From NCBI GenBank assembly GCA_018825785.1, contig JAHKAY010000007.1, positions 35,033 to 99,032 on the forward strand: DNA of 64,000 nucleotides, given 5' to 3'. The notes beneath the pieces were generated by a model. It saw only the letters and a list, made by a program, of their open reading frames with translations. It made no database searches and was not told the DNA's origin. Position numbers and translations under genes: made by a program. How positions within the stretch are numbered: the first letter of the stretch is position 1; every line of letters starts with the position of its first letter. The DNA comes from Chloroflexota bacterium (GTDB lineage: Bacteria; Chloroflexota; Dehalococcoidia; JACVQG01; JAHKAY01). Below are positions 1 through 64,000 of this stretch, piece by piece.

Positions 1-30
1 GGTCCATGCCGCTAGACCATCCCCAAAAGC

Positions 31-1170
31 CTAGATGAAAAACACCGAGTAGTTCGTCAAACTCACGGATTCCCCATCCTTCTGAGCCCAAAAATAGACT
101 GTATAGACACCTTTCCCGCTCTTTGCCAGGATAGGACTCATGTCCACCTCAATGGAAAACGAACTTCCTGACGCATCCCAACGCTTCGCCTCTACCCACT
201 GCACCGTCCAGAATCTGGCTACGGTTGGGTATTCTGGCTCAGTCTCCAAGAGGGCAGGCGTGGGCGGCGGAGTGTCCGGGGGAACGTCGTATGGGTCTGC
301 GCCCTGGGTCTCCCAGGTATATGTTTCAGCGGAGGGAGGATAGTAGTTACCCGGCGGGGGTGGTGGCCTGACGAATGCCACAGGTTCTCCCAGGTCATAA
401 GTATCTGTTTTCCCTAGCTGTCCCAGGGTCAAGGGGTGAGGGGAAGGGTCATGCCATATTTGAAGGGCATTTCGTCCTATCGCAAAGCCCTGTAGCGTCT
501 CGCCCGACATTGACAGCACACCGCCTTCCAGTGTGGGGAGTTGGGTGAACCTTATGTAATCCCCTTCAAACTGCTGGACCAATGCCAGGGTATACTCGTT
601 ATACGCTATCCCCAGATTAACTTTCTTGTGCCACTTGTCCAGGATATTCGCCCTGTGGCCCGGACTCTCCATCAAACCAGTCTCCGCTTCGTCCAGCAAT
701 TCCCTCGGGCTGCTGGCCGCGTAGTTCACCCCTGTCACCAGTATGGCCGGCCCCGAGAGGTTTTCAGCTTCGTAGTTGAATCCACCCGCCAGGGTGTATC
801 TCATGTATGGCTTCATGCCGTCCATACCCCAGTGAGAAATGTAGCCCTTCGCCATCTCCTCTTCGGCATGGCTCTGAGCGGCAGGATTGCTCCCCAAAGT
901 CACAGGAGCCAGTCCGGCTTCCTGTCTATCTCTATTTATCAATCCAAATGCATACTGGTAAAGCTCCTGGAGAGTAGCAGTTAGAGCGGGTGTCGGGGTA
1001 AGAGCAGGAGTAAGGGTAGCTGTTGGGATAGGGGTAAGAGCAGGAGGGGGAGCAGGCGTTGGGGCAGACGCCGGAGCGGGCCTGCAGGCCGCCGCCAGAA
1101 GTGCGCCGGCGGTTGCCAGGATGAGCACCCAGCGCCGCAACCCTGACACCGCCTTGATAACCCTCATCAC
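31..1170 (-). CDS. Secreted CAP (SCP/PR-1-like) domain lipoprotein with Pro/Thr-rich linker
   Basis: N-terminal signal peptide with lipobox-like LAAAC, Pro/Thr/Ala-rich low-complexity linker, C-terminal region with CAP-family-like motifs (GYISHWGMDG...; ...GHRANIL). 379 aa ORF. Confidence 0.6.
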   Translation of the reverse strand: MMRVIKAVSGLRRWVLILATAGALLAAACRPAPASAPTPAPPPALTPIPTATLTPALTPTPALTATLQELYQYAFGLINRDRQEAGLAPVTLGSNPAAQSHAEEEMAKGYISHWGMDGMKPYMRYTLAGGFNYEAENLSGPAILVTGVNYAASSPRELLDEAETGLMESPGHRANILDKWHKKVNLGIAYNEYTLALVQQFEGDYIRFTQLPTLEGGVLSMSGETLQGFAIGRNALQIWHDPSPHPLTLGQLGKTDTYDLGEPVAFVRPPPPPGNYYPPSAETYTWETQGADPYDVPPDTPPPTPALLETEPEYPTVARFWTVQWVEAKRWDASGSSFSIEVDMSPILAKSGKGVYTVYFWAQKDGESVSLTNYSVFFI

Positions 1171-1177
1171 GGGTGGT

Positions 1178-1747
1178 TCAGGGCTGCTGGCCGAGGAAGT
1201 TCTTGAGCAGGTCGTGGCCCAGGGAGGTGAGGATGGACTCGGGATGGAACTGGACCCCCTCTACCGGGTATTCCCGGTGCCTCACCCCCATTATCTCCCC
1301 GCTATCGGTGCGGGCCGTGACCTCCAGGACCGGGGGCACGCTCTCCGGCTCAATGACCAGGGAATGGTAGCGGCCGGCCTCAAAGGGGTCGGGCAGGCCC
1401 CGGTAGATGGTCCTGCCGTCATGGTGGATGAGGGAGGTCTTGCCGTGCATGGGCTTCTTCGCCCGGACAATCCTCCCCCCGAAGACATGGCCAATGCTCT
1501 GGTGGCCGAGGCACACCCCCAGGATGGGTATCGTGCTGGCAAAATGGCCGATGATGTCATTGGACAGCCCGGCCTCCAGGGGGGTGCAGGGGCCGGGGGA
1601 GACGACGATATGGCTTGGGGAGAGGGCCTCTATCTCCTCCAGGCTGGTCTTATCGTTACGGCGGACCAGGGGCTCCCAGCCCAGCTCCCCCAGGTACTGC
1701 ACCAGGTTGTAGGTGAAGGAATCGTAGTTGTCTATGACCAGGACCAT
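1178..1747 (-). CDS. trpG: Anthranilate synthase component II / glutamine amidotransferase (TrpG/PabA)
   Basis: [23 protein letters not shown]... class-I GATase signature. The track ORF starts at an upstream TTG (1765); the ATG at 1747 matches the canonical PabA/TrpG N-terminus. Confidence 0.9.
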
Positions 1748-1791
1748 GTCGGGATTATAGCACAACTCTAGCTGAAGATAAGAACACTCCT
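1748..1791 (-). promoter_or_regulatory. Extended -10 (TGcTATAAT) promoter 6 nt upstream of trpG ATG (near-leaderless)
   Basis: Reverse complement of 1748-1765 reads gtTGcTATAATcccgacATG. The extended -10 sits directly upstream of the start codon. The herA stop is at 1792. Confidence 0.5.
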
Positions 1792-3363
1792 CTATTCCTC
1801 CCAGAGGTCTTTCCTGTCCTGCTCCACACCCTTGAGCTCCGGGGGCCTCTTATAGATAGAGGTGTAGTCCCGGACCCGGACCACGACAGGGACAGGCAGG
1901 GCATCTCCGAAGACGAGGGCCTGCTGGCGGGACTCCAGACGGGAGAGGACTTTCCTGAGCTCTGTTCTTTCCGAGACCCCCGCCAGGACGCTGTCAACGT
2001 CTTTCTCGTTGTCCAGGAGGCAGGTTATCTTGCTCCCCACCTGGCTCATCACCTCCTCGTCAATGCCGGAGGGGCGCTGGTCAATGACCAGGAGGGTGAC
2101 ATATGACTTGCGCCCCTCCCGGGCGATGGTGCCGAAGATGGTCTGGCGCGAGAGCTCAGGGCTGAGGAACCGATGGGCCTCCTCTATAGTGATGACCAGG
2201 GGACGGGGATGGGGGGCCCTCTCCCCCCGGGCCCTCTCTGCCCTCTGGACATACTGGTCATGGATGCGGCGGCTGAGGAGGTTGGCCACCAGCATATAAG
2301 GGACGATGTCCCAGTAGCGGCCGAACTCCAGCACCACCGTGAGCCCCTTCTCCAGGTAGCCCAGGATACGCTCCACGGCGCTCTCCGGGGAATGGGGCAG
2401 CAGAAAGGGCAGACGCTTTAGCTGTTCCAGGCGTCGGTGGAGGTGAAGAAGGGTAGCCTCGTGCTCCTTAAGGCTTTCTGCCAGGTCCTTCACCTGAGCG
2501 GGCGAGTAGCTGAGGAAGGACTCCAGCCAGCCTTTTCCCAGGTGGCGGGCCAGGCCATAGGGGGCCTGGGCGGCCAGGTCGGTGAGGTTCAGGGTCTCCC
2601 GGAGGAGGGCGATGTCCCCGGGCTCAATCTCATCGTAGCCGATAAGGACGTTGAAGTCGGTCTTCACCCCCCTCCTCCGCGCGCTTTCCTCGTCCAGGGT
2701 GAAGACTGCCACCCGCGAGGGGAAGAGCTGTTTGAGGCCCTTGACCACCCCCCCCTCCTCCCTCTCACCCTCCCACCCGTATTCGCTGTGCATATCAAAG
2801 ACCAGGCTGGAGGCCTGGCCCCGCTGGAGGATGCCCGCCAGGAGGAGCCGGGTGAGCATGGTCTTGCCGGTGCCGGTCTTGCCGAAGATGCCCCCCGAAC
2901 GCTGGACGAACCTGTCTAGGTCCAGGCAGACCTTCACCTCCAGGTCCAGGGGGCTCCCGATATAGAAGTGCCTGTCGTCCTCAGACCCGAAGACCAGCGC
3001 TATATCCTGCTCCGACGCCTCCCGCACCAGGGAGAAGGGGGCGGGGATAGTACGGGCAGGCGGGGGGGCCTCCAGCCCCACCACCCCCAAGGCGAGCTGG
3101 GGCAGGACCTTGATGGTGCCGAAGACCCCAGTGCCGGATAGGACCCGGGCAATATAGGGGTCCGAGACATCCAGCTCCAGGCCCCTTTCCAGTGCCCCCA
3201 GTTCCACATCGGTGATGAGGCCGAAGAAGCGGCTTTTCTCCCCCTCAATGGTCACATACCTTCCGACCCCCACCGCCTCCACCGATACCCCCTCCTCCAG
3301 GCGGACCCTCAGCCCCTGGACGAGACTGCCTCCCACCACCCTCCCCAGCACTTTCCCGCTCAA
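1792..3363 (-). CDS. herA: HerA-like (DUF87/FtsK-HerA superfamily) ATPase
   Basis: Walker [10 protein letters not shown], Walker B-like [12 protein letters not shown]-terminal HAS-barrel-like region ([16 protein letters not shown]...), 523 aa as typical for HerA. Start overlaps the upstream gene stop (3360-3363), suggesting translational coupling. Confidence 0.75.
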
Positions 3364-3944
3364 GACAGCCTCCGCAGCAATGACTGAAGCCGGGGCGCAT
3401 CCCCCCGGAGGAGGAGGGTAAGCTCCTTCCCCGCCCGGAGCAGGAACTCCTCCCGGTCCTCCCGGGACCCGGCCAGATGGAGGAGAAAGGCAGGGATGAG
3501 CTCCTCGCGGGAAGGGAGGGGTGCCGTTGCCAGGGGCCCCAGAAAGTGAAGGGAAGACCCGAACTCGCCTATCTCGTCAGTCTTTGCCAGGTAGACAAAG
3601 CTGTGGAGCTTAGGGGGGCGGGGGGAAAGGGCCTGGACCAGCTTGCCCTCCACCCGGTGGCCCACTATCCAGGCCCTGAACTCCGTCCTTAGAAGGCGGG
3701 AAAGCTGGGGGTGGGAGCGATAGACCCCCTCCTCTTCCGTCTCCTCCCGGCCCCGGGCCACGGGACGCCTCCCTGGCTCCAGGGGGCCGGTCTCGGCGTG
3801 ATAGACCACGGCGAAGATATCCGTCTCCCCCTCCCTGGTCCTCACCAGGGAAGCGAAGGGAGGGGGCTGATGGAGCTCATAGCACTGGGCCGCGAACTCC
3901 TGCGTGGAGACCTGGACCACCTCGCCGATTCTGGTCGCTTGCAT
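3360..3944 (-). CDS. Hypothetical protein (194 aa), translationally coupled to herA; possible HAS-barrel-like N-terminus
   Basis: ORF MQATRIGEVVQVSTQEF... tightly packed between the dsrE-like gene (stop 3946) and herA (4-nt overlap). I recognise no family. Confidence 0.5.
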   Translation of the reverse strand: MQATRIGEVVQVSTQEFAAQCYELHQPPPFASLVRTREGETDIFAVVYHAETGPLEPGRRPVARGREETEEEGVYRSHPQLSRLLRTEFRAWIVGHRVEGKLVQALSPRPPKLHSFVYLAKTDEIGEFGSSLHFLGPLATAPLPSREELIPAFLLHLAGSREDREEFLLRAGKELTLLLRGDAPRLQSLLRRLS

Positions 3945-3945
3945 T

Positions 3946-4422
3946 CTAGATGAAAAGGGTCACCTGGGCTTTGGAGGCATATTCCAGAAAAGCGGCGGCC
4001 CCGGCACACTCCGTCCCCTCCACCAAGTCCTCGTCTTTAATGCTCATCATCCCCATGGTGGTGGAGCAGGCGAAGAGCCGGACCCCCCACTTGCGGCAGA
4101 GGTCCAGCAGCTCGGGGACGGTGGGCATGTTCTGTTTCTTCATCATCCGCCTCATCATCCAGGTAGCCACGGCCGTCATCCCGGGGATGACCCCCAGGAT
4201 GTTGGGCACGGGCAGCGGGGCGGCGGGATTGGCAAGGGAGGCTACCTTCAGCCGGTGCACCTTCCTCTTGTTCACGATGTCAAAACCATAGAAGGTAAAG
4301 AAGATGCCCACCTCCCAGCCCATGGACGCAGCGGTGCTGGCTATGATGAGCAGGGCATAAGCCATGTCCAGGGTCCCCTTGGAGGCGACAAGGGCCACCC
4401 GCTTGCGCTCTTTCTCCGCCAT
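3946..4422 (-). CDS. DsrE/DsrF-like family sulfur-relay protein
   Basis: 158 aa. RVALVASKGTLDMAYALLIIAS...GVIPGMTAVATWMM...LFACSTTMGMM resembles DsrE/DsrF-like (YchN-fold) proteins that pair with TusA. It directly abuts the tusA-like gene. Confidence 0.65.
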   Translation of the reverse strand: MAEKERKRVALVASKGTLDMAYALLIIASTAASMGWEVGIFFTFYGFDIVNKRKVHRLKVASLANPAAPLPVPNILGVIPGMTAVATWMMRRMMKKQNMPTVPELLDLCRKWGVRLFACSTTMGMMSIKDEDLVEGTECAGAAAFLEYASKAQVTLFI

Positions 4423-4680
4423 CTAGACCTCCCGGGCTTTCTGAATAAAAAAGGTGTAGAGGCCCTTCCCTTCTTCCTCGGCCCGGAGGAGCTTGTTCCC
4501 TGTCTCATTGCACCAGGCCGGGAAGTCCATCCTGGAGCCGGGGTCCGTGGCCAGGACTTTAGCCACCTGGCCAGGTTTCATCTCTTCAAGGGCCAGCTTG
4601 GCCTTGACCACCGGCATAGGGCAGAGAAGGCCCCTGGTATCGACTACTCTATCGGCCTTTATGGTCTCCATCATTTTCAC
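4423..4680 (-). CDS. tusA: TusA-like sulfurtransferase (SirA/YedF/YeeD family)
   Basis: 85 aa. DTRGLLCPMPVVKAKLALEEM is the canonical CPxP TusA motif. Confidence 0.8.
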   Translation of the reverse strand: MKMMETIKADRVVDTRGLLCPMPVVKAKLALEEMKPGQVAKVLATDPGSRMDFPAWCNETGNKLLRAEEEGKGLYTFFIQKAREV

Positions 4681-4686
4681 CTCTTC

Positions 4687-5880
4687 CTACACCCACCGGG
4701 TGCGTTTGCTCTGGTTTTTCTGGGAGGCGGCGGAGGGGAGGTAGCCCACCACCTCTCCCACCAGGGACCAGAAGGCCTCCCGGTCCTGGGCGCTGACCAC
4801 CGCCTGCTCATGGGCCTCGACCAGGGCCACCGGGTAGCCCCCTCCCCTTCTCACCTGGTCAAAGACCAAGGCATGGGCCAGGTCCACCAGCTCTTTCCTC
4901 TGGACCACCCAGGAGGGGACCTCCACCCTGGCCATCTCCTCCTCCCCCTTCAGATAGAAGAAGAAGACCTGGTGGCGGCCGTAGTGCTCCTCCACGACGG
5001 AGGAGCGGGTGAGGAAGAGGGGGGAGCGCTCACCCGCTTTCAGGAGGGGGGCAAAGAGGGCCCTGTCCTCCACCCCGGCTACCCCATTACACTCCCTGTC
5101 CTTCTTTCCCCGGCAGTGGCGGTCGCAGTCGGGGGGCTCATAGGGGCAGAGGGCCACCCTAAGGGCATTCACCACATCGGTGGAGCGGGGGAGGCTGATG
5201 TAGCTGGCCAGGGCCAGGGGGCCTTTCCGGGCCATGGCCTCCATCCCGTCCAGAATTGGGACCAGGCCCCTCTCCAGGAAGGCCTGGCGGACAAACTCGG
5301 GGCAGGCCTGCCCCGCCAGGCCCCACAGCACCAGGGAGCCGTCCAGGAGGGCCAGGACGGGAAAAGGCCCCTCCTCATTCAGGGCCTCCGCCAGGAAGGC
5401 CACCTCCTCCAGCCACCTCCTGGCCGCCAGGAGGGCCCCTTCCACAGGCTCGGCCCTCAGGCCCGAGGGGTCGGGCATAACCAGGTCCTCCTCCCGGGAG
5501 AAAAGCCTGGCCCTCCGGACAAGCCCGGCGGAGGGTTCCCGGCCGTAGTGCAGGCGGGCCAAGCCCCCGTTGATGAGGTAGCAGCGCACCGGCATATGCC
5601 GGTCAAGGGCAATTTGGGAGCCGTCCACCCCCAGGACGCTGAACTGGGAAGGAAGGGGCGGGAGGGGGTGGGACTCCCCCAGCCCCTCCACCAGCCCGGC
5701 CACCAGCCAGGTGGTCCGGGCGGACTGGCATTTCTCCCCCAGCCCCTGCCAGGCCCCCTGGTGGTGCTGGAGGGTCTCCAGGGCCAGAGCCAGACGGACT
5801 TCGGCCTCCTTCCAGCCATCCTTGAGCCGGGAGGCCATTTCCTCTATTTGGGGAACCACCTGGCCCAGGTCCAGGCCCAT
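4687..5880 (-). CDS. nurA: NurA-like 5'-3' nuclease domain protein
   Basis: 397 aa. VLGVDGSQIALDRHMPVRCYLINGG matches the conserved NurA DGS start motif. Same operon as the HerA-like ATPase. Start ATG at 5880. Confidence 0.65.
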   Translation of the reverse strand: MGLDLGQVVPQIEEMASRLKDGWKEAEVRLALALETLQHHQGAWQGLGEKCQSARTTWLVAGLVEGLGESHPLPPLPSQFSVLGVDGSQIALDRHMPVRCYLINGGLARLHYGREPSAGLVRRARLFSREEDLVMPDPSGLRAEPVEGALLAARRWLEEVAFLAEALNEEGPFPVLALLDGSLVLWGLAGQACPEFVRQAFLERGLVPILDGMEAMARKGPLALASYISLPRSTDVVNALRVALCPYEPPDCDRHCRGKKDRECNGVAGVEDRALFAPLLKAGERSPLFLTRSSVVEEHYGRHQVFFFYLKGEEEMARVEVPSWVVQRKELVDLAHALVFDQVRRGGGYPVALVEAHEQAVVSAQDREAFWSLVGEVVGYLPSAASQKNQSKRTRWV

Positions 5881-5919
5881 GTTCAGATTATATCATGGCC
5901 CCTTCCGCAGGGGCAGAGT
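5881..5919 (-). promoter_or_regulatory. Extended -10 promoter (TGaTATAAT) directly upstream of nurA ATG plus small GC hairpin after trpB2 stop
   Basis: Reverse complement reads ...gccccugcggaaggggccaTGaTATAATctgaacATG. The hairpin follows the trpB2 stop and the extended -10 ends 6 nt before the nurA ATG, consistent with a leaderless or near-leaderless transcript. Confidence 0.5.
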
Positions 5920-7275
5920 TCATCCAGGCACCTGCGGCAGGTGGGCCAGGGCCTCTTCCACCTTCTCCTTGGGATAGGCAAAGTCTGCGAGCTTCCCGGT
6001 GAGGTATTCGTCGTAGGCCTGGAGGTCAAAGTGGCCGTGGCCTGAGTGGGCCAGGAGGATGACCTTCTTCTCCCCCGTCTGCTTGCACTTCAGGGCCTCA
6101 TCTATGACCACCCGGATGGCGTGGGCAGGCTCCGGTCCGGAGAGGATGCCCTCGGTCCGGGCGAAGGTCACCGCGGCCTCAAACACCGGGTTCTGGTGCA
6201 CCGCCACGGCCTCCACCAGTTTCCGGTCGTAGAGGTAGCATATGATGGGGGCCATGCCGTGATACCTCAGGCCTCCCGCGTGGATGCGGGGCGGCATGAA
6301 GGTATGGCCCAGGGTGTACATCTTCACTATGGGGGCCAGGCCAGCAGTATCACCGTAGTCAAAGCGGTAAAGTCCGCGGGTGAGGCTGGGGCAGGCCTCA
6401 GGCTCCGCGCAGATTATCCGCGGGTTCCGCTTCCCCTGGAGCTTTTCCCTGACAAAGGGCAGGAACATCCCGGCGAAGTTACTCCCCCCGCCCACGCAGC
6501 CCACAATGATGTCGGGATACTCCCCCGCCTTCTCCATCTGGAGCATGGCCTCCTGCCCGATGATGGTCTGGTGGAGGAGGACATGGTTCACCACTGAGCC
6601 AATTGAGTACTTGGTGTCGTCGTGGGTGGCGGCGTCCTCTACCGCCTCGCTGATGGCGATACCCAGGCTCCCCGGGTTGTCCGGTTCCTGGGCCAGGATA
6701 GACCTTCCGGTGTTGGTATCCTGGCTGGGGCTGGGGACCACCTGGGCACCCCATGTCTCCATCAGGATGCGGCGGTAGGGTTTCTGGTGATAGCTCACCC
6801 TGACCATATAGACCTTGAGCTTCAGGCCCATAAACTGGCAGCCCATGGCCAGGGCACTGCCCCACTGTCCCGCTCCTGTCTCGGTGGCCAGGCGCTTAAC
6901 GCCTTCAACCTTGTTGTAGTAGGCCTGGGCCACGGCGGTATTGAGCTTGTGGCTCCCCGCCGGGCTCACCCCCTCATACTTGTAGTAGATGTGGGCCGGG
7001 GTGCCCAGGGCCTTCTCCAGCCTGCGGGCCCGGATGAGGGGGGTGGGCCGCCATAGCTTGTAGACCCCCAGGACCTCATCGGGGATCTCAATGAGGCGCT
7101 CCTTGCTGAACTCCTGCTCGTCACAGGCTGCAGCAAAGAGGGGCGGGGGAAGCCTGGTGGGCTCCTTGGTCCCGGGGTGGAGCATGGGTGGCATGGGGGT
7201 GGGCAGGTCGGGGAGAACATTGTACCAGTGGCTGGGCATCTCCTTCTCAGTGAGGATAATCTTGGTTGCCTCCAT
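5920..7275 (-). CDS. trpB2: Tryptophan synthase beta chain, TrpB2-type (long form)
   Basis: 451 aa with the characteristic TrpB2 N-terminus (…[13 protein letters not shown]…) and the PLP lysine region ([11 protein letters not shown]). Confidence 0.85.
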
Positions 7276-7293
7276 GTTACCTCCTTTTCTTAC

Positions 7294-8070
7294 CTATATT
7301 GCTGAGTCCAGTGCCTCTCTCAGGCCCCGGACGAATTCCCCCAGCTTTCCCAGGCCCGGGTCATCTTTGATAAGCTGGACTATCCGGCTGCCAACGATGA
7401 CCCCGTCGGCCACACGGGCCACTCTCTTTGCCTGCTCCGGGCCGGCGATGCCGAATCCAACGGCCAGGGGGAGCGAGGTTTCCCTTCTCACCCGTTTCAC
7501 AAAGGCTTCCAGCCCTTTGGGCAGGGCCTCCCGGGGGCCGGTGACCCCAGTGAGGGAGACCAGATAGATGAAGCCCCGGGACCTCCCCGCAACCAGCTTT
7601 ATCCGGCTTTCCCCCGAGTTGGGGGCCAGGAGATAGACCAGGTCCAGGCCGTTTTTCTCACAGGCCCTCCCCAGGTCCACTCCCTCCTCGGGGGGGAGGT
7701 CGGGGACAATCAACCCATCCACTCCACTTTCGGCACAGGCCCGGCAGAAAGCAGAGAGGCCGAAGTGAAAGACGGGATTGTAGTAGGTCATGAAGACAAG
7801 GGGCAGGGCTACTTTCCTACTGAGCCGTGAAGCTATCTCCAGGGCCAGCCTCGGGTTCATCCCCCGGGAGAGGGCCTGAAGGCTCGCCTCCTGGATGGTA
7901 ACGCCATCGGCAAGGGGGTCGGAGAAAGGGATGCCCAGCTCCACCATGTCCGCCCCCCACTCCTCCAGACGCGGTACCACCTCCAGCGCTGTCTCCGGGG
8001 AGGGATAGCCCAGGGTGATGTAGGGGATGAGGGCCTTGCGGGAGGCAAAGGCCCTTTCAATACGGCTCAT
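7294..8070 (-). CDS. trpA: Tryptophan synthase alpha chain
   Basis: 258 aa. ALIPYITLGYPS...GADMVELGIPFSDPLADG is typical of TrpA. Confidence 0.9.
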   Translation of the reverse strand: MSRIERAFASRKALIPYITLGYPSPETALEVVPRLEEWGADMVELGIPFSDPLADGVTIQEASLQALSRGMNPRLALEIASRLSRKVALPLVFMTYYNPVFHFGLSAFCRACAESGVDGLIVPDLPPEEGVDLGRACEKNGLDLVYLLAPNSGESRIKLVAGRSRGFIYLVSLTGVTGPREALPKGLEAFVKRVRRETSLPLAVGFGIAGPEQAKRVARVADGVIVGSRIVQLIKDDPGLGKLGEFVRGLREALDSAI

Positions 8071-8120
8071 GGTGTCCTGCCGTCGGATACCTCACCCCCT
8101 GGCCCCCTCTCCACAGCCTG

Positions 8121-9323
8121 CTACTCTTGCCCCGACGGCATGCCGCCCAGGGCCTCGGCCACGATGTGGATGTCCTTGTCCCCCCGGCCCGAGAGGCAGA
8201 CAAGGATGAGCCTGTCCGGGGAGAGCCTTTTGGCTATCCGGCAGGCATGGAAGAGGGCGTGGGCGGGCTCCAGGGCGGGGAGGATGCCCTCGGTCCGGCA
8301 GAGGAGCTGGAAGGCATCCAGCGCCTGGGCATCGCCCACGGCCACATACTTCACCCTGCCAGTGTCCTTGAGATAGCTGTGCTCAGGCCCCACCCCCGGG
8401 TAGTCCAGGCCAGGGGCGATGGAATGGGTGGATGAGACCTGGCCGTATTCATCCTGGAGTAGATAGGAGCGCGCTCCGTGGAGGGTCCCCACCTCCCCCT
8501 TGACCAGGGAGGCGGCGTGCCCCCCGCTCCTCAGGCCCTTCCCCGCCGCCTCCACCCCGATGAGGTTCACATCGTTGTCCTCAAGAAAGGGATAGAAGAT
8601 GCCGATGGAGTTGGAGCCACCCCCCACACAGGCCACGATGTAGTCCGGCAGGCGGCCGTATTCTTTCTGCACCTGCTCGCGGCTCTCGCGGCCGATGACG
8701 CTCTGGAAGTCCCGGACCATCGTGGGGTAGGGGTGGGGCCCCACCACCGAGCCCAGGAGATAGTAGGCCTCCTGGACATGGGTCACCCAGTAGCGGATGG
8801 CCTCGTTGATGGCATCCTTGAGGGTCTTTGTGCCCGAGGCCACAGGTCGCACCTCCGCCCCAAGGAGCCTCATTCGGAAGACGTTGGCCGACTGGCGTTC
8901 TATGTCGTCCTCGCCCATGAAGACGAGGCACTTCAGGCCCATCTGGGCGCAGACGGCGGCGGTGGCCACCCCGTGCTGGCCGGCCCCTGTCTCGGCCACC
9001 ACCAGTCTCTTGCCCAGCCGCCGGGCCAGGAGCGCCTGGCCCAGGGCGTTGTTTATCTTATGGGCGCCGGTATGGCAGAGGTCCTCCCGCTTGAGGAGGA
9101 TTCTGCCCCCTCCCAGCCTTTCGGTGAGGGAGCGGGCAAAATAGAGGGGCGTGGGCCGGCCTGCATAGTCCCGGAGCAGGCCCTCCAGCTCCTGCCAGAA
9201 GGCGGGTTCCCTACGGGCCCGCGAGTACTCCCGCTCCAGCTCCTGGAGTGCGGGGATAAGCGTTTCGGGGACATAGCGGCCCCCATAGGGGCCAAAATAG
9301 CCCCTCCGGTCAGGTAAGGACAC
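8121..9323 (-). CDS. trpB: Tryptophan synthase beta chain (TrpB1)
   Basis: 400 aa. [12 protein letters not shown]...[29 protein letters not shown]...[11 protein letters not shown]. Confidence 0.95.
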
Positions 9324-9933
9324 CCTCAGCCTCCATTACTGCCTTGAAGAAGGCTTTGAGCTTCTCCGGGTCCTTCTTCCCGGGCCGGGCCTCCACCCCG
9401 CTGGAGACATCCACCCCGTAGGGCCTGACCAGCTCTATGGCCCGGCGTACATTCTCAGGGTTGAGGCCCCCGGACAGGATGATAGGCCCGTACTTCCTGG
9501 CCTGGAGGGCTATTTCCCAGTCAAAAGTCCGGCCCGAGCCCCCCGCCACACCCGGGACATAGCTGTCCAGCAGGTAGGCCGCCAGCTGGTAGCGGGGGAG
9601 CTGAGAAAGGACCCCGTCATCCCGCACCCGGAAGGCCTTGACGACACGCGGAGAAAGCTCCTGACAGTATTCCGGGCTTTCCTCGCCGTGGAGCTGGGCC
9701 AGGTCCAGGTGACACCCTGCCATCACCTCTCTTACCCGGGCCAGGGGGGCATCCACAAAGACCCCCACCTTGGTCACCAGGGGGGGAAGGCGGGAGATGA
9801 TGCGGGATGCCGTTTCCGGGTCTATCTGCCGGGGGCTGGAGGCGAAGACAAAGCCCAGGGCATACGCCCCGGCCTCCAGGGCCACAAGGGCGTCCTCCAG
9901 GCTGGTGATGCCGCAGATCTTAACCCTGACCAC
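9310..9933 (-). CDS. trpF: Phosphoribosylanthranilate isomerase
   Basis: 207 aa. [30 protein letters not shown] is the TrpF N-terminus. Confidence 0.9.
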
Positions 9934-10696
9934 AAAGCTCCCTGAGCTTTTTTTCAGGGTCGGGGGCCAGGACCAGGGCCTCCCCCACCAGGAAGGCCCT
10001 CACCCCCGATTTCTTCAGGACTTCAATGTCCTTTTGACTCTTGATCCCGCTCTCGCTCACCACCAGGACCCCCTTCGGTATAAGGGGCAGGAGCCTGAGG
10101 GTCGTATTTATGTCAACCAAGAAGGTGTCCAGGTCCCGGTTGTTTATCCCTATAAGCCGGGCCCCCGCATTGAGGGCTGTCCTTACCTCCTCCCTCCGGT
10201 GCATCTCCACCAGGGAGGCCATTCCCAGGTTGTGGGCAAGGGCCATCAGCTCCGCGAGTAATCTTTCCCCCAGGGCTCCCGCGATGAAAAGGACAGCATC
10301 CGCCCCGCTGCCCCTGGCCTGGTAGAGCTGGTAGGGGTCCAAAAAGAAGCCCTTGGCCAGCACCGGGAGGGGGGTGGCCTCCCGGGCCCTGGCCAGGTCC
10401 TCAAAGCTACCCTTAAAGAACTCCGGCTCGGTGATGACGGAGAGGGCGACCGCCCCCGCCTGCCAGTAGGACCGGGCCAGGAGTGCGGGGTCCAGATGAG
10501 AACACAGGTCCCCCCGGGAAGGTGAAGCCCTCTTGATTTCAGCGATGATGGCTGTGCCTCCCCCCTTCAAAGCGGCGGCAAAGTCGCGGGGCGGCGAGGC
10601 CTTGAGAGCCAGGGCCTCCAGTTCCTTCTGGGGAAGATGGCTCTTTGCCTCCGCCAGCCTCCGCCGGGTGGAGCGGAGGATATCCTCCAGAATCAT
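9920..10696 (-). CDS. trpC: Indole-3-glycerol phosphate synthase
   Basis: 258 aa. IIAEIKRASPSRG...SVITEPEFFKGS...LIGINNRDL are TrpC motifs. Confidence 0.9.
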   Translation of the reverse strand: MILEDILRSTRRRLAEAKSHLPQKELEALALKASPPRDFAAALKGGGTAIIAEIKRASPSRGDLCSHLDPALLARSYWQAGAVALSVITEPEFFKGSFEDLARAREATPLPVLAKGFFLDPYQLYQARGSGADAVLFIAGALGERLLAELMALAHNLGMASLVEMHRREEVRTALNAGARLIGINNRDLDTFLVDINTTLRLLPLIPKGVLVVSESGIKSQKDIEVLKKSGVRAFLVGEALVLAPDPEKKLRELCGQG

Positions 10697-11712
10697 TTCC
10701 CCAGCCCCTTGGTAAAAGCCACCAGCTCCTCCAGCTTCTTCCTGGCAGCCCCGCTGTCTACGGCCCAGGCTGCCAGGCCCAGGCTATGTCTGAGGTCGGG
10801 CGCCTTCCCCGCCGCGTATAGCACCGCCCCCGCGTTGAGCAGGACCACATCCCTTCTCGGCCCCTTTTCCCCCCCCAGCACCGCCAGGGTAATGCGGCAG
10901 TTCTCCTCCACACCCCCCCCAACTAAATCCTGAATGCGGGCCCGCGGCAGGCCCAGTTCCTGCGGGTCCTGGGTATAGGTCCTCACCCTGCCCCCCTCCA
11001 GCTCGCTAATCTGGTTCGGGCCGGTGGTGGAGAGCTCATCCAGGCCATCTCCGCTATTGACCACCAGGGCCCTGCGGGTGCCCAGTTGAGAGAGCACCTG
11101 GGCCAGGGGGGCAGTGAGCTCCGCGCTGAAGACCCCCAGGAGCTGAACGGAAGGGGAAGCAGGATTTACCAGAGGCCCCAGGATGTTGAAGATGGTGCGC
11201 ACCCCAAGTTCCTTTCTCACCGGGGCAGCATATCTCATGGCGGGGTGGAAGTGAGGGGCAAAGAGGAAGCCTATCCCCACCTCCTCTATACAGCGGGCCA
11301 CCTGCTGGGGGCCCAGGTCTATCTTCACCCCCAGTGCCTCCATGAGGTCCGCCGAGCCGCAGCGGGAGGACGCGGAGCGGTTGCCGTGCTTGGCCACCGG
11401 AAGGCCCGCCCCGGCCACTACCAGGGCGGCGGCGGTGGAGATGTTGAAGGTGTGGGCCCCGTCCCCGCCTGTCCCACAGGTATCCACAAGGCCCTCACGC
11501 CCCACCTCCACCCTGACGGCATGGGCCTTCATAGCCCGGGCGGAGCCGGCAATCTCCTCTACCGTCTCCCCCTTCATCCTGAGGGCGGTGAGGTAGCCCG
11601 CTATCTGCGCAGGGGTGGCCTCCCCGTGCATAATCTCCCCCATCACCCCCTCCGCCTCCTCCGCGCTGAGGGACTGCCTTTCTACCAGGCGGGCAATGGC
11701 GTCCTTTATCAT
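10693..11712 (-). CDS. trpD: Anthranilate phosphoribosyltransferase
   Basis: 339 aa. VDTCGTGGDGAHTFNISTAAALVVAGAG...AKHGNRSASS. Confidence 0.9.
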   Translation of the reverse strand: MIKDAIARLVERQSLSAEEAEGVMGEIMHGEATPAQIAGYLTALRMKGETVEEIAGSARAMKAHAVRVEVGREGLVDTCGTGGDGAHTFNISTAAALVVAGAGLPVAKHGNRSASSRCGSADLMEALGVKIDLGPQQVARCIEEVGIGFLFAPHFHPAMRYAAPVRKELGVRTIFNILGPLVNPASPSVQLLGVFSAELTAPLAQVLSQLGTRRALVVNSGDGLDELSTTGPNQISELEGGRVRTYTQDPQELGLPRARIQDLVGGGVEENCRITLAVLGGEKGPRRDVVLLNAGAVLYAAGKAPDLRHSLGLAAWAVDSGAARKKLEELVAFTKGLGK

Positions 11713-13163
11713 ATGCCGGCCTCCGCCATCTCCACCGCTCTGGCCAGGGCCTCCATCTTCTTCATGCTCTCGTCATACTCCCCTTCAGGGCGGGAGTCGG
11801 CCACAATGCCTGCCCCTCCCTGGAGGTAGACCGTATCGCCCTTTTTCACGATGGTGCGGATGGTGATACAGGTATCCATACTGCCGTCAAAGCCGAAATA
11901 GCCCACCGCCCCGCCGTAGGGGCCCCGGCGGGTCCCTTCCATCTCGGTGATTATCTCCATGGCCCTTATTTTGGGGGCCCCGGTAAGGGTCCCGGCGGGG
12001 AAGCAGGAGCGGAGTAGGCTGAAGGCATCCTCCCCCTCCCTCAGCTCCCCCTGGACCGAGGAGACTATGTGGATAACATGGGAATACTTCTCCAGGCCCA
12101 TATAGAGGGGCACCCCCACCGTGCCGAAGCGGCAGACCCGCCCCAGGTCATTGCGTCCCAGGTCCACCAGCATCACATGCTCCGCCCTCTCCTTGTGGTC
12201 GGCGAGGAGCTCCCGTCCCGTGGCCTCGTCCTCCTCGAGGGTCCTGCCCCTGGGCCGGGTGCCGGCGATGGGACGGGTCTCCGCCTGTACGCCCTCCAGC
12301 CTTGCCAGCATCTCCGGAGAAGAGCCGATGAGCTGAAAGGGGCCGAAGTCCATGTAGAACATGTAAGGGGAGGGGTTGAGCCTTCTCAAGGCCCGGTAGA
12401 TGGCGAAGGGATGGGCCTGTGTCTGACGCCTCAGCCTGTGGGAGAGGACCACCTGGAAAACGTCCCCGGCGAGGATATACTCCTTGGCCCTCCTCACCCT
12501 CTCCATGTACTCCTGAGGGGTAACATCGGATTTCAGGCCACCCCCTTTCCCCAAGGAGGGGAGCCCTTCCGGGAGCAGTGGTGAGGCCAGGGCCTCCATC
12601 ACCTCCTCTATCTTCTCCACCCCCTCCTGGTGGGAGTGACAGCAGGAGAGGACCTTCATCTGCTGCTTCACATGGTCAAAGATGACCAGGGTATCCACGA
12701 ACATGAAGACGGCATCGGGGAGGCCCAGCTCGTCCCGGGGGCAGGGAGGGAGGTCCTCAAAATAGCGGACCGTGTCATACCCCAGGTAGCCCACCGCCCC
12801 GCCCATGAACCGGGGCATCCCCGCTACCCTCACTACCTGGTGGCCCTGGAGAAGGTCCCTGAGGAGGTGGAGGGGGTCAAAGCTCGCGGAAAGGGACACC
12901 TTCTCCACCTGCGCCCCCCTGCGGACCACCGCCTCCTCCCCCCTCACCTCCAGGACCAGAGATGGGGCATTTCCGATAAAGGAGTAGCGGCCCACCTGCT
13001 CCCCCTTTTCCACACTCTCCAGGAGGAAGGAGGGGGCCTGGCGGCAGAGCTTGAGGAAAACGGAGACGGGCGTCTCCAGGTCTGCCCGCAGCTCCCGGAA
13101 AACCGGGAAGAGGCGGCCATCATAGGCCTTCTGAAAAGTGGCCAGGTCCGGTATGTACATCAA
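11709..13163 (-). CDS. trpE: Anthranilate synthase component I
   Basis: 484 aa; chorismate-binding family C-terminus (...GTLTGAPKIRAMEII...). The track start is TTG at 13163. An ATG one codon downstream (13160) follows a GAGGGG RBS. Confidence 0.9.
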   Translation of the reverse strand: MMYIPDLATFQKAYDGRLFPVFRELRADLETPVSVFLKLCRQAPSFLLESVEKGEQVGRYSFIGNAPSLVLEVRGEEAVVRRGAQVEKVSLSASFDPLHLLRDLLQGHQVVRVAGMPRFMGGAVGYLGYDTVRYFEDLPPCPRDELGLPDAVFMFVDTLVIFDHVKQQMKVLSCCHSHQEGVEKIEEVMEALASPLLPEGLPSLGKGGGLKSDVTPQEYMERVRRAKEYILAGDVFQVVLSHRLRRQTQAHPFAIYRALRRLNPSPYMFYMDFGPFQLIGSSPEMLARLEGVQAETRPIAGTRPRGRTLEEDEATGRELLADHKERAEHVMLVDLGRNDLGRVCRFGTVGVPLYMGLEKYSHVIHIVSSVQGELREGEDAFSLLRSCFPAGTLTGAPKIRAMEIITEMEGTRRGPYGGAVGYFGFDGSMDTCITIRTIVKKGDTVYLQGGAGIVADSRPEGEYDESMKKMEALARAVEMAEAGI

Positions 13164-13430
13164 GACCCCTCAAAAACTAAAGCCCCACGCCCGAAGGGGC
13201 GAGGGGCTCTCGCGGTGCCACCCTTCATTCTACTCTTCTCGGGTACCTCAGGATACCCTGGGCCTTTAACGGTGCCCCTCCGGCAAGGCCTACTCAGTCT
13301 CCCTTTCGGTTTGCGGCTCCCCGGTCCATTCAGCCCCCGCCCTGGCGCCGGCTCACACCTTCCCCGGCTCTCTGGGCCAGGGCCCCTGGGGCCTACTAGT
13401 CCGGTTCCCAGCCTTTACGATATTGACTTG
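13164..13430 (-). promoter_or_regulatory. T-box riboswitch leader (Trp specifier UGG) controlling the trp operon
   Basis: On the minus strand, the T-box sequence AAUGAAGGGUGGCACCGCGAG is the reverse complement of 13210-13232. The specifier loop GCUGAAUGGACC has a UGG codon (rc of 13326-13328) followed by a purine. An intrinsic terminator sits immediately upstream of the trpE RBS. A candidate promoter TTGACA(rc 13459-13464)-N17-TAAGAT is present. Confidence 0.75.
13171..13210 (-). terminator. T-box terminator hairpin plus U-run just upstream of trpE
   Basis: Minus-strand RNA GAGCCCCUCGCCCCUUCGGGCGUGGGGCUUUAGUUUUUG: GC stem, then a U-tract. The 5' arm overlaps the T-box antiterminator sequence. 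Confidence 0.7.
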
Positions 13431-13547
13431 TCCGCATCTTAAAGCCTGGCCTCCCCTTTGTCAAGTTTCTCCCTAGGACAGGCTGACACGGTTGGGGTAT
13501 AATATGGCCTCAAGAGACACCAGAAGATAGCTCATTAGGAGGCCGAC

Positions 13548-14006
13548 GTGCTAGATGACCTGGCTTTGGAAGCTGCCAACCTGAAGCAACATCTGGAGCG
13601 GATGAAGGCTGAAATTCAGGAAGAGACGCTTGACCGCTTCAAGGTTGGTGGTATCTTGTCGGACATTTTTCTTTCGTATGAAAAGATGAAGGTTTCCTTG
13701 GTCCTGGCGTGGGACTCTTATATCCGAAGCCTCCCAAGCCAGGACTTACTGGCTGTGTTCGTAGGCATCTTGGGCAACGCCCTGGGCCGCGACCCCCTGG
13801 ACGCTGACCTCACCGCCAGGCTCCACAAGATTACTGATGCCCGCTACTACATTGCTAAGCCAGAGCATTACAACGACCGAGCAATGAAGAGAGTTCTGCG
13901 CGACCTGATAGATGCCACCGATAGATGGCTGGTGGTCCTGGACAAGGCGATTCCTCGGCCCCGGTCCGAGCCCCCGGCTCAGGAGCAGGCCCCCGGACCC
14001 GGATAA
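13548..14006 (+). CDS. Hypothetical protein (152 aa), divergent from trp operon
   Basis: GTG start preceded by AGGAGG at 13539-13544. Upstream TGgTATAAT at 13496-13503. Confidence 0.5.
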   Translation: MLDDLALEAANLKQHLERMKAEIQEETLDRFKVGGILSDIFLSYEKMKVSLVLAWDSYIRSLPSQDLLAVFVGILGNALGRDPLDADLTARLHKITDARYYIAKPEHYNDRAMKRVLRDLIDATDRWLVVLDKAIPRPRSEPPAQEQAPGPG

Positions 14007-14036
14007 AGCTGGCCTGTAGCCAGGGGGCATATAGCC

Positions 14037-16562
14037 CTAGCGCAGGCGGATGAGGGTGGTATCCCGGCCGAAGATGAGGGCCAGGAGCCAGTCCAGCAGG
14101 ACTCGGGTGCGCACATAAACGCTGGGGACCAGCAACAGGTAGCTCACCAGCCACAGAAAGCGGGCGGGCAGGCCAAAGAGGCGAAGGCCCAGGAGTTCCA
14201 TCCCCGCCCCCCGACTGCCCAGGGAGACCGTCTCTGCCATCCAGGGGACAGGGCAGGGGCGCTTCCTGCCCCCGAAGAGGTCGGCCAGGATATTACGCGC
14301 CACAACCCGGGGCTGGCGGACGGCGATGTGGGCCCGGGTGGGGAGGGGAGAACCTGTGGCCGGGTTAATAAAAGAGGCATTATCCCCCAGGGCATAGACA
14401 CCGGGGAAACCCGGCACCTCCAGGTAGCGGTTGACCTTCACCCGCCCCAGAGAGTCTTTCTCCACAGGCAGGGCCTCCACCACCGGGCTGGCCCGGACCC
14501 CCGCCGTCCACACCAGGGTGCGGGTGGATATTATCTCCTCGCCATTTATCTCCACAGCCCCAGGCAGGACCCGGGTGACCTTTGAGCCCAGCCAGACTTC
14601 AATCCCCTTCTTCCTCAGCACCTGGAGGGCGTAGGCAGCCAGGCTGGGATGCATGTCCTCCAGAAGGCGGTCCTGGTTCTGGACAAGAAGGAGACGGACC
14701 TTCTTCGGGTCCACCCTGGGGTAATTTTTCAGGAGAAAACGGAAGATGAAGTCCCTCATCTCGGCGATGAACTGGACCCCGGTGGCCCCACCCCCGGCCA
14801 CGGCAAAGGTCAAGAGTCCCCCCCCTCCCGGATTAGCATCCGCCTCCTCAAAAAGGGAGATGAGATGGTTCCTGATGACCATGCCGTCGTTGAGAGTCTT
14901 GAGGGTGAAGACATGGGGGGCGGTGGCGGGGAGCTGGCGGGTATCGGTAACGCTCCCCAGGGCCAGAACCAGGTAGTCATATGGCAAAAGCCCCCGGTCG
15001 GTGCGGACCATCTTCTTCTCCAGGTCCACGGCCTCCACCTCCGCCCGGATGAAGGAGAAACGTCTCTTGCCCCGCAGGCTGCGGATGGGGTAGGCGATGT
15101 GACGGGTCTCAATGCCCCCCGTAGCTACCTCATGGAGAAGTGGGGTGAAGAGGAAAAAGTTCTCCCGGCTCACCAGAGTAATGTCCACGGGCTGTTTTCC
15201 CAAGGCCCCTTCCAGGTGGAGGGCAGTATATACCCCACCGAAGCCTCCCCCCAGGATGAGGACCCGGCAAGGGCCCAGCCTTCTCCCCCGGAGCTTCTCC
15301 CTCAAGGCCTGAAGGCTGAGACGGGGGATAAAGGAGGGCCTCAAGGTGGTCCCCAGGATTTCCCTGTAGCTATAGCTCCCGGTGAACATCCCCCACATCA
15401 CCCGGTGGTAGGGCCTGGGACCGGGGCGGGGGCTCCCCTCCCCCACCAGCCGGGCGTGGGCCATGAAAAAGCTACGGGAGTCCTTGAGCCGGGAGTGGAG
15501 GGAGAAAAGGAGACGGCCATAGCTATTGTCCCGCTGGATGGCCTGGATGAAAGGCAGGTAGTGCCGGGCAAAGGCCCAGGCCGTGGTGCCATAGTGGACG
15601 GCAGTATGGGCCGCCTGGCGAGCGGTGAGGAGGGCAGAGCCGATACCGTCTTTGTAGAGCCGGGTGGCGGCGGCATCCCCTACCGCCACAAAGCCTTCCC
15701 CCACCGGGTTACGGGCCAGGCCCACCGAGATAAGGGGGCGGCAACCGCAGGCCTGCTCATAGGGGAAGGGCAGGGCCTCCTTCACCAGAGGGTGCGAGAG
15801 GAACTCCTTCACCGAGGGGGGGCCCTTCCTGCCCAGGAGGGAGACATTGATGAAGGGGCCCTTGGGGACGAGGGTGCCGAAGACCAGGTCGGAGTGGGGG
15901 AAGAGAAAGACCCTCACCCTGCCCTCAAAGGCTTCCTGGACATCCTCCTTTCGGGCCCGCAGCTCATCCTGGGCCATGCGATGGGTTCGGGGGGGCTGGT
16001 AGGCCAGTCCTTCCCCGGAGAGGGGCAAAGAGTTAACCCCGGTGGCCAGGACCACCAGGTCATATTCTACCCACTCCCCTAACACCTCCGCTGCCGGGCG
16101 GGGATGAAGGCGCAGGGCCCCAACCCGATAGGGCAACACCCAGGCACCCCAGCTTTTCGCCACCCCCAGGAGATAGCTATCAAAGCTGACACTGGGATGG
16201 AGGGGAAAGCGCAGGGGCCCCGAACCCCGATAGACACTGTATATCTCCCCCCCCGGAGAAGGGGTTTGAATCTCCATGTAATCATAGGGGCTTTGAAGGG
16301 CATAGGTAGAAATGCGGGCCTGGATAACCTCCGGGGGGACCTCCAGGCCCAGTTCCCCAATATTCCGCAGGAGGGAGAGGGAGAGGATGCCGGCACAGCG
16401 GTTGCACCCCCTGGGCCCGGCCAGGCCGAAGTCCCGGGGCTCATAAATATGGACCTCCGGGGTCAGGCCCCGCTCCCGGGCAAAGTGGATGAGGTAGAGG
16501 GCGAAGAAGCTCCCCGCCGGCCCCCCACCGATAACCGCCACCCGAGAAAGCTGACCGGCCAT
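14037..16562 (-). CDS. Fusion protein: N-terminal FAD-dependent oxidoreductase (geranylgeranyl-reductase/FixC-like) + C-terminal type-II NADH:quinone oxidoreductase (NDH-2) with hydrophobic tail
   Basis: N-terminus VAVIGGGPAGSFFALYL (FAD dinucleotide fold) and ...GFVAVGDAAATRLYKDGIG. Residues ~430-841: VLILGGGFGGVYTALHL...FLFTPLLHEVATG...YALGDNASF are hallmark NDH-2 motifs. The C-terminus has hydrophobic helices. Single 841-aa ORF. Confidence 0.7.
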   Translation of the reverse strand: MAGQLSRVAVIGGGPAGSFFALYLIHFARERGLTPEVHIYEPRDFGLAGPRGCNRCAGILSLSLLRNIGELGLEVPPEVIQARISTYALQSPYDYMEIQTPSPGGEIYSVYRGSGPLRFPLHPSVSFDSYLLGVAKSWGAWVLPYRVGALRLHPRPAAEVLGEWVEYDLVVLATGVNSLPLSGEGLAYQPPRTHRMAQDELRARKEDVQEAFEGRVRVFLFPHSDLVFGTLVPKGPFINVSLLGRKGPPSVKEFLSHPLVKEALPFPYEQACGCRPLISVGLARNPVGEGFVAVGDAAATRLYKDGIGSALLTARQAAHTAVHYGTTAWAFARHYLPFIQAIQRDNSYGRLLFSLHSRLKDSRSFFMAHARLVGEGSPRPGPRPYHRVMWGMFTGSYSYREILGTTLRPSFIPRLSLQALREKLRGRRLGPCRVLILGGGFGGVYTALHLEGALGKQPVDITLVSRENFFLFTPLLHEVATGGIETRHIAYPIRSLRGKRRFSFIRAEVEAVDLEKKMVRTDRGLLPYDYLVLALGSVTDTRQLPATAPHVFTLKTLNDGMVIRNHLISLFEEADANPGGGGLLTFAVAGGGATGVQFIAEMRDFIFRFLLKNYPRVDPKKVRLLLVQNQDRLLEDMHPSLAAYALQVLRKKGIEVWLGSKVTRVLPGAVEINGEEIISTRTLVWTAGVRASPVVEALPVEKDSLGRVKVNRYLEVPGFPGVYALGDNASFINPATGSPLPTRAHIAVRQPRVVARNILADLFGGRKRPCPVPWMAETVSLGSRGAGMELLGLRLFGLPARFLWLVSYLLLVPSVYVRTRVLLDWLLALIFGRDTTLIRLR

Positions 16563-16608
16563 GCGAACAATTCAAGTTTAGGGCTTCCCAGGCCTCGCCA
16601 CAAGTCGC

Positions 16609-17703
16609 CTAGAGGCGCTGGACAGTGCCGGCCTTTATCTGGTAGATGATGGCACGGGAGAGAAGGTCCGGGGGCAGGCGGTCAAGGTCGGTGGTGGTGA
16701 TGAAGACCTGCTGGTAGGAGACCAGGGCCTGGAGGAGCCGCCCCCGGCGGGGGGCATCCAGCTCCGAGAAGACATCATCCAGGAGGAGGACCGGGCTCTC
16801 CCCCCGCTTCTGCCACAGAAGGCCCCCCTCCCCCAGCCTCAGGGAAAGGGCAATGGTGCGCTGCTGGCCCCGGGAGGCGAAGGCCCCCGCCTCCACCCCA
16901 CCCACCTCCAGGAGGATGTCGTCCCGGTGGGGTCCCACCAGGGTCATCCCCGCCCCTATCTCCCTCCCCCGGCCCTCCTCCAGGGCCCGGGCAAAGGCGC
17001 CCTCGTCCACAAAAGGCTGGTATCTGATGCTCAGGTCTTCCTCGGCAAGGGCGCGGTGGGCCTCCTGGGCACGGGGCGAGAGGGCGTCCACCAGCCGGCG
17101 GCGGGCCTGGATGATGAAACTCCCCGAGGCCACCAACTCCCTGTCCCAGAAGACAAGTTCACCCTCCCCCGCCTTCCCTTCTCCCGTAAGGCGTAGGAGG
17201 TGGTTGCGCTGGGCCAGCACCTTCTGGTAGCGCCGGAGGGAAACGAGATAGCGGCCCTCCATCTGAGAGCCCAGGATGTCCAGGAAGCGCCGTCGGAGGG
17301 CCGGAGCCCCCCCCACAAGGTCGATGTCCTCCGGAGAGAAGAGGGCCTGGGCCAGAAGTCCCACCGAGGCACTGGCCGACCGGGGCACCCCGTTCACCCG
17401 AAGGCGCTTCTTCACTCCAGAGGGGGAGGTCTCCTGGATGACCATCTCCAGGAGAAGGCGTCCCTGGGAGGTTCGCGCCTCGGCCGTGAGCCTGGCCCAG
17501 TGCTCCTGGGCCCCCAGGGAGATGAGCTCCCGTTCGTTTTCCGCCCGGTGGCTGCGGATGGTGGCCAGGAGATAAGGGGCCTCCAGGAGATTGGTCTTCC
17601 CCTGGGCATTGTCCCCCTGAAATACCAGGACCCCCTGGGGCAGGTCCAGCTCCAGGGCCCGGTAGTTGCGGAACTGGCTCAGGCTAAGATGGGTGATGAC
17701 CAA
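16609..17703 (-). CDS. recF: DNA replication and repair protein RecF
   Basis: VITHLSLSQFRNYRALELDLPQGVLVFQGDNAQGKTNLLEA. Likely TTG start at 17703 with a GGAGAAG RBS. The track ORF extends 24 codons further upstream. Confidence 0.9.
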   Translation of the reverse strand: MVITHLSLSQFRNYRALELDLPQGVLVFQGDNAQGKTNLLEAPYLLATIRSHRAENERELISLGAQEHWARLTAEARTSQGRLLLEMVIQETSPSGVKKRLRVNGVPRSASASVGLLAQALFSPEDIDLVGGAPALRRRFLDILGSQMEGRYLVSLRRYQKVLAQRNHLLRLTGEGKAGEGELVFWDRELVASGSFIIQARRRLVDALSPRAQEAHRALAEEDLSIRYQPFVDEGAFARALEEGRGREIGAGMTLVGPHRDDILLEVGGVEAGAFASRGQQRTIALSLRLGEGGLLWQKRGESPVLLLDDVFSELDAPRRGRLLQALVSYQQVFITTTDLDRLPPDLLSRAIIYQIKAGTVQRL

Positions 17704-18676
17704 TCTTCTCCAAGGATAGCAGGTATAAAGGATATGTTCCAGAGGCCAGGTACTCCTCGGCTCTTGCCTCGGCAAGTTTGTACAGCCAGCGGCTACCCCA
17801 TAAGCTCTTGTCCTTTGACCCTGGCTCCCCGTTCGCCCTGGTTAAGAAGACCAGCGCCCGCGTCTACCTCGATGTGACGCACCTGTCCTGTGAAGACCTC
17901 CACCGCGTCTATAAGGCTGTTACAGCATGCAGGGAAGCTCTCGGGATTTCTCGGGGCAAGGGCAGGCCTAAGAGCAAGGATCTCACAAAGGCCATGCGGG
18001 CTGCCTTTATGGTGGATGAGATGGGGATGAGCCACGTCCAAGTAGGGGAAAAACCGGGATTCCCCGTGTACCGCGACGCGATAAGGTCGGCTTCGCCCCT
18101 GGTCAAAGGTGGAGGGTGTGGACTTCGTCCGGGGCACCGTCGCCATAACGCACCTGAAGGCCCGGATGAGGCTCCACCGCCTGAAATGCGGTGCCGGGCT
18201 GGGCAGGTGTGAGCTCAACAGAGTCGAGTTCGCCTACATCAAGTCCCAGCTTCAGCAGTCCCCTTCACTCAGGCGCAGATTGGATTTCCGCCCTTCGGCG
18301 AGAAGGCTGTCCCAGGACCACATCCGGGCCGTGGCGACGCACGGTCTCTCAGGCGCTGGGAGGGGGGTTTCAGCTTCGGCTGCGAGAGACAAGCGGTGTG
18401 GCTTGATGAAAGACACCAGGGCGGGCTGAGGCCTGGGCCATCAGGTGGGAAATCGCCGCATCGAGGCGACGGATGGCAATAAAGCCCGGGACGTGGGACC
18501 AGGGGTTCCTCCTGTGGCATAGGGCACAGGCATGGCTAGGAGCCGGGCTCAAACAGCGGGTCAGGATCGATTCGCAGGCAACGCTTCTTGTTTCAAGATG
18601 ATGCTTGACACCACACAGTCTTGGCTCTTGGCTGAAGTGGACAGAATGGTTTGCTGTTCTGGAGAAGCCTAGTTGT

Positions 18677-19087
18677 TCATTTCTCTGCGTTTACTGCTGC
18701 GCCTCCGAGCTGCTCTTCCTGTCGGCGATATTGACAACTGGCGCACAGGTCTTCGTTAGAAGATACCAGGCAGCATGTCCCCTCCTCTTTCCAGCAGAGT
18801 CTTGAACAGCCAGCATATTTAGAGCGGTGCATGCAAACTGGACAATCGTCTATGTGCCAACAGGGATAAAGCTGAAGAAAGTGGGAGATGGCTGGTAACT
18901 TCAGCCCTTTCTTCTGCAACCTCTGAATGAACTGCAATCGCTTCAGGTCGTTATCAGAATAGAACCGTTTGCCCTTTCTCCTCTGTGGCCGAATTATCCC
19001 GTGCCTTTCCCATACGCGGAGGGTCTCCCGATGCGCGTTCAGCAACTCTGAAACTATACCTATCGGATAAACCGGCCGATTCTGCAT
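18677..19087 (-). CDS. MerR-family transcriptional regulator with Cys-rich C-terminal extension
   Basis: N-terminal HTH YPIGIVSELLNAHRETLRVWERHGII...YSDNDLKRLQFIQRL is typical MerR. The C-terminal 50 aa has 9 Cys (CPVC...C..C..CC...C..C). Lies in a lower-GC region. Confidence 0.65.
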   Translation of the reverse strand: MQNRPVYPIGIVSELLNAHRETLRVWERHGIIRPQRRKGKRFYSDNDLKRLQFIQRLQKKGLKLPAISHFLQLYPCWHIDDCPVCMHRSKYAGCSRLCWKEEGTCCLVSSNEDLCASCQYRRQEEQLGGAAVNAEK

Positions 19088-19273
19088 GACCTCAAACTCT
19101 TCTCAATTATTGTAAAGAGACAATCTCAATTTGTCAATTGAAGTATCCGCGAGGCTCGAACAGGCCGTGCGGGGTACGAAGTCAGCCCCTGAGCGGCAAC
19201 TGGCTAGGAGAGGGGGTAGGAGTGGACCTCGCAGTATCGTCTCCCTCCTCTGCGGGAATTCCATATTCAAGCA

Positions 19274-19798
19274 TCAGTACATTTGCCAGCCTGCCAAAAG
19301 CCTCGCTGGGATGGGGGGCGGAGGCGGCTTGTCCGGCCCAAAGTGCTCAATGAGATACTCCCATAGGAGGTCCTGTTCCGCCCGCCTGCTGCCTACCCAC
19401 GGGGTCGTCGCCCATCCCACGAAGCCCGTGTCGTGGCGGGCGCGGGCACTCTCCCAGCTACTCCGGTCCTTCGCCGGCCCCGTCAGGATAAATAGCTGTA
19501 CGCCGTGACAGGAGGTGCATATCAAGAACAGGTCATCCCGCCCGGGGCCCGGCGGAAAGACCTGGGCGATATAAGCCTTCGCCTCTTCCTCAGGGCTTTG
19601 GGCCGGAGCCGGGGTAAGAGTTGAAACAGGGGTAGGAGTCGGCGTCCGGGTAGGTGTAGCTGTTGGGATAGGCGTGGGGGTTGGACTGGCAGTAGGTGCT
19701 GGCCTTGGGGTTGGGGTTGGGGTTTTGGCCCCCTTGCCACAGGCAGCCAGCAGCATCCCGCTGGTAAGCACCGCAACTAGAAACCACCGCCAATTCAC
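19274..19798 (-). CDS. Mono-heme c-type cytochrome lipoprotein with Pro/Thr-rich linker
   Basis: Signal peptide with lipobox LLAAC, (PTPT)n linker, a single CXXCH motif (CTSCH), and a poly-Pro PPPPP stretch near the C-terminus. Confidence 0.7.
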   Translation of the reverse strand: MNWRWFLVAVLTSGMLLAACGKGAKTPTPTPRPAPTASPTPTPIPTATPTRTPTPTPVSTLTPAPAQSPEEEAKAYIAQVFPPGPGRDDLFLICTSCHGVQLFILTGPAKDRSSWESARARHDTGFVGWATTPWVGSRRAEQDLLWEYLIEHFGPDKPPPPPIPARLLAGWQMY

Positions 19799-19820
19799 TC
19801 TTAGACCTCCGTGTCAAGCA

Positions 19821-20330
19821 TCAAATGTAACTTTGCCAACCTGCCAAAAGCCTCTGTGGCGGGGGCGGGGGAGGCGGCTTGTCGGGCCCAAAGTGCTGGA
19901 TGAGATACTCCCATATGGGGTCATATTCCGCCTGCCTGCCAAGCGACTGGGCCCCCTGCAGGCCGCCCGTGTCGTGGCGGTAACGGGTCATCTCCCACGC
20001 ACTCCGGTCCTTCAGCGGTCCCGCCAGGATAATTACCTGTATCCCGTGACAGACGGTGCACTTCAGGAACGCATCATCCCGCCCGGGGCCAGGCGGAAAG
20101 ACCCCGGCAAGATAGTCACGAACCTCCTGGTCAGAGCCTTGGGTAGGAGCAGTGGTAGGCGAAGCTGTCCCAGCGGGGGAAGGGGAAGGCTCCGCCACGG
20201 GCGAGGGACTAGGAGAAGGCCTCACGACGGGGGCTGGGCTGGCAGTTGGGGCCTTCACGCCTTTCGGACTGCATGCCCCCACCAGGACCCCGCTGGCGAG
20301 CCCTGCAGCCAGAAACCATCTCCACCACAC
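19821..20330 (-). CDS. Paralogous mono-heme c-type cytochrome lipoprotein
   Basis: CTVCH heme motif. The C-terminal ~100 aa are nearly colinear with the 19274-19798 product. GTG start at 20330 preceded by a GGGGGGAG RBS. Signal peptide VWWRWFLAAGLASGVLVGAC. The track ORF extends to 20465. Confidence 0.65.
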   Translation of the reverse strand: MWWRWFLAAGLASGVLVGACSPKGVKAPTASPAPVVRPSPSPSPVAEPSPSPAGTASPTTAPTQGSDQEVRDYLAGVFPPGPGRDDAFLKCTVCHGIQVIILAGPLKDRSAWEMTRYRHDTGGLQGAQSLGRQAEYDPIWEYLIQHFGPDKPPPPPPPQRLLAGWQSYI

Positions 20331-20494
20331 TCCACTCCCCCCTTTAGCCCAATACTCTTCTTCTGGTTCTTCCTGCTCCGGCACCCCTGGAGCTGGCTCA
20401 GGTATCCGCCCTTCCATCGAGCAAACGGGGACCCCCATCACCCTCTTCGGCTTCACCGACTCCACGTCCTCCCGTATCCCCTTTGATGCGTTTC

Positions 20495-20570
20495 ACTACC
20501 ATCATAGCTTGGTATCGCCCGCATGTCAATATCCCGTGTTAGGTCAGCTAAAAGGTATTATTCAGCCATC
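20495..20570 (-). promoter_or_regulatory. Promoter element copy A (TTGACA-N17-TATGAT with conserved upstream box) driving the cytochrome c gene pair
   Basis: Reverse complement of 20501-20529 is TTGACAtgcgggcgataccaagcTATGAT. About 65 bp are ~80% identical to 22015-22085. Confidence 0.6.
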
Positions 20571-20936
20571 CCTTCAAGCCTTCTCTTTTACCGGTGTAGA
20601 CCGTCAGCGGGGAGTGTTGCCGAACTCGACCTAGGGTGTGATAGGTGATATGACTAAGCGGTGGCTACCGCCGGGGCCAAGGCGAATGATCACCTTCTAG
20701 GCGAGATGCTCCGGCACCATAGTAGGCTCAGTGGACTACTGGTGAGAGAAGTAGGGCTGATGCCAAGTATGGCACCATAGCCAATTATGTGTTTCTTCAC
20801 CATGCTGGCATGGCAGCCTTTATTCCACTATTGTCATAGGGCTTGTTTCCTGTGAGCTTTCTGGAGCTGTCTTGGAGATTGCAGGAGAAGCGGAGGCTAT
20901 GTCTGGTCCCGGGCGATGGGGGAAGCAGGCTAGTTT

Positions 20937-21920
20937 CTATTCAAAACCTTCCAGGAATGCTTTTACATTCTTGCCCAGGACCTGCTGGTTGTAGCCCCCT
21001 TCCAGGACGGCAAACCTCTTGCCCCCCGAGTTTCTCTCGGCAGCCTCTTTAAGCAGCCTGCCAATTGTTGTGAAATCTTCAGTTTCCAATACTCCTGCTC
21101 CGCCCTCTTCCTTTGCCCCATCAAAGCCGGCCGATACGGCCAAGATATCGTAATCAGTTTTCCCTTTGAGAAAGTCTTCCAGGCTTTCCAGTTGTTGAGT
21201 TCTATCCTCTAACTCACTTGGCAAATCATAGAAGGTAACCCTTCCATCATCGCGAAATATGGCTTCTGTCCCATCTCCAGGATGCACATCAAAGTCCACA
21301 ATCAAGGCCCTCTCTATTTTCTTCTCATCAAGCAGTTTCGCGACCGCAATGGCGATATTATTGAGGTAGCAATGGCCATAAGAGGAATCAGCACTGGCAT
21401 GACTGCCTGGTGGCCTGATCAGAGCAAAAGTGACCTGTCCCTGCACCGCTAGCTCGGCAGCCAAGATTGCTCCCCCGGCTGCCAGGGGAGCAATCCTATA
21501 AAGCTCGCCCGTAAAGGGAGAAGCACCTCCAGCCGCACCGTGTGCGAGAACCTCGCCAGGGTCCAGAAAAGTGCGACCAATAAGCGACTGTGTATGAACT
21601 GCTCTAATATCTTCTTCTTTGGCTGGTTCGGGTTTAACGAATTCATAGAAGCCTTGAAGTTCCTGCAAGATGGCTTGAATTCGCCCTGCCTCGGCAGCCG
21701 GGTCGAAAGAATAGACCAGCAGATAATCTGGGTGAAAAATTACCTTGATTCCGGTTGCTGAAGGTGTCAAACCACCGGAGGCCCCGGCCTTTGGTGTCGG
21801 GGCAGGGGCTGCCTTTGCACTACAGGCGGCGGGCAAACTCAGGGCCAGCATCAAGGCCATTGCCCACAATAATCTATTCATAACTATACTTCGTTGATAA
21901 GCCAGCGGATGTTGTCCCAT
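20937..21920 (-). CDS. Secreted histone-deacetylase-like (arginase/deacetylase superfamily) protein with divergent active-site motifs
   Basis: Signal peptide, then IRPPGSHA (canonical RPPGHHA), GHCYLNNIAIA (canonical GFCYVNDI), DFDVHPGDGT (canonical DxDxHHGDG), and LEGGYN (GGY Tyr retained). Confidence 0.65.
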   Translation of the reverse strand: MGQHPLAYQRSIVMNRLLWAMALMLALSLPAACSAKAAPAPTPKAGASGGLTPSATGIKVIFHPDYLLVYSFDPAAEAGRIQAILQELQGFYEFVKPEPAKEEDIRAVHTQSLIGRTFLDPGEVLAHGAAGGASPFTGELYRIAPLAAGGAILAAELAVQGQVTFALIRPPGSHASADSSYGHCYLNNIAIAVAKLLDEKKIERALIVDFDVHPGDGTEAIFRDDGRVTFYDLPSELEDRTQQLESLEDFLKGKTDYDILAVSAGFDGAKEEGGAGVLETEDFTTIGRLLKEAAERNSGGKRFAVLEGGYNQQVLGKNVKAFLEGFE

Positions 21921-22014
21921 CCTCCTCCAGGAGGTGGGTGGTATCCGTGTAGATGACGGTGATATCCCCCCCTTTGTCGCCCATGAACACCCTTACCTCC
22001 CTCTGGTGGCCCCC

Positions 22015-22090
22015 AGCAGCATCATAGCTCAGTATCGCCCGTGTGTCAATACCTTGTGCCAGGTTAGTTAAAAAGTATTCTTGAGCACAC
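22015..22090 (-). promoter_or_regulatory. Promoter element copy B (TTGACA-N17-TATGAT with conserved upstream box) driving the HDAC-like gene
   Basis: Reverse complement of 22021-22049 is TTGACAcacgggcgatactgagcTATGAT. Paralogous to 20495-20570, including the upstream gtg..aggt.ag.taaaa.gtatt box. Confidence 0.6.
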
Positions 22091-22189
22091 CCCTTGCTTT
22101 CGTTGTCACGGAGAGATATAATGTAATCGGTGGACAAAGATGGTGGCGTCTATCATCGGGCGGGAACGCCTTGGCCCAGGAGGCCGCAC

Positions 22190-23968
22190 ATGAAGAGTCT
22201 AGCGAAGTGGGCAGGTTTCACCTCTATTGGCCTGCTCTTTCTGCTCCTGATTTACTCAGTTGTTCACACGGGTGCTCCAACGAGCCCTTCGAGCCCTCCC
22301 GGGCTTGCCGAAGCCGAAGTGCCCGCGCCGGTTCCAGGAGACGAAGCGCCTACGCCGGTTATATCTGACGTTTCTGAACGGCGCTCCTTTATGTATCCAG
22401 AGGGCGTAACTACATCGGCTGGTGGCGCAATTTGGATTACCGCTACCAATAATGAAGTTGTCAGGTTGCGCTCAGATAACCCTGACGTAGAGCTAAGGTT
22501 CGGCTCTCAGGGCTCGGGTGATGGCCAGTTCAACAGCCCGTTTGGCATTGTCGTTGATTCTTCGGGCGATGTCTACGTTGCAGACACTTCCAATCATCGC
22601 ATCCAGAAGTTCACCAGTTCAGGGGGGTTCATCACCAAGTGGGGCTCTCCAGGTTCCGGTGACGGTGAGGGCCAGCCCGCCTACCCGTGGAGCATCGCGG
22701 TTGACCCATCGGGCAATGTCTATGTTGCCGACGTTTTCAGTCATCAAATTCAGAAGTTGACCAGTTCGATGGAGCCCATCACCAAGTGGGGCTCTTTGGG
22801 TTCTGGTGACGGCGAGCTCAACGATCCGCGTGCCGTCGCGGTTGATTCTTCGGGCAACGTCTACATCGCGGATAGTTCCAATAATCGCATCCAGAAGTTC
22901 ACCAGTTCAGGGGAGTTCATCACCAAATGGGGCTCCGCGGGTTCCGGTAGTGGCCAGTTCAACCTTCCAGCGGGTTTGGCGGTTGATTCTTCGGGCAATG
23001 TGTATGTTGCCGATACTTTCAACAATCGCATCCAGAAGTTCACCAGTTCAGGGGAGTTCATCACCAAGTGGGGTTCTAGGGGTTCTGGTGACGGCGAGCT
23101 CAACGGTCCGCGTGGCATGGCGGTTGATTCTTCGGGCAATATCTACGCTACGGATACTTCCAATAATCGCATACAGAAGTTCACCAGTTCAGGGGAGTTC
23201 ATCACCAAGTGGGGCTCTACGGGTTCTGGTGACGGCCAGTTCATAGGCCCGTTCGGCGTTGCAGTTGATTCCTCCGACAATATCTATGTTGCCGAGGTGA
23301 GCAATAATCGCATTCAGAAGTTCACCAGTTCAGGGGGGTTCATCACCAAGTGGGGCTCTCCGGGTTCCAGTGACGGCCAGTTCAGGGGCGCAACGGGCGT
23401 GGCGGTTGATGCCTCCGGCAATGTCTATGTTGCCGACTATTTGAATAATCGCATCCAGAAGTTCACCAGTTCAGGGGGGTTCATCACCAAGCGGGGTTCT
23501 TATGGCAGCAGGGAGGGCGAGCTCAACCACCCAATGGGCTTGGCGGTTGATGCCTCAGGCAATGTCTATGTTGCCGATAGGGAGAATCATCGCATACAGA
23601 AGTTCACCAGTTCAGGGGAGTTCATCGCCAAGTGGGGTTCTATGGGTGAGGGTGACGGCGAGTTCAACCATCCAATGGGCGTTGCGGTTGATGCCTCCGG
23701 CAATGTCTATGTTGCCGATAGCTGCAATAATCGCATCCAGAAGTTCACCAGTTCAGGGGGGTTCATCGCCATCTGGGGCTCCACGGGTTTTGATTACGCC
23801 CAGTTCCTGAATCCACGGGGCGTGGCGATTGATGCCTCCGGCAATGTCTATGTTGCCGATTGGGAAAATAGGCGCGTCCAGGAGTTCACCAGTTCAGGGG
23901 TGTTCATCACCCAGTGGGGCACCCCGTTCACTATTAGCGAACTCTATAGCCTAGGTCTAATCCAGTAA
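22190..23968 (+). CDS. Secreted NHL-repeat beta-propeller protein (~11 repeats)
   Basis: ATG at 22190 after AGGAGG; signal/TM segment; repeated unit NNRIQKFTSSGEFITKWGS.GSGDGQF..P.GVAVDSSGNVYVAD is a typical NHL repeat. Confidence 0.8.
   Translation: MKSLAKWAGFTSIGLLFLLLIYSVVHTGAPTSPSSPPGLAEAEVPAPVPGDEAPTPVISDVSERRSFMYPEGVTTSAGGAIWITATNNEVVRLRSDNPDVELRFGSQGSGDGQFNSPFGIVVDSSGDVYVADTSNHRIQKFTSSGGFITKWGSPGSGDGEGQPAYPWSIAVDPSGNVYVADVFSHQIQKLTSSMEPITKWGSLGSGDGELNDPRAVAVDSSGNVYIADSSNNRIQKFTSSGEFITKWGSAGSGSGQFNLPAGLAVDSSGNVYVADTFNNRIQKFTSSGEFITKWGSRGSGDGELNGPRGMAVDSSGNIYATDTSNNRIQKFTSSGEFITKWGSTGSGDGQFIGPFGVAVDSSDNIYVAEVSNNRIQKFTSSGGFITKWGSPGSSDGQFRGATGVAVDASGNVYVADYLNNRIQKFTSSGGFITKRGSYGSREGELNHPMGLAVDASGNVYVADRENHRIQKFTSSGEFIAKWGSMGEGDGEFNHPMGVAVDASGNVYVADSCNNRIQKFTSSGGFIAIWGSTGFDYAQFLNPRGVAIDASGNVYVADWENRRVQEFTSSGVFITQWGTPFTISELYSLGLIQ
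22560..23900 (+). repeat. Approximately 126-bp in-frame tandem repeats (NHL repeat units) with high DNA-level identity
   Basis: Recurrent strings such as aatcgcatccagaagttcaccagttcagggg(a/g)gttcatcaccaagtggggctct at roughly 126-bp spacing. Confidence 0.8.
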
Positions 23969-24011
23969 CATGAGCTCGGCGGGCGTCGCACGGGCGAAAA
24001 AGGAGAGTGAA

Positions 24012-25550
24012 ATGCGCCGGACACTATTGCGAACTGCGTTTACATTGGCCTTGTTCCTCTCGATGGTGACGTGTGGAGCACCCCAAGCTACCCCAACCCC
24101 TGCTGTGTCACCTGCGCCAACCCCCACTTCTGCACCCGGACCAATCACAGTTCCTAAAGCTGTCGCAATCCCCGTAAGCGTCGTCTGGGCCCGCCAGTTC
24201 GGCACACCGGATGAAGACCGCGCCCAGGGCGTGGCGCTGGACAGCGCACGGAACATCTACATCGCGGGCGATACCCTTGGTAGCCTGCCAGGCCAGACCT
24301 CAGCGGGGAGCTGGGATACCTTCGTGCGCAAGTATGACCCCAATGGCAAGGAGATATGGACCCGCCAGTTCGGCACACCGGATGAAGACCGCGCCCAGGG
24401 CGTGGCGCTGGACAGCGCAGGGAACTTCTACATTGTGGGCGAGACAGGTGGGAGCCTGCCGGGGCAGGCATCGGCAGGCAAGTCGGACGCCTTTGTGCGC
24501 AAGTATGACCCCAATGGCAAGGAGATATGGACCCGCCAGTTCGGCACATCCGATGTAGACACGGCCGCGGGTGTGGCGGTGGACAGCGCAGGGAACATCT
24601 ACATCGTGGGCGAGACAGGTGGGAGCCTGCCGGGGCAGGCATCGGCAGGCAAGTCGGACGCCTTCGTGCGCAAGTATGACCCCAATGGCAAGGAGATATG
24701 GACCCGCCAGTTCGGCACATCCGATGTGGACACGGCCGCGGGTGTGGCGGTGGACAGCACAGGGAACTTCTACATTGTGGGCGATACCCTTGGTAGCCTG
24801 CCAGGCCAGACCTCAGCGGGCAGCTACGACGCCTTCGTGCGCAAGTATGACCCCAATGGCAAGGAGATATGGACCCGCCAGTTCGGCACACCGCTCCCCG
24901 ATGTAGACACGGCCACGGGTGTAGCGGTGGACAGCACAGGGAACGTCTACATCGCGGGCACTGTGTATGGGAGCCTGCCCCGGCAGGCCGCGTTGGGCAT
25001 GTGGGATGCCTTTGTGCGCAAGTATGACCCTGATGGCAAGGAGATATGGACCCGCCAGTTCGGCAGCTCGGTCACGGATAATGCCCGGGGCGTGGCGCTG
25101 GACAGCGCAGGGAACATCTACATCGCGGGCGATACAAATGGGACCCTGCGGGGGCAGGCCTCGGCGGGGAAAACGGACGCTATTCTGCTTCTGGCAGGAA
25201 CGAGTCCTGCTCCGAGTGTGCCTCTGGATCCTTCGGACACAACAGCGCCTGTGGTTACCTGGGTCGGGTATTTCGGACGCGAATGGGAAACTGCAAGCAT
25301 TGCTTGGAAGACCAACGAGCCAACTATCGGCCGAGTAGAATATTGCATATGGAATGGCCCGACCCCCGAATATGAGATGATTACTGATTGGACTGAGGAG
25401 CCAGATACCACCGGCGCTGTTACCCTGACAGAGCTTGAATGGTGGGTCACGTATCAGTACAGAGTGAGGGTGAAAGACGCTGGAGGAAACGAAGCAGTAT
25501 CCGAAAATAAGAGTTTCTACACTTACATCCACGGATTCGTGAACCCCTAG
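24012..25550 (+). CDS. Secreted lipoprotein with ~7 SBBP-type beta-propeller repeats and a C-terminal FN3/PAP-N-like domain
   Basis: ATG 24012 after AAAGGAGAG; lipobox LSMVTCG; repeated ~60-aa unit WTRQFGT.D.D.A.GVA.DS.GN.YI.G.T.GSLPGQ.SAG..DAFVRKYDPNGKEI; C-terminal WNGPTPEYEM...YQYRVRVKDAGGNE. Confidence 0.75.
   Translation: MRRTLLRTAFTLALFLSMVTCGAPQATPTPAVSPAPTPTSAPGPITVPKAVAIPVSVVWARQFGTPDEDRAQGVALDSARNIYIAGDTLGSLPGQTSAGSWDTFVRKYDPNGKEIWTRQFGTPDEDRAQGVALDSAGNFYIVGETGGSLPGQASAGKSDAFVRKYDPNGKEIWTRQFGTSDVDTAAGVAVDSAGNIYIVGETGGSLPGQASAGKSDAFVRKYDPNGKEIWTRQFGTSDVDTAAGVAVDSTGNFYIVGDTLGSLPGQTSAGSYDAFVRKYDPNGKEIWTRQFGTPLPDVDTATGVAVDSTGNVYIAGTVYGSLPRQAALGMWDAFVRKYDPDGKEIWTRQFGSSVTDNARGVALDSAGNIYIAGDTNGTLRGQASAGKTDAILLLAGTSPAPSVPLDPSDTTAPVVTWVGYFGREWETASIAWKTNEPTIGRVEYCIWNGPTPEYEMITDWTEEPDTTGAVTLTELEWWVTYQYRVRVKDAGGNEAVSENKSFYTYIHGFVNP
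24170..25150 (+). repeat. Approximately 180-bp in-frame tandem repeats (SBBP units), several copies near-identical at DNA level
   Basis: For example gtgcgcaagtatgaccccaatggcaaggagatatggacccgccagttcggcaca recurs 6 times. Confidence 0.8.
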
Positions 25551-25737
25551 CAGGGTGTTGAAAAAGTCCGACTTCTGTTCGCTCCAGCTTTGGCCGACTG
25601 AGGAGCGCTGAATTTGGCTGCTGAGAGGGGCTCCCAACCCCAGCAGTGGGTTGGGAGCCCCTTGCTGTTGGGGGTCGGGGGCCCCCTTTTTGAGCCTCTA
25701 GGATTCGCCCTTGATGTTGACGTAGGTAGCTGGCTTG

Positions 25738-26094
25738 TCAGCGAAGCCGCAGGAGCGCGTAGAGCAGCAGGGTCAGGGATACCCCTGCCACACCGGCCAT
25801 CAGGTCATTGAAAGACGAGGACCGATAGGGGAGGAGCTTCTGGGCAGCCTCTGAGGACACTGCCAGGAAAAGCCCGAATATCAGCCCGAACAGGATTCGC
25901 ATTCTCATGGGTTTAAGGAAGTCGGCGCTATAGGCTGCCACGAGGCCGGTAATCCCAAAAAGACCAAAATGGGCAACCTTATCCCAGTGGCTGAAGGCTC
26001 CAGCGGTGGGCAAGCCAACATCTCCGACAGGGCCAAGGAGCAGCCCGAGAAGGAAGAGAGTCCACAGGCCAAGGAGGACCATCTTTCGTTTCAT
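25738..26094 (-). CDS. VanZ-like family membrane protein
   Basis: MKRKMVLLGLWTLFLLGLLLGP...WDKVAHFGLFGITGLV...; ATG at 26094 overlaps the metF stop (ATGA). The track ORF has a spurious 71-codon 5' extension. Confidence 0.65.
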   Translation of the reverse strand: MKRKMVLLGLWTLFLLGLLLGPVGDVGLPTAGAFSHWDKVAHFGLFGITGLVAAYSADFLKPMRMRILFGLIFGLFLAVSSEAAQKLLPYRSSSFNDLMAGVAGVSLTLLLYALLRLR

Positions 26095-27020
26095 GAGGGC
26101 CTGACTTCTGGCCGGGGGTAGAGGCCGGACTTTTCCACCAGAGTGGGGACTGCTTCCTCCTCCCAGCCCACCGCCATGATGTGGATTCCGTGGACGCCGG
26201 GGACCTGCCTTAGCTGCTCTATGTCCTCCAGGGCAATCTCTATCCCCTCCTCCTTGGCGACCTTGGCCCCCTTCATCCGCTCCACAACCTGGTCGGGCAC
26301 AAAGCACCCAGGGACGGAGCTCTGCATATATCGGGCCATACCTGCCGAACGGAGGGGGATGATGCCCGCCAGGATATGGACCTGTTTGTCCAGGCCCCTC
26401 TCCCGGACCATCTCCATAAACCGGGCGAACTTGGGTATATTGTAGACCGCCTGGGTCTGGATGAACTGGGCCCCCGCCTTCACCTTTTTGGCCAGGCGGA
26501 CCGCCCTGAACTCAAAGGGGTCGGCGAAGGGGTTCTCCGCCGCCCCGATGAATATGGGCACCTCCCCCGAGATGTCATCGCCGCAGAGGAACTTTTTCTC
26601 GTCCCGCATCTTCTTGAGGGCAGCGATGAGCTGGATGGAGTCCAGGTCAAAGACATTCTTGGCCGTGGGGTGGTTGCCGAACATCTGGTGGTCCCCGCTA
26701 AGGCAGAGGAAGTTGCGGATGCCCAGGGCTATGGCCCCCAGGACATCGCTCTGGATGGCGATGCGGTTCCTGTCCCGGCAGACAATCTGCATAACCGTCT
26801 CCACTCCCACCTGGCGGAGGAGGGCACACCCCGCCAGGCTGGAGAGGCGGACGATGGCGGTCTGGTTATCGGTGACATTCAGGGCATCGCAGTAGTCCTT
26901 TAGGCGGGTGCCCTTCCTGGTGACCAGGACGGGGTCGGTCCCCTTGGGCGGGCCCACCTCAGAGGTGACGGCGAATTGCCCCGCCTCCAGCACCCGTTGG
27001 AGCCTGCTTACAGGTTCCAT
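26091..27020 (-). CDS. metF: Methylenetetrahydrofolate reductase (MetF; MTHFR catalytic subunit)
   Basis: 309 aa matching the MTHFR fold. Followed by a metV-like gene, as in MetFV-type MTHFRs. Confidence 0.8.
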   Translation of the reverse strand: MEPVSRLQRVLEAGQFAVTSEVGPPKGTDPVLVTRKGTRLKDYCDALNVTDNQTAIVRLSSLAGCALLRQVGVETVMQIVCRDRNRIAIQSDVLGAIALGIRNFLCLSGDHQMFGNHPTAKNVFDLDSIQLIAALKKMRDEKKFLCGDDISGEVPIFIGAAENPFADPFEFRAVRLAKKVKAGAQFIQTQAVYNIPKFARFMEMVRERGLDKQVHILAGIIPLRSAGMARYMQSSVPGCFVPDQVVERMKGAKVAKEEGIEIALEDIEQLRQVPGVHGIHIMAVGWEEEAVPTLVEKSGLYPRPEVRPS

Positions 27021-27021
27021 C

Positions 27022-27699
27022 CTATTTCTCCTTCAGTTGCAGGTCCTGCCGGACGAAGCTCCGGGGGCCCAGGGCTTCGTTGGACTTCCAGTCCCGGACA
27101 GGTATCAGCTCCTCCAGGCTGGCCAGCTGGCCCAAGCGGGCCAGCCTATCGTATATCATCTGCCAGATGCAGGGGATGTCGGGGGAAATTTCACAGTGGC
27201 CCTCGCAGGAGCCGCCGCAGGGGCCATTGAAGAGGTGCTTGGCACAGCGGGCGATGGGGCAGAGACCGCCGGTGAGGTGGATGATGCAGTCCCCGCAGGC
27301 CACGCACCTTTCAGCGAAGACCCCCAGCTCCCGGGGGAGGCCCAGGAACATGGTATCATTGCCGGGGAGAACCGGCTTCTCGGGGAACATCTCGGCCACA
27401 AAATTCATCCCCACGCCGCAGGCCAGAGAGAGGACCGCGTCATGGCCCTGGATTAGCTCCCGGGCCTCCTCCACAAATTCCCTCTCGCACTGCCGCTTCA
27501 CCACAAATTCCCCGAGCTCTTTTTGCTGACCGTTGAGCCGGCTTTGCAGGCGGAGGGTGGAGGCCAGGGTGGCCACCTCCTTTTCTCCCCCAGCCAGGCA
27601 GATTGCAGAGCAAGTATTGCAGCCCAGTACCAGGACCCGGGAGAAGGGGGCAACCATCGGGGCGATATCCTTCATGGGCTTCTGACGGGCCTTTATCAT
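27022..27699 (-). CDS. metV: MTHFR C-terminal-domain protein MetV (Cys-rich Fe-S/zinc subunit)
   Basis: 225 aa, Cys-rich (CNTCSAICLAGG..., CVACGDCIIHLTGGLCPIARC..., CGGSCEGHC). 1-nt gap to metF. Confidence 0.75.
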   Translation of the reverse strand: MIKARQKPMKDIAPMVAPFSRVLVLGCNTCSAICLAGGEKEVATLASTLRLQSRLNGQQKELGEFVVKRQCEREFVEEARELIQGHDAVLSLACGVGMNFVAEMFPEKPVLPGNDTMFLGLPRELGVFAERCVACGDCIIHLTGGLCPIARCAKHLFNGPCGGSCEGHCEISPDIPCIWQMIYDRLARLGQLASLEELIPVRDWKSNEALGPRSFVRQDLQLKEK

Positions 27700-29678
27700 G
27701 CGGCCTCCTTGGCAGATGGTGCCAGGAACTCCGACAGGTGGGCAAACTCTTGCGGAGCAAGCTGCAGGAGCCTCACGACCCCCTCACCCAGCCCCGCCCC
27801 CTGGAGGAGCCTGTTGGCAGTCTCTACCCGGCACTGGGCCCAGCGGAGGGTCCGCTGGTAGGGGCAGTCGGCATCAGCACAGCCAATCAGCGTTATCCGT
27901 TCCGCCCCCAACTCTGCCGCCTGAAGGAGGTGCCTAACATCAATCTTTCCCAGGCAGGGCACAGGTACCATGCCGGAGGTATCAGCGCCCTGGAGGAAGA
28001 CGGTGTCATAGCTGCAAAAGAAGACCGTTTCTTTTCTTCCCCCCTTCATGGCTGCCCGGACCCTCCGGGGGATGTCCTCCACCCCTGGCATGCGGAAGGC
28101 GATGGCCCCGGCAGGGCACTCACTGACACAGATACCGCAGGCCTGGCACTGGTCCACCCGTATATCCACCTTGCCTGCTGCCCGGACCACGGGGACCCCG
28201 TAGGGGCAGACCCGCACGCAGGTGAGGCAGGCGACGCACTTCTCCTCCCGGAGCTCGGCACCATTGCCGCAGTTCAAACAGCGGCGGCCCTCCCGGGCCC
28301 CAACCTGAGGGCTATAGCCCAGGTCCACCAGCTCAAAGGAGGTTATCCTCCGCCCCCCTTCTGAGAGGGGCAAGGGGTGTCTTTCTACCCTCTCTATGTC
28401 TTCCACCACCTCCGGGGCCAGAGCGCCCAGGGCTGAAGGCTCCTGGAAGGTGAATTTATCCCCGCGGAGGTAGGCATCCACGGCCAGGGCAGCCCGGCGG
28501 CCGTGGGCCATGGCCCGCACAGCCGAGCCGGGCCCCAGCACGGTCTCGCCGCAGGCAAAGACACCCTCCCTGCCGGTGGCCATGGTCTGGGGGTCAAAGA
28601 CGAGCTGCCCTCTATCGTTCAGAGGGATGCCCAGCTTGGGCAGCATACCGATATCTGGGGCCTGGCCGATGGCCAGGATGATGATGTCCCCCTCCATCAG
28701 GGTGCAGCGGTCTTCGTAGAAGGAAGGGTTGAACCTCCCATGCTCATCAAAGACCGCCTTCACGGCCATGCAGTTTATCACTGCCACCTTGCCGTTGCGG
28801 CGGATAATCTCCTTGGGACCCCAAGAGCAATTGATTTCGATGCCCTCCTCCTGGGCCTCGGCTATCTCCCAGGGAGAGGCGGGCATCTCATGCGCAGCTT
28901 CCAGGCAGACCATGATGACGGTCTTGGCCCCTGCCCGCAGGGCGCTGCGGGCGGCATCCACGGCCACATTCCCCCCCCCGATGACAATGACCTTTTTCCC
29001 GGGGGGCAGGCGGTGGCCCTCAAGGTTTACGGCTCTGAGGAAGGGCAGAGCCAAGAGCACCCCTTCCCCCTCCTCCCCCGGGATGCGCAGCTTGCGGCTC
29101 AGGGGAAGGCCCAGGCTGAGGACGACGGCCCGGAAGCCCTGGTGCTTCAACTGCTCCAGTGTAATATCCCGGCCCAGGGCCTTGTCGGTCTGGATATCCA
29201 CCCCCAGGGCCCGGATGGCCTCTATATCTCTCTTCACCAGCTCCCGTGGCAGGCGGTAGAGTGGGACGAAGTAGGCCATCGCTCCCCCTGGCATGGCCTC
29301 CCGCTCAAAGATGGTGACGGGGTAGCCCATGCGGGCCAGGTCATGGCCGGCAGTGAGGCCCGCCGGGCCCGCGCCAATGACCGCGACCTTCTCCGGGTGA
29401 GAGGGGGTGGGGGCGGGGACTGCCCCCGGCCTGCCCTGCTCCATAGCCACCCTCTTGAGGGCCCGGATAGACAGGGGCTGGTCCGCCTGCCCCCGGCGGC
29501 ACTTCTCCTCGCAGGGGTGGGCGCAGATGGTAGCGCAGACAAAGGGCAGGGGATTGGTCTCCAGGACTATCTCCGCCGCCCGGTCGAAGTCCCCGGTGGC
29601 AACAGCTGCCAGGTAACCTCGAGCGTCCTGGTGGACGGGACAGGCATTCTGGCAGGGGGGCTGGACCATCGGCCTCAT
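27696..29678 (-). CDS. Multidomain oxidoreductase: GltD/NfnB-like NAD(P)H-binding FAD protein + 2x[4Fe-4S] ferredoxin + MvhD-like C-terminal domain
   Basis: ATG at 29678 overlaps the MBL gene stop (ATGA). N-terminal CQNACPVHQDARGYL...CATICAHPCEEKC (GltD N-terminal Fe-S), VAVIGAGPAGLTAGHDLARMG and VIVIGGGNVAVDAARSA (two Rossmann folds), then CVACLTCVRVCPYG and CQACGICVSECP, and a C-terminal FFCSYDT...ITLIGCADADCPYQ MvhD-like domain. The track ORF has a spurious 107-codon 5' extension. Confidence 0.7.
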   Translation of the reverse strand: MRPMVQPPCQNACPVHQDARGYLAAVATGDFDRAAEIVLETNPLPFVCATICAHPCEEKCRRGQADQPLSIRALKRVAMEQGRPGAVPAPTPSHPEKVAVIGAGPAGLTAGHDLARMGYPVTIFEREAMPGGAMAYFVPLYRLPRELVKRDIEAIRALGVDIQTDKALGRDITLEQLKHQGFRAVVLSLGLPLSRKLRIPGEEGEGVLLALPFLRAVNLEGHRLPPGKKVIVIGGGNVAVDAARSALRAGAKTVIMVCLEAAHEMPASPWEIAEAQEEGIEINCSWGPKEIIRRNGKVAVINCMAVKAVFDEHGRFNPSFYEDRCTLMEGDIIILAIGQAPDIGMLPKLGIPLNDRGQLVFDPQTMATGREGVFACGETVLGPGSAVRAMAHGRRAALAVDAYLRGDKFTFQEPSALGALAPEVVEDIERVERHPLPLSEGGRRITSFELVDLGYSPQVGAREGRRCLNCGNGAELREEKCVACLTCVRVCPYGVPVVRAAGKVDIRVDQCQACGICVSECPAGAIAFRMPGVEDIPRRVRAAMKGGRKETVFFCSYDTVFLQGADTSGMVPVPCLGKIDVRHLLQAAELGAERITLIGCADADCPYQRTLRWAQCRVETANRLLQGAGLGEGVVRLLQLAPQEFAHLSEFLAPSAKEAA

Positions 29679-30322
29679 CAGAGGGCCGGCTCCAGGACAA
29701 CAATCTCCTGGGCCGGGGGGAGCTGGTCTGCCTTGAGCTCTACCTCGCTCCCATTCACCTGCCGCACCCGAGGCTTGCCCTGAAGGAAAGGCTCTACCCC
29801 GGCAATGGACCAGCCGAGCCTGGGCGTCTTGTAGTGCATGGGGATGACCACCCCTGGGCCTAGCTGGTCCACCACCCCGCTGGCCCCTTTGGCATCCATG
29901 GTATAGAAACCCCCCACCGGGATAAAGAGGACGTCCACTTTTCCTATCTGTTTGGCCTCGGCATCGGTGAGGGGGCGGCCCAGGTCCCCCAGGTGGCACA
30001 CCCGCAACTCGTCCAGGGTGAAGCAGAAGACGGTATTTTCCCCCCGCTCCCGCCCCCCTTTCTCGTCGTGGTGGGTGGGGAGGCCCATGAACTCAATGCC
30101 TTTGGCCTCTTTCGTGCCCGGCCCCTTCACTGCCTCCGCCCCGGCCACTGCTTTGGCGTTGTTGTGGTCAAGGTGGTCGTGGGTAATGATGACCACATCG
30201 GCCGATTCCTTTATTGGGCCGTAGAAGAGTCCCCCCATAGCGCCATAGGGGTCGGTGATGACCCTGGGGCCCTTCTCCGAGGTAATAAGAAAGCAGGCAT
30301 GTCCCAGCCACTTGACCTTCAA
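29678..30322 (-). CDS. MBL-fold metallo-hydrolase
   Basis: MKVKWLGHACFLI...VIITHDHLDHNNA (HxHxDH). Confidence 0.75.
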   Translation of the reverse strand: MKVKWLGHACFLITSEKGPRVITDPYGAMGGLFYGPIKESADVVIITHDHLDHNNAKAVAGAEAVKGPGTKEAKGIEFMGLPTHHDEKGGRERGENTVFCFTLDELRVCHLGDLGRPLTDAEAKQIGKVDVLFIPVGGFYTMDAKGASGVVDQLGPGVVIPMHYKTPRLGWSIAGVEPFLQGKPRVRQVNGSEVELKADQLPPAQEIVVLEPAL

Positions 30323-30396
30323 ACCTTTTCTCCTTTCTTTTCCAGCTACGGGGCCATGGCGTTCAACCTGGGGGCATCCACCTCAGGCCCTGGGGC

Positions 30397-30639
30397 TCAT
30401 GGGTAGACCTGGTGGCCCCGGTCGTCCAGGAGGATGATAGCATTCTGGGTACAGCCCTTGGCGGCCCGCAGCAGGGTGTGGTCATCGGCGTTGAGGGGGT
30501 CCATCACCACGGCCCTGCCCTCCTTATCCAGTTCAAAGACCTCGGGGACCACCCCGATGCAGTTGGCGAGCCCGGTACACCGCTCCCGCAGGACGATAAT
30601 CTTCATTCTGCTATTGTATTCCCGGCTCCCGGCCCACAC
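30397..30639 (-). CDS. Small single-cluster ferredoxin
   Basis: 80 aa. MKIIVLRERCTGLANCIGVVPEVFELDKEGRAVV...GCTQNAI is the ferredoxin (Fer4_13/15-type) pattern. Confidence 0.6.
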   Translation of the reverse strand: MWAGSREYNSRMKIIVLRERCTGLANCIGVVPEVFELDKEGRAVVMDPLNADDHTLLRAAKGCTQNAIILLDDRGHQVYP

Positions 30640-30785
30640 AATTCCCCCTGGTGGAGAATATCATCTGGCTCCTTATGCGGCGTCCTGGATACCACAAAGT
30701 CAAGGGTTAGCTGCTTTCATGTCTTTGCGCTCTCCCTGGGCAGGGCGGTGATGGCACCGCCCGGCGGCCCCCGCCTTGAGAAGCC

Positions 30786-31175
30786 CTATCGCTTCGTGAG
30801 GGGGCGACCTTTTGCGTCTTTCAAGCTATTGGTGGCAATCAGAATAAGGTCAATCAACCACCAGACCCAGCCGGCAATACCGAGGGTTACCACAGCGATG
30901 AAAAGCTTCAGAATGCCAAGCCCCACATAGCCCAGATAGAATCGGTCAACAGCGATGTACCCCAAGAAGATGGAAAGCAGCAGGGCCGTTAGCCAGTCCT
31001 TCTCTCCAGCTGCCGGCCCAAGGCGCGTGCCACACTTAACGCAGACTTCGGCCTTCAGGTCGGTTTCGGCCCCGCAGTTCTGGCAGAATCTGTCTCCCCT
31101 TGGGGGCCTGACACCGCAGGCAACACAGAGTTCCGCCTGTACGGGTATCTCTTTTCCGCAGTTTCGACAGTACAT
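30786..31175 (-). CDS. Zinc-ribbon + TM2-domain membrane protein
   Basis: MYCRNCGKEIP...CVACG...CQNCGA...CVKCG (two zinc ribbons), then the TM2 motif GYIAVDRFYLGYVGLGILKL. Confidence 0.7.
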   Translation of the reverse strand: MYCRNCGKEIPVQAELCVACGVRPPRGDRFCQNCGAETDLKAEVCVKCGTRLGPAAGEKDWLTALLLSIFLGYIAVDRFYLGYVGLGILKLFIAVVTLGIAGWVWWLIDLILIATNSLKDAKGRPLTKR

Positions 31176-31184
31176 ATCTCCTCC

Positions 31185-32693
31185 TTAGCCTGCTTGCCCT
31201 CCGCTGATGCCCAGGGCCAAGTTTACCACGGTGCGTACACCCACACCAGTGCCCCCCTTTACCTGGTAGCCCCGGTCCCTCTCCGCCCTTGAGGGGCCAG
31301 CGATGTCCAGGTGGACCCAGGGGGTCTCCCCGGCGAACTCCTGGAGGAAGAGGGCGGCGGTGATGGCCCCACCCCAGCGGCCCCCGGTGTTCTTGATATC
31401 GGCCACGTCGCTCTTGTTCTGCTCTTTGTATTCCTCATCGATGGGCATGGGCCAGTGGCGTTCCCCCGCCTCCTTCCCAGCCTTGACTACCTTGTCCAGC
31501 AGCTCCTGGTTGTTGGAGAAGGCCCCGGAATAGAAGTCCCCCAGGGCCACATGGCAGGAGCCGGTGAGGGTGGCCAGGTCCACCAGCGGCTTCAGGCCCA
31601 GCTTATTGGCATAGGCCAGGGCGTCGGCCAGGATGAGCCGGCCCTCGGCGTCGGTGGAGATGACCTCAACGGTCTTCTGGCCAAAGATGCGGATGATGTC
31701 CCCCGGCTTCATGGCGGAACCGCTGGGGAGGTTTTCGGTGGCGGGGATGAGGGCGGTGACATTGATGGGGGGCTTGAGCTGGGCGATAGCCCCCATGGCG
31801 GCGATGACCGCCGCCCCCCCGGCCATGTCGCCCTTCATCTCCGCCATCCCCTCCGAGGGCTTGATGGAGATGCCCCCGGAGTCAAAGGTAATCGCCTTAC
31901 CCACCAGGCCCAGGGCTGGTTCTGACGGGGGACCCCCTTTGTATTCCAGGATGATGAGCTTGGGGGGCTGGCTGGACCCCTGGGCCACCCCCAGGATGCC
32001 CCCCATGCCCAGGGCCTCCATCTCTGCCCTCTCCAGCACCCGGAAGCCGAGGCCCCGGGCCTCGGCCACCTTCCTGGCGGCCTCGGCCATGGCGGAGGGG
32101 GTGAGGAAATTGGCGGGCTGATTGACCATGTCCCGGGCCTGATTGGTGGCCTCGGCCAGAATCCGCCCAGTCCGCACCCCTTCTTCCAGTTGGGGGAGCC
32201 TCTTTTCATCCCTCTCCACCAGGAGGAGCTCCTTCATCTCCCTGCCCTCAGGCTTTGTCTGGTGCTGGGTGAAGGTGTAAAGGCCCAAGATGGCCCCTTC
32301 GGCCACAGCCTGGGCGGCCTGGCGGGGCTCCATGCCTCCTATTCCAGCCCCAAAGGTGATGGTGGCCGCCCTCGCCACCCCGGTCCTTCTCAATGCCCGG
32401 AGGCCCTCGGCCACGCAGCCCCTGGCCCGGTCCAGGTTGAAAGCCTCTTTCTTGCCCAACCCCACCACCGCTACCCTTTTGGGGGGGATTTTGCCCAGGG
32501 TATGGATGAGGGTTACCTCGCCCAGCTTGCCCTTGACCTCCCCTTCCTGGATGAGCTGGGTGATGGCACCGCCCAGGGCTTGGTCCACCGACCCTGTGGC
32601 CCCGGAGGGCTTATCCACCCCCTCAAACAGGTTCACCAGGACGGCGTCCACAGCCACCTGGGTGATATCGCCGGAGACCACCTTGATTTCCAT
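31185..32693 (-). CDS. pepA: Leucyl aminopeptidase (M17 family)
   Basis: NTDAEGRL signature (STDAEGRLILADALAYA); GKAITFDSGGISIKP. Confidence 0.9.
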   Translation of the reverse strand: MEIKVVSGDITQVAVDAVLVNLFEGVDKPSGATGSVDQALGGAITQLIQEGEVKGKLGEVTLIHTLGKIPPKRVAVVGLGKKEAFNLDRARGCVAEGLRALRRTGVARAATITFGAGIGGMEPRQAAQAVAEGAILGLYTFTQHQTKPEGREMKELLLVERDEKRLPQLEEGVRTGRILAEATNQARDMVNQPANFLTPSAMAEAARKVAEARGLGFRVLERAEMEALGMGGILGVAQGSSQPPKLIILEYKGGPPSEPALGLVGKAITFDSGGISIKPSEGMAEMKGDMAGGAAVIAAMGAIAQLKPPINVTALIPATENLPSGSAMKPGDIIRIFGQKTVEVISTDAEGRLILADALAYANKLGLKPLVDLATLTGSCHVALGDFYSGAFSNNQELLDKVVKAGKEAGERHWPMPIDEEYKEQNKSDVADIKNTGGRWGGAITAALFLQEFAGETPWVHLDIAGPSRAERDRGYQVKGGTGVGVRTVVNLALGISGGQAG

Positions 32694-32696
32694 GTT

Positions 32697-34580
32697 TCAC
32701 TTCCCTTCCATCAGGGGGACTACCCAGTCAACCCCCAGTTCTTCCAGCTTGGCCCGAGAGGGGCGACCTTCCGGCCAGCCCATCATCCGGTAGTAGGTCT
32801 CTTTGGCCTCTGAAAAGGCCTTTCCCTCTATGCCCATCCCCTTGAGGGGGCCGGAGGGGTGGGGGGTGAGAAAGCGACGGGGCAGGACATCATCGGCCGG
32901 GGAGAAGCCCTCCCGCCGGTTGAAGGCCTGGGCCATGTTCAGGGCCCTCTCCCCCACCTTCATCAGTTCCCACACCGAGGTGTTCCAGCCGGTAACGGCC
33001 CGGACCAGCTCGGCCACTCTCTCAAGCCCCACAAGGCCGTAGACGATGACAAAATAGCAGGTGACGGCGCAGTTCAGAAAATGCACCCAGAAAGTGTAGT
33101 AGATAAGGAGGCGGACCTTGGCCGGGGAGAGGTCGGTGAGGGGGAGGGGCTCCAGGATGCCCAGGGCCTTCATGTCCTCAAGGTAAGGGCTCTTGCCCGT
33201 GAAGTTGGAGTCGTGCATGTTGTGGCAGTGGTCCGCCCCGGTGGGCGACATTATGTAGCCCAGGCCCATCCCCTGCTTGTAGCGGGGCTCATGCATGGGG
33301 ACCTCCTGCCCCTTGATGTGGAGGGCCAGCTCCTGGGCGGGGGGGGCGAGCTTCTTGGCGGCCCGGGCTACCCCTTCGGCCAGGATATCCCCCAGGCCCT
33401 GACGGAGGGCAATCCTCTCCACCATCTCCAGCATGGCCCGGCTGTTGCCGAAGCGGAGCTCCAGGCCCCCGGTGTCACGGGAAGTGAGCAGGCCCCGCTC
33501 AAAGCACTCCATGGCAAAGGCGATGGTGGCGCCAGTGGAGATGCTGTCCAGTCCATAGCCGTTGGCCAGCTCACCCCCCTTGGCGATGGCCTTCAGGTCA
33601 TCAACCCCGCAGTTGGAGCCCAGGGCGGCGATGGTCTCGTATTCCGGCCCACCATAGCGGGGGTCAACCTGATAGGGCTCCTCCACCTTGACCTCCCGCT
33701 TGCACTGGACGGGGCAGGCATAGCAGCTCCTCCTGTTCCCTGTCTGGATGGTGTCCCTCATGGCCTCCCCGCTAATCCTCCCCGCCCCCTCAAAAGAGCC
33801 GGCCTGGAAGTTGCGGGTGGGCAGGCCCCCCCGGCGGCTGAGGCCCCTCACGGAAGAGGCCGTGCCCAGGTCCCTTATGTCCTGGTTGTTCACCGGGGCG
33901 TTGTCCCTCACCCAGCGGGCGATGCCGGCCACCCCCTGGGGGTCGGCCAGGGCCAGCTTCTGGTGCCCCCGGACGGCAATGGCCTTGAGGTTCTTGGAGC
34001 CCATCACCGCCCCCATCCCGGTCCGCCCCGCTGCGGCATCCAGGTCGTTGATGATACAGGCAAAGCGCACGAGGTTCTCACCGGCGGGTCCTATCTGGAC
34101 TACCTTAACACCCCCATCCCCCAGCTCCCCACGGATGGCCTCCTGGCATTCCAGGGTCTTCAGCCCCCAGAGGTGACGGGCGTCCTTTATCTGGGCCTGG
34201 CCCTCCTGGACAAGGATATAAACGGGCTTCTCTGCCCTCCCCTCCACGATGATGGCGTCAAAGCCGGCGAACTTCAGCTCTGCCCCCCAGTAGCCCCCCG
34301 CCTCAGCCTCCCCGAAGGCCCCGGTGAGGGGTGACTTACCCCCCACGCTGTGGCGGCCGGAGCCCCCCACGGGCGCGCCCGTCAGGGGCCCGGCGGCGAA
34401 GATGAGCCTGTTCCGGGGGCCCAAGGCGTCCACCCGGGGGGGCAGGTCCCTGAGGAGATAGTAGCCAACAAAGCCTTCCCCGCCGAAATACTGGCGGTAG
34501 AAGTTGTCGGAAGGCTCCTCGATGGCTATCCTTCCCGAGGAGAGGTCAACCCGCAGGACTCTGCCGATATATCCTGGCAC
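32697..34580 (-). CDS. aor: Aldehyde:ferredoxin oxidoreductase (tungsten-containing AOR family)
   Basis: 627 aa. MPGYIGRVLRVDLSSGRIAIEEP...YFGGEGFVGYYL is the AOR N-terminal domain. Full-length colinearity with AOR family proteins. Confidence 0.85.
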   Translation of the reverse strand: MPGYIGRVLRVDLSSGRIAIEEPSDNFYRQYFGGEGFVGYYLLRDLPPRVDALGPRNRLIFAAGPLTGAPVGGSGRHSVGGKSPLTGAFGEAEAGGYWGAELKFAGFDAIIVEGRAEKPVYILVQEGQAQIKDARHLWGLKTLECQEAIRGELGDGGVKVVQIGPAGENLVRFACIINDLDAAAGRTGMGAVMGSKNLKAIAVRGHQKLALADPQGVAGIARWVRDNAPVNNQDIRDLGTASSVRGLSRRGGLPTRNFQAGSFEGAGRISGEAMRDTIQTGNRRSCYACPVQCKREVKVEEPYQVDPRYGGPEYETIAALGSNCGVDDLKAIAKGGELANGYGLDSISTGATIAFAMECFERGLLTSRDTGGLELRFGNSRAMLEMVERIALRQGLGDILAEGVARAAKKLAPPAQELALHIKGQEVPMHEPRYKQGMGLGYIMSPTGADHCHNMHDSNFTGKSPYLEDMKALGILEPLPLTDLSPAKVRLLIYYTFWVHFLNCAVTCYFVIVYGLVGLERVAELVRAVTGWNTSVWELMKVGERALNMAQAFNRREGFSPADDVLPRRFLTPHPSGPLKGMGIEGKAFSEAKETYYRMMGWPEGRPSRAKLEELGVDWVVPLMEGK

Positions 34581-34584
34581 GGTA

Positions 34585-35160
34585 CTAACGGGTGGCCTCT
34601 CGGACTATCTTCTCCAGCACCGGGGAGACATCCCGGGAGGTGTCCACGACAAAATGGCGGCGGGCTATCTTTTCCCTCGTTTCCTTCATCCTCTGATAGA
34701 CCTGCCAGTCGGCATCGGAGGGGGTCTGGTCAGCGGCCTTTCGGGCTTCCAGGCGGGCCTGGACCAGGGTGGGTGGGGCCTCCACCCAGACCAGGATGAG
34801 CCGGGCCCCCCGCCTCTCCGCAATATGGTAGAGGTATTCCCTGTTCCTCTCGGAAGTATTGGTGGCATCCAGGATAACCGGGATGTTCTTGCCCAGGAGC
34901 TCATCTATCAGGCGGTGGATGAGGCTGAAGAGATAAGAGCTCTCCTCGGCCGAGTAGGTAGGCCGGGGCAAGAGCGTTTTCCTCAGGGCATCGCTCTCCA
35001 CCACCACGGCGGGGAGACGCCGATATAGCTGGTGACAGAGATGGCTCTTACCGGTGCCGGGCAGGCCGGAGAGGACGATGAAGGGCGGTTCCACCACAGG
35101 CTCAGGGAGGGGTCCCAGGCTTGCCCGGAGCCGCCCCAGGTCCTGGGCGAGGTTGTCCAT
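34585..35160 (-). CDS. P-loop kinase / AAA_33-family ATPase
   Basis: IVLSGLPGTGKSHLCHQLYRRL Walker A; 191 aa. Confidence 0.55.
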   Translation of the reverse strand: MDNLAQDLGRLRASLGPLPEPVVEPPFIVLSGLPGTGKSHLCHQLYRRLPAVVVESDALRKTLLPRPTYSAEESSYLFSLIHRLIDELLGKNIPVILDATNTSERNREYLYHIAERRGARLILVWVEAPPTLVQARLEARKAADQTPSDADWQVYQRMKETREKIARRHFVVDTSRDVSPVLEKIVREATR

Positions 35161-35209
35161 CGTTGAATATTCTAGAGGGGGGAGAGGGTTTTATCAAGCC
35201 AGCCCGCCT

Positions 35210-35839
35210 TCAGGAGCTTCGGTCAAAGAGAAGGCGGTTGAGAAAGAGGGACTTCCGGGAGGAGGCCACCTTGAGGTCAGCCCTCAGCCCGGCGGTGAGG
35301 CGGCGGAGGATGATGGCCAGGAATACCCCCAGAAGGGCCAGGGTTATGCTCAGGGGCTGGCGGGAAATATAGCTGGCCAGGGGGAGGGTGGCGAAGGCAA
35401 CCGCCATGCCCAGGGGCAGGCTCCGGCTGTTGGAGCCCTCCCAGAGGCGGACCAGGAGCGCCAGGCCCAGGGGTATCAGGGCGAAACGGAAGGCCGATGG
35501 GGCCAGGGTGAGGGCCATGGTGATGCCGGTGCTGTTGCCCCTGCCCCCGGTGCTGAGGAAGGGGAGAGGCCACATCTGGCCCAGGACCACCATCAGCCCC
35601 GCCAGCGCTACCCCCCCAGGCCCCAGGCCCAGGGCCCTCCCCACCAGCACGGGAATGGCCCCCTTGGCCAGGTCGCCCAAAACAGCCAGCAAGGCGGTCC
35701 ATCTCGCCCTCCCCCAGAGGGCAATATGCAGGTCGGGCTCCTGCCTCAGGTCCACTCCCCTAAGCCTCCCCAGCAAATAGACCTGGGGCAGGGAGCCCAG
35801 CAGGTAGGAGCATACGGCCAGGAGGATGACGGAGAGCAC
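35210..35839 (-). CDS. plsY: Glycerol-3-phosphate acyltransferase PlsY
   Basis: MLSVILLAVCSYLLGSLPQVYLLGRL...; 209-aa polytopic membrane protein. Confidence 0.8.
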   Translation of the reverse strand: MLSVILLAVCSYLLGSLPQVYLLGRLRGVDLRQEPDLHIALWGRARWTALLAVLGDLAKGAIPVLVGRALGLGPGGVALAGLMVVLGQMWPLPFLSTGGRGNSTGITMALTLAPSAFRFALIPLGLALLVRLWEGSNSRSLPLGMAVAFATLPLASYISRQPLSITLALLGVFLAIILRRLTAGLRADLKVASSRKSLFLNRLLFDRSS

Positions 35840-36700
35840 CTAGTCTTCTGCGTAGTAGGCCAGGCCCACCACGCCCGGCCCGGTGTGGACACCCATCACC
35901 GAGGTGAACTGGGTAAGATACAGCTCCTGGGGCTGGAACTCCCGGATGATTTCTTCCCGCAGGGCGAGGGCCTCCCCCAGGGCGTTGGCGTGGAAGACGG
36001 ACGCATGTAGCGGCCTCTTTCCCCCTGCCCTCTTCCGCATAATCTGCACGAGGCGGGAAAGGGCCTTCTTTCTGGTGTGGACCCTCTCCAGAAGCCCCAC
36101 CTCCCCTGCGGAGAGGGTGAGGATGGGCTTTATCTGGAGGAGGGAGGTGACCCAGGCGGCCGCTTTGGGCACCCTCCCCCCCCTGGCCAGGTAGTGGAGG
36201 GTATCCAGCACCGCCACCAGCTCCACCCGGGGCATAATCCGTGTGGCCGTGTCCATCACCTCCTGAAGTTCCTTCCCTGCCCTGGCCGCCCGGGCCGCCG
36301 CCAGGACCACAAAGCCCTGGGCCATGGCCGCCGTGCCCGAGTCCAGGACCCGGATGGCAGTGCGGGGGAGCACCTCCCTGGCCAGCTCCGCCGCCGCACG
36401 GGCTGAGTCAAACATCCCGGACAATCTGGCCGAGACACTTATGCATAGGATGCTCCGGGTCTTCTCCCCCACCCTGCGGAAGACCTCCAGGTAGTCCCCC
36501 GGGGAGGCTGGGGAGGTGGTGGGCAACTTCTTGGCCTCCTTCAGCAGACGGTAGAACTCCTCAGGGGTCAGGTCCAGTCCGTCCCTGTAGACCCTGCCCT
36601 CGTAGACCAGGTTTACCGGCACCACTTCAATGCCATACCTTCCCACCTCCTCCTGGGGAAGGCAAGAGGTGCTGTCAGTGACTATGGCTACTGATGGCAT
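35840..36700 (-). CDS. DegV-family fatty-acid-binding protein
   Basis: VAIVTDSTSCLPQEEVGRYGIEVVPVNLVYEG matches the DegV N-terminus. Confidence 0.85.
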   Translation of the reverse strand: MPSVAIVTDSTSCLPQEEVGRYGIEVVPVNLVYEGRVYRDGLDLTPEEFYRLLKEAKKLPTTSPASPGDYLEVFRRVGEKTRSILCISVSARLSGMFDSARAAAELAREVLPRTAIRVLDSGTAAMAQGFVVLAAARAARAGKELQEVMDTATRIMPRVELVAVLDTLHYLARGGRVPKAAAWVTSLLQIKPILTLSAGEVGLLERVHTRKKALSRLVQIMRKRAGGKRPLHASVFHANALGEALALREEIIREFQPQELYLTQFTSVMGVHTGPGVVGLAYYAED

Positions 36701-37613
36701 TCGCCTGCTCAGGGGCTTTACCTTCGCCGTGGCCTATACTGCGTTCCAGGAGGGCCGGGCTCAGCAGCAGGCCCAGGGCCAGAAGGGCAAGGAGGATGAA
36801 GCCGATATAGCCCACCAGCCCCTGGACGCTCAGGGCCACCAGGATAAGGATGAGGAGCTCGGGGGTGAGGAGGGCTCCCGTCTTGAAGAGCCTCTGGCGG
36901 AGGCGGATGAAGGTGGCTGCCGCTACCGCCAGGGTGAGGAAGCTGAGGGCAATCCAGGCGTCGGCGTCATGGCCCTGGCGCACAAACTCCGCCCACCTGC
37001 CCTGAAACCGAAGGGCCAGGACCCAGCCCAGGATAACGGGGAAGGGCAAAAGCACCATGGAGCCGTAGAGCCAGTCCCGCTTCACCGCCTGGACCGCAAC
37101 GGTGGAGAGGAGCCACCAGGCCAGGGGGATATAGGCCAGGATTACCACCTGGGCCCAGAGGGGCAGGGAGAGGAGAAACAGTCCCACCCCCAGGACCAGC
37201 AGGAGAAGATATCCCAGCCAGGGGAAGAGCCATGCCGGTTTGCCATGTCTCCACCCGTAGAAGGCCATGCCCAGGATGGCAACAAAGAAGAGCATCAGCC
37301 AGCCCAGATTCCGCCACAGGTGCAGGGCAAAGAAGAGGGCAAAGACACTGTGAGGCAGGGCGGCCAGGAAGGCCCAGCGCCAGCTCCCCTGGCTGTAGGC
37401 CTCGTAGAACTGCTTCGCCAGGAGCTGGGGAGGCCCCATGGCGGAGAAGGCTAGCCTTGCCGCCTCTTCGGGCGTCGCCCCTTCCTGACATAGCTCCTGG
37501 GCCCTGTCCTCCAGGTGGGTGGTAAGTTCCCTGACTATCTCCCTTTCGCTGGAGGGTTCCACGCGGAGCCTGGCGGCCAGGTTTCTCAGATAGAGCTTGA
37601 GCTCTGCCGACAT
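36675..37613 (-). CDS. HAAS-domain (DUF1700-like) membrane protein partnered with PadR regulator
   Basis: N-terminal LKLYLRNLAARLRV...REIVRELTTHLED then multiple TM helices. Directly downstream of the PadR gene. Confidence 0.6.
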   Translation of the reverse strand: MSAELKLYLRNLAARLRVEPSSEREIVRELTTHLEDRAQELCQEGATPEEAARLAFSAMGPPQLLAKQFYEAYSQGSWRWAFLAALPHSVFALFFALHLWRNLGWLMLFFVAILGMAFYGWRHGKPAWLFPWLGYLLLLVLGVGLFLLSLPLWAQVVILAYIPLAWWLLSTVAVQAVKRDWLYGSMVLLPFPVILGWVLALRFQGRWAEFVRQGHDADAWIALSFLTLAVAAATFIRLRQRLFKTGALLTPELLILILVALSVQGLVGYIGFILLALLALGLLLSPALLERSIGHGEGKAPEQANAISSHSH

Positions 37614-37620
37614 CTCTTGT

Positions 37621-38022
37621 CTACGAGGCTGGGGCAGGCCTCAGGACCAGGTTCACGGCGGTGGCAAAGCCCTGCCATTCCTGGGTCATCCTGGCCAGGT
37701 TCCGGCTCCCCTTCTCCGTGAGCTGGTAGTATCTCCTCTCCTGGCCGCCGGGGAGACGCTCCCAGCGGGAAGAGAGATAGCCCTGCCTCTCCAGACGGTG
37801 GAGGGCCGGATAGAGGGTCCCCTCCCGAAGCTGGAAATAGCCCTGACTCCTCTTCTCCAGCTCCTTGATAATCTGATAGCCATACATGGGCTTCTCACTG
37901 ATGAGGGTGAGGAGCAGGGAATCGGTATTGCCCTTTAGTAGCTCTCTGACATACTTCACGGGATACCTCGCAATGCTATGTGCGGGCATCATAGCACCGG
38001 CCCCTGGCCCTGTCAACGCCAT
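37621..38022 (-). CDS. PadR-family transcriptional regulator
   Basis: LLLTLISEKPMYGYQIIKELEKRSQGYFQLREGTLYPALHRLERQGYL is the PadR winged helix. The true start may be the internal MMPAHS. Confidence 0.85.
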   Translation of the reverse strand: MALTGPGAGAMMPAHSIARYPVKYVRELLKGNTDSLLLTLISEKPMYGYQIIKELEKRSQGYFQLREGTLYPALHRLERQGYLSSRWERLPGGQERRYYQLTEKGSRNLARMTQEWQGFATAVNLVLRPAPAS

Positions 38023-38064
38023 TCGGCTTGACGGGGGATAGGAGAATAATTAGCATAAGAGAAG

Positions 38065-38727
38065 ATGGCCGCCAGACCTTCTCTCATTGCCATAGATGGG
38101 CCAGTGGCTGTGGGCAAGACCAGCCTGGGCAAGCTCCTGGCCCGCTGGCTGGGCTATACGTTCGTGGACACCGGGAACATGTACCGGGCCCTCACCTGGA
38201 AGGCTTTGAAGCTGGGCCTGGACCTGGACCAGGAAGAAAACCTGGGGGAGCTGGCCGAAAGGACCCGGATGGAGCCCTGGGGAGTTGACGGCTTTCTGGT
38301 AGATGGGGAGGGGGTGGGTAAAGAGCTCCGCAGCCAGGAGGTGGAGAAGGGGGTCTCTCTGGTGGCCCGTCACCCCCGGGTGCGCCTGGCCATGGTGGCC
38401 CTCCAGCAGCGTCTGGCCCAGGAGGGAAGGGTGGTGATGGTGGGAAGAGACATCGGCACGGTGGTCCTGCCCCAGGCCCAGGCCAAGTTCTTCCTCACCG
38501 CCACCCCCGGGGAGAGGGCCCGCCGACGCTTCCGGGAGCTAGAGGAACAGGGGGGAAACCCGGTATATGACGCCGTTCTCAAAGACCTGGAGAGGAGAGA
38601 TGGCATAGATAGCAGCCGGGCAAACTCTCCCCTCCGTCCCGCCCTCGATGCCCGCCTCATTGATACCGACGGGCTGACCCTGGAGGAGGCGGCCCAGAAG
38701 GTGCTCTCTCTGCTGGAGGGAAGATAA
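38065..38727 (+). CDS. cmk: Cytidylate kinase
   Basis: IAIDGPVAVGKTSLGKLLARWLGYTFVDTGNMYRALTW. Confidence 0.9.
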   Translation: MAARPSLIAIDGPVAVGKTSLGKLLARWLGYTFVDTGNMYRALTWKALKLGLDLDQEENLGELAERTRMEPWGVDGFLVDGEGVGKELRSQEVEKGVSLVARHPRVRLAMVALQQRLAQEGRVVMVGRDIGTVVLPQAQAKFFLTATPGERARRRFRELEEQGGNPVYDAVLKDLERRDGIDSSRANSPLRPALDARLIDTDGLTLEEAAQKVLSLLEGR

Positions 38728-39374
38728 TGGCCAAGACCTACTACCCCAGTGTTTGGTTTGTGAAGTCCCTCCTTCTCACCCTGACCCGCTTCCAGGTGGT
38801 GGGGGGGGGAAATGTGCCAAAGACGGGCCCCCTTATTGTGGTCTCCAATCACCTGAGCCAGGCCGACCCGCCCATCATCGGCGCTGGCATCCCCCGCCGG
38901 ATAGTCTTTATGGCCAAGGAGGAGCTCTTCCGTTCCCCCCTCATGGCCCTCATAGTGAAAGGCTTTGGTGCCTTCCCTGTAAGGAAGCAGGGAGCCGACC
39001 GGGATGCCCTGCGGCAGGCCCAGGAGGTCCTGGAGAAGGGCCTGGCCCTGGGGGTCTTCCCCGAAGGGACGCGGAGCAAGACCGCGGTCCTCCAGCCGGG
39101 AATGCTGGGGGCAGCCTTCATCGCCCTGAGGACCGGGGCCCCTGTCCTGCCCGTGGGCATCTGCGGCACGGAGGAACTCAGGGGTGCCGGGTTCCTGCGG
39201 CATCCTGCCATCACCATCAATATCGGGGAGCCCTTCACCGTGGCCCCCGCCCAGGGCCGCGTCACCAGGCAGGCACTCCAGGACCTCACTGCCTATATCA
39301 TGGAGAGGATAGCCCAGCTCCTCCCTCCCTCTTACCAGGGGGTCCATGACAAGGGGGTTGTTGTTGGCCGTTGA
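38727..39374 (+). CDS. plsC: 1-acyl-sn-glycerol-3-phosphate acyltransferase
   Basis: VVSNHLSQADPPII (HX4D motif), FPEGTRS. Confidence 0.85.
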   Translation: MAKTYYPSVWFVKSLLLTLTRFQVVGGGNVPKTGPLIVVSNHLSQADPPIIGAGIPRRIVFMAKEELFRSPLMALIVKGFGAFPVRKQGADRDALRQAQEVLEKGLALGVFPEGTRSKTAVLQPGMLGAAFIALRTGAPVLPVGICGTEELRGAGFLRHPAITINIGEPFTVAPAQGRVTRQALQDLTAYIMERIAQLLPPSYQGVHDKGVVVGR

Positions 39375-40203
39375 GCGGGCCCGGGAGATGGGCCTCTGCT
39401 TTGGTGTGCGCCGGGCCATCCGCCTGCTGGAGGAGGCCGCCAGAGAATTTGGGTCCCTGGACAGCCTGGGCCCTGTGGTCCATAACCGCCAAGTGGTGGA
39501 AAGGCTGGAGGGGATGGGGGTCAGGGTGGCCAGGGGCCCGGAGGACCTGGTGAACCGGGTAGTGGCCATCGCCTCCCACGGCCTTGGCCCCCAGGATATG
39601 AAGGCCCTGGAGGGGAGAGAGGTGATAGATGCCACCTGCCCTATCGTGGCCAGGGCCCAGCGGGCCGCCCGGGACCTGGCCCGGGCAGGTTTCCAGGTGA
39701 TTGTCTTCGGCGACAGCCTTCACCCCGAGGTGAGGGGCCTCCTGGGGTGGGCGGGGGACGGTGCCCTCGCCACCGAGGCCCCCCTCCGCTTCCAACCCTG
39801 GCCCAAGAGGCTGGGCCTCCTCTCTCAGACCACCCAGAGCCCGGACGCCTTTGCCACCTTCATCGCTTCCGCCCTTCCCCCTGCCCTGGGCCGGGGGGCG
39901 GAGCTTCGCATTGTCAATACTATCTGCCAGCCCACCCGCAGGCGTCAGGCGTCTGCCCTGGAACTGGCCCGGCGGATGGAGGTGATGCTGGTGGTGGGAG
40001 GAAAGACCTCGGCCAACACCCGCCGCCTGGCCGAGCTTTGCTCCCCCCTGGTGGAGGTCCACCTGGTGGAAAAGACCGATGACATAGACCCCGCCTGGCT
40101 AACGGGGAGAAGAAGCATCGGCCTCACCGCCGGGGCCTCCACCCCCGATGAGGTCATTATGGAGGTGGAGGCCAGGCTCCGGGCCCTGGCGGGCCGGGGA
40201 TAG
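39346..40203 (+). CDS. ispH: 4-hydroxy-3-methylbut-2-enyl diphosphate reductase (IspH/LytB)
   Basis: GLCFGVRRAI...GPVVHN...IDATCP...NTICQPT are IspH Cys-containing motifs. The start is uncertain because the track start overlaps plsC by 29 nt. Confidence 0.85.
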   Translation: MTRGLLLAVERAREMGLCFGVRRAIRLLEEAAREFGSLDSLGPVVHNRQVVERLEGMGVRVARGPEDLVNRVVAIASHGLGPQDMKALEGREVIDATCPIVARAQRAARDLARAGFQVIVFGDSLHPEVRGLLGWAGDGALATEAPLRFQPWPKRLGLLSQTTQSPDAFATFIASALPPALGRGAELRIVNTICQPTRRRQASALELARRMEVMLVVGGKTSANTRRLAELCSPLVEVHLVEKTDDIDPAWLTGRRSIGLTAGASTPDEVIMEVEARLRALAGRG

Positions 40204-40205
40204 AC

Positions 40206-40574
40206 TTGAGAACAAGCCATCTCCGGACGGCAACCCTTGTCCTCCTCCTGCTGGCCCTGGTTACCGGGAGCGTCATGCTCTACTGGCGCTATCCCCGGAC
40301 GCCCTCCCTGGAGATAGTCCTCCCTTCTCCCACCCCCCTGCCGTCACCGACCTTAGAGGGGCCTTCCCCCACCCCCCAGAGGGTGGACATCAACCGGGCG
40401 GAGCCCTGGCTTCTGGAGGCCCTTCCGGGCATCGGCCCCCGCCTGGCCGAGGCCATCGTCAGCTACCGGCAGGAGAATGGCCCCTTCCGCACCCCCCAGG
40501 AAATCCAGCGGGTGCCCGGGATAGGGGTGGAACTCTACGAGAGGCTAAAAGACATCATCACGGCAGGGGAGTAG
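40206..40574 (+). CDS. comEA: ComEA-like helix-hairpin-helix DNA-binding competence protein
   Basis: N-terminal TM segment, VDINRAEPWLLEALPGIGPRLAEAIVSYRQENGPFRTPQEIQRVPGIGVELYERL. Confidence 0.85.
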   Translation: MRTSHLRTATLVLLLLALVTGSVMLYWRYPRTPSLEIVLPSPTPLPSPTLEGPSPTPQRVDINRAEPWLLEALPGIGPRLAEAIVSYRQENGPFRTPQEIQRVPGIGVELYERLKDIITAGE

Positions 40575-40575
40575 C

Positions 40576-42825
40576 TTGGCCCTGTTCTCCATGAGCCTGG
40601 GCGGGGTGGTGGGGCTGGTTGCCAGCGCGGCCCTCCCCTGGCTCCTCTTCCTGGTCCTTTCTGTCCTCGGCCCGGCTCTGGCCTTTTTCCTTCGCCGCCG
40701 GCGTGGCCTTTTCCTCGCCGCCCTGGCCCTGATGGCCCTGGGCGTGGGGGGCCTGCGGGTGAAGGCCCTTCCACCACCCGGGGAGGGCCTGGTCCCCTTC
40801 CTGGGCCGGGAGGTAGACCTGGAGGGGGCGGTGGTTGATGGCCCCCAGCCCGCCGACGGCCTCCAGATGGTCCGCCTCAGCGTGGAAAGGGTAAATGGGG
40901 AGGAGGCCCGGGGGGAGGTGGGGGCCCTTCTCCCACCCCCCCTGGAGCTGGGTTACGGGGACCGGCTCCGTTTGAGAGGAAGGCTGGAGGAGAAATCTCC
41001 GCTTATCTTCCGGCCCCAGGTGGAGCTTCTGGAAAGGGGAAAGGGCTTTCTGCCCTGGCTCCACCACCTGCGTCTCGGACTGTCTGGAGCCCTGGCCCGC
41101 GCCCTGCCTGAGCCCCAGGCCTCCCTTTCCCAGGGCATCCTCCTGGGACTGCGCGGGAGCATCCCCCAGGACCTGAGGGACGCCTTTTCCCGGACCGGGA
41201 CGGCCCACATCCTGGCCATCTCCGGCCTCAATGTGGGGATACTGGCAGGTATCCTCCTCAGCTTCTTTGCCTGGGCATTGGGGCGGGAGAGGCCCACCTA
41301 TCTGGTCCTGGCCTTTCTGGGGATATGGCTCTATATCTTCCTCAGCGGCCTCATGCCCTCGGCGGTGAGGGCGGGGGTGATGGCCTCCATTTTTCTGATG
41401 GCTGAGGGCCTGGGCAGACAGCGCTCGGGCCTGGTGGCCCTGGCCTTTGCCGCCGCTCTTATGGCGGGGCTGAGGCCCTCCCTGCTGGGGGAGGTCTCCT
41501 TCCAGCTCAGCTTTCTGGCCATGGCCGGCCTGGTGGTCCTGGCCCCTCCCTTCCAGGCCCTGGGGAGGCGGACAGCCCTGCCCGGGTCCATGGTGGACGG
41601 CGTGGCCTACAGCCTGGGGGCCATCCTGGCCACCTGGCCCCTCATCGCCTACTACTTCGGCATCGTATCCCTGGTGGGCCTTCCCGCGACCCTTCTCGCC
41701 CTGCCCTCCCTGGCTGGGATCATTGTCTCCTCCGCCCTGGTGGCCGGTCTTGGCCTCATATTTTCTCCCCTGGGCTATGCCCTGGGCTGGGCCGCCTGGC
41801 TCTTCACCAGCTACCTCCTGGTGGTGGTGGAGCTCTTTTATCGCCTCCCCCTGGCCTTCTTCCGGGTGGAGTTCACCCCAGCCCTGGTCTGGGCCTACTA
41901 CCTGGGCCTGGGCCTCCTCATCTCCGGAGTCGCGATGGGTAGGAGGTCCCTGGCCCTCCTGAGGGAAAGACTCCCTCCCTTCTGGGAGCGCCTGCCCCGG
42001 AGGGGACTTCTCCTCGGCCTCTTTTTCCTTTCGGCTCTGGTCTGGTCGGCGGTCCTGTCTTTGCCCGACCAGAAGCTCAGGGTGAGCTTTCTTGATGTCG
42101 GGCAGGGCAGTGCTGTCCTCATCCAGAAGGGCACCGTTCAGGTCCTGGTGGACGGGGGGCCCAGCCCCGGGAAGCTCAACCAGGCCCTGGGCCAGGCCCT
42201 CCCCTTCTGGGACAGAAAGATAGAGGCGGTCGTCCTCACCCACCCCCACTCCGACCACCTCACCGGCCTCCTGGAGGTGCTCAAGAGGTATGAAGTGGAC
42301 ACGGTCCTTGACCCGGAGCTGGAGACGGCCTCTGCCCTCTACGAAGAATGGCGCCGGCTCCTTGAGGAGAAAGGTGTCCCCCTGCTCCGGGCCCGAGCCG
42401 GGCAGGAGCTCAGGCTGGGGGAGGTGACGGTGAAGGTGCTGAATCCCCAGGTGGAGTACCTCCAGGACCTGGACAACAGCAGTGTGGTCCTGCGCCTGGA
42501 GGCGGGGAGGGCCAGCTTCCTCCTGACCGGGGATATCTATCGGGCGGGGGAACTGGAGCTCCTGGCCCGGGGTGCCCTTTTGGAAAGCTCCGTCCTCCAG
42601 GTGGCCCATCACGGCAGCGGGGACTCCACCTCTGCCTCTTTCCTGGCGGCCGTCCAGCCTTTGGTAGCGGTAATCTCGCGGGAAGAGAAGGAGGACCACG
42701 CTGACCCTGAGGTGGTGGCCAGGCTGGAGGCCTTGGTGGGGGAGAGGCTCTACTTCACCTCCCGCCAGGGGACCATAGTCTTCACCACCGACGGCCAGAG
42801 GCTCTGGGTGAGGACATCAGGATGA
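40576..42825 (+). CDS. comEC: ComEC/Rec2 DNA internalization protein with C-terminal MBL domain
   Basis: 749-aa polytopic membrane protein, LAISGLNVGIL, C-terminal LTHPHSDHLTGLL...VAHHGS. Confidence 0.9.
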   Translation: MALFSMSLGGVVGLVASAALPWLLFLVLSVLGPALAFFLRRRRGLFLAALALMALGVGGLRVKALPPPGEGLVPFLGREVDLEGAVVDGPQPADGLQMVRLSVERVNGEEARGEVGALLPPPLELGYGDRLRLRGRLEEKSPLIFRPQVELLERGKGFLPWLHHLRLGLSGALARALPEPQASLSQGILLGLRGSIPQDLRDAFSRTGTAHILAISGLNVGILAGILLSFFAWALGRERPTYLVLAFLGIWLYIFLSGLMPSAVRAGVMASIFLMAEGLGRQRSGLVALAFAAALMAGLRPSLLGEVSFQLSFLAMAGLVVLAPPFQALGRRTALPGSMVDGVAYSLGAILATWPLIAYYFGIVSLVGLPATLLALPSLAGIIVSSALVAGLGLIFSPLGYALGWAAWLFTSYLLVVVELFYRLPLAFFRVEFTPALVWAYYLGLGLLISGVAMGRRSLALLRERLPPFWERLPRRGLLLGLFFLSALVWSAVLSLPDQKLRVSFLDVGQGSAVLIQKGTVQVLVDGGPSPGKLNQALGQALPFWDRKIEAVVLTHPHSDHLTGLLEVLKRYEVDTVLDPELETASALYEEWRRLLEEKGVPLLRARAGQELRLGEVTVKVLNPQVEYLQDLDNSSVVLRLEAGRASFLLTGDIYRAGELELLARGALLESSVLQVAHHGSGDSTSASFLAAVQPLVAVISREEKEDHADPEVVARLEALVGERLYFTSRQGTIVFTTDGQRLWVRTSG

Positions 42826-42890
42826 GTTTGCCCGCTCGCTTTCGTCACACTGAAGCCGTTGGCGGTGGGGTACGTCCCAGAATCAGAAGT

Positions 42891-43187
42891 TTGACACGCT
42901 GGCGGGATTATGATAGTATAATACATAGGACCTGAGAGTCCACCAAATCGATGAGAGGAGGTGTATTGTGAGGGTTCAGGCGATGCTAGGAGTTTGGCAG
43001 GTTGATAAGTGAGGCCCTGCTGTCTGGCAGGGCAGGCAAAGCTTAGACCGGGCTCGAGATAGGGAAGCGGAGCCAGTCTGAGGCACAGAGGCTCAATGCG
43101 GTGGTAACACCGAGAGTGAGTCGGGTCTAAGGAGAAGCGAATAACAGAAGGAGGGCGTCTGCAGAGGCGCGCTCCTTCATTTTTGTC
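42891..43187 (+). ncRNA. Candidate orphan transcription unit (sRNA or micro-ORF leader): promoter, ~260-nt lower-GC transcript, intrinsic terminator
   Basis: TTGACA 42891-42896, N17, TAGTAT 42914-42919 (TATAAT 42917-42922). No ORF of 60 aa or longer. Strong RBS GAGAGGAGG, then GTG at 42968 encoding a 14-aa peptide VRVQAMLGVWQVDK. Hairpin gccctgctgtctggcagggc. Terminator aaGGAGGGCGtctgcagaGGCGCGCTCCttcatttttgt at ~43149-43187. Confidence 0.35.
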
Positions 43188-43314
43188 TGCTTGATGTTGT
43201 GGGTGGGACAATGTTCCCGCGAATGTCGATTGAACTTGCCTCCCTGGGACGGTTATAGACAATCTCCAAAGATAGAACTTTACCCCAAAGGGGGCCTCGG
43301 TTATACTTGAAGAC

Positions 43315-43476
43315 ATGCTGGGGCGGAGGGATTTTCTCAAGGGCCTGGCCCTGGGGGGAGGGGCGGTGCTCCTGGGGGCCTGCGCCCCTGACTCCTCTCC
43401 TGCCCTGACTCCTCCCCTGCCCCTGTCCCCTCTCCGGTCCCTTTGGCAGTCCCACACAAGGAGGAAGAGGCCATGA
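43315..43476 (+). other. 53-codon ORF encoding a perfect Tat signal peptide + lipobox, out of frame with downstream DUF362 gene (probable frameshift or fused-gene remnant)
   Basis: ATG 43315: MLGRRDFLKGLALGGGAVLLGACAPDSSPALTPPLPLSPLRS... (RRDFLK twin-arginine, LLGAC lipobox) ends TGA 43474. The DUF362 frame is open from 43392 and overlaps. Confidence 0.4.
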
Positions 43477-44375
43477 CCAGAGTGGTGCTGGCGAAGACAA
43501 AGGAGAGGGCGGCGGGGGTGAGGCGGGCCCTGGAGCTTCTGAAGCCCCCTTCCCCTTCGGGCCAGGATGTCCTCCTCAAGCCCAATTTCAACTCTGCCCA
43601 CCCCACCCCAGGCTCCACCCACGGCGATGTCCTGCGGACCCTGGTAGCTTGGCTCAAGGAAACGGGAGCCAGGACCATCACCGTGGCCGACAGGAGCGGC
43701 ATAGGGAATACCAGGAGGGTCATGGAGGAGAAGGGAGTCTTTGACCTGGGGCGGGAGCTGGGCTTCCAGGTGCTGGTCCTGAACGAGATGGAAAAGGGGG
43801 ACTGGGAGCCTATACAGGTGCCCGGCGGGCACTGGAGGGATGGCTTCTACTTTGCCCGCATCGCCCGGCAGGCCCCTTACATCGTGCAGACCTGCAATCT
43901 CAAGACCCACCGCTTTGGAGGGCATTTCACCCTCTCCCTCAAAAACACTGTGGGCCTGGTGGCCAGGACCCTCCCCGGCCAGACGCGGAACTATATGTTT
44001 GAGCTCCACTCCTCCCCGAACCAGCGGCTCATGATTGCCGAGACAAACACCGCCTATACCCCGACCCTTATCCTCCTAGACGGGTTGGAGGCCTTTGTGG
44101 AGGGGGGACCCGAAGCGGGCAAGAGCGTGGAGCCGGGGGTCATCATGGCAGGAACGGACCGGGTGGCCATAGACGCCGTGGGGGTTGCCATCCTGAGGCA
44201 CCTCGGCACCACCCGGGAGGTGAGCCGGGGTCGCATTTTCCAGCAGGAACAGATAGCCCGGGCGGTGGAGTTGGGGCTGGGGGTGGACAGTCCCCAGAAG
44301 ATAGACCTGGCCACCCCCGATAACGAAAGCGCGGACTTCGCCGAGACCATCGGGAAAGTCCTGGTTGGAGGATAG
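43473..44375 (+). CDS. DUF362-domain protein
   Basis: ATG 43473 preceded by AAGGAGGAAGAGG. ...[44 protein letters not shown] fits DUF362. The track ORF begins at TTG 43443. Confidence 0.65.
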
Positions 44376-44382
44376 AGAAGTC

Positions 44383-45096
44383 ATGTCTCGTATTGACGGC
44401 CGCAACAACAACCAGCTCCGCCCCACCACCATAACCCCTGGCTATTCCGCCTTTGCCGAGGGCTCGGCCCTGGTAGAGGTGGGCCTCACCCGGGTGGTGT
44501 GCACCGCCACCCTGGAGGACAGGGTGCCCTTCTTCCTCAAAGGCAGCGGCCGGGGGTGGATAACGGCGGAATACGGCATGCTCCCCCGCTCCACCCTCAC
44601 CCGCAGCCCCCGGGAGAGGAACGGCCGGACCCACGAAATCCAGCGCCTCATCGGCCGCAGCCTCCGGGCCGTGGCCGATATGTCCACTTTCGCGGAGAGG
44701 ACCTTCACCGTGGACTGCGATGTCCTCCAGGCCGATGGGGGGACCCGGGTGGCGGCCATCACCGGCGCCTATGTGGCCCTCTACCAGGCCATGCTCGGCC
44801 AGGTGAGGGCAGGCCTCCTTGCCTCCGTTCCCTTGCGGAGCCAGGTAGCGGGGGTGAGCGTGGGGGTGGTGGGCGGGGAGGAGATGCTGGACCTGTGCTA
44901 CGACGAGGACTCCCAGGCCGGGGTGGACTTCAATGTGGTGATGACGGCCCAGGGGCATTTCGTAGAGGTCCAGGGCACCGCCGAGGCCCACCCCTTCCCC
45001 CGCCCCACCCTGGACTCCCTCATCAACCTGGCCGAAAAGGGCATAAAAGAGCTCTTCATCATCCAGAAACAGGCCCTCAAAACCCTCCATGCCTGA
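44383..45096 (+). CDS. rph: Ribonuclease PH
   Basis: [43 protein letters not shown]... Confidence 0.9.
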
Positions 45097-45850
45097 AGAC
45101 CTGCTGCTTGTTGACACCCACGCCCACCTGGAGGAGATCCCGGACCTGGACTCTGCCCTGGCCCGGGCCCGGGGGGCAGGGGTGAAGGCCATCATCGCCG
45201 TCGGCTCTGACCTGGCCTCCTCCCATCGGGCGCTGGAGATTTCCCGGGACCACCCCGGCTTTGTCTTCCCCGCCCTGGGCGTCCACCCCACCAGCCTTGG
45301 AGGGGAAGAGGCGGTCTTCCATTTTATGGAGGAGAACCTTGACAAAGCGGTGGCGATAGGGGAGGTGGGGCTGGACTACAAGGTGGCGGGGCCGGGGGAC
45401 CTCAGGGAGGCCCAGAAGAGGGCCTTTGCCCGGTGTCTGGAGATGGCCCGCGCCCGGCGGAAGCCCGTGCTGGTCCACGCCCGCGGGGCCTGGGCCGATG
45501 CCTTTGACCTGGTCAAGAGGTCAGGGGTTGAGAAGGCGGTATTCCACTGGTTCAGCGGCCCGCCGAAGGTACTGGAAGAGATCCTGGCCTCGGGCTACTT
45601 TGTCTCGGCCACCCCGGCGGTGGAATACAGCCCCGGGCACCGGTCGGCTGTCCAGCATGCCCCCCTGTCCCAGTTGCTATTGGAGACGGACTCCCCGGTC
45701 CGGTACCGGGGGAGGGACTCGGAGCCGGCCGATGTGATGCGGGTGCTGGGGGAAGTTGCCCGGCTCAAAGGGATAGAGGAAGCGGAGCTTGCCCGTATAA
45801 CTACCGCCAACGCCCTCGCCCTTTTCGGGATAAGAACTGCCGGCATTTGA
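45089..45850 (+). CDS. tatD: TatD-family metal-dependent hydrolase
   Basis: [12 protein letters not shown]...ALGVHP...HWFSG...LLETDSP. Confidence 0.85.
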
Positions 45851-45858
45851 GCCCCCAC

Positions 45859-46101
45859 CTATCTGAGTTTCCCTATCAGTTCCTCTCTTGAAGTGTTGTT
45901 CCAGAGACCTACTCTAGTGAGGATGTCGGACAGAGTGCCTTTGGCCAGAATGCGGTGAGCCGGGACGGTGATGTTGTGCACGCCAAGAGGCGTAGACTTT
46001 CGCAGCCTTATGTGACTGCCCCGCTGTCTGACGATTGCATAGCCCAGGGATTGGAGCAATCTGAGGACGTCGTCCCCGCTAGCCTGAGGCAGCTTTGGCA
46101 T
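45859..46101 (-). CDS. hicA: HicA-family mRNA interferase toxin
   Basis: 80 aa. LRLLQSLGYAIVRQRGSHIRLRK....HNITVPAHRILAKGTLSDILTRVGL is the HicA pattern. Confidence 0.75.
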   Translation of the reverse strand: MPKLPQASGDDVLRLLQSLGYAIVRQRGSHIRLRKSTPLGVHNITVPAHRILAKGTLSDILTRVGLWNNTSREELIGKLR

Positions 46102-46291
46102 TGGCTAGCTTTACCTCGGATAGGGTGAGAATGGTGATGGGCTCGTTCGTGTCGCCCAAGTGGGTAGCTACAGCCTCCTTGATGTTCTCAAACAGCTCGT
46201 CCAGGGTTTTCCCCTGAGTGAATATATCCTCCCCTATCCCCCGGGCGCACCAGAATTCGCCGTCAAAATAGGTCTCAATCTTTACCAGCAT
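46079..46291 (-). CDS. hicB: HicB-family antitoxin (UPF0150-like)
   Basis: ATG at 46291: MLVKIETYFDGEFWCARGIGEDIFTQGKTLDELFENIKEAVATHL. Overlaps the hicA start. The track ORF has a spurious 5' extension. Confidence 0.65.
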   Translation of the reverse strand: MLVKIETYFDGEFWCARGIGEDIFTQGKTLDELFENIKEAVATHLGDTNEPITILTLSEVKLANAKAASG

Positions 46292-46477
46292 TCTCCGCCT
46301 CCAAGCGTGATTATACCAAAAAGGCGGCGGCCTTCTAGCCCTGTGCCAATATTGATGAAGGGCAGCCGGGCAAAGATAACCCCTATGTAGGTTATCGCCA
46401 GGACAACGGCACCTTTCAGCATATAAACCGGCGACCATTATACCTGACCCTGGCAAGCCCCTTGAGTTCTTGTCCTG

Positions 46478-47239
46478 TCAGATGTATTCCAGCTGTCTAA
46501 GGACTAGAAAACTGGCATTCATGCATGATAGAGCGTCAAATCTTTCGATGCCATACGATTTGGTGAACGGTTCTCTGGGAACACCGAGTCCATCTAACAT
46601 ATCTTTGGTAAGACCGAGCCCGAACCGGATGTAGTCATTTAGGCGAATCCTGATGAAGTCTTTGGCGTCCTTGTCCACCATTTGGTCAATGATTGGGTAT
46701 TTCTGAACCTTGGCGTCTCGGATATATTCCACAACTTCTGTTGCCCCTGCGTCTAGGAGTTCTTGTATGAAAGCTTGTTCAGAAATTCCATGCTTCTGGT
46801 CAATTTGCTCGAGACCTTGCGAGACACGTTGTTTTGCCGCTTCCGCCTCGTATAGGATGTTATAGTAGTGGATGTAGATATTCCTCAACTTCCGAACAAG
46901 GTGTGCTTCTTGCTTCATTCTGGCGTCCAACAAGGCGCTGGGCACCTTGTTTATCAAGTCCTTGAAGCTGGGGCGCTTTCCCCTAAAGCTCATGCTGCTG
47001 ATGTTATCACCCAGCTTCAAGATGAGCGCCAACTCAACGGCAAGAGAGCTATACCAGATAGAAGCATTGTCGAACGCCTCTATGTACGCGTAGACTCCGT
47101 CAGCAAAGAATCTTGTTGGAGGCTCAAGTCTCTTATTGCGTCCAAGCAAGCTGTGCACTAGTTGCCTGACGGTTTCGACCTCTCTTGCCCGACCCTGTCT
47201 GTATTCGGCGGGGAACTGCCCTTCAATGGCAGGAGACAT
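46478..47239 (-). CDS. Hypothetical protein (253 aa) in a markedly AT-richer segment; unknown family
   Basis: Long clean ORF. Local GC is well below the genome background. No motif I recognise. Confidence 0.55.
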   Translation of the reverse strand: MSPAIEGQFPAEYRQGRAREVETVRQLVHSLLGRNKRLEPPTRFFADGVYAYIEAFDNASIWYSSLAVELALILKLGDNISSMSFRGKRPSFKDLINKVPSALLDARMKQEAHLVRKLRNIYIHYYNILYEAEAAKQRVSQGLEQIDQKHGISEQAFIQELLDAGATEVVEYIRDAKVQKYPIIDQMVDKDAKDFIRIRLNDYIRFGLGLTKDMLDGLGVPREPFTKSYGIERFDALSCMNASFLVLRQLEYI

Positions 47240-47252
47240 AGGCGCAAAGCTC

Positions 47253-48554
47253 CTAGCCCGGCCTTACCTGACCCTGGCCGAATACTATCCACTTGTAGGT
47301 GGTGAGTTCTTTGAGGCCCATGGGGCCGCGGGCGTGGAGCTTCTGGGTGGAGATGCCCACCTCCGCCCCCAGGCCGAACTGCCCCCCGTCGGTGAACCGG
47401 GTGGAGGCGTTGACATAGACGCAGGCAGCATCTACCTCGTTAAGGAAGCGCTGGGCCGAGGTGTAGTCCTCGGTGATGATGGCCTCGGAGTGGCCGGAGC
47501 CGTATTTCTCTATGTGGGCCAGGGCCTCGTCCAGGCTTTCCACCACCTTCACCGCAGCGATTAGCGCCAGGAACTCCTTCCCCCAGTCCGACTCCTGGGC
47601 GGGGACCAGCTTCAGGCCGGGGACTGCCTCCAGGACGGCGAAGGCTGCGGGGTCGGCCCTTAGCTCCACGCCGGCTTTCCCCAGCTCTCTGGCCATGTGT
47701 GGGAGGAAGCTGGGAGCGATATCTTTGTGCACCAGCACGCAGTCCAGGGCGTTGCACACCGTGGGCCTCTGGACCTTGGCGTTATAGACGATGCTTGTCG
47801 CCATCTCCACACTGGCCGAGCCGTCCACATAGGTATGGCAGACGCCGATGCCACCGGCTACCACCGGCATGGCGGCGTTCTCCACCACATAGCGGATAAG
47901 GCCCTCCCCGCCGCGGGGAATCATCAGGTCAATATGCTCCCTCATCTTCAGCATATAGCCCACCAGGGCCCTGTCGGTGTTCTCAACGAACTGGACGGCC
48001 CCCGCGGGCACCCCCCCCGCCTCCGCCTCCTCCCTCACCAGCCGGGCCAGGGCGGAGCTGGAGCGCACCGCTTCCTTACCCCCCCTCAGGATGACGGCAT
48101 TGCCCGACTTGAGGCAGAGGACGGAGATGTCCACAGTGACATTGGGGCGGCTCTCGTAGATGGCCCCGATGACCCCCAGGGAGACCCTCTTCTTGCCCAC
48201 GATGAGGCCGTTGGGCAGGGTGCGCATATCAAAGACCTCGCCCACAGGGTCGGGGAGGGCTGCCACCGCCCGCACGTCCGAGGCCATGCCGGAGAGGCGC
48301 TGGGGGTTGAGGAGAAGCCGGTCCAGCATGGCCGGGGCCATCCCCGAGGCCCGTCCCTCCTCATAGTCCTGCTGGTTGGCCTTCAGCACCTCTTTCTGCC
48401 TTTTCTCCAGGGCCAAGGCGATATTGTTGAGGGCCCGGTTCTTTATCTCCGTGGAGAGCAGGGCCATCTTTTTTGAGGCGGCCCTGGCGGCCCTGGCCTT
48501 GGCCTCCAGCTCGGCTATGCCTGCGGTTGTCATCGTCCACCCCCTACTAAACAC
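47253..48554 (-). CDS. proA: Gamma-glutamyl phosphate reductase
   Basis: 433 aa aldehyde-dehydrogenase fold; ...ALNNIALALEKRQKEVLKANQQD... is the ProA N-terminus. Confidence 0.85.
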   Translation of the reverse strand: MFSRGWTMTTAGIAELEAKARAARAASKKMALLSTEIKNRALNNIALALEKRQKEVLKANQQDYEEGRASGMAPAMLDRLLLNPQRLSGMASDVRAVAALPDPVGEVFDMRTLPNGLIVGKKRVSLGVIGAIYESRPNVTVDISVLCLKSGNAVILRGGKEAVRSSSALARLVREEAEAGGVPAGAVQFVENTDRALVGYMLKMREHIDLMIPRGGEGLIRYVVENAAMPVVAGGIGVCHTYVDGSASVEMATSIVYNAKVQRPTVCNALDCVLVHKDIAPSFLPHMARELGKAGVELRADPAAFAVLEAVPGLKLVPAQESDWGKEFLALIAAVKVVESLDEALAHIEKYGSGHSEAIITEDYTSAQRFLNEVDAACVYVNASTRFTDGGQFGLGAEVGISTQKLHARGPMGLKELTTYKWIVFGQGQVRPG

Positions 48555-48604
48555 CTATTCTAGTTTCCCCACCCCTGCCAGTAAAGCCCTGTTATAATGG
48601 CGGC

Positions 48605-51322
48605 ATGAAAGGGCGGCTCCTCCTCTTTGACGGCCATGCCATCGCCCACCGGGCCTACCACGCCTTTGAGCGCAGCCCCGAGCGCCTGAGCACCAAGAAG
48701 GGCGAGGTGGTGAGCGCCGTCTATGGCTTCGCCCAGATGCTCCTCAAGGCCCTCAACGATTATAAACCTACCCACTATGCCATCGCCTTTGACCTCCCCA
48801 CCCCCACCTTCCGCCACCTGGCCTATGAGAAGTACAAGGCCCAGCGTCCCCCCGCGCCCGACGAGCTAAGACAGCAGTTTGTCCGCGTGAGACAGCTGGT
48901 GGACGCCTTCCGCATCCCCGTCTTTGAGGTGGCGGGCTATGAGGCCGACGATGTCATCGGCACCCTAACCCGCCAGGCAGGGGAAAAGGGCCTGGAAACC
49001 ATCATCGTCACCGGCGATGCCGACGCCATGCAGCTGGTATCCCCCACCGCGAAGGTCCTCTACCCCCGGCCCAGGGGCAGCTTCGGCGACGCGGTCCTCT
49101 TTGACGAGGCGGGGGTGGAGGCGAAATACCAGTTGGCCCCCTCCCATCTGGTTGACCTCAAGGCCCTGGCCGGGGATGTCTCCGACAACATCCCGGGGGT
49201 GCTTGGGGTGGGGGAAAAGACCGCCCTCAGGCTCATCCAGCAGTTCGGCAGCCTGGAGGGGGTCTATCAGCACCTGGACGAGGTGGCCCCCCCGAAGCTC
49301 CAGGAGACCCTCCGGCAGGGCCGGGAATTGGCCTTCAAGAGCCAGGAGCTGGCCACCATAGTCAGGGATTTGCCTATAGAGCTGGACCTCGAGGCCTGCT
49401 CGGTCAGGGCCTATGACCGGGCCCGGGTGGCGGAACTGTTCCGGGAGCTGGAATTCGTCAGGCTTCTTTCCATGCTGCCCCAGATAGTGGGGCCGGAGGC
49501 CATGCCCGCCGAGGTGAAGAAGCCCCAGGGCGAATACAGGGTGATAAACACTCTCCCCGCCCTGGAGGAACTGGCAGCCCGGCTGGAGGGGACCGAAACG
49601 CTGGCGGTGGACATAGAGGCAACCGGCAAAGAGGAGAGGGCGGCGGAGCTGGTGGGGATATCCCTGTCCTGGCGGCCGGGGGGGGCCTGCTACATCCCCC
49701 TGGGCCACCGCCTTCTGGGCCAGCCGGAACAGCTCCCCCTCCCCCTGGTGGCGGGAAAACTCCGCCCTGCCCTGGAGGCCCCGGGCCTGCCCAAGGTGGC
49801 CCACAACGGCAAATACGACATGACGGTCCTGGGCAAATACCAGGTGAGGGTGAAGCCCCTGGCCTTTGACACCATGGTGGCCGCCTGGCTCCTGGGGGAA
49901 AGGGCCGTTAATCTCAAGGCCCTGGCCTTCTCCCGCCTGGGGGTGGAGATGACACCCATCTCCGCCCTCATAGGCAGCGGGGCCAAGCAGATTTCCATGG
50001 CCCAGGTCCCCATGGAGCAGGTGGCCCCCTACGCCTGCGCCGACGCCGACTTCACCCTCCAGCTCAAGGCCGTCCTGGAAGAGCAACTGAAAAAGGAAGG
50101 GCTGGAAAAGCTCTTCTATGAGGTGGAGATGCCCCTGGTGCCCCTCCTTCTCAGGATGGAGCAGGCGGGGGTGGCCCTGGACCTCAATCTGATGAGGGAA
50201 ATCAAGCAGGCCATGGACCAGGAGGTCTTGCGCCTGGAGAAGGAGATATACCGGGTGGTGGGCCACACCTTCAACATCAACTCCACCCAGCAGCTGGGGC
50301 AGGTCCTCTTTGAGGAGCTGAAGCTCCCCCACTCCCGCCGGACCAAGACGGGCTATTCCACCGAGGCGGCGGTGTTGGAGGAGCTAAGGGATGTCCATCC
50401 CCTTGTCCCCCTTCTCCTGGACTACCGCCAGCTTATCAAGCTCAAGAACACCTACGTGGATGCCCTCCCCGCCCTGGTGAGCCCGGAGACGGGCCGCCTC
50501 CACACCAGCTACAACCAGACAGGTACCGTCACCGGACGCCTCTCATCAAGCGAGCCCAACTTGCAGAACATCCCGGTGCGGGGGGAGTGGGGGAGAAAAA
50601 TCCGCCAGGCCATCATCGCCGGGGACGGCCGTCTCCTCCTGTCAGCGGACTATTCCCAGATAGACCTGAGGGTGCTGGCGCATCTTTCCCAGGACCCCAG
50701 CCTGGTGGAGGCCTTCTTGAGGGACGAGGACATCCATACCGCCACCGCCGCCCAGGTCTTCGGCGTGGGGCTAAACGAGGTGACCCCCGATATGCGGCGG
50801 GTGGCCAAGACGGTGAACTTCGGGGTCATCTACGGCATGAGCGAGTATGGCCTGGAGCAGGCTACCGAGCTCTCCCGGGAGGAGGCAGCCAAATTCATCG
50901 CCGCCTACTTTGAGAAGTATCCCGGGGTCAACGCCTACCTGGAGGAGACAAAGGAGAAGGCCCGCAACCAGGGCTATGTGGAGACCGCCCTGGGACGCAG
51001 GCGCTATATCCCGGAGATTAACTCCCCCAACCGCCAGTTGAGGGAGTCGGCGGAGAGGATGGCCATCAACATGCCCGTCCAGGGCACCTCCGCCGACATC
51101 ATAAAGCTGGCCATGCTCTCCATCCAGAGGGAGATGGACCGCCGGGGCCTCAGGAGCTTCATGACCCTCCAGGTTCACGACGAGCTGGTCTTTGAGGTCT
51201 ACCCGGAGGAGCTGGAGGAACTCAAGGGCATCGTCAGGGAAATCATGCCCCGGTCCCTGGACCTGCGGGTCCCCCTCAAAGTGGACCTCAAGGTCGGCAA
51301 AAACTGGGGGGAGATGGAATGA
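48605..51322 (+). CDS. polA: DNA polymerase I
   Basis: 905 aa. N-terminal 5'-3' exonuclease LLLFDGHAIAHRAYHAF, C-terminal polymerase motifs DYSQIDLRVLAHLS and QVHDELVFE. TATAAT at 48588-48593 lies 11 nt before the ATG. Confidence 0.95.
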   Translation: MKGRLLLFDGHAIAHRAYHAFERSPERLSTKKGEVVSAVYGFAQMLLKALNDYKPTHYAIAFDLPTPTFRHLAYEKYKAQRPPAPDELRQQFVRVRQLVDAFRIPVFEVAGYEADDVIGTLTRQAGEKGLETIIVTGDADAMQLVSPTAKVLYPRPRGSFGDAVLFDEAGVEAKYQLAPSHLVDLKALAGDVSDNIPGVLGVGEKTALRLIQQFGSLEGVYQHLDEVAPPKLQETLRQGRELAFKSQELATIVRDLPIELDLEACSVRAYDRARVAELFRELEFVRLLSMLPQIVGPEAMPAEVKKPQGEYRVINTLPALEELAARLEGTETLAVDIEATGKEERAAELVGISLSWRPGGACYIPLGHRLLGQPEQLPLPLVAGKLRPALEAPGLPKVAHNGKYDMTVLGKYQVRVKPLAFDTMVAAWLLGERAVNLKALAFSRLGVEMTPISALIGSGAKQISMAQVPMEQVAPYACADADFTLQLKAVLEEQLKKEGLEKLFYEVEMPLVPLLLRMEQAGVALDLNLMREIKQAMDQEVLRLEKEIYRVVGHTFNINSTQQLGQVLFEELKLPHSRRTKTGYSTEAAVLEELRDVHPLVPLLLDYRQLIKLKNTYVDALPALVSPETGRLHTSYNQTGTVTGRLSSSEPNLQNIPVRGEWGRKIRQAIIAGDGRLLLSADYSQIDLRVLAHLSQDPSLVEAFLRDEDIHTATAAQVFGVGLNEVTPDMRRVAKTVNFGVIYGMSEYGLEQATELSREEAAKFIAAYFEKYPGVNAYLEETKEKARNQGYVETALGRRRYIPEINSPNRQLRESAERMAINMPVQGTSADIIKLAMLSIQREMDRRGLRSFMTLQVHDELVFEVYPEELEELKGIVREIMPRSLDLRVPLKVDLKVGKNWGEME

Positions 51323-51382
51323 AAAGGGAGGGGGTAACCGCGGAAGGCTCTGGCCGTTATAGGAGGGTGAAAGGAGTATAGT

Positions 51383-52336
51383 ATGTCCAGGAGACTAATG
51401 AGGGCACTGCTCGGATTTCTCTTGGTCTTGCCCCTGGTGGCGGCGATTGGGTGCGCTACTCCCCCGTCGCAACGGGCCCCTCTTCTCCCCCAGGGCTTTG
51501 ATGTCGCCCTCCTGCCCAATGTGGACATCCAGGGCTACATCTATGTGAACCAGCAAGCCCAGCTTTCTATCTCCGCCACCCTCTCGCCCGGGTTTCCTGC
51601 TGGCGTTGGTGTGAACTCGGCCAGTGGGTGGTTCGGGCCGAGTGTAGAAGCCTTCGGGGCTGCTCTTGACATGCGGAGGGAGACCGAGGCGCAGCTTCTG
51701 TCCGGGCTGCGGACCCTGGGGGCCTTGCCTTTATGGGCCCTGGCCTCAGGGCGCCGGGTGTTCCTGGCGGCGGGCTCGGGGGTGTGGACGGAGAATCTGA
51801 AGGCTGCCCTCTTTACCCAGAGGATGAGCCCCCTGGCCACCAAATATCCTGCCATCTGGGGGGATTTTGCCTACTTTCCCGGCAGTCCCCCGGCCAGACC
51901 GGTTGGGGGAGGCTTTTTGAGAATCGACGGCGAACTGGTAGGGTCCCTGGGTCCGGCGCTGGGCTTCCCTGTTGCCACCCTTACCCAGCCCCTCCTGGCC
52001 GCAGGTATCAGCTATGCCCCCTTCCTTCTCTACGCCGACGGGCCCATTGAGCTCCCTGAAAGGATTGACGGCGACCTATTCAAGAGGGTGGGCCTGCGGG
52101 CCCTGGTGGTCGGTCACTCCGGCTATCCCCCCCTCCTGTTTACCCTGGGGTTCAATTCATTCGTCCAGCAGGCAGGCCTGAGCAGGACCACGGTGAGAGG
52201 CATGGACATCTATACCTATCCAGCTCCGGCCCCCGGCATTGAGATGCTCCTGGGGCGTAAGGAGAACCTGCTCTACATCTCCATTGCCCCCACCAGAGAG
52301 ATGGCGGAGGGGCTCCTTTTGAGCGCCCTGGAGTGA
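51383..52336 (+). CDS. Hypothetical lipoprotein (317 aa)
   Basis: Signal peptide with lipobox AAIGC. Confidence 0.5.
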   Translation: MSRRLMRALLGFLLVLPLVAAIGCATPPSQRAPLLPQGFDVALLPNVDIQGYIYVNQQAQLSISATLSPGFPAGVGVNSASGWFGPSVEAFGAALDMRRETEAQLLSGLRTLGALPLWALASGRRVFLAAGSGVWTENLKAALFTQRMSPLATKYPAIWGDFAYFPGSPPARPVGGGFLRIDGELVGSLGPALGFPVATLTQPLLAAGISYAPFLLYADGPIELPERIDGDLFKRVGLRALVVGHSGYPPLLFTLGFNSFVQQAGLSRTTVRGMDIYTYPAPAPGIEMLLGRKENLLYISIAPTREMAEGLLLSALE

Positions 52337-52352
52337 GGCCTGAAGGACCGGG

Positions 52353-53162
52353 TTGCCCGAACTCCCTGAGGTAGAGACCATCAAGGAGGGCCTGCGCCCT
52401 AGGCTGGCAGGCCAGAGAATCACCGCGGTGGAAGTGTTGCGGGCGGGGGCAGTGAAGGCCCCCCATGCCGAGGACTTCTGCCGGGGCCTGGCGGGGAACC
52501 GTATTCTGCGGGTGGAGAGGAGGGGCAAATACCTTCTTTTCCCCCTGGAGGATGGCAGGTATCTTATTGTCCACCTCAGAATGACCGGTGTCCTCATCTG
52601 GGACGGGGGGGACGTTCCCTATGTCTCAGTCCGGTTCTATCTGGAGGGAGGCCACCGTCTGGTCTTCCAGGACCGCCGCCGGCTGGGGGCCCTCTGGCTG
52701 GTGGCAGACACAAACACAGTAGTCGGGGGCCTGGGCCCCGAGCCCCTGGGGCCGGAGTTCACCCTGGAGGCTTTCAGGGAGAGGCTAAGAAAGCGCTCGG
52801 CCCCCGTCAAGGCCCTCCTCCTGGACCAGCACTTTCTGGCGGGCCTGGGGAATATGTATGCCGATGAGGCCCTCTTCCAGGCCAGGGTCCACCCCTTGAA
52901 AAAGGCCCAAGCTCTCTCCCAGGCCGGGACCGCCGGGCTTCACCGGGCCATAAAAGAAGTCCTCAGCAGAGGCATTGCTTTGAAGGGGGCCAGCGTGGAC
53001 ACCTATCGCCTGCCCGACGGGGGCAAAGGGGGTGCCCATCTAGTCTTCCAGGTGGCCCACCGGCGGGGCCTCCCCTGCCCCGTCTGCTCCACCCTCATCC
53101 AGAGAATCTCGCTGAGGGGGCGGGGGGCCTACTTCTGCCCTAGCTGCCAGGGCCTTCCTTAA
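52353..53162 (+). CDS. mutM: Formamidopyrimidine-DNA glycosylase
   Basis: PELPEVETIKEGL (N-terminal catalytic Pro2), C-terminal zinc finger CPVCSTLIQRISLRGRGAYFCPSCQ. TTG start. Confidence 0.9.
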   Translation: MPELPEVETIKEGLRPRLAGQRITAVEVLRAGAVKAPHAEDFCRGLAGNRILRVERRGKYLLFPLEDGRYLIVHLRMTGVLIWDGGDVPYVSVRFYLEGGHRLVFQDRRRLGALWLVADTNTVVGGLGPEPLGPEFTLEAFRERLRKRSAPVKALLLDQHFLAGLGNMYADEALFQARVHPLKKAQALSQAGTAGLHRAIKEVLSRGIALKGASVDTYRLPDGGKGGAHLVFQVAHRRGLPCPVCSTLIQRISLRGRGAYFCPSCQGLP

Positions 53163-53757
53163 GCCTTAGCAAGGTCCGGCGGGCCAGCTCCCAGGAGAAG
53201 CCCCGCCTCAGGAGATAGGACAGCATCCTCTTCGTGAAGGTCTCCTCGTCCAGGCCCTTGAGGCTCTTGGCCTTTTTTCTGGCGGCGCGGAGAGCTGATT
53301 CATCCTCGTCCAGGCCCTGGACAGTCTCCCGGGCCAGCTCCGGGTCTATCCCCTTCCGCAGTAGCTCCTGCTGAATGAGCCTTTTGCTCCTGGGGGAGGC
53401 TGTTTCCCGCCCCTCCTTCCAGAAGCGGGCGAAGGCCCCCTCGTCCAGGAGGCCCTTGCCCTTGAGGCGGGCTATGGTCTCCTCCACGGTGTCGGGGGGG
53501 AACCCGTGGCGGCCCAGCCTTTCCCGCACCTCCTTCTCGCTGCGGGGACGGTAGGAGAGAAGGCGCAGGGAGAAGTCCCGGGCCTGCTCCACGGTATCCT
53601 TCCTGGTGAGGGCCTCGACCTGTTCCGGCGAGAGCTCCTTTCCTACCTCCAGGCCCTGGGCTGCCTCTTTTGCCAGGGCGAAGGCGAAACGGCCGTCAAG
53701 GAAAAGGTTAACCCTCTTGCCCCTCTTCTGGGGCCGGATGGCGGTGATGGTGGGCAT
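53140..53757 (-). CDS. recX: RecA regulator RecX
   Basis: 205 aa with a three-fold helical repeat. Immediately downstream of recA. Confidence 0.8.
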   Translation of the reverse strand: MPTITAIRPQKRGKRVNLFLDGRFAFALAKEAAQGLEVGKELSPEQVEALTRKDTVEQARDFSLRLLSYRPRSEKEVRERLGRHGFPPDTVEETIARLKGKGLLDEGAFARFWKEGRETASPRSKRLIQQELLRKGIDPELARETVQGLDEDESALRAARKKAKSLKGLDEETFTKRMLSYLLRRGFSWELARRTLLRLKEGPGS

Positions 53758-53762
53758 GGGAC

Positions 53763-54809
53763 CTACTGGTCTGTCTGGGACTCTTCTTTGAGGAGGCTCT
53801 GGGGGGTTGAGGAGGTGCGGAGCTTCTTTTCCAGCTCCTGGGCCAGGGGGGGGTGCTCGCGGACGAAATCCTTGGCGTTCTCCCGCCCCTGCCCCAGGCG
53901 GATATCGCCGTAGGAGTAGAAGGCCCCCTGCTTTTTGATGAGGCCCACCTCCACCCCCAGGTCCAGGATGTCCCCCTCCTTGCTGATGCCCCGGTCAAAC
54001 ATTATGTCAAACTCGGCGGTGCGGAAGGGCGGGGCCACCTTGTTCTTCACCACCTTGGCCCGGACGCGGTTCCCCACCACCTCAGTCCCCACCTTGATGG
54101 CCTCCAGCCGCCTCAGGTCAATGCGGACAGAGGCGTAGAACTTCAGAGCCCTCCCCCCGGGGGTTACCTCGGGGTTGCCGAAGAAGACCCCCACCTTTTC
54201 CCGGAGTTGGTTGATGAAGATGACTGAGGTGTGGGACCGGGCGATGGCGGCGGAGAGCTTCCTCAAGGCCTGGGACATGAGGCGGGCCTGGAGGCCCACA
54301 TAGGCGTCGCCCATGTCTCCCTCCAGCTCCACCCGGGGGACCAGGGCGGCCACGCTGTCAATAACGACGACATCCACCGCCCCGCTTCTCACCAGGGCCT
54401 CGCATATCTCCAGGGCCTCCTCCCCGGTATCGGGCTGGGAGATGAGGAGCTCATCCACGTTGACCCCGCAGTGGGCGGCATAGGTGGGGTCCAGGGCGTG
54501 CTCGGCGTCAATGTAGGCGGCCGTGCCCCCCGCTTTCTGGGCCTCGGCGATGATGTGCTGGGCCAGGGTGGACTTGCCCGAGGCCTCGGGGCCGAAGATT
54601 TCGGTGACCCTGCCCCTGGGGATTCCTCTCACGCCCAGGGCCAGGTCCAGGGCCGGGGAGCCGGTGGGGATGACCTCCACGGCCATACTGGCCTGGGCCT
54701 CCCCCAGGCGCATGATGGCCCCCCGCCCGAACTGCTTCTCAATCTGGGCCAGGGCCAACTCCAGTGCCTTTTCCTTCTCGTCCTTCTCGGGCTTCACTTT
54801 ATGTATCAT
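53763..54809 (-). CDS. recA: Recombinase RecA
   Basis: ATG at 54809: [37 protein letters not shown]...[16 protein letters not shown]. The track ORF has a spurious 67-codon 5' extension. Confidence 0.95.
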
Positions 54810-54850
54810 ATCACTGACCGGTACCCAATGAAAGGGGCAAATGGCACACT

Positions 54851-55657
54851 TCAGGCCACGATATCCCGCCTCCGGAAGACGGACAGGGAGAGGGCGAGGC
54901 AGATTAGGGCCAGGCCCCAGAATATCCCCAGGCCCCACCAGTCCGGCTGGCCAGTGCGCATGATGGGCTCCGGCGAAAAGTAGTGGAACAGGGAAAACCG
55001 GCCCGCCCAAGTGTAGCCCTTCAGGGCAGGGGCGACGAAATTGAGGATGTAGAAGGCCGCAGTGATGGTCCCCGAAAGAAGCAGGGTCCTCCTCGGGTCC
55101 AGGGTGAGGCAGGAGAGGAGAAGAGAGTAGCTCCCCACCGCCAGGACGAGGGAAACCCCCTGGAACAGGGCCAGCGCGGTGTTCCCCAGGCTCATCGTTT
55201 CATCAAATACGGCCATTCCAGCCAGAAAGCCCAGGAAACTGCCCATGGCGATAATCCCCACCCCCGCCAGGAAGACGGCGAACTTGCTCAGCACCAGGCG
55301 GGTGCGGGAGAGGGGCTGGGCCAGGATGAGGTCCATGGTCCCCCGCTCCACCTCCCGGGCTACAATCCCCCCGGCAGCGAAGATGGCGTAGATGACCACG
55401 ACAGCCGCCCAGCTACTCAGGAACTCCGCCGCCACAAAGGCCTCCAGGGAAAGGCCTATGCCCGAGGGCAGGTCCTGGAGCCCCGCCATGGCCTTAATGC
55501 TCTCGGGCATCTTCTCAAACATCTGCTCGTATCCCGCTTCCTTCATGACGGGGTACAGGTAGAAAACAAGCAGGGCATAGAGGCCCATGAGGCCGGACCA
55601 GGCCACCAGGCCCCACCGGGCCGCCCTGAGGTGGCTGAGGAAGAGGTGCGGGCTCAT
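54851..55657 (-). CDS. ABC-2 family transporter permease
   Basis: 268 aa, 6 predicted TM helices. 4-nt overlap with the upstream ATPase gene. Confidence 0.7.
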
Positions 55658-56535
55658 CCCGTCTCCTTCTTGTAGAACTTCATGAAGGTGTCCTCCAGGG
55701 AGGCCTCCGCGAAGACCATCTCCTCCACCGGCAGGCGGGAAAGCCAGGGCAGGAGCCTGTCTATATGGCCGTGGACCGCCAGCTCCAGGTGTTTCCCCTG
55801 GCGGGAGAGGACCTCTACCCCCTCCGTCTCCAGGGCCTGGGCCGGGACCTCCTCCCTGAGCCAGAGCTGGAGCCGGCGGACCTTCTTCAGCTTCAATGCC
55901 CCCACTTCCTCCACCGCCGCCAGGTGCCCCTCCCGGACTATGCCCACACGGTCGGCCACCCTTTCCACCTCGGGGAGGATGTGGGAGGAGAGGAAGACGG
56001 TCTTACCCCGGCCCTTCTCCTCCATGAGCAGGGTGTAGAACTCCCTCTGCACCAGGGGGTCCAGGCCCAGGGTAGGCTCATCCAGGATGAGGAGGTCCGG
56101 GTCATGCCTCAGCGCCTGGATGACCGCCAGCTTCTGCTTCATCCCTCGGGAGTAGCCCCTGATGGGCCGCTTAAGGTCCAGGTCCAGGCACCGGGCCAGG
56201 TAATCCTGCCTTTCCCGGAAGTCGCCCCGGTGGAAACGGCCCAGGAGGCCCAGGAGCTCCCCCCCTGTCATCCCCTCGTAGAAGGCCACCTCCCCGGGCA
56301 CATAGCCGATGCGCTGGCGCGCCTCTATGGAACCGGCCTCCTGGCCCAGGACTTCGGCCCGGCCCCGGGTGGGGTGGAGGAGCCCCAGGAGGAGGCGGAT
56401 GGCAGTGGTCTTCCCCGCCCCATTGGGCCCCAGGAAGCCGAAGATTTCACCTTTTCGGACCTCCAGGTCCAGATTCTCAATGCCTCTCACCCGGCCGTAG
56501 AACTTGGTCAGGCCGGAAGTCATGATAACGGCCAT
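55654..56535 (-). CDS. ABC transporter ATP-binding protein
   Basis: GFLGPNGAGKTT Walker A, LSGGMKQKL-like signature (YSRGMKQKLAV), LILDEPT Walker B. Confidence 0.9.
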   Translation of the reverse strand: MAVIMTSGLTKFYGRVRGIENLDLEVRKGEIFGFLGPNGAGKTTAIRLLLGLLHPTRGRAEVLGQEAGSIEARQRIGYVPGEVAFYEGMTGGELLGLLGRFHRGDFRERQDYLARCLDLDLKRPIRGYSRGMKQKLAVIQALRHDPDLLILDEPTLGLDPLVQREFYTLLMEEKGRGKTVFLSSHILPEVERVADRVGIVREGHLAAVEEVGALKLKKVRRLQLWLREEVPAQALETEGVEVLSRQGKHLELAVHGHIDRLLPWLSRLPVEEMVFAEASLEDTFMKFYKKETG

Positions 56536-56599
56536 ATTTCGTCATACTATACCACATTTTCAGCCTCAGCTTGACCTATCCCAGCCGCCCGGTTTCATA

Positions 56600-56720
56600 A
56601 TGGGAGCGGCCAGGGAGAGCCTTGCCCTCCCTGGCGGGGGTTTCAGGGGGCGCCCCCCCTGAAACTCAAATACCCCCCCTCTCCCGGGGGGGGGAGGGGG
56701 CCGGGGGGGGAGGGCCTCTT
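56600..56720. promoter_or_regulatory. Divergent intergenic region with a 9-bp-arm hairpin, a 12-bp-arm perfect palindrome, and G9/G5/G8 and C7/C7 homopolymer tracts
   Basis: Hairpin gccagggag..ctccctggc at 56610-56636. Palindrome gtttcagggggCGccccccctgaaac at 56640-56665. C7 at 56653-56659 and 56674-56680, G9 at 56686-56694, G5 at 56696-56700, G8 at 56703-56710. Downstream, TTGACA (56738-56743)-N17-TAGACT is a candidate cobO promoter. Confidence 0.5.
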
Positions 56721-56802
56721 ACCCAGATTGGCCTGCCTTGACACTGAAGTCCCTACCCTATAGACTGGGGAACCGCCAGGCAGTTTTTCCCCGGGAGGTG
56801 GG

Positions 56803-57333
56803 TTGAACGACGAGTCGCGGGGGCTGGTGACGGTCTTCACCGGAAACGGGAAAGGCAAGACCTCGGCAGCCCTGGGCATCGCCCTGAGGGCCCTGGGACA
56901 CGGGCTGAAGGTCCGCATTATCGCCTTTATGAAGGGGGACTTCTCTTACGGGGAAGACAGGGCCCTGGAGAAACTGCCCAACATCAGCCTGGAGCGCTTT
57001 GGCCCCCCTCGTTTCTGTGACCCAGAAAATATCAGCGAGGAGGATAGGGCCGAGGCCCAACGGGCCCTCCAGGCCGCCCGGGAGGCCCTCAGCCGGAGGG
57101 AGTATGATGTGGTGGTGTTGGACGAGGTGAATGTGGCCACCGCCTGGGGCCTTATCCCTGTAGAGGAGGTGCTGGAGCTGGTGAAGAAAAAGCCCCCCCA
57201 GGTGGACCTGGTCCTCACCGGCCGCTATGCCGATGCCCGGCTTATTGACCTGGCCGACATAGTAACCGAGATGGTAGAGGTAAAGCACCCCTTCCGCCAG
57301 GGCACAAAAGCCCGGCGGGGGGTTGATTACTAG
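56803..57333 (+). CDS. cobO: Cob(I)yrinic acid a,c-diamide / cob(I)alamin adenosyltransferase (CobO/BtuR family)
   Basis: VFTGNGKGKTSAALGIALRALGHG P-loop; VVVLDEVNVA...LVLTGR. Confidence 0.8.
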   Translation: MNDESRGLVTVFTGNGKGKTSAALGIALRALGHGLKVRIIAFMKGDFSYGEDRALEKLPNISLERFGPPRFCDPENISEEDRAEAQRALQAAREALSRREYDVVVLDEVNVATAWGLIPVEEVLELVKKKPPQVDLVLTGRYADARLIDLADIVTEMVEVKHPFRQGTKARRGVDY

Positions 57334-57814
57334 GCGCATGGGGCTGGAGGAACACCTGGGGGCGGGGGAAACGGTCCTGGGCCGGGCAGGGTGCTTTCAT
57401 GCCACGGAGAAACGGCTCATCCGCTATGATAAGTGGTTGTTCTATGAGGAGATGCAAGACTTGGTATACGCCCATCTAGCCTCCCTGTCCCTGGTGAAAC
57501 ATCCCAGGGCCATTATCGGCTATGCGGGTGGTGCCCTCCATGGCCTGGGGGTGGCTGGCCTTCTGGCCAGGCTCTTTTTAGAGCTGGTATATCCTCGGGT
57601 GGCCCTCCCCTCAGCCCCTTTTATCATAGTCTTACTCCTGGGGGCAGCCCTGTTGGCACTGTGGCTGCTCCTACCCCGCAGGTACTACCAGGTGAGGGCA
57701 GTGTGGTTCAGGGAAAAGGATGACTCCCGGTGGCAGATTGGGCGGGTGAAGTCGGCCGATACCCGCCGCCTGGTAGCCCAGGTGCGGGAGCTGTGGCTCA
57801 AGGGGAAAGGATAA
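57323..57814 (+). CDS. Hypothetical membrane protein (163 aa)
   Basis: Two hydrophobic helices. Overlaps the cobO end. Confidence 0.45.
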   Translation: MITRRMGLEEHLGAGETVLGRAGCFHATEKRLIRYDKWLFYEEMQDLVYAHLASLSLVKHPRAIIGYAGGALHGLGVAGLLARLFLELVYPRVALPSAPFIIVLLLGAALLALWLLLPRRYYQVRAVWFREKDDSRWQIGRVKSADTRRLVAQVRELWLKGKG

Positions 57815-57877
57815 CGGGAAGAGCGGGGAAAAGGCATCCATGGTTTTTGCCATACTAGTTTAGAAAGGAGGCGGGAA

Positions 57878-58972
57878 TTGCAGATTACCCTTAGCGTCAT
57901 CAAGGCCGATATAGGGGGCTACGTGGGGCATTCCAGCTCCCACCCCGACTGCCTGGCGAGAGCCGGGGAGCTCCTGGAGAAGGCCAAAAAGGCGGGGCTC
58001 CTGATAGACTTCCATGTCACCAACTGCGGGGATGACCTGGAGCTCATCATGACCCACCAGCAGGGGGAGACCAGCGAGCGGGTCCACCGGCTTGCCTGGG
58101 ATGTCTTCATAGAGGCCACCAAGATAGCCCGGCAGCTCAAGCTCCACGGGGCGGGCCAGGACCTCCTCTCCGACGCCTTCTCCGGCAATATCCGGGGTAT
58201 GGGCCCCGGGGTGGCAGAGATGGCCTTCCAGGAGCGGGAGGCGGAGACCATTATCATCCTTATGGCCGATAAGACCTCCTCCGGTGCCTGGAACCTCCCC
58301 CTCTACAAGATGTTCGCCGACCCCTTCAACACCATAGGCCTGGTCATCGCCCCCAATATGCACTCGGGCTTTTCCTTTGAGGTGCTGGACATCAAGGAGC
58401 ACCAGAAAATCCTCTTCAACGCGCCGGAAGATATCTATGACATGCTGGTGTTCATGGGGGCCCCATCCCGCTTTTGTGTCAAGGCGGTCTACCACCGGGA
58501 GACCAAGGAGATTGCGGCCGTCTCCTCCACCGAGAGGCTGGCCCTGATTGCAGGAAGATATGTGGGGAAGGACGACCCGGTGTGCGTGGTGCGCTCCCAG
58601 GGCCAGTTCCCCGCCGTGGGGGAGGTGCTGGAGCCTTTTGCTTATCCCTTCTTTGTGGAGGGGTGGATGCGGGGCTCCCACCACGGCCCCTTGATGCCCG
58701 TGGCTGTGAGGGAGGCCAACCCCTCCCGTTTTGACGGTCCGCCCAGGGTCACTTCTCTGGGATTCCAGCTGTCCTCGGGCCGGCTGGTGGGCCCCCGGGA
58801 CATGTTTGATGACCCTGCCTTTGACCAGGCCCGAAAGATGGCCAACGATATGGCCTACCACATGCGCCGACATGGCCCCTTTGAGCCCCACCGCCTACCC
58901 CTGGAGGAGATGGAATACACCACCATGCCCCAGGTGATGAAGAAGGTAACCGGGAGGTTCGTCAAGGTCTGA
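57878..58972 (+). CDS. fbp: Bifunctional fructose-1,6-bisphosphate aldolase/phosphatase (class V FBPase)
   Basis: MQITLSVIKADIGGYVGHSSSHPD...IDFHVTNCGDDLELIMTH... is the hallmark FBPA/P N-terminus. TTG start after AAAGGAGG. Confidence 0.9.
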   Translation: MQITLSVIKADIGGYVGHSSSHPDCLARAGELLEKAKKAGLLIDFHVTNCGDDLELIMTHQQGETSERVHRLAWDVFIEATKIARQLKLHGAGQDLLSDAFSGNIRGMGPGVAEMAFQEREAETIIILMADKTSSGAWNLPLYKMFADPFNTIGLVIAPNMHSGFSFEVLDIKEHQKILFNAPEDIYDMLVFMGAPSRFCVKAVYHRETKEIAAVSSTERLALIAGRYVGKDDPVCVVRSQGQFPAVGEVLEPFAYPFFVEGWMRGSHHGPLMPVAVREANPSRFDGPPRVTSLGFQLSSGRLVGPRDMFDDPAFDQARKMANDMAYHMRRHGPFEPHRLPLEEMEYTTMPQVMKKVTGRFVKV

Positions 58973-59562
58973 AGCGGCTTCTCATTGGCACCCGCAACCC
59001 GGGCAAGCTGGGGGAATACCGCCTCCTCCTGGCCAGTTCTGGCTTTGAGCTCGCCACCCCCCAGGAGCTGGGCCTGGAAGCGGACGAGGCCGAGGGGACC
59101 ACCAGCCTGGAGGAGAACGCCGTTGCCAAAGCAAAGCTCTATGCCCGGAAGGGCGGCCTCCTCACCCTGGCCGAGGATTCGGGCCTTTTCGTGGATGCCC
59201 TGGGCGGGGCGCCGGGGGTGCTTTCGGCCCGCTTCGGGGCCTCGGACCGGGAAAGGATAGACCGGCTGCTGGGGGACCTGAAGGGTATACCCCGGGAGGA
59301 AAGGGGTGCCCGTTTTGTCTGCGTCATCGCCCTGGCCGAGCCGGGCAAGCCGTTGGGGGTCTTCCGAGGGGAGGTGGCGGGGGAGATAGCCGGCGGGCCC
59401 ACGGGTTCCTCCGGTTTTGGCTATGACCCCGTCTTCTTTCTGCGCGGCCTGGGCAAAACCATGGCTGAGCTTTCCCCGGAGGAGAAGAACCGGATAAGCC
59501 ACCGGGGCCAGGCCGCCCGTAAGGCCCTCATGGTTCTGCGCGGCCTGTTGACAGGGGCCTAG
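58969..59562 (+). CDS. rdgB: Non-canonical purine NTP pyrophosphatase (RdgB/HAM1 family)
   Basis: ...LLIGTRNPGKLGEYRLLL...EENAVAKA...EDSGLFVDALGGAPGVLSARF...FGYDPVF. There is no in-frame ATG/GTG/TTG before the conserved N-terminus. A CTG at 58969 overlaps the fbp stop (cTGA). The track shows only the 3' 123 codons. Confidence 0.75.
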   Translation: MKRLLIGTRNPGKLGEYRLLLASSGFELATPQELGLEADEAEGTTSLEENAVAKAKLYARKGGLLTLAEDSGLFVDALGGAPGVLSARFGASDRERIDRLLGDLKGIPREERGARFVCVIALAEPGKPLGVFRGEVAGEIAGGPTGSSGFGYDPVFFLRGLGKTMAELSPEEKNRISHRGQAARKALMVLRGLLTGA

Positions 59563-59607
59563 GCCACTTCTAATATTGGCTCATCTCGCTGGGGTAAGGA
59601 GGGGAAC

Positions 59608-60018
59608 ATGCAGGTTTCAGCGGGCAGGCTTACAGGGATAAAGGTGGTCCTCTGGGTGGGGATGGTCCTGGCGGCGTTCTGGGCTATAGGCAATCTGGTC
59701 TTCCCCGAGGCCGTGCACGAGGCCACCGCCCCGGCCGGGGAGCCCTTCACCAGCTCCCTCAATACCGCGAGCCTGGAAATAGGGGCCCTTGCCCTCGCCT
59801 GGGCGTTCGCCTTGGCGATGGCCATACGGAGGCCCCTGGAAAACCCGGGGCTCCTCTTGGCCATTATTGCTGCCATGCTCATCATCGGGCTCGTAGGAGT
59901 CTACATTGAGGCGTTCGTCTCCGAGCGGCCTACCGCCATTATGTGGGGCACCGACATCGTGTTGCTGGCCCTGGGGGTGGCCCTGCTGTTGCTCCTTCCC
60001 CGCGCCAGGAAGGCTTAG
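59608..60018 (+). CDS. Hypothetical membrane protein (136 aa)
   Basis: Four hydrophobic helices. Confidence 0.45.
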   Translation: MQVSAGRLTGIKVVLWVGMVLAAFWAIGNLVFPEAVHEATAPAGEPFTSSLNTASLEIGALALAWAFALAMAIRRPLENPGLLLAIIAAMLIIGLVGVYIEAFVSERPTAIMWGTDIVLLALGVALLLLLPRARKA

Positions 60019-60063
60019 CTTCTCCAGGCAAGCCCTGCCGATTTTTGTTAAGATAATAGCAAT

Positions 60064-61038
60064 ATGACTGGCCTCTCCGACTCCTTCCAGCGGCCCATTA
60101 ACTATCTGCGCATCTCCATCACCGACCGCTGTAATCTCAGGTGTTTCTATTGCATGCCCGAGAAGGGCGTGCCCCTCCTCCCCCGGGAACACCTCCTCAC
60201 CTACGAGGAGATAGCCCGGGTGGTGGGGGCGGCAGTGGGGCTGGGCATCACCAAAGTCCGGCTCACTGGGGGGGAGCCCCTGGCCAGGGCCGGACTGGTG
60301 GACATGGTCTCCATGCTCTCCAGGATTGAAGGCCTGGACGACCTCTCCCTCACCACCAACGGACTCCTGCTGGCAGACTTCGCCGCAGCCTTGAAGAGGG
60401 CCGGGCTCAAAAGGGTAAATGTCAGCCTGGATACTTTCAACCCCCAGCGCTTCCGCCGCATCACCGGCGGGGAGGGGCTGGAAGCGGTCCTCCAGGGGAT
60501 TGAGGCGGCAAAAGAGGCGGGGCTGAATCCGGTAAAGGTCAACACTGTGGTCATACCGGGGGTGAACGACGATGAGCTCCTGGCCTTCGGCCAGAGGAGC
60601 CTGGAAGGCTGGCATGTCCGCTTTATCGAGCTTATGCCCTTCGGCCAGGCCGGGGGCCTTCCCACCCTTTACGTTTCCCAGATGGTGGCAAGGCTTGAAG
60701 AGGCTTTTGGCCCCCTCACCCTCGCCATCAACAGGGGTGGCGGGCCTGCCCGTTATTTCCGCCTCCCCGGGGCCAAAGGCACCATCGGCTTCATCTCCCC
60801 CATAAGCCAGCACTTCTGCTTTGCCTGCAACCGCCTCCGCCTCACCGCCGAGGGAAAACTGCGCCCCTGCCTCCTGCAGGAAACCGAGGTGGACCTCAGG
60901 GCCCCACTCCGCAACGGGGCCTCCGCGGGGGAACTGGAGGGCATCATCCGGAAGGCGGTGGCCCAGAAGCCTCTCAGACACTGCCTTGAAGAAAAGAAGC
61001 CCCAGGACGCCAAGTGCATGGCCCGGCTGGGGGGCTAG
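60064..61038 (+). CDS. moaA: GTP 3',8-cyclase (molybdenum cofactor biosynthesis protein A)
   Basis: INYLRISITDRCNLRCFYCMPE (radical-SAM CX3CX2C), C-terminal CFACNRLRLTAEGKLRPC. Confidence 0.9.
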   Translation: MTGLSDSFQRPINYLRISITDRCNLRCFYCMPEKGVPLLPREHLLTYEEIARVVGAAVGLGITKVRLTGGEPLARAGLVDMVSMLSRIEGLDDLSLTTNGLLLADFAAALKRAGLKRVNVSLDTFNPQRFRRITGGEGLEAVLQGIEAAKEAGLNPVKVNTVVIPGVNDDELLAFGQRSLEGWHVRFIELMPFGQAGGLPTLYVSQMVARLEEAFGPLTLAINRGGGPARYFRLPGAKGTIGFISPISQHFCFACNRLRLTAEGKLRPCLLQETEVDLRAPLRNGASAGELEGIIRKAVAQKPLRHCLEEKKPQDAKCMARLGG

Positions 61039-61040
61039 GC

Positions 61041-61892
61041 ATGATAGAGGTCTATACCGATGGGGCCTGCCTGGGAAACCCCGGTCCCGGCGGCTGGGCC
61101 GCCCTGGTGGTGGACGCAGGCAAGAGGCTTGTCTTTGAGGGCCGGGAAGAGAAGACCACCAACAACCGCATGGAGCTGAGGGCCGCCATCGAGGGCCTGG
61201 CCCGCACCGCTCCCGGTTCCCAGGTCGTCCTCTACAGCGATAGCCAGTACCTGGTCTACACCATGACCCGCAACTGGAAGCGCAAAGCCAACCTGGACCT
61301 GTGGCAGAGGCTGGACGCCCTGTCCCGGGAGCGCCATGTGAAGTGGGAGTGGCGGCCCGGGGAGGAAGGCCCTGACTTGGCGGAGGCCCACCGCAGGGCC
61401 GATGGGATGGCCGGCATTAAAGCTGACCAGCCTGTCCGCATGGTGGATGTAGGGGGCAAGCCGGTAACCCGACGGGAGGCGGTGGCGAAGGCCCTGGTAA
61501 AGCTAAGCCCTCAGACCCTGGCCCTCCTCCAGAAGGGCGGACTGCCCAAAGGGGACCCCCTGGCTGCCGCTCAGGTAGCGGGAACCCTTGCCGCCAAGGA
61601 TGTCCCCCACCTCATCCCCCTCTGCCACCCCCTGCCCATAGATGAGGTAAAAATAGACCTCCGCCTGGACAGCAGTAGCGGGACAGTGGAGATAACGGCC
61701 TCGGTGCTGGGGGAGGCCAGGACTGGCTACGAGATGGAGGCCCTGACCGCAGCGGCGCTGGCCGCCCTAACTATCTACGATATGGTCAAGGCCCAGGACC
61801 CGGGCCCGACAATAGAGATAAGGCTCGTCAGCAAGAGCGGCGGAAAGAGCGGGACGGTAGTCCTGCCCCAGGAGTTCAGGCCACTTTCTTGA
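61041..61892 (+). CDS. Fusion ORF: RNase HI domain + cyclic pyranopterin monophosphate synthase MoaC domain
   Basis: N-terminus MIEVYTDGACLGNPGPGGWAAL...TTNNRMELRAAIEGL...LYSDSQYLV...WKRKANLDLWQRLDA...KWEWRPGEEGPDLAEA (RNase HI with D/E/D/D positions retained). C-terminus MVDVGGKPVTRREAVA...IPLCHPLPIDEVKIDL...GYEMEALTAAALAALTIYDMVKA (MoaC). Single uninterrupted frame. Confidence 0.7.
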   Translation: MIEVYTDGACLGNPGPGGWAALVVDAGKRLVFEGREEKTTNNRMELRAAIEGLARTAPGSQVVLYSDSQYLVYTMTRNWKRKANLDLWQRLDALSRERHVKWEWRPGEEGPDLAEAHRRADGMAGIKADQPVRMVDVGGKPVTRREAVAKALVKLSPQTLALLQKGGLPKGDPLAAAQVAGTLAAKDVPHLIPLCHPLPIDEVKIDLRLDSSSGTVEITASVLGEARTGYEMEALTAAALAALTIYDMVKAQDPGPTIEIRLVSKSGGKSGTVVLPQEFRPLS

Positions 61893-62136
61893 TGATGGCC
61901 TCCCAGTGCTGGGGCCCTTTCTCCTGGGAGTTCCACTGAAACCGGCCGCTGTGCTCCATCATTAACTGGTAACTCAGGGGACGGGGGTCGTGGTCATTGA
62001 CCAACAGCAGGCTGTCCCCCGGAGCCAGGCTTTCAAAGATTTCAAGTATCTTGGGACGGCGCTCCCAGGGAGGCATGGACCGCACATCCAGGGTCAGCGT
62101 CTTGGTCTTCGCCATAGGAACCTCCTCTGTTGCCAA
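61876..62136 (-). CDS. DUF2249-domain protein
   Basis: 86 aa. TLDVRSMPPWERRPKILEIFESLAPGDSLLLVNDHDPRPLSYQL matches the DUF2249 pattern. Confidence 0.65.
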   Translation of the reverse strand: MATEEVPMAKTKTLTLDVRSMPPWERRPKILEIFESLAPGDSLLLVNDHDPRPLSYQLMMEHSGRFQWNSQEKGPQHWEAIIKKVA

Positions 62137-62270
62137 CTATAGCGGGCCCCTCACCAGGCTGATATGACCAAAGTCACAACTCAGCAGGGGCAAGCCCTTG
62201 CCCGGTGGGGTGGGGTGGGATATACTGACGAACACGGAATAGGCAAAGAGCTTTATTGGGAGGGCGTGAG

Positions 62271-63398
62271 ATGAGGATTTCCTGTCTTCAGGAGAATCTA
62301 AGCCGGGGGCTGGGAGTGGTGGGGAGGGCGGTGCCCACCCGCGCTACCCTGCCCATCACCAGCAATGTCCTCCTGGCCACCGACCAGGGGAGACTCAAGC
62401 TAGTGTCCACCAACCTGGAGATTGCCCTCACCTGCTGGATAGGGGCCAAGGTAGAGGAAGAAGGGGCCATCACTATCCCCGCCCGTCTCCTGGAGGCTTT
62501 CGTCAACTCCCTCCCTGCGGACAAGGTGGACCTCACTCTCTCCGGCCGCAGCCTCCAGGTGAAATGCGCCCGCTTTGAGGCCCGCATCTCCGGCCTGGAC
62601 GCCGACGATTTTCCCCCTATCCCCAGGGTCAGCGAGGGGGTGTCCACCAGGGTTGAGGCCCCCGCCCTGCGCCGGGCCATCGCCCAGGTGGTCTTCGCTG
62701 CCGCCACCGAGGATACCCGCCCGGTGCTTACGGGGGTGAACGGGGAACTGGAGGGCCAGACCCTGACCCTGGCCGCCGCCGACGGTTTCCGCCTGGCGGT
62801 CCACGGGCTGGCACTCCCCTCCCCCGTCCCCGGCCGCACCGTGGCCATCATCCCCTCCCGGGCCCTCGGCGAGCTCTCCCGCCTCCTCTCCGACCAGGAG
62901 GAACCGGTGGAGATGGTCCTCAGCCCTCAGAAGGGCCAGGTGCGCTTCACCCTCAAGAACACCGAGATGGTCTCCCAGCTCATCCAGGGGACCTTCCCCA
63001 ACTACCAGCAGCTCATCCCCCAGAGCTATACCACACGGGCCGTGGTGAACACCGCCGAATTCCTCCGGGCCACCAGGACCGCCTCCATCTTCGCCCGGGA
63101 CGGGAGCGGCATTGTGCGGGTGGTCGTCACCCCCGGCGGGGAGCTGGGGGTGGGCAAGCTCACCATCTCGGCCCGGGCCGAGGAGATAGGGGAGAATGTG
63201 GGGGAGATAGATGCCCAGGTGAGCGGGGAGGGGGGGAAGATAGCCTTCAACAGCAAGTACCTGGGGGACGTCCTGGGCGTGATAGAGACAGAGAAAGTGT
63301 CCCTGGACACCACCAGCCCCTCCAGCCCCGGCGTCCTCAAGCCCGTCGGCGCCGAAAACTACATCCACGTCGTCATGCCGATGTTTGTCCAGTGGTGA
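62271..63398 (+). CDS. dnaN: DNA polymerase III beta sliding clamp
   Basis: MRISCLQENLSRGLGVVGRAVPTRATLPITSNVLLATDQGRLKLVSTNLEIAL, three-domain length. Confidence 0.9.
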   Translation: MRISCLQENLSRGLGVVGRAVPTRATLPITSNVLLATDQGRLKLVSTNLEIALTCWIGAKVEEEGAITIPARLLEAFVNSLPADKVDLTLSGRSLQVKCARFEARISGLDADDFPPIPRVSEGVSTRVEAPALRRAIAQVVFAAATEDTRPVLTGVNGELEGQTLTLAAADGFRLAVHGLALPSPVPGRTVAIIPSRALGELSRLLSDQEEPVEMVLSPQKGQVRFTLKNTEMVSQLIQGTFPNYQQLIPQSYTTRAVVNTAEFLRATRTASIFARDGSGIVRVVVTPGGELGVGKLTISARAEEIGENVGEIDAQVSGEGGKIAFNSKYLGDVLGVIETEKVSLDTTSPSSPGVLKPVGAENYIHVVMPMFVQW

Positions 63399-64000
63399 GT
63401 ACGTTCGGCTGAAGGTAACCTCTGATATCTACACCTTCCGCACTAGCGGTGACCTTTAGGTCCAGGTAGGTGTAGGCATCTTTCTTGTCCTCATTTGTGC
63501 AGTTGTCCAGGTCAGGCGCTATTCTAGCGCATAGCTCTGTTAGCTTGGCTTCGTAGTCGCCCATCTTGGCAATATTCTCTTTGGTCTGAATCAAGGCGGC
63601 AAGCCGCGTCTGGTCAGCTTCCTTTTCCTTCTTGGTCTGGTTCATTTCGTCCAGTACTACGTCAGGCGTAAACCCCAGCTTGAATGCCTGCATTAGACGC
63701 CGTTCTTGACCGGCATACTGCTTTAGCTTTCTATTGAGACCCTTGATTTCCTGGTCAATCGTGCCACTTGATACCTGGCTCTGTTCCGCTTCGGTATGCT
63801 TCCGTATTTCAGCCAGGAGAGTTCCAGGGTGACGCAGGACGCTTTTCACCTTTTCCCATACCGCTCCTTCAAGCCATTCAGCCTGAATATACCGGGCATC
63901 GCAAATCTTCTTCCGTGAAGCAGTCGGGTATGTACCGCGACAGTGATAGTAACGGTAGTTGCCCCTGAGACAGCTTCCAACGAGCGGACTACCGCAGTAC
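63373..64000 (-). CDS. Large serine recombinase (C-terminal portion; 5' end beyond window)
   Basis: The minus-strand frame is open to the window edge. YCGSPLVGSCLRGNYRYYHCRG.....CDARY is the recombinase zinc-beta-ribbon, followed by a coiled-coil region typical of phiC31/TnpX-type large serine recombinases. Locally lower GC. The stop overlaps the dnaN 3' end by 26 nt. Confidence 0.7.
   Translation of the reverse strand, partial: YCGSPLVGSCLRGNYRYYHCRGTYPTASRKKICDARYIQAEWLEGAVWEKVKSVLRHPGTLLAEIRKHTEAEQSQVSSGTIDQEIKGLNRKLKQYAGQERRLMQAFKLGFTPDVVLDEMNQTKKEKEADQTRLAALIQTKENIAKMGDYEAKLTELCARIAPDLDNCTNEDKKDAYTYLDLKVTASAEGVDIRGYLQPNVLTTGQTSA

Follow-up and report, generated by a model that had tools for sequence, protein, structure and literature searches.

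In Coxiella burnetii, small RNAs (sRNAs) with sigma-70 promoters have been derived from miniature inverted-repeat transposable elements, or MITEs (PMC5896051; reviewed in PMC10969869). One such element, QMITE1, is 300-400 bp long, occurs in ~50 copies per genome, and is the source of CbsR3 and CbsR13 (PMC5896051). Mobile elements of a second type are likewise associated with RNA genes: one report describes sRNA modules of some IS110-family elements, such as Ssr9 of ISPpu9, and solo copies of such sRNAs that lack a recombinase (PMC12288879). A literature search for sRNAs in Chloroflexota turned up no paper describing any.

The locus considered here lies in the window, the whole 64-kb stretch of Chloroflexota DNA that was analysed, within the 647-nt spacer between comEC (40576-42825, + strand; Pfam Competence and Lactamase_B domains) and a gene encoding a DUF362 protein. 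The true start of the latter is the ATG at 43473, which is preceded at 8 nt by AAGGAGG. The genes around the unit are, in order, comEA, comEC, DUF362, rph, and tatD, plus a HicA-type gene; rph and tatD follow DUF362 on the same strand. Our favoured reading, held with slightly better than even confidence, is that the spacer encodes a stand-alone small RNA under selection, possibly of dual function, which a single narrow clade of Chloroflexota acquired by way of a MITE-like insertion.

The insertion resembles QMITE1 in being a non-autonomous element of a few hundred base pairs with terminal inverted repeats (here in the copy from a relative designated L084) and no transposase. Each element includes a sigma-70-type promoter of its own and an sRNA, predicted here from sequence, and in both cases conservation between strains suggests that the element has been retained. 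Unlike QMITE1 with its ~50 copies, the present unit was found in one copy and one context, and the window copy has no inverted repeats, its ends having decayed while the RNA appears constrained. The predicted RNA is also longer than the QMITE1 sRNAs, ends in a defined intrinsic terminator, and contains a three-way junction as well as a canonical ribosome-binding site (RBS) with a micro-ORF; the two elements share no sequence similarity.

Classical trans-acting sRNA genes, including dual-function ones that encode peptides, offer a second point of comparison. As in those genes, the unit is intergenic and runs independently from promoter to terminator, its 5' end is both the most conserved and the least structured part, and it closes with a strong terminator hairpin and a U-tract. 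The phylogenetic range is narrow, and the short ORF with a good RBS is reminiscent of the dual-function members. At ~260 nt and with a three-way junction, the RNA would exceed most base-pairing sRNAs in size and would have a more elaborate fold.

A preliminary description, made from the window sequence, had read much of this anatomy correctly: its promoter (TTGACA-N17-TAGTAT), strong Shine-Dalgarno sequence with a 14-codon micro-ORF, hairpin, structured stretch, terminal GC hairpin with U-tract, and lower GC content were all recovered here. The GC fraction is 0.525-0.565 over 42800-43300 versus ~0.65 in the flanks. The block shared with relatives begins ~60 nt 5' of the -35 hexamer, at ~42832, and its upstream part (42832-42890, + strand) is conserved in alignments with L084 and two further relatives, L092 and L093. 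In the window copy this upstream block abuts the comEC stop codon almost directly, since it lacks the leftmost ~190 nt of the ancestral insertion; the alignments show ~160-190 extra nt on this side in L084 and L093, the left inverted repeat included.

The sigma-70-type promoter occupies 42891-42919 (+ strand), with TTGACA at 42891-42896, a 17-nt spacer, and TAGTAT at 42914-42919 bearing a TG extension. It scores 10/12 and ranks second among promoter-like sites in a scan of 20 kb, in which 10 sites were found against 3.6 expected from shuffles. The -35 hexamer is the same in the window, L084, L092, and L093, and the -10 hexamer is the weaker TAGTCT in L084 and L092. Transcription would probably start near 42926, and the predicted transcript of ~260 nt (42926-43185, + strand) is a candidate small RNA on the basis of its fold z-score, its low divergence, and the lack of an Rfam match.

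The first 80 nt of the transcript (42926-43005, + strand) show no variation in four lineages, are weakly structured, and hold the RBS together with the first 12 codons of the micro-ORF; this stretch is a candidate sequence-specific functional region. The Shine-Dalgarno-like sequence GAGGAGGUG (42955-42963, + strand), invariant among the lineages, lies six nt before the GTG at 42968. From this GTG the micro-ORF (42968-43012, + strand) runs GTG AGG GTT CAG GCG ATG CTA GGA GTT TGG CAG GTT GAT AAG TGA; it has 14 codons, translates as VRVQAMLGVWQVDK, written (M)RVQAMLGVWQVDK as a peptide, and ends in UGA at 43010-43012. It is the sole + strand ORF beginning at a start codon within the unit. One nucleotide past the stop begins an 8-bp GC-rich hairpin (43014-43033, + strand; -14.4 kcal/mol), in which the loop is the site of the sole change seen in relatives.

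The structured stretch resolves into a 90-nt three-way-junction domain (43042-43131, + strand; -38.8 kcal/mol, z = -4.3). Helix P1 pairs 43042-43056 with 43117-43131, and all 14 of its pairs are invariant, as are all 5 pairs of P3 (43099-43112), which is capped by a GUAA loop. P2 (43070-43094) has one pair broken in L104, a metagenomic sequence that continues L092, and the other changes in the domain are confined to the strand that joins P1 to P2 and to the loop of P2. The unit closes with an intrinsic terminator (43147-43184, + strand), composed of a 13-bp stem (43147-43178) with one bulge and a GCAG loop, then A and UUUUU (43180-43184); the stem has a folding energy of -24.7 kcal/mol and a z-score of -6.5. 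A simple terminator scan omitted this structure, probably on account of the one-base bulge in the stem.

Folding of the full transcript (42926-43190, 265 nt) gave -107.7 kcal/mol and z = -4.8 on the + strand, as compared with z = -3.1 on the - strand. Minimum-free-energy and centroid predictions alike contain the terminator, and 42926-43000, with z = -1.5, is not significantly structured. Seven G-U pairs and the U-tract fit the + strand alone, which sets the orientation of the unit as +. A minus-strand transcript was considered and rejected: its fold is weaker, the G-U pairs become A-C mismatches, and the U-tract is absent.

Comparison with known RNA families yielded no assignment. At the gathering score, Rfam 15 gave zero matches across the entire 64-kb window, a test that covered SRP, 6S, RNase P, tmRNA, T-box, riboswitches, ribozymes, HEARO, group I/II introns, and others, and ARAGORN found no tRNA or tmRNA; the preliminary description had been unable to match the unit to SRP, tmRNA, 6S, or RNase P RNA by eye. 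Relaxing the threshold to E <= 10 on 42700-43450 returned chance-level matches alone. The top one, to sraL, scored 19.6 bits where the cut-off is 39, and its alignment covers essentially the terminator hairpin. The L084 copy likewise matched no family. Two likenesses noted by eye, of GGUGGUAACACC to a T-box and of GGGAAGCGGAGCC to SRP helix 8, were dropped when the respective models gave no score. As an RNA family the unit would be new, though its kind is already known.

Relatives of comEC were retrieved with their contigs and form a graded series of 77-92% protein identity in which the order comEA-comEC-DUF362-rph-tatD is kept. The DUF362 protein of the window has exact sequence matches in a Chloroflexota MAG (GCA_043814405.1; L001) and two Logan assemblies. 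According to nhmmer searches and alignments, the unit is carried by four or five close lineages, namely the window with L001-L003, L092 together with L104, L084, and L093, the last of which shows only the start of the unit before its contig stops. Five lineages (L090, L091, L085/L086, L087/L088, and L089) lack the unit at exactly the same site, and in these non-carriers DUF362 follows comEC after 66-266 nt or directly. In the neighbour-joining tree of comEC, ((L092,(window,L001)),(L090,L084)),((L093,L091),L085),L087,L089, carriers and non-carriers are interleaved, and comEC DNA divergence within the clade is 6-12%. The absence of the unit from sister lineages indicates that it is dispensable.

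The empty sites define the boundaries of an insertion. Relative to them (e.g., L085, CCCCCTAATCCCCGGGGAC), L084 carries ~585 bp of additional DNA (6267-6851 of that locus), and this segment ends on either side in a 13-nt inverted repeat; the two, CTAGTGTCGCGTC and GACGCGACACCAG, are 92% complementary. The two arms (6267-6279 and 6839-6851) sit exactly on the insertion boundaries set by the empty sites. L093 has the left arm as well, and among 111 loci the 10-mer core of the repeat was found elsewhere only at this L093 left end and in one chance match. The L084 insertion is flanked by the tetranucleotide CTAG at its left end and by CCAG at its right end; in empty sites the sequence is CTAA (L085) or CCAT (L090). 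These are compatible with a degraded 4-bp target-site duplication, short of proof. L091 reads CCCCCTAAGTG followed directly by AGAGAGGGG, and looks like an imprecise deletion that retained the first bases of the left end.

A derived form of the insertion is common to the window, L001, and L092/L104. It has lost the left ~190 nt with the left repeat and also the right repeat; the window copy thus retains neither arm. Its remaining right part (43186-43262, + strand) is degenerate, being ~10% different from L104, roughly the neutral rate, and barely alignable to L084. This patchy insertion with its inverted-repeat ends had not been visible to the preliminary description from the sequence alone.

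An insertion without a transposase and with 13-nt terminal inverted repeats is MITE-like. L084 indeed combines repeats at the boundaries, small size, and absence of a transposase, and its insertion contains no transposase-sized ORF, only short and probably spurious ones. Several copies in different contexts were not found in the window, in 68 other loci, or in a metagenome scan. In the window, nhmmer and a covariance-model search with filters off detected no second copy, and a 22-bit covariance-model match antisense in the DUF362 coding region (43509-43615) was rejected as GC-rich noise; a covariance model of the three-way junction detected none in the 68 other loci. The metagenome scan used a helix-tolerant pattern and returned 17 matches, 16 of which were due to chance; the single true one, L104, lies in the same comEC/DUF362 context as L092. 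As far as tested, and within the searches run, the segment would therefore be a MITE in architecture and not in copy number. A phage or plasmid origin was rejected: BLASTN searches of phage and plasmid collections with the RNA core and the whole L084 insertion gave no match, and four pattern scans of viral contigs yielded either nothing or one chance match (L094).

Conservation in relatives, one of the checks proposed in the preliminary description, is evident: the unit is kept at 2.7-3.9% divergence. In numbers, the transcript differs from that of L084 at 7 of 259 nt (2.7%) and from that of L092/L104 at 10 of 259 (3.9%), against differences of 8.7-14.7% between lineages at third codon positions of comEC and DUF362, a comparison that draws on four near-identical lineages. 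Thirteen of the 16 variable columns are unpaired, two constitute a compensatory pair, and one breaks the P2 pair in L104. With 136 of 259 positions paired, this avoidance of pairs has a hypergeometric P of 0.005, in a test that is partly circular in that the structure was predicted from the same sequences. The absence of any variable column from the first 80 nt has P = 0.002.

Covariation was also proposed as a check. One true covarying pair was found, a compensatory change from A-U to G-C in the L084 terminator stem (alignment columns 223 and 252); none was found in the three-way junction, and the shuffle control was non-significant (131/500). Taken across the four lineages, conservation exceeds neutral expectation with structure preserved, and the observations argue for a functional RNA whose 5' part would be constrained in sequence and whose 3' part would be constrained in structure. 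Recent spread by recombination, instead of constraint, could be a partial cause of the low divergence.

The history and action of the favoured small RNA may be pictured as follows. The ~585-bp insertion would have brought the gene as its cargo into the comEC/DUF362 spacer in a single narrow clade of Chloroflexota, and in the window lineage the ends of the insertion would then have decayed while the RNA module was kept by purifying selection. Transcription would start near 42926 from the promoter at 42891-42919 and end at the terminator at 43147-43184, giving an RNA of ~260 nt with an invariant, weakly structured 5' third that carries the RBS and 14-codon ORF, a stable hairpin, and the three-way-junction domain. 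Such an RNA would act in trans through its invariant 5' region, its folded domain, or both, regulating by base pairing or by protein binding, and it may be translated as well. A search for complementary targets within the 64-kb window found none above shuffled controls. Sequestration of a CsrA-type protein or of ribosomes was considered and rejected, as the four AGGAG motifs have P = 0.10 in dinucleotide-preserving shuffles and GGA is not enriched.

Of the two possibilities raised in the preliminary description, an sRNA or a leader-peptide locus, it is the first that has stood, on the strength of an independent unit, divergence well below the neutral rate, and changes that spare the stems. The unit has its own promoter and its own terminator around a short sequence without a long ORF. 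The second possibility, in its cis-acting form, was not supported, given the separate promoter of DUF362, the lack of an antiterminator on inspection and of a regulatory codon run, and the presence of the operon without the unit in relatives.

Whether the ORF itself is the point of the locus deserves separate consideration. On such an account the gene would encode a small protein, the 14-residue peptide (M)RVQAMLGVWQVDK, with the folded 3' two-thirds and the terminator serving only as a stabilising 3' UTR. The RBS is canonical, with GGAGG six nt before the GTG, and comparable to the AAGGAGG eight nt before the ATG of DUF362; moreover, RBS, start codon, and frame are unchanged in four lineages. 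The last three codons of the micro-ORF differ in L092/L104, where GAU becomes GAC (synonymous), AAG becomes AGG (a conservative K to R replacement), and UGA becomes UAA (stop retained), changes that are suggestive of translation, if anecdotal. However, the first 12 codons are free of substitutions, synonymous ones included, which places the constraint there at the nucleotide level. The 3' domain is constrained too, with changes that spare its stems, as would not be needed in a mere 3' UTR. By our own estimate, GGAGG with a start codon 5-9 nt further on is not rare by chance in a G-rich sequence of 260 nt, and an open frame of 14 codons is no longer than expected by chance. Translation of the micro-ORF is thus possible, and a gene whose product is the peptide alone is unlikely.

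Rather improbable, too, is that the unit is a non-functional passenger, in which promoter- and terminator-like sequences occur by chance on an inserted fragment and low divergence reflects recent recombination among close strains. The patchy distribution, in a clade whose comEC DNA is 6-12% different, is in keeping with this idea, as are the dispensability of the unit in sister lineages and the finding of a single compensatory change. Yet the right flank of the same insertion has diverged at or above the neutral rate and the transcript has not, substitutions avoid stems (P = 0.005, with the partial circularity mentioned above), and the change in the terminator is compensated. A perfect -35 hexamer, an extended -10, a terminator of -24.7 kcal/mol, and a fold z-score of -4.8 are, in addition, unlikely to occur jointly by chance.

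There is a slim chance that the locus represents something of a new kind, with the three-way-junction RNA belonging to an undescribed class of functional structured RNA that is the sole cargo of a transposase-less inverted-repeat element. Such an RNA might be a host-domesticated binder of a protein or ligand, or might mobilise or maintain its own element in trans.

A related and very unlikely reading has the RNA serving a mobile element, either as a guide or bridge-type RNA or as the regulatory RNA of a non-autonomous element that is mobilised in trans by a recombinase or transposase encoded elsewhere. The unit does lie within an inverted-repeat-bounded insertion of patchy presence, and an sRNA gene tied to a mobile-element-like segment resembles the sRNA modules, solo copies among them, that some IS110-family elements carry (PMC12288879). 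In contrast to those modules as described there, and to bridge and seek RNAs, the present unit is single-copy, has no recombinase nearby, and lacks above-chance complementarity to the ends or target. No recombinase, TnpB, or IscB was found among the called neighbour genes, and HEARO and all other Rfam models scored below their cut-offs. The RNA was no more complementary to the ends of the element or the empty target site than chance would give, 68% of shuffles yielding an 8-mer match, in a k-mer test crude enough that short bipartite matches of the bridge-RNA type would escape it. The guide-RNA idea was rejected on this result and on the absence of an adjacent recombinase. The one genomic context in all lineages and the single true metagenome match give no sign of current mobility, and the window copy has lost both ends while its RNA is still constrained.

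Least probable of the readings weighed is a leader that acts in cis, be it a leader-peptide attenuator or an unfamiliar riboswitch, and whose terminator would control read-through into a DUF362-rph-tatD operon. The layout of attenuator and riboswitch leaders is indeed present, with a promoter, a short ORF, a folded RNA, an intrinsic terminator, and genes downstream on the same strand, and a three-way junction with a GNRA-type loop is aptamer-like in style. However, as the preliminary description had also noted, DUF362 has its own promoter-like site 3' of the terminator (TTTACC-17-TATACT, 43279-43307), which every relative retains, whether or not it carries the RNA. This conserved promoter and the lack of an apparent antiterminator make a cis leader unlikely: the terminator appears in both folds, with no alternative pairing to either arm by inspection, and the micro-ORF has no tandem or repeated regulatory codons. 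No riboswitch or T-box model matched even at E <= 10, and relatives at 77-90% comEC protein identity (L085, L087, L089, L090, and L091) have this operon and lack the unit. Riboswitch classes known so far have wide distributions, in contrast to a unit found in one narrow clade. At 80 DUF362 loci from other genomes (GTDB; mostly Anaerolineae- or Chloroflexota-labelled MAGs), neither a homolog of the RNA nor synteny with comEC, rph, or tatD was found, which indicates that the RNA is not a DUF362-associated element. The small RNA thus probably has no cis effect on DUF362.

The stand-alone small RNA favoured here leaves current concepts unchallenged. Examples of sRNAs that derive from MITEs or are specific to a lineage had been described before. 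Its presence/absence polymorphism among very close relatives provides a ready comparison for finding its function. If transcribed, it would document a small RNA for uncultured Chloroflexota and give a clear example of the birth of an sRNA gene, delivered together with its promoter and terminator on a MITE-like insertion and kept while the ends of that insertion decay.

In the window, DUF362 is preceded by a 53-aa ORF encoding a twin-arginine (TAT) signal (43315–43476, beginning with the ATG at 43315), which contains a tandem repeat of 2.9 copies of a 17-nt unit (43384–43435). At this repeat the window is 17 nt longer than two relatives' loci, L084 and L104. Owing to these 17 additional nucleotides, the TAT-signal ORF is out of frame with DUF362 in the window, and the ATGA overlap between the two (43473–43476) arises because the extra bases shift the frame. 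In L084, the signal and DUF362 are fused as a single protein of 347 aa; in the related loci L085 and L089, DUF362 is found without any signal.

The conserved DUF362 promoter (TTTACC-17-TATACT; window 43279–43317 for promoter and start codon together) has its 3' end only 7 nt upstream of the ATG at 43315. Given this short gap, the mRNA from which the N-terminal extension is translated would be leaderless or nearly so. Relatives that lack the extension share the same promoter, followed by a leader of approximately 45 nt and an AAGGAGG site. Within the DUF362 coding region itself, the covariance model built on the three-way junction of the predicted small RNA returned a weak antisense match (22.3 bits; 43509–43615, - strand). 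As this segment is GC-rich and its sequence identity to the model is close to nil, it was judged a chance match and rejected as a second three-way junction.

On the other side of the spacer, a divergent gene of the phage-integrase family lies upstream of comEC in four relatives' loci (L087, L088, L090, and L091). The insertion carrying the small RNA is missing from all four, and comEA occupies the corresponding place in the window, L084, L085, and L089.

Across the 20 kb scanned, the top-scoring promoter-like pair was located at 37988–38056, between a 133-aa and a 220-aa ORF that match by position the PadR-family and cytidylate kinase genes called in L084. The two promoter-like sites point away from one another, with the minus-strand member matching at 11 of 12 positions with a TG extension and the plus-strand member at 9 of 12; the segment resembles a divergent promoter region of the usual kind. 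Elsewhere in the window, two long tandem arrays were detected, one with a period of 141/423 nt in about 9.7 copies (22553–23920) and the other with a period of 171 nt in about 5.8 copies (24186–25180). Translation of the consensus of the former yields an NHL-repeat-like motif (…SGNVYVADSSNNRIQKF…), and both arrays probably represent repeat domains within large surface proteins.

Downstream of tatD, the window, L001, L002, and L085 contain a gene with a HicA_toxin Pfam match and an adjoining 70-aa gene (about 45859–46291 in the window, - strand, from the L001 gene calls); for the 70-aa neighbor, Pfam gives no match. An ArsB/CitMHS transporter gene stands in place of this pair in L084 and L087, as does a MazE-family gene in L089. 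Judged by these differing genes, the 3' flank of the DUF362-rph-tatD operon is a variable spot.
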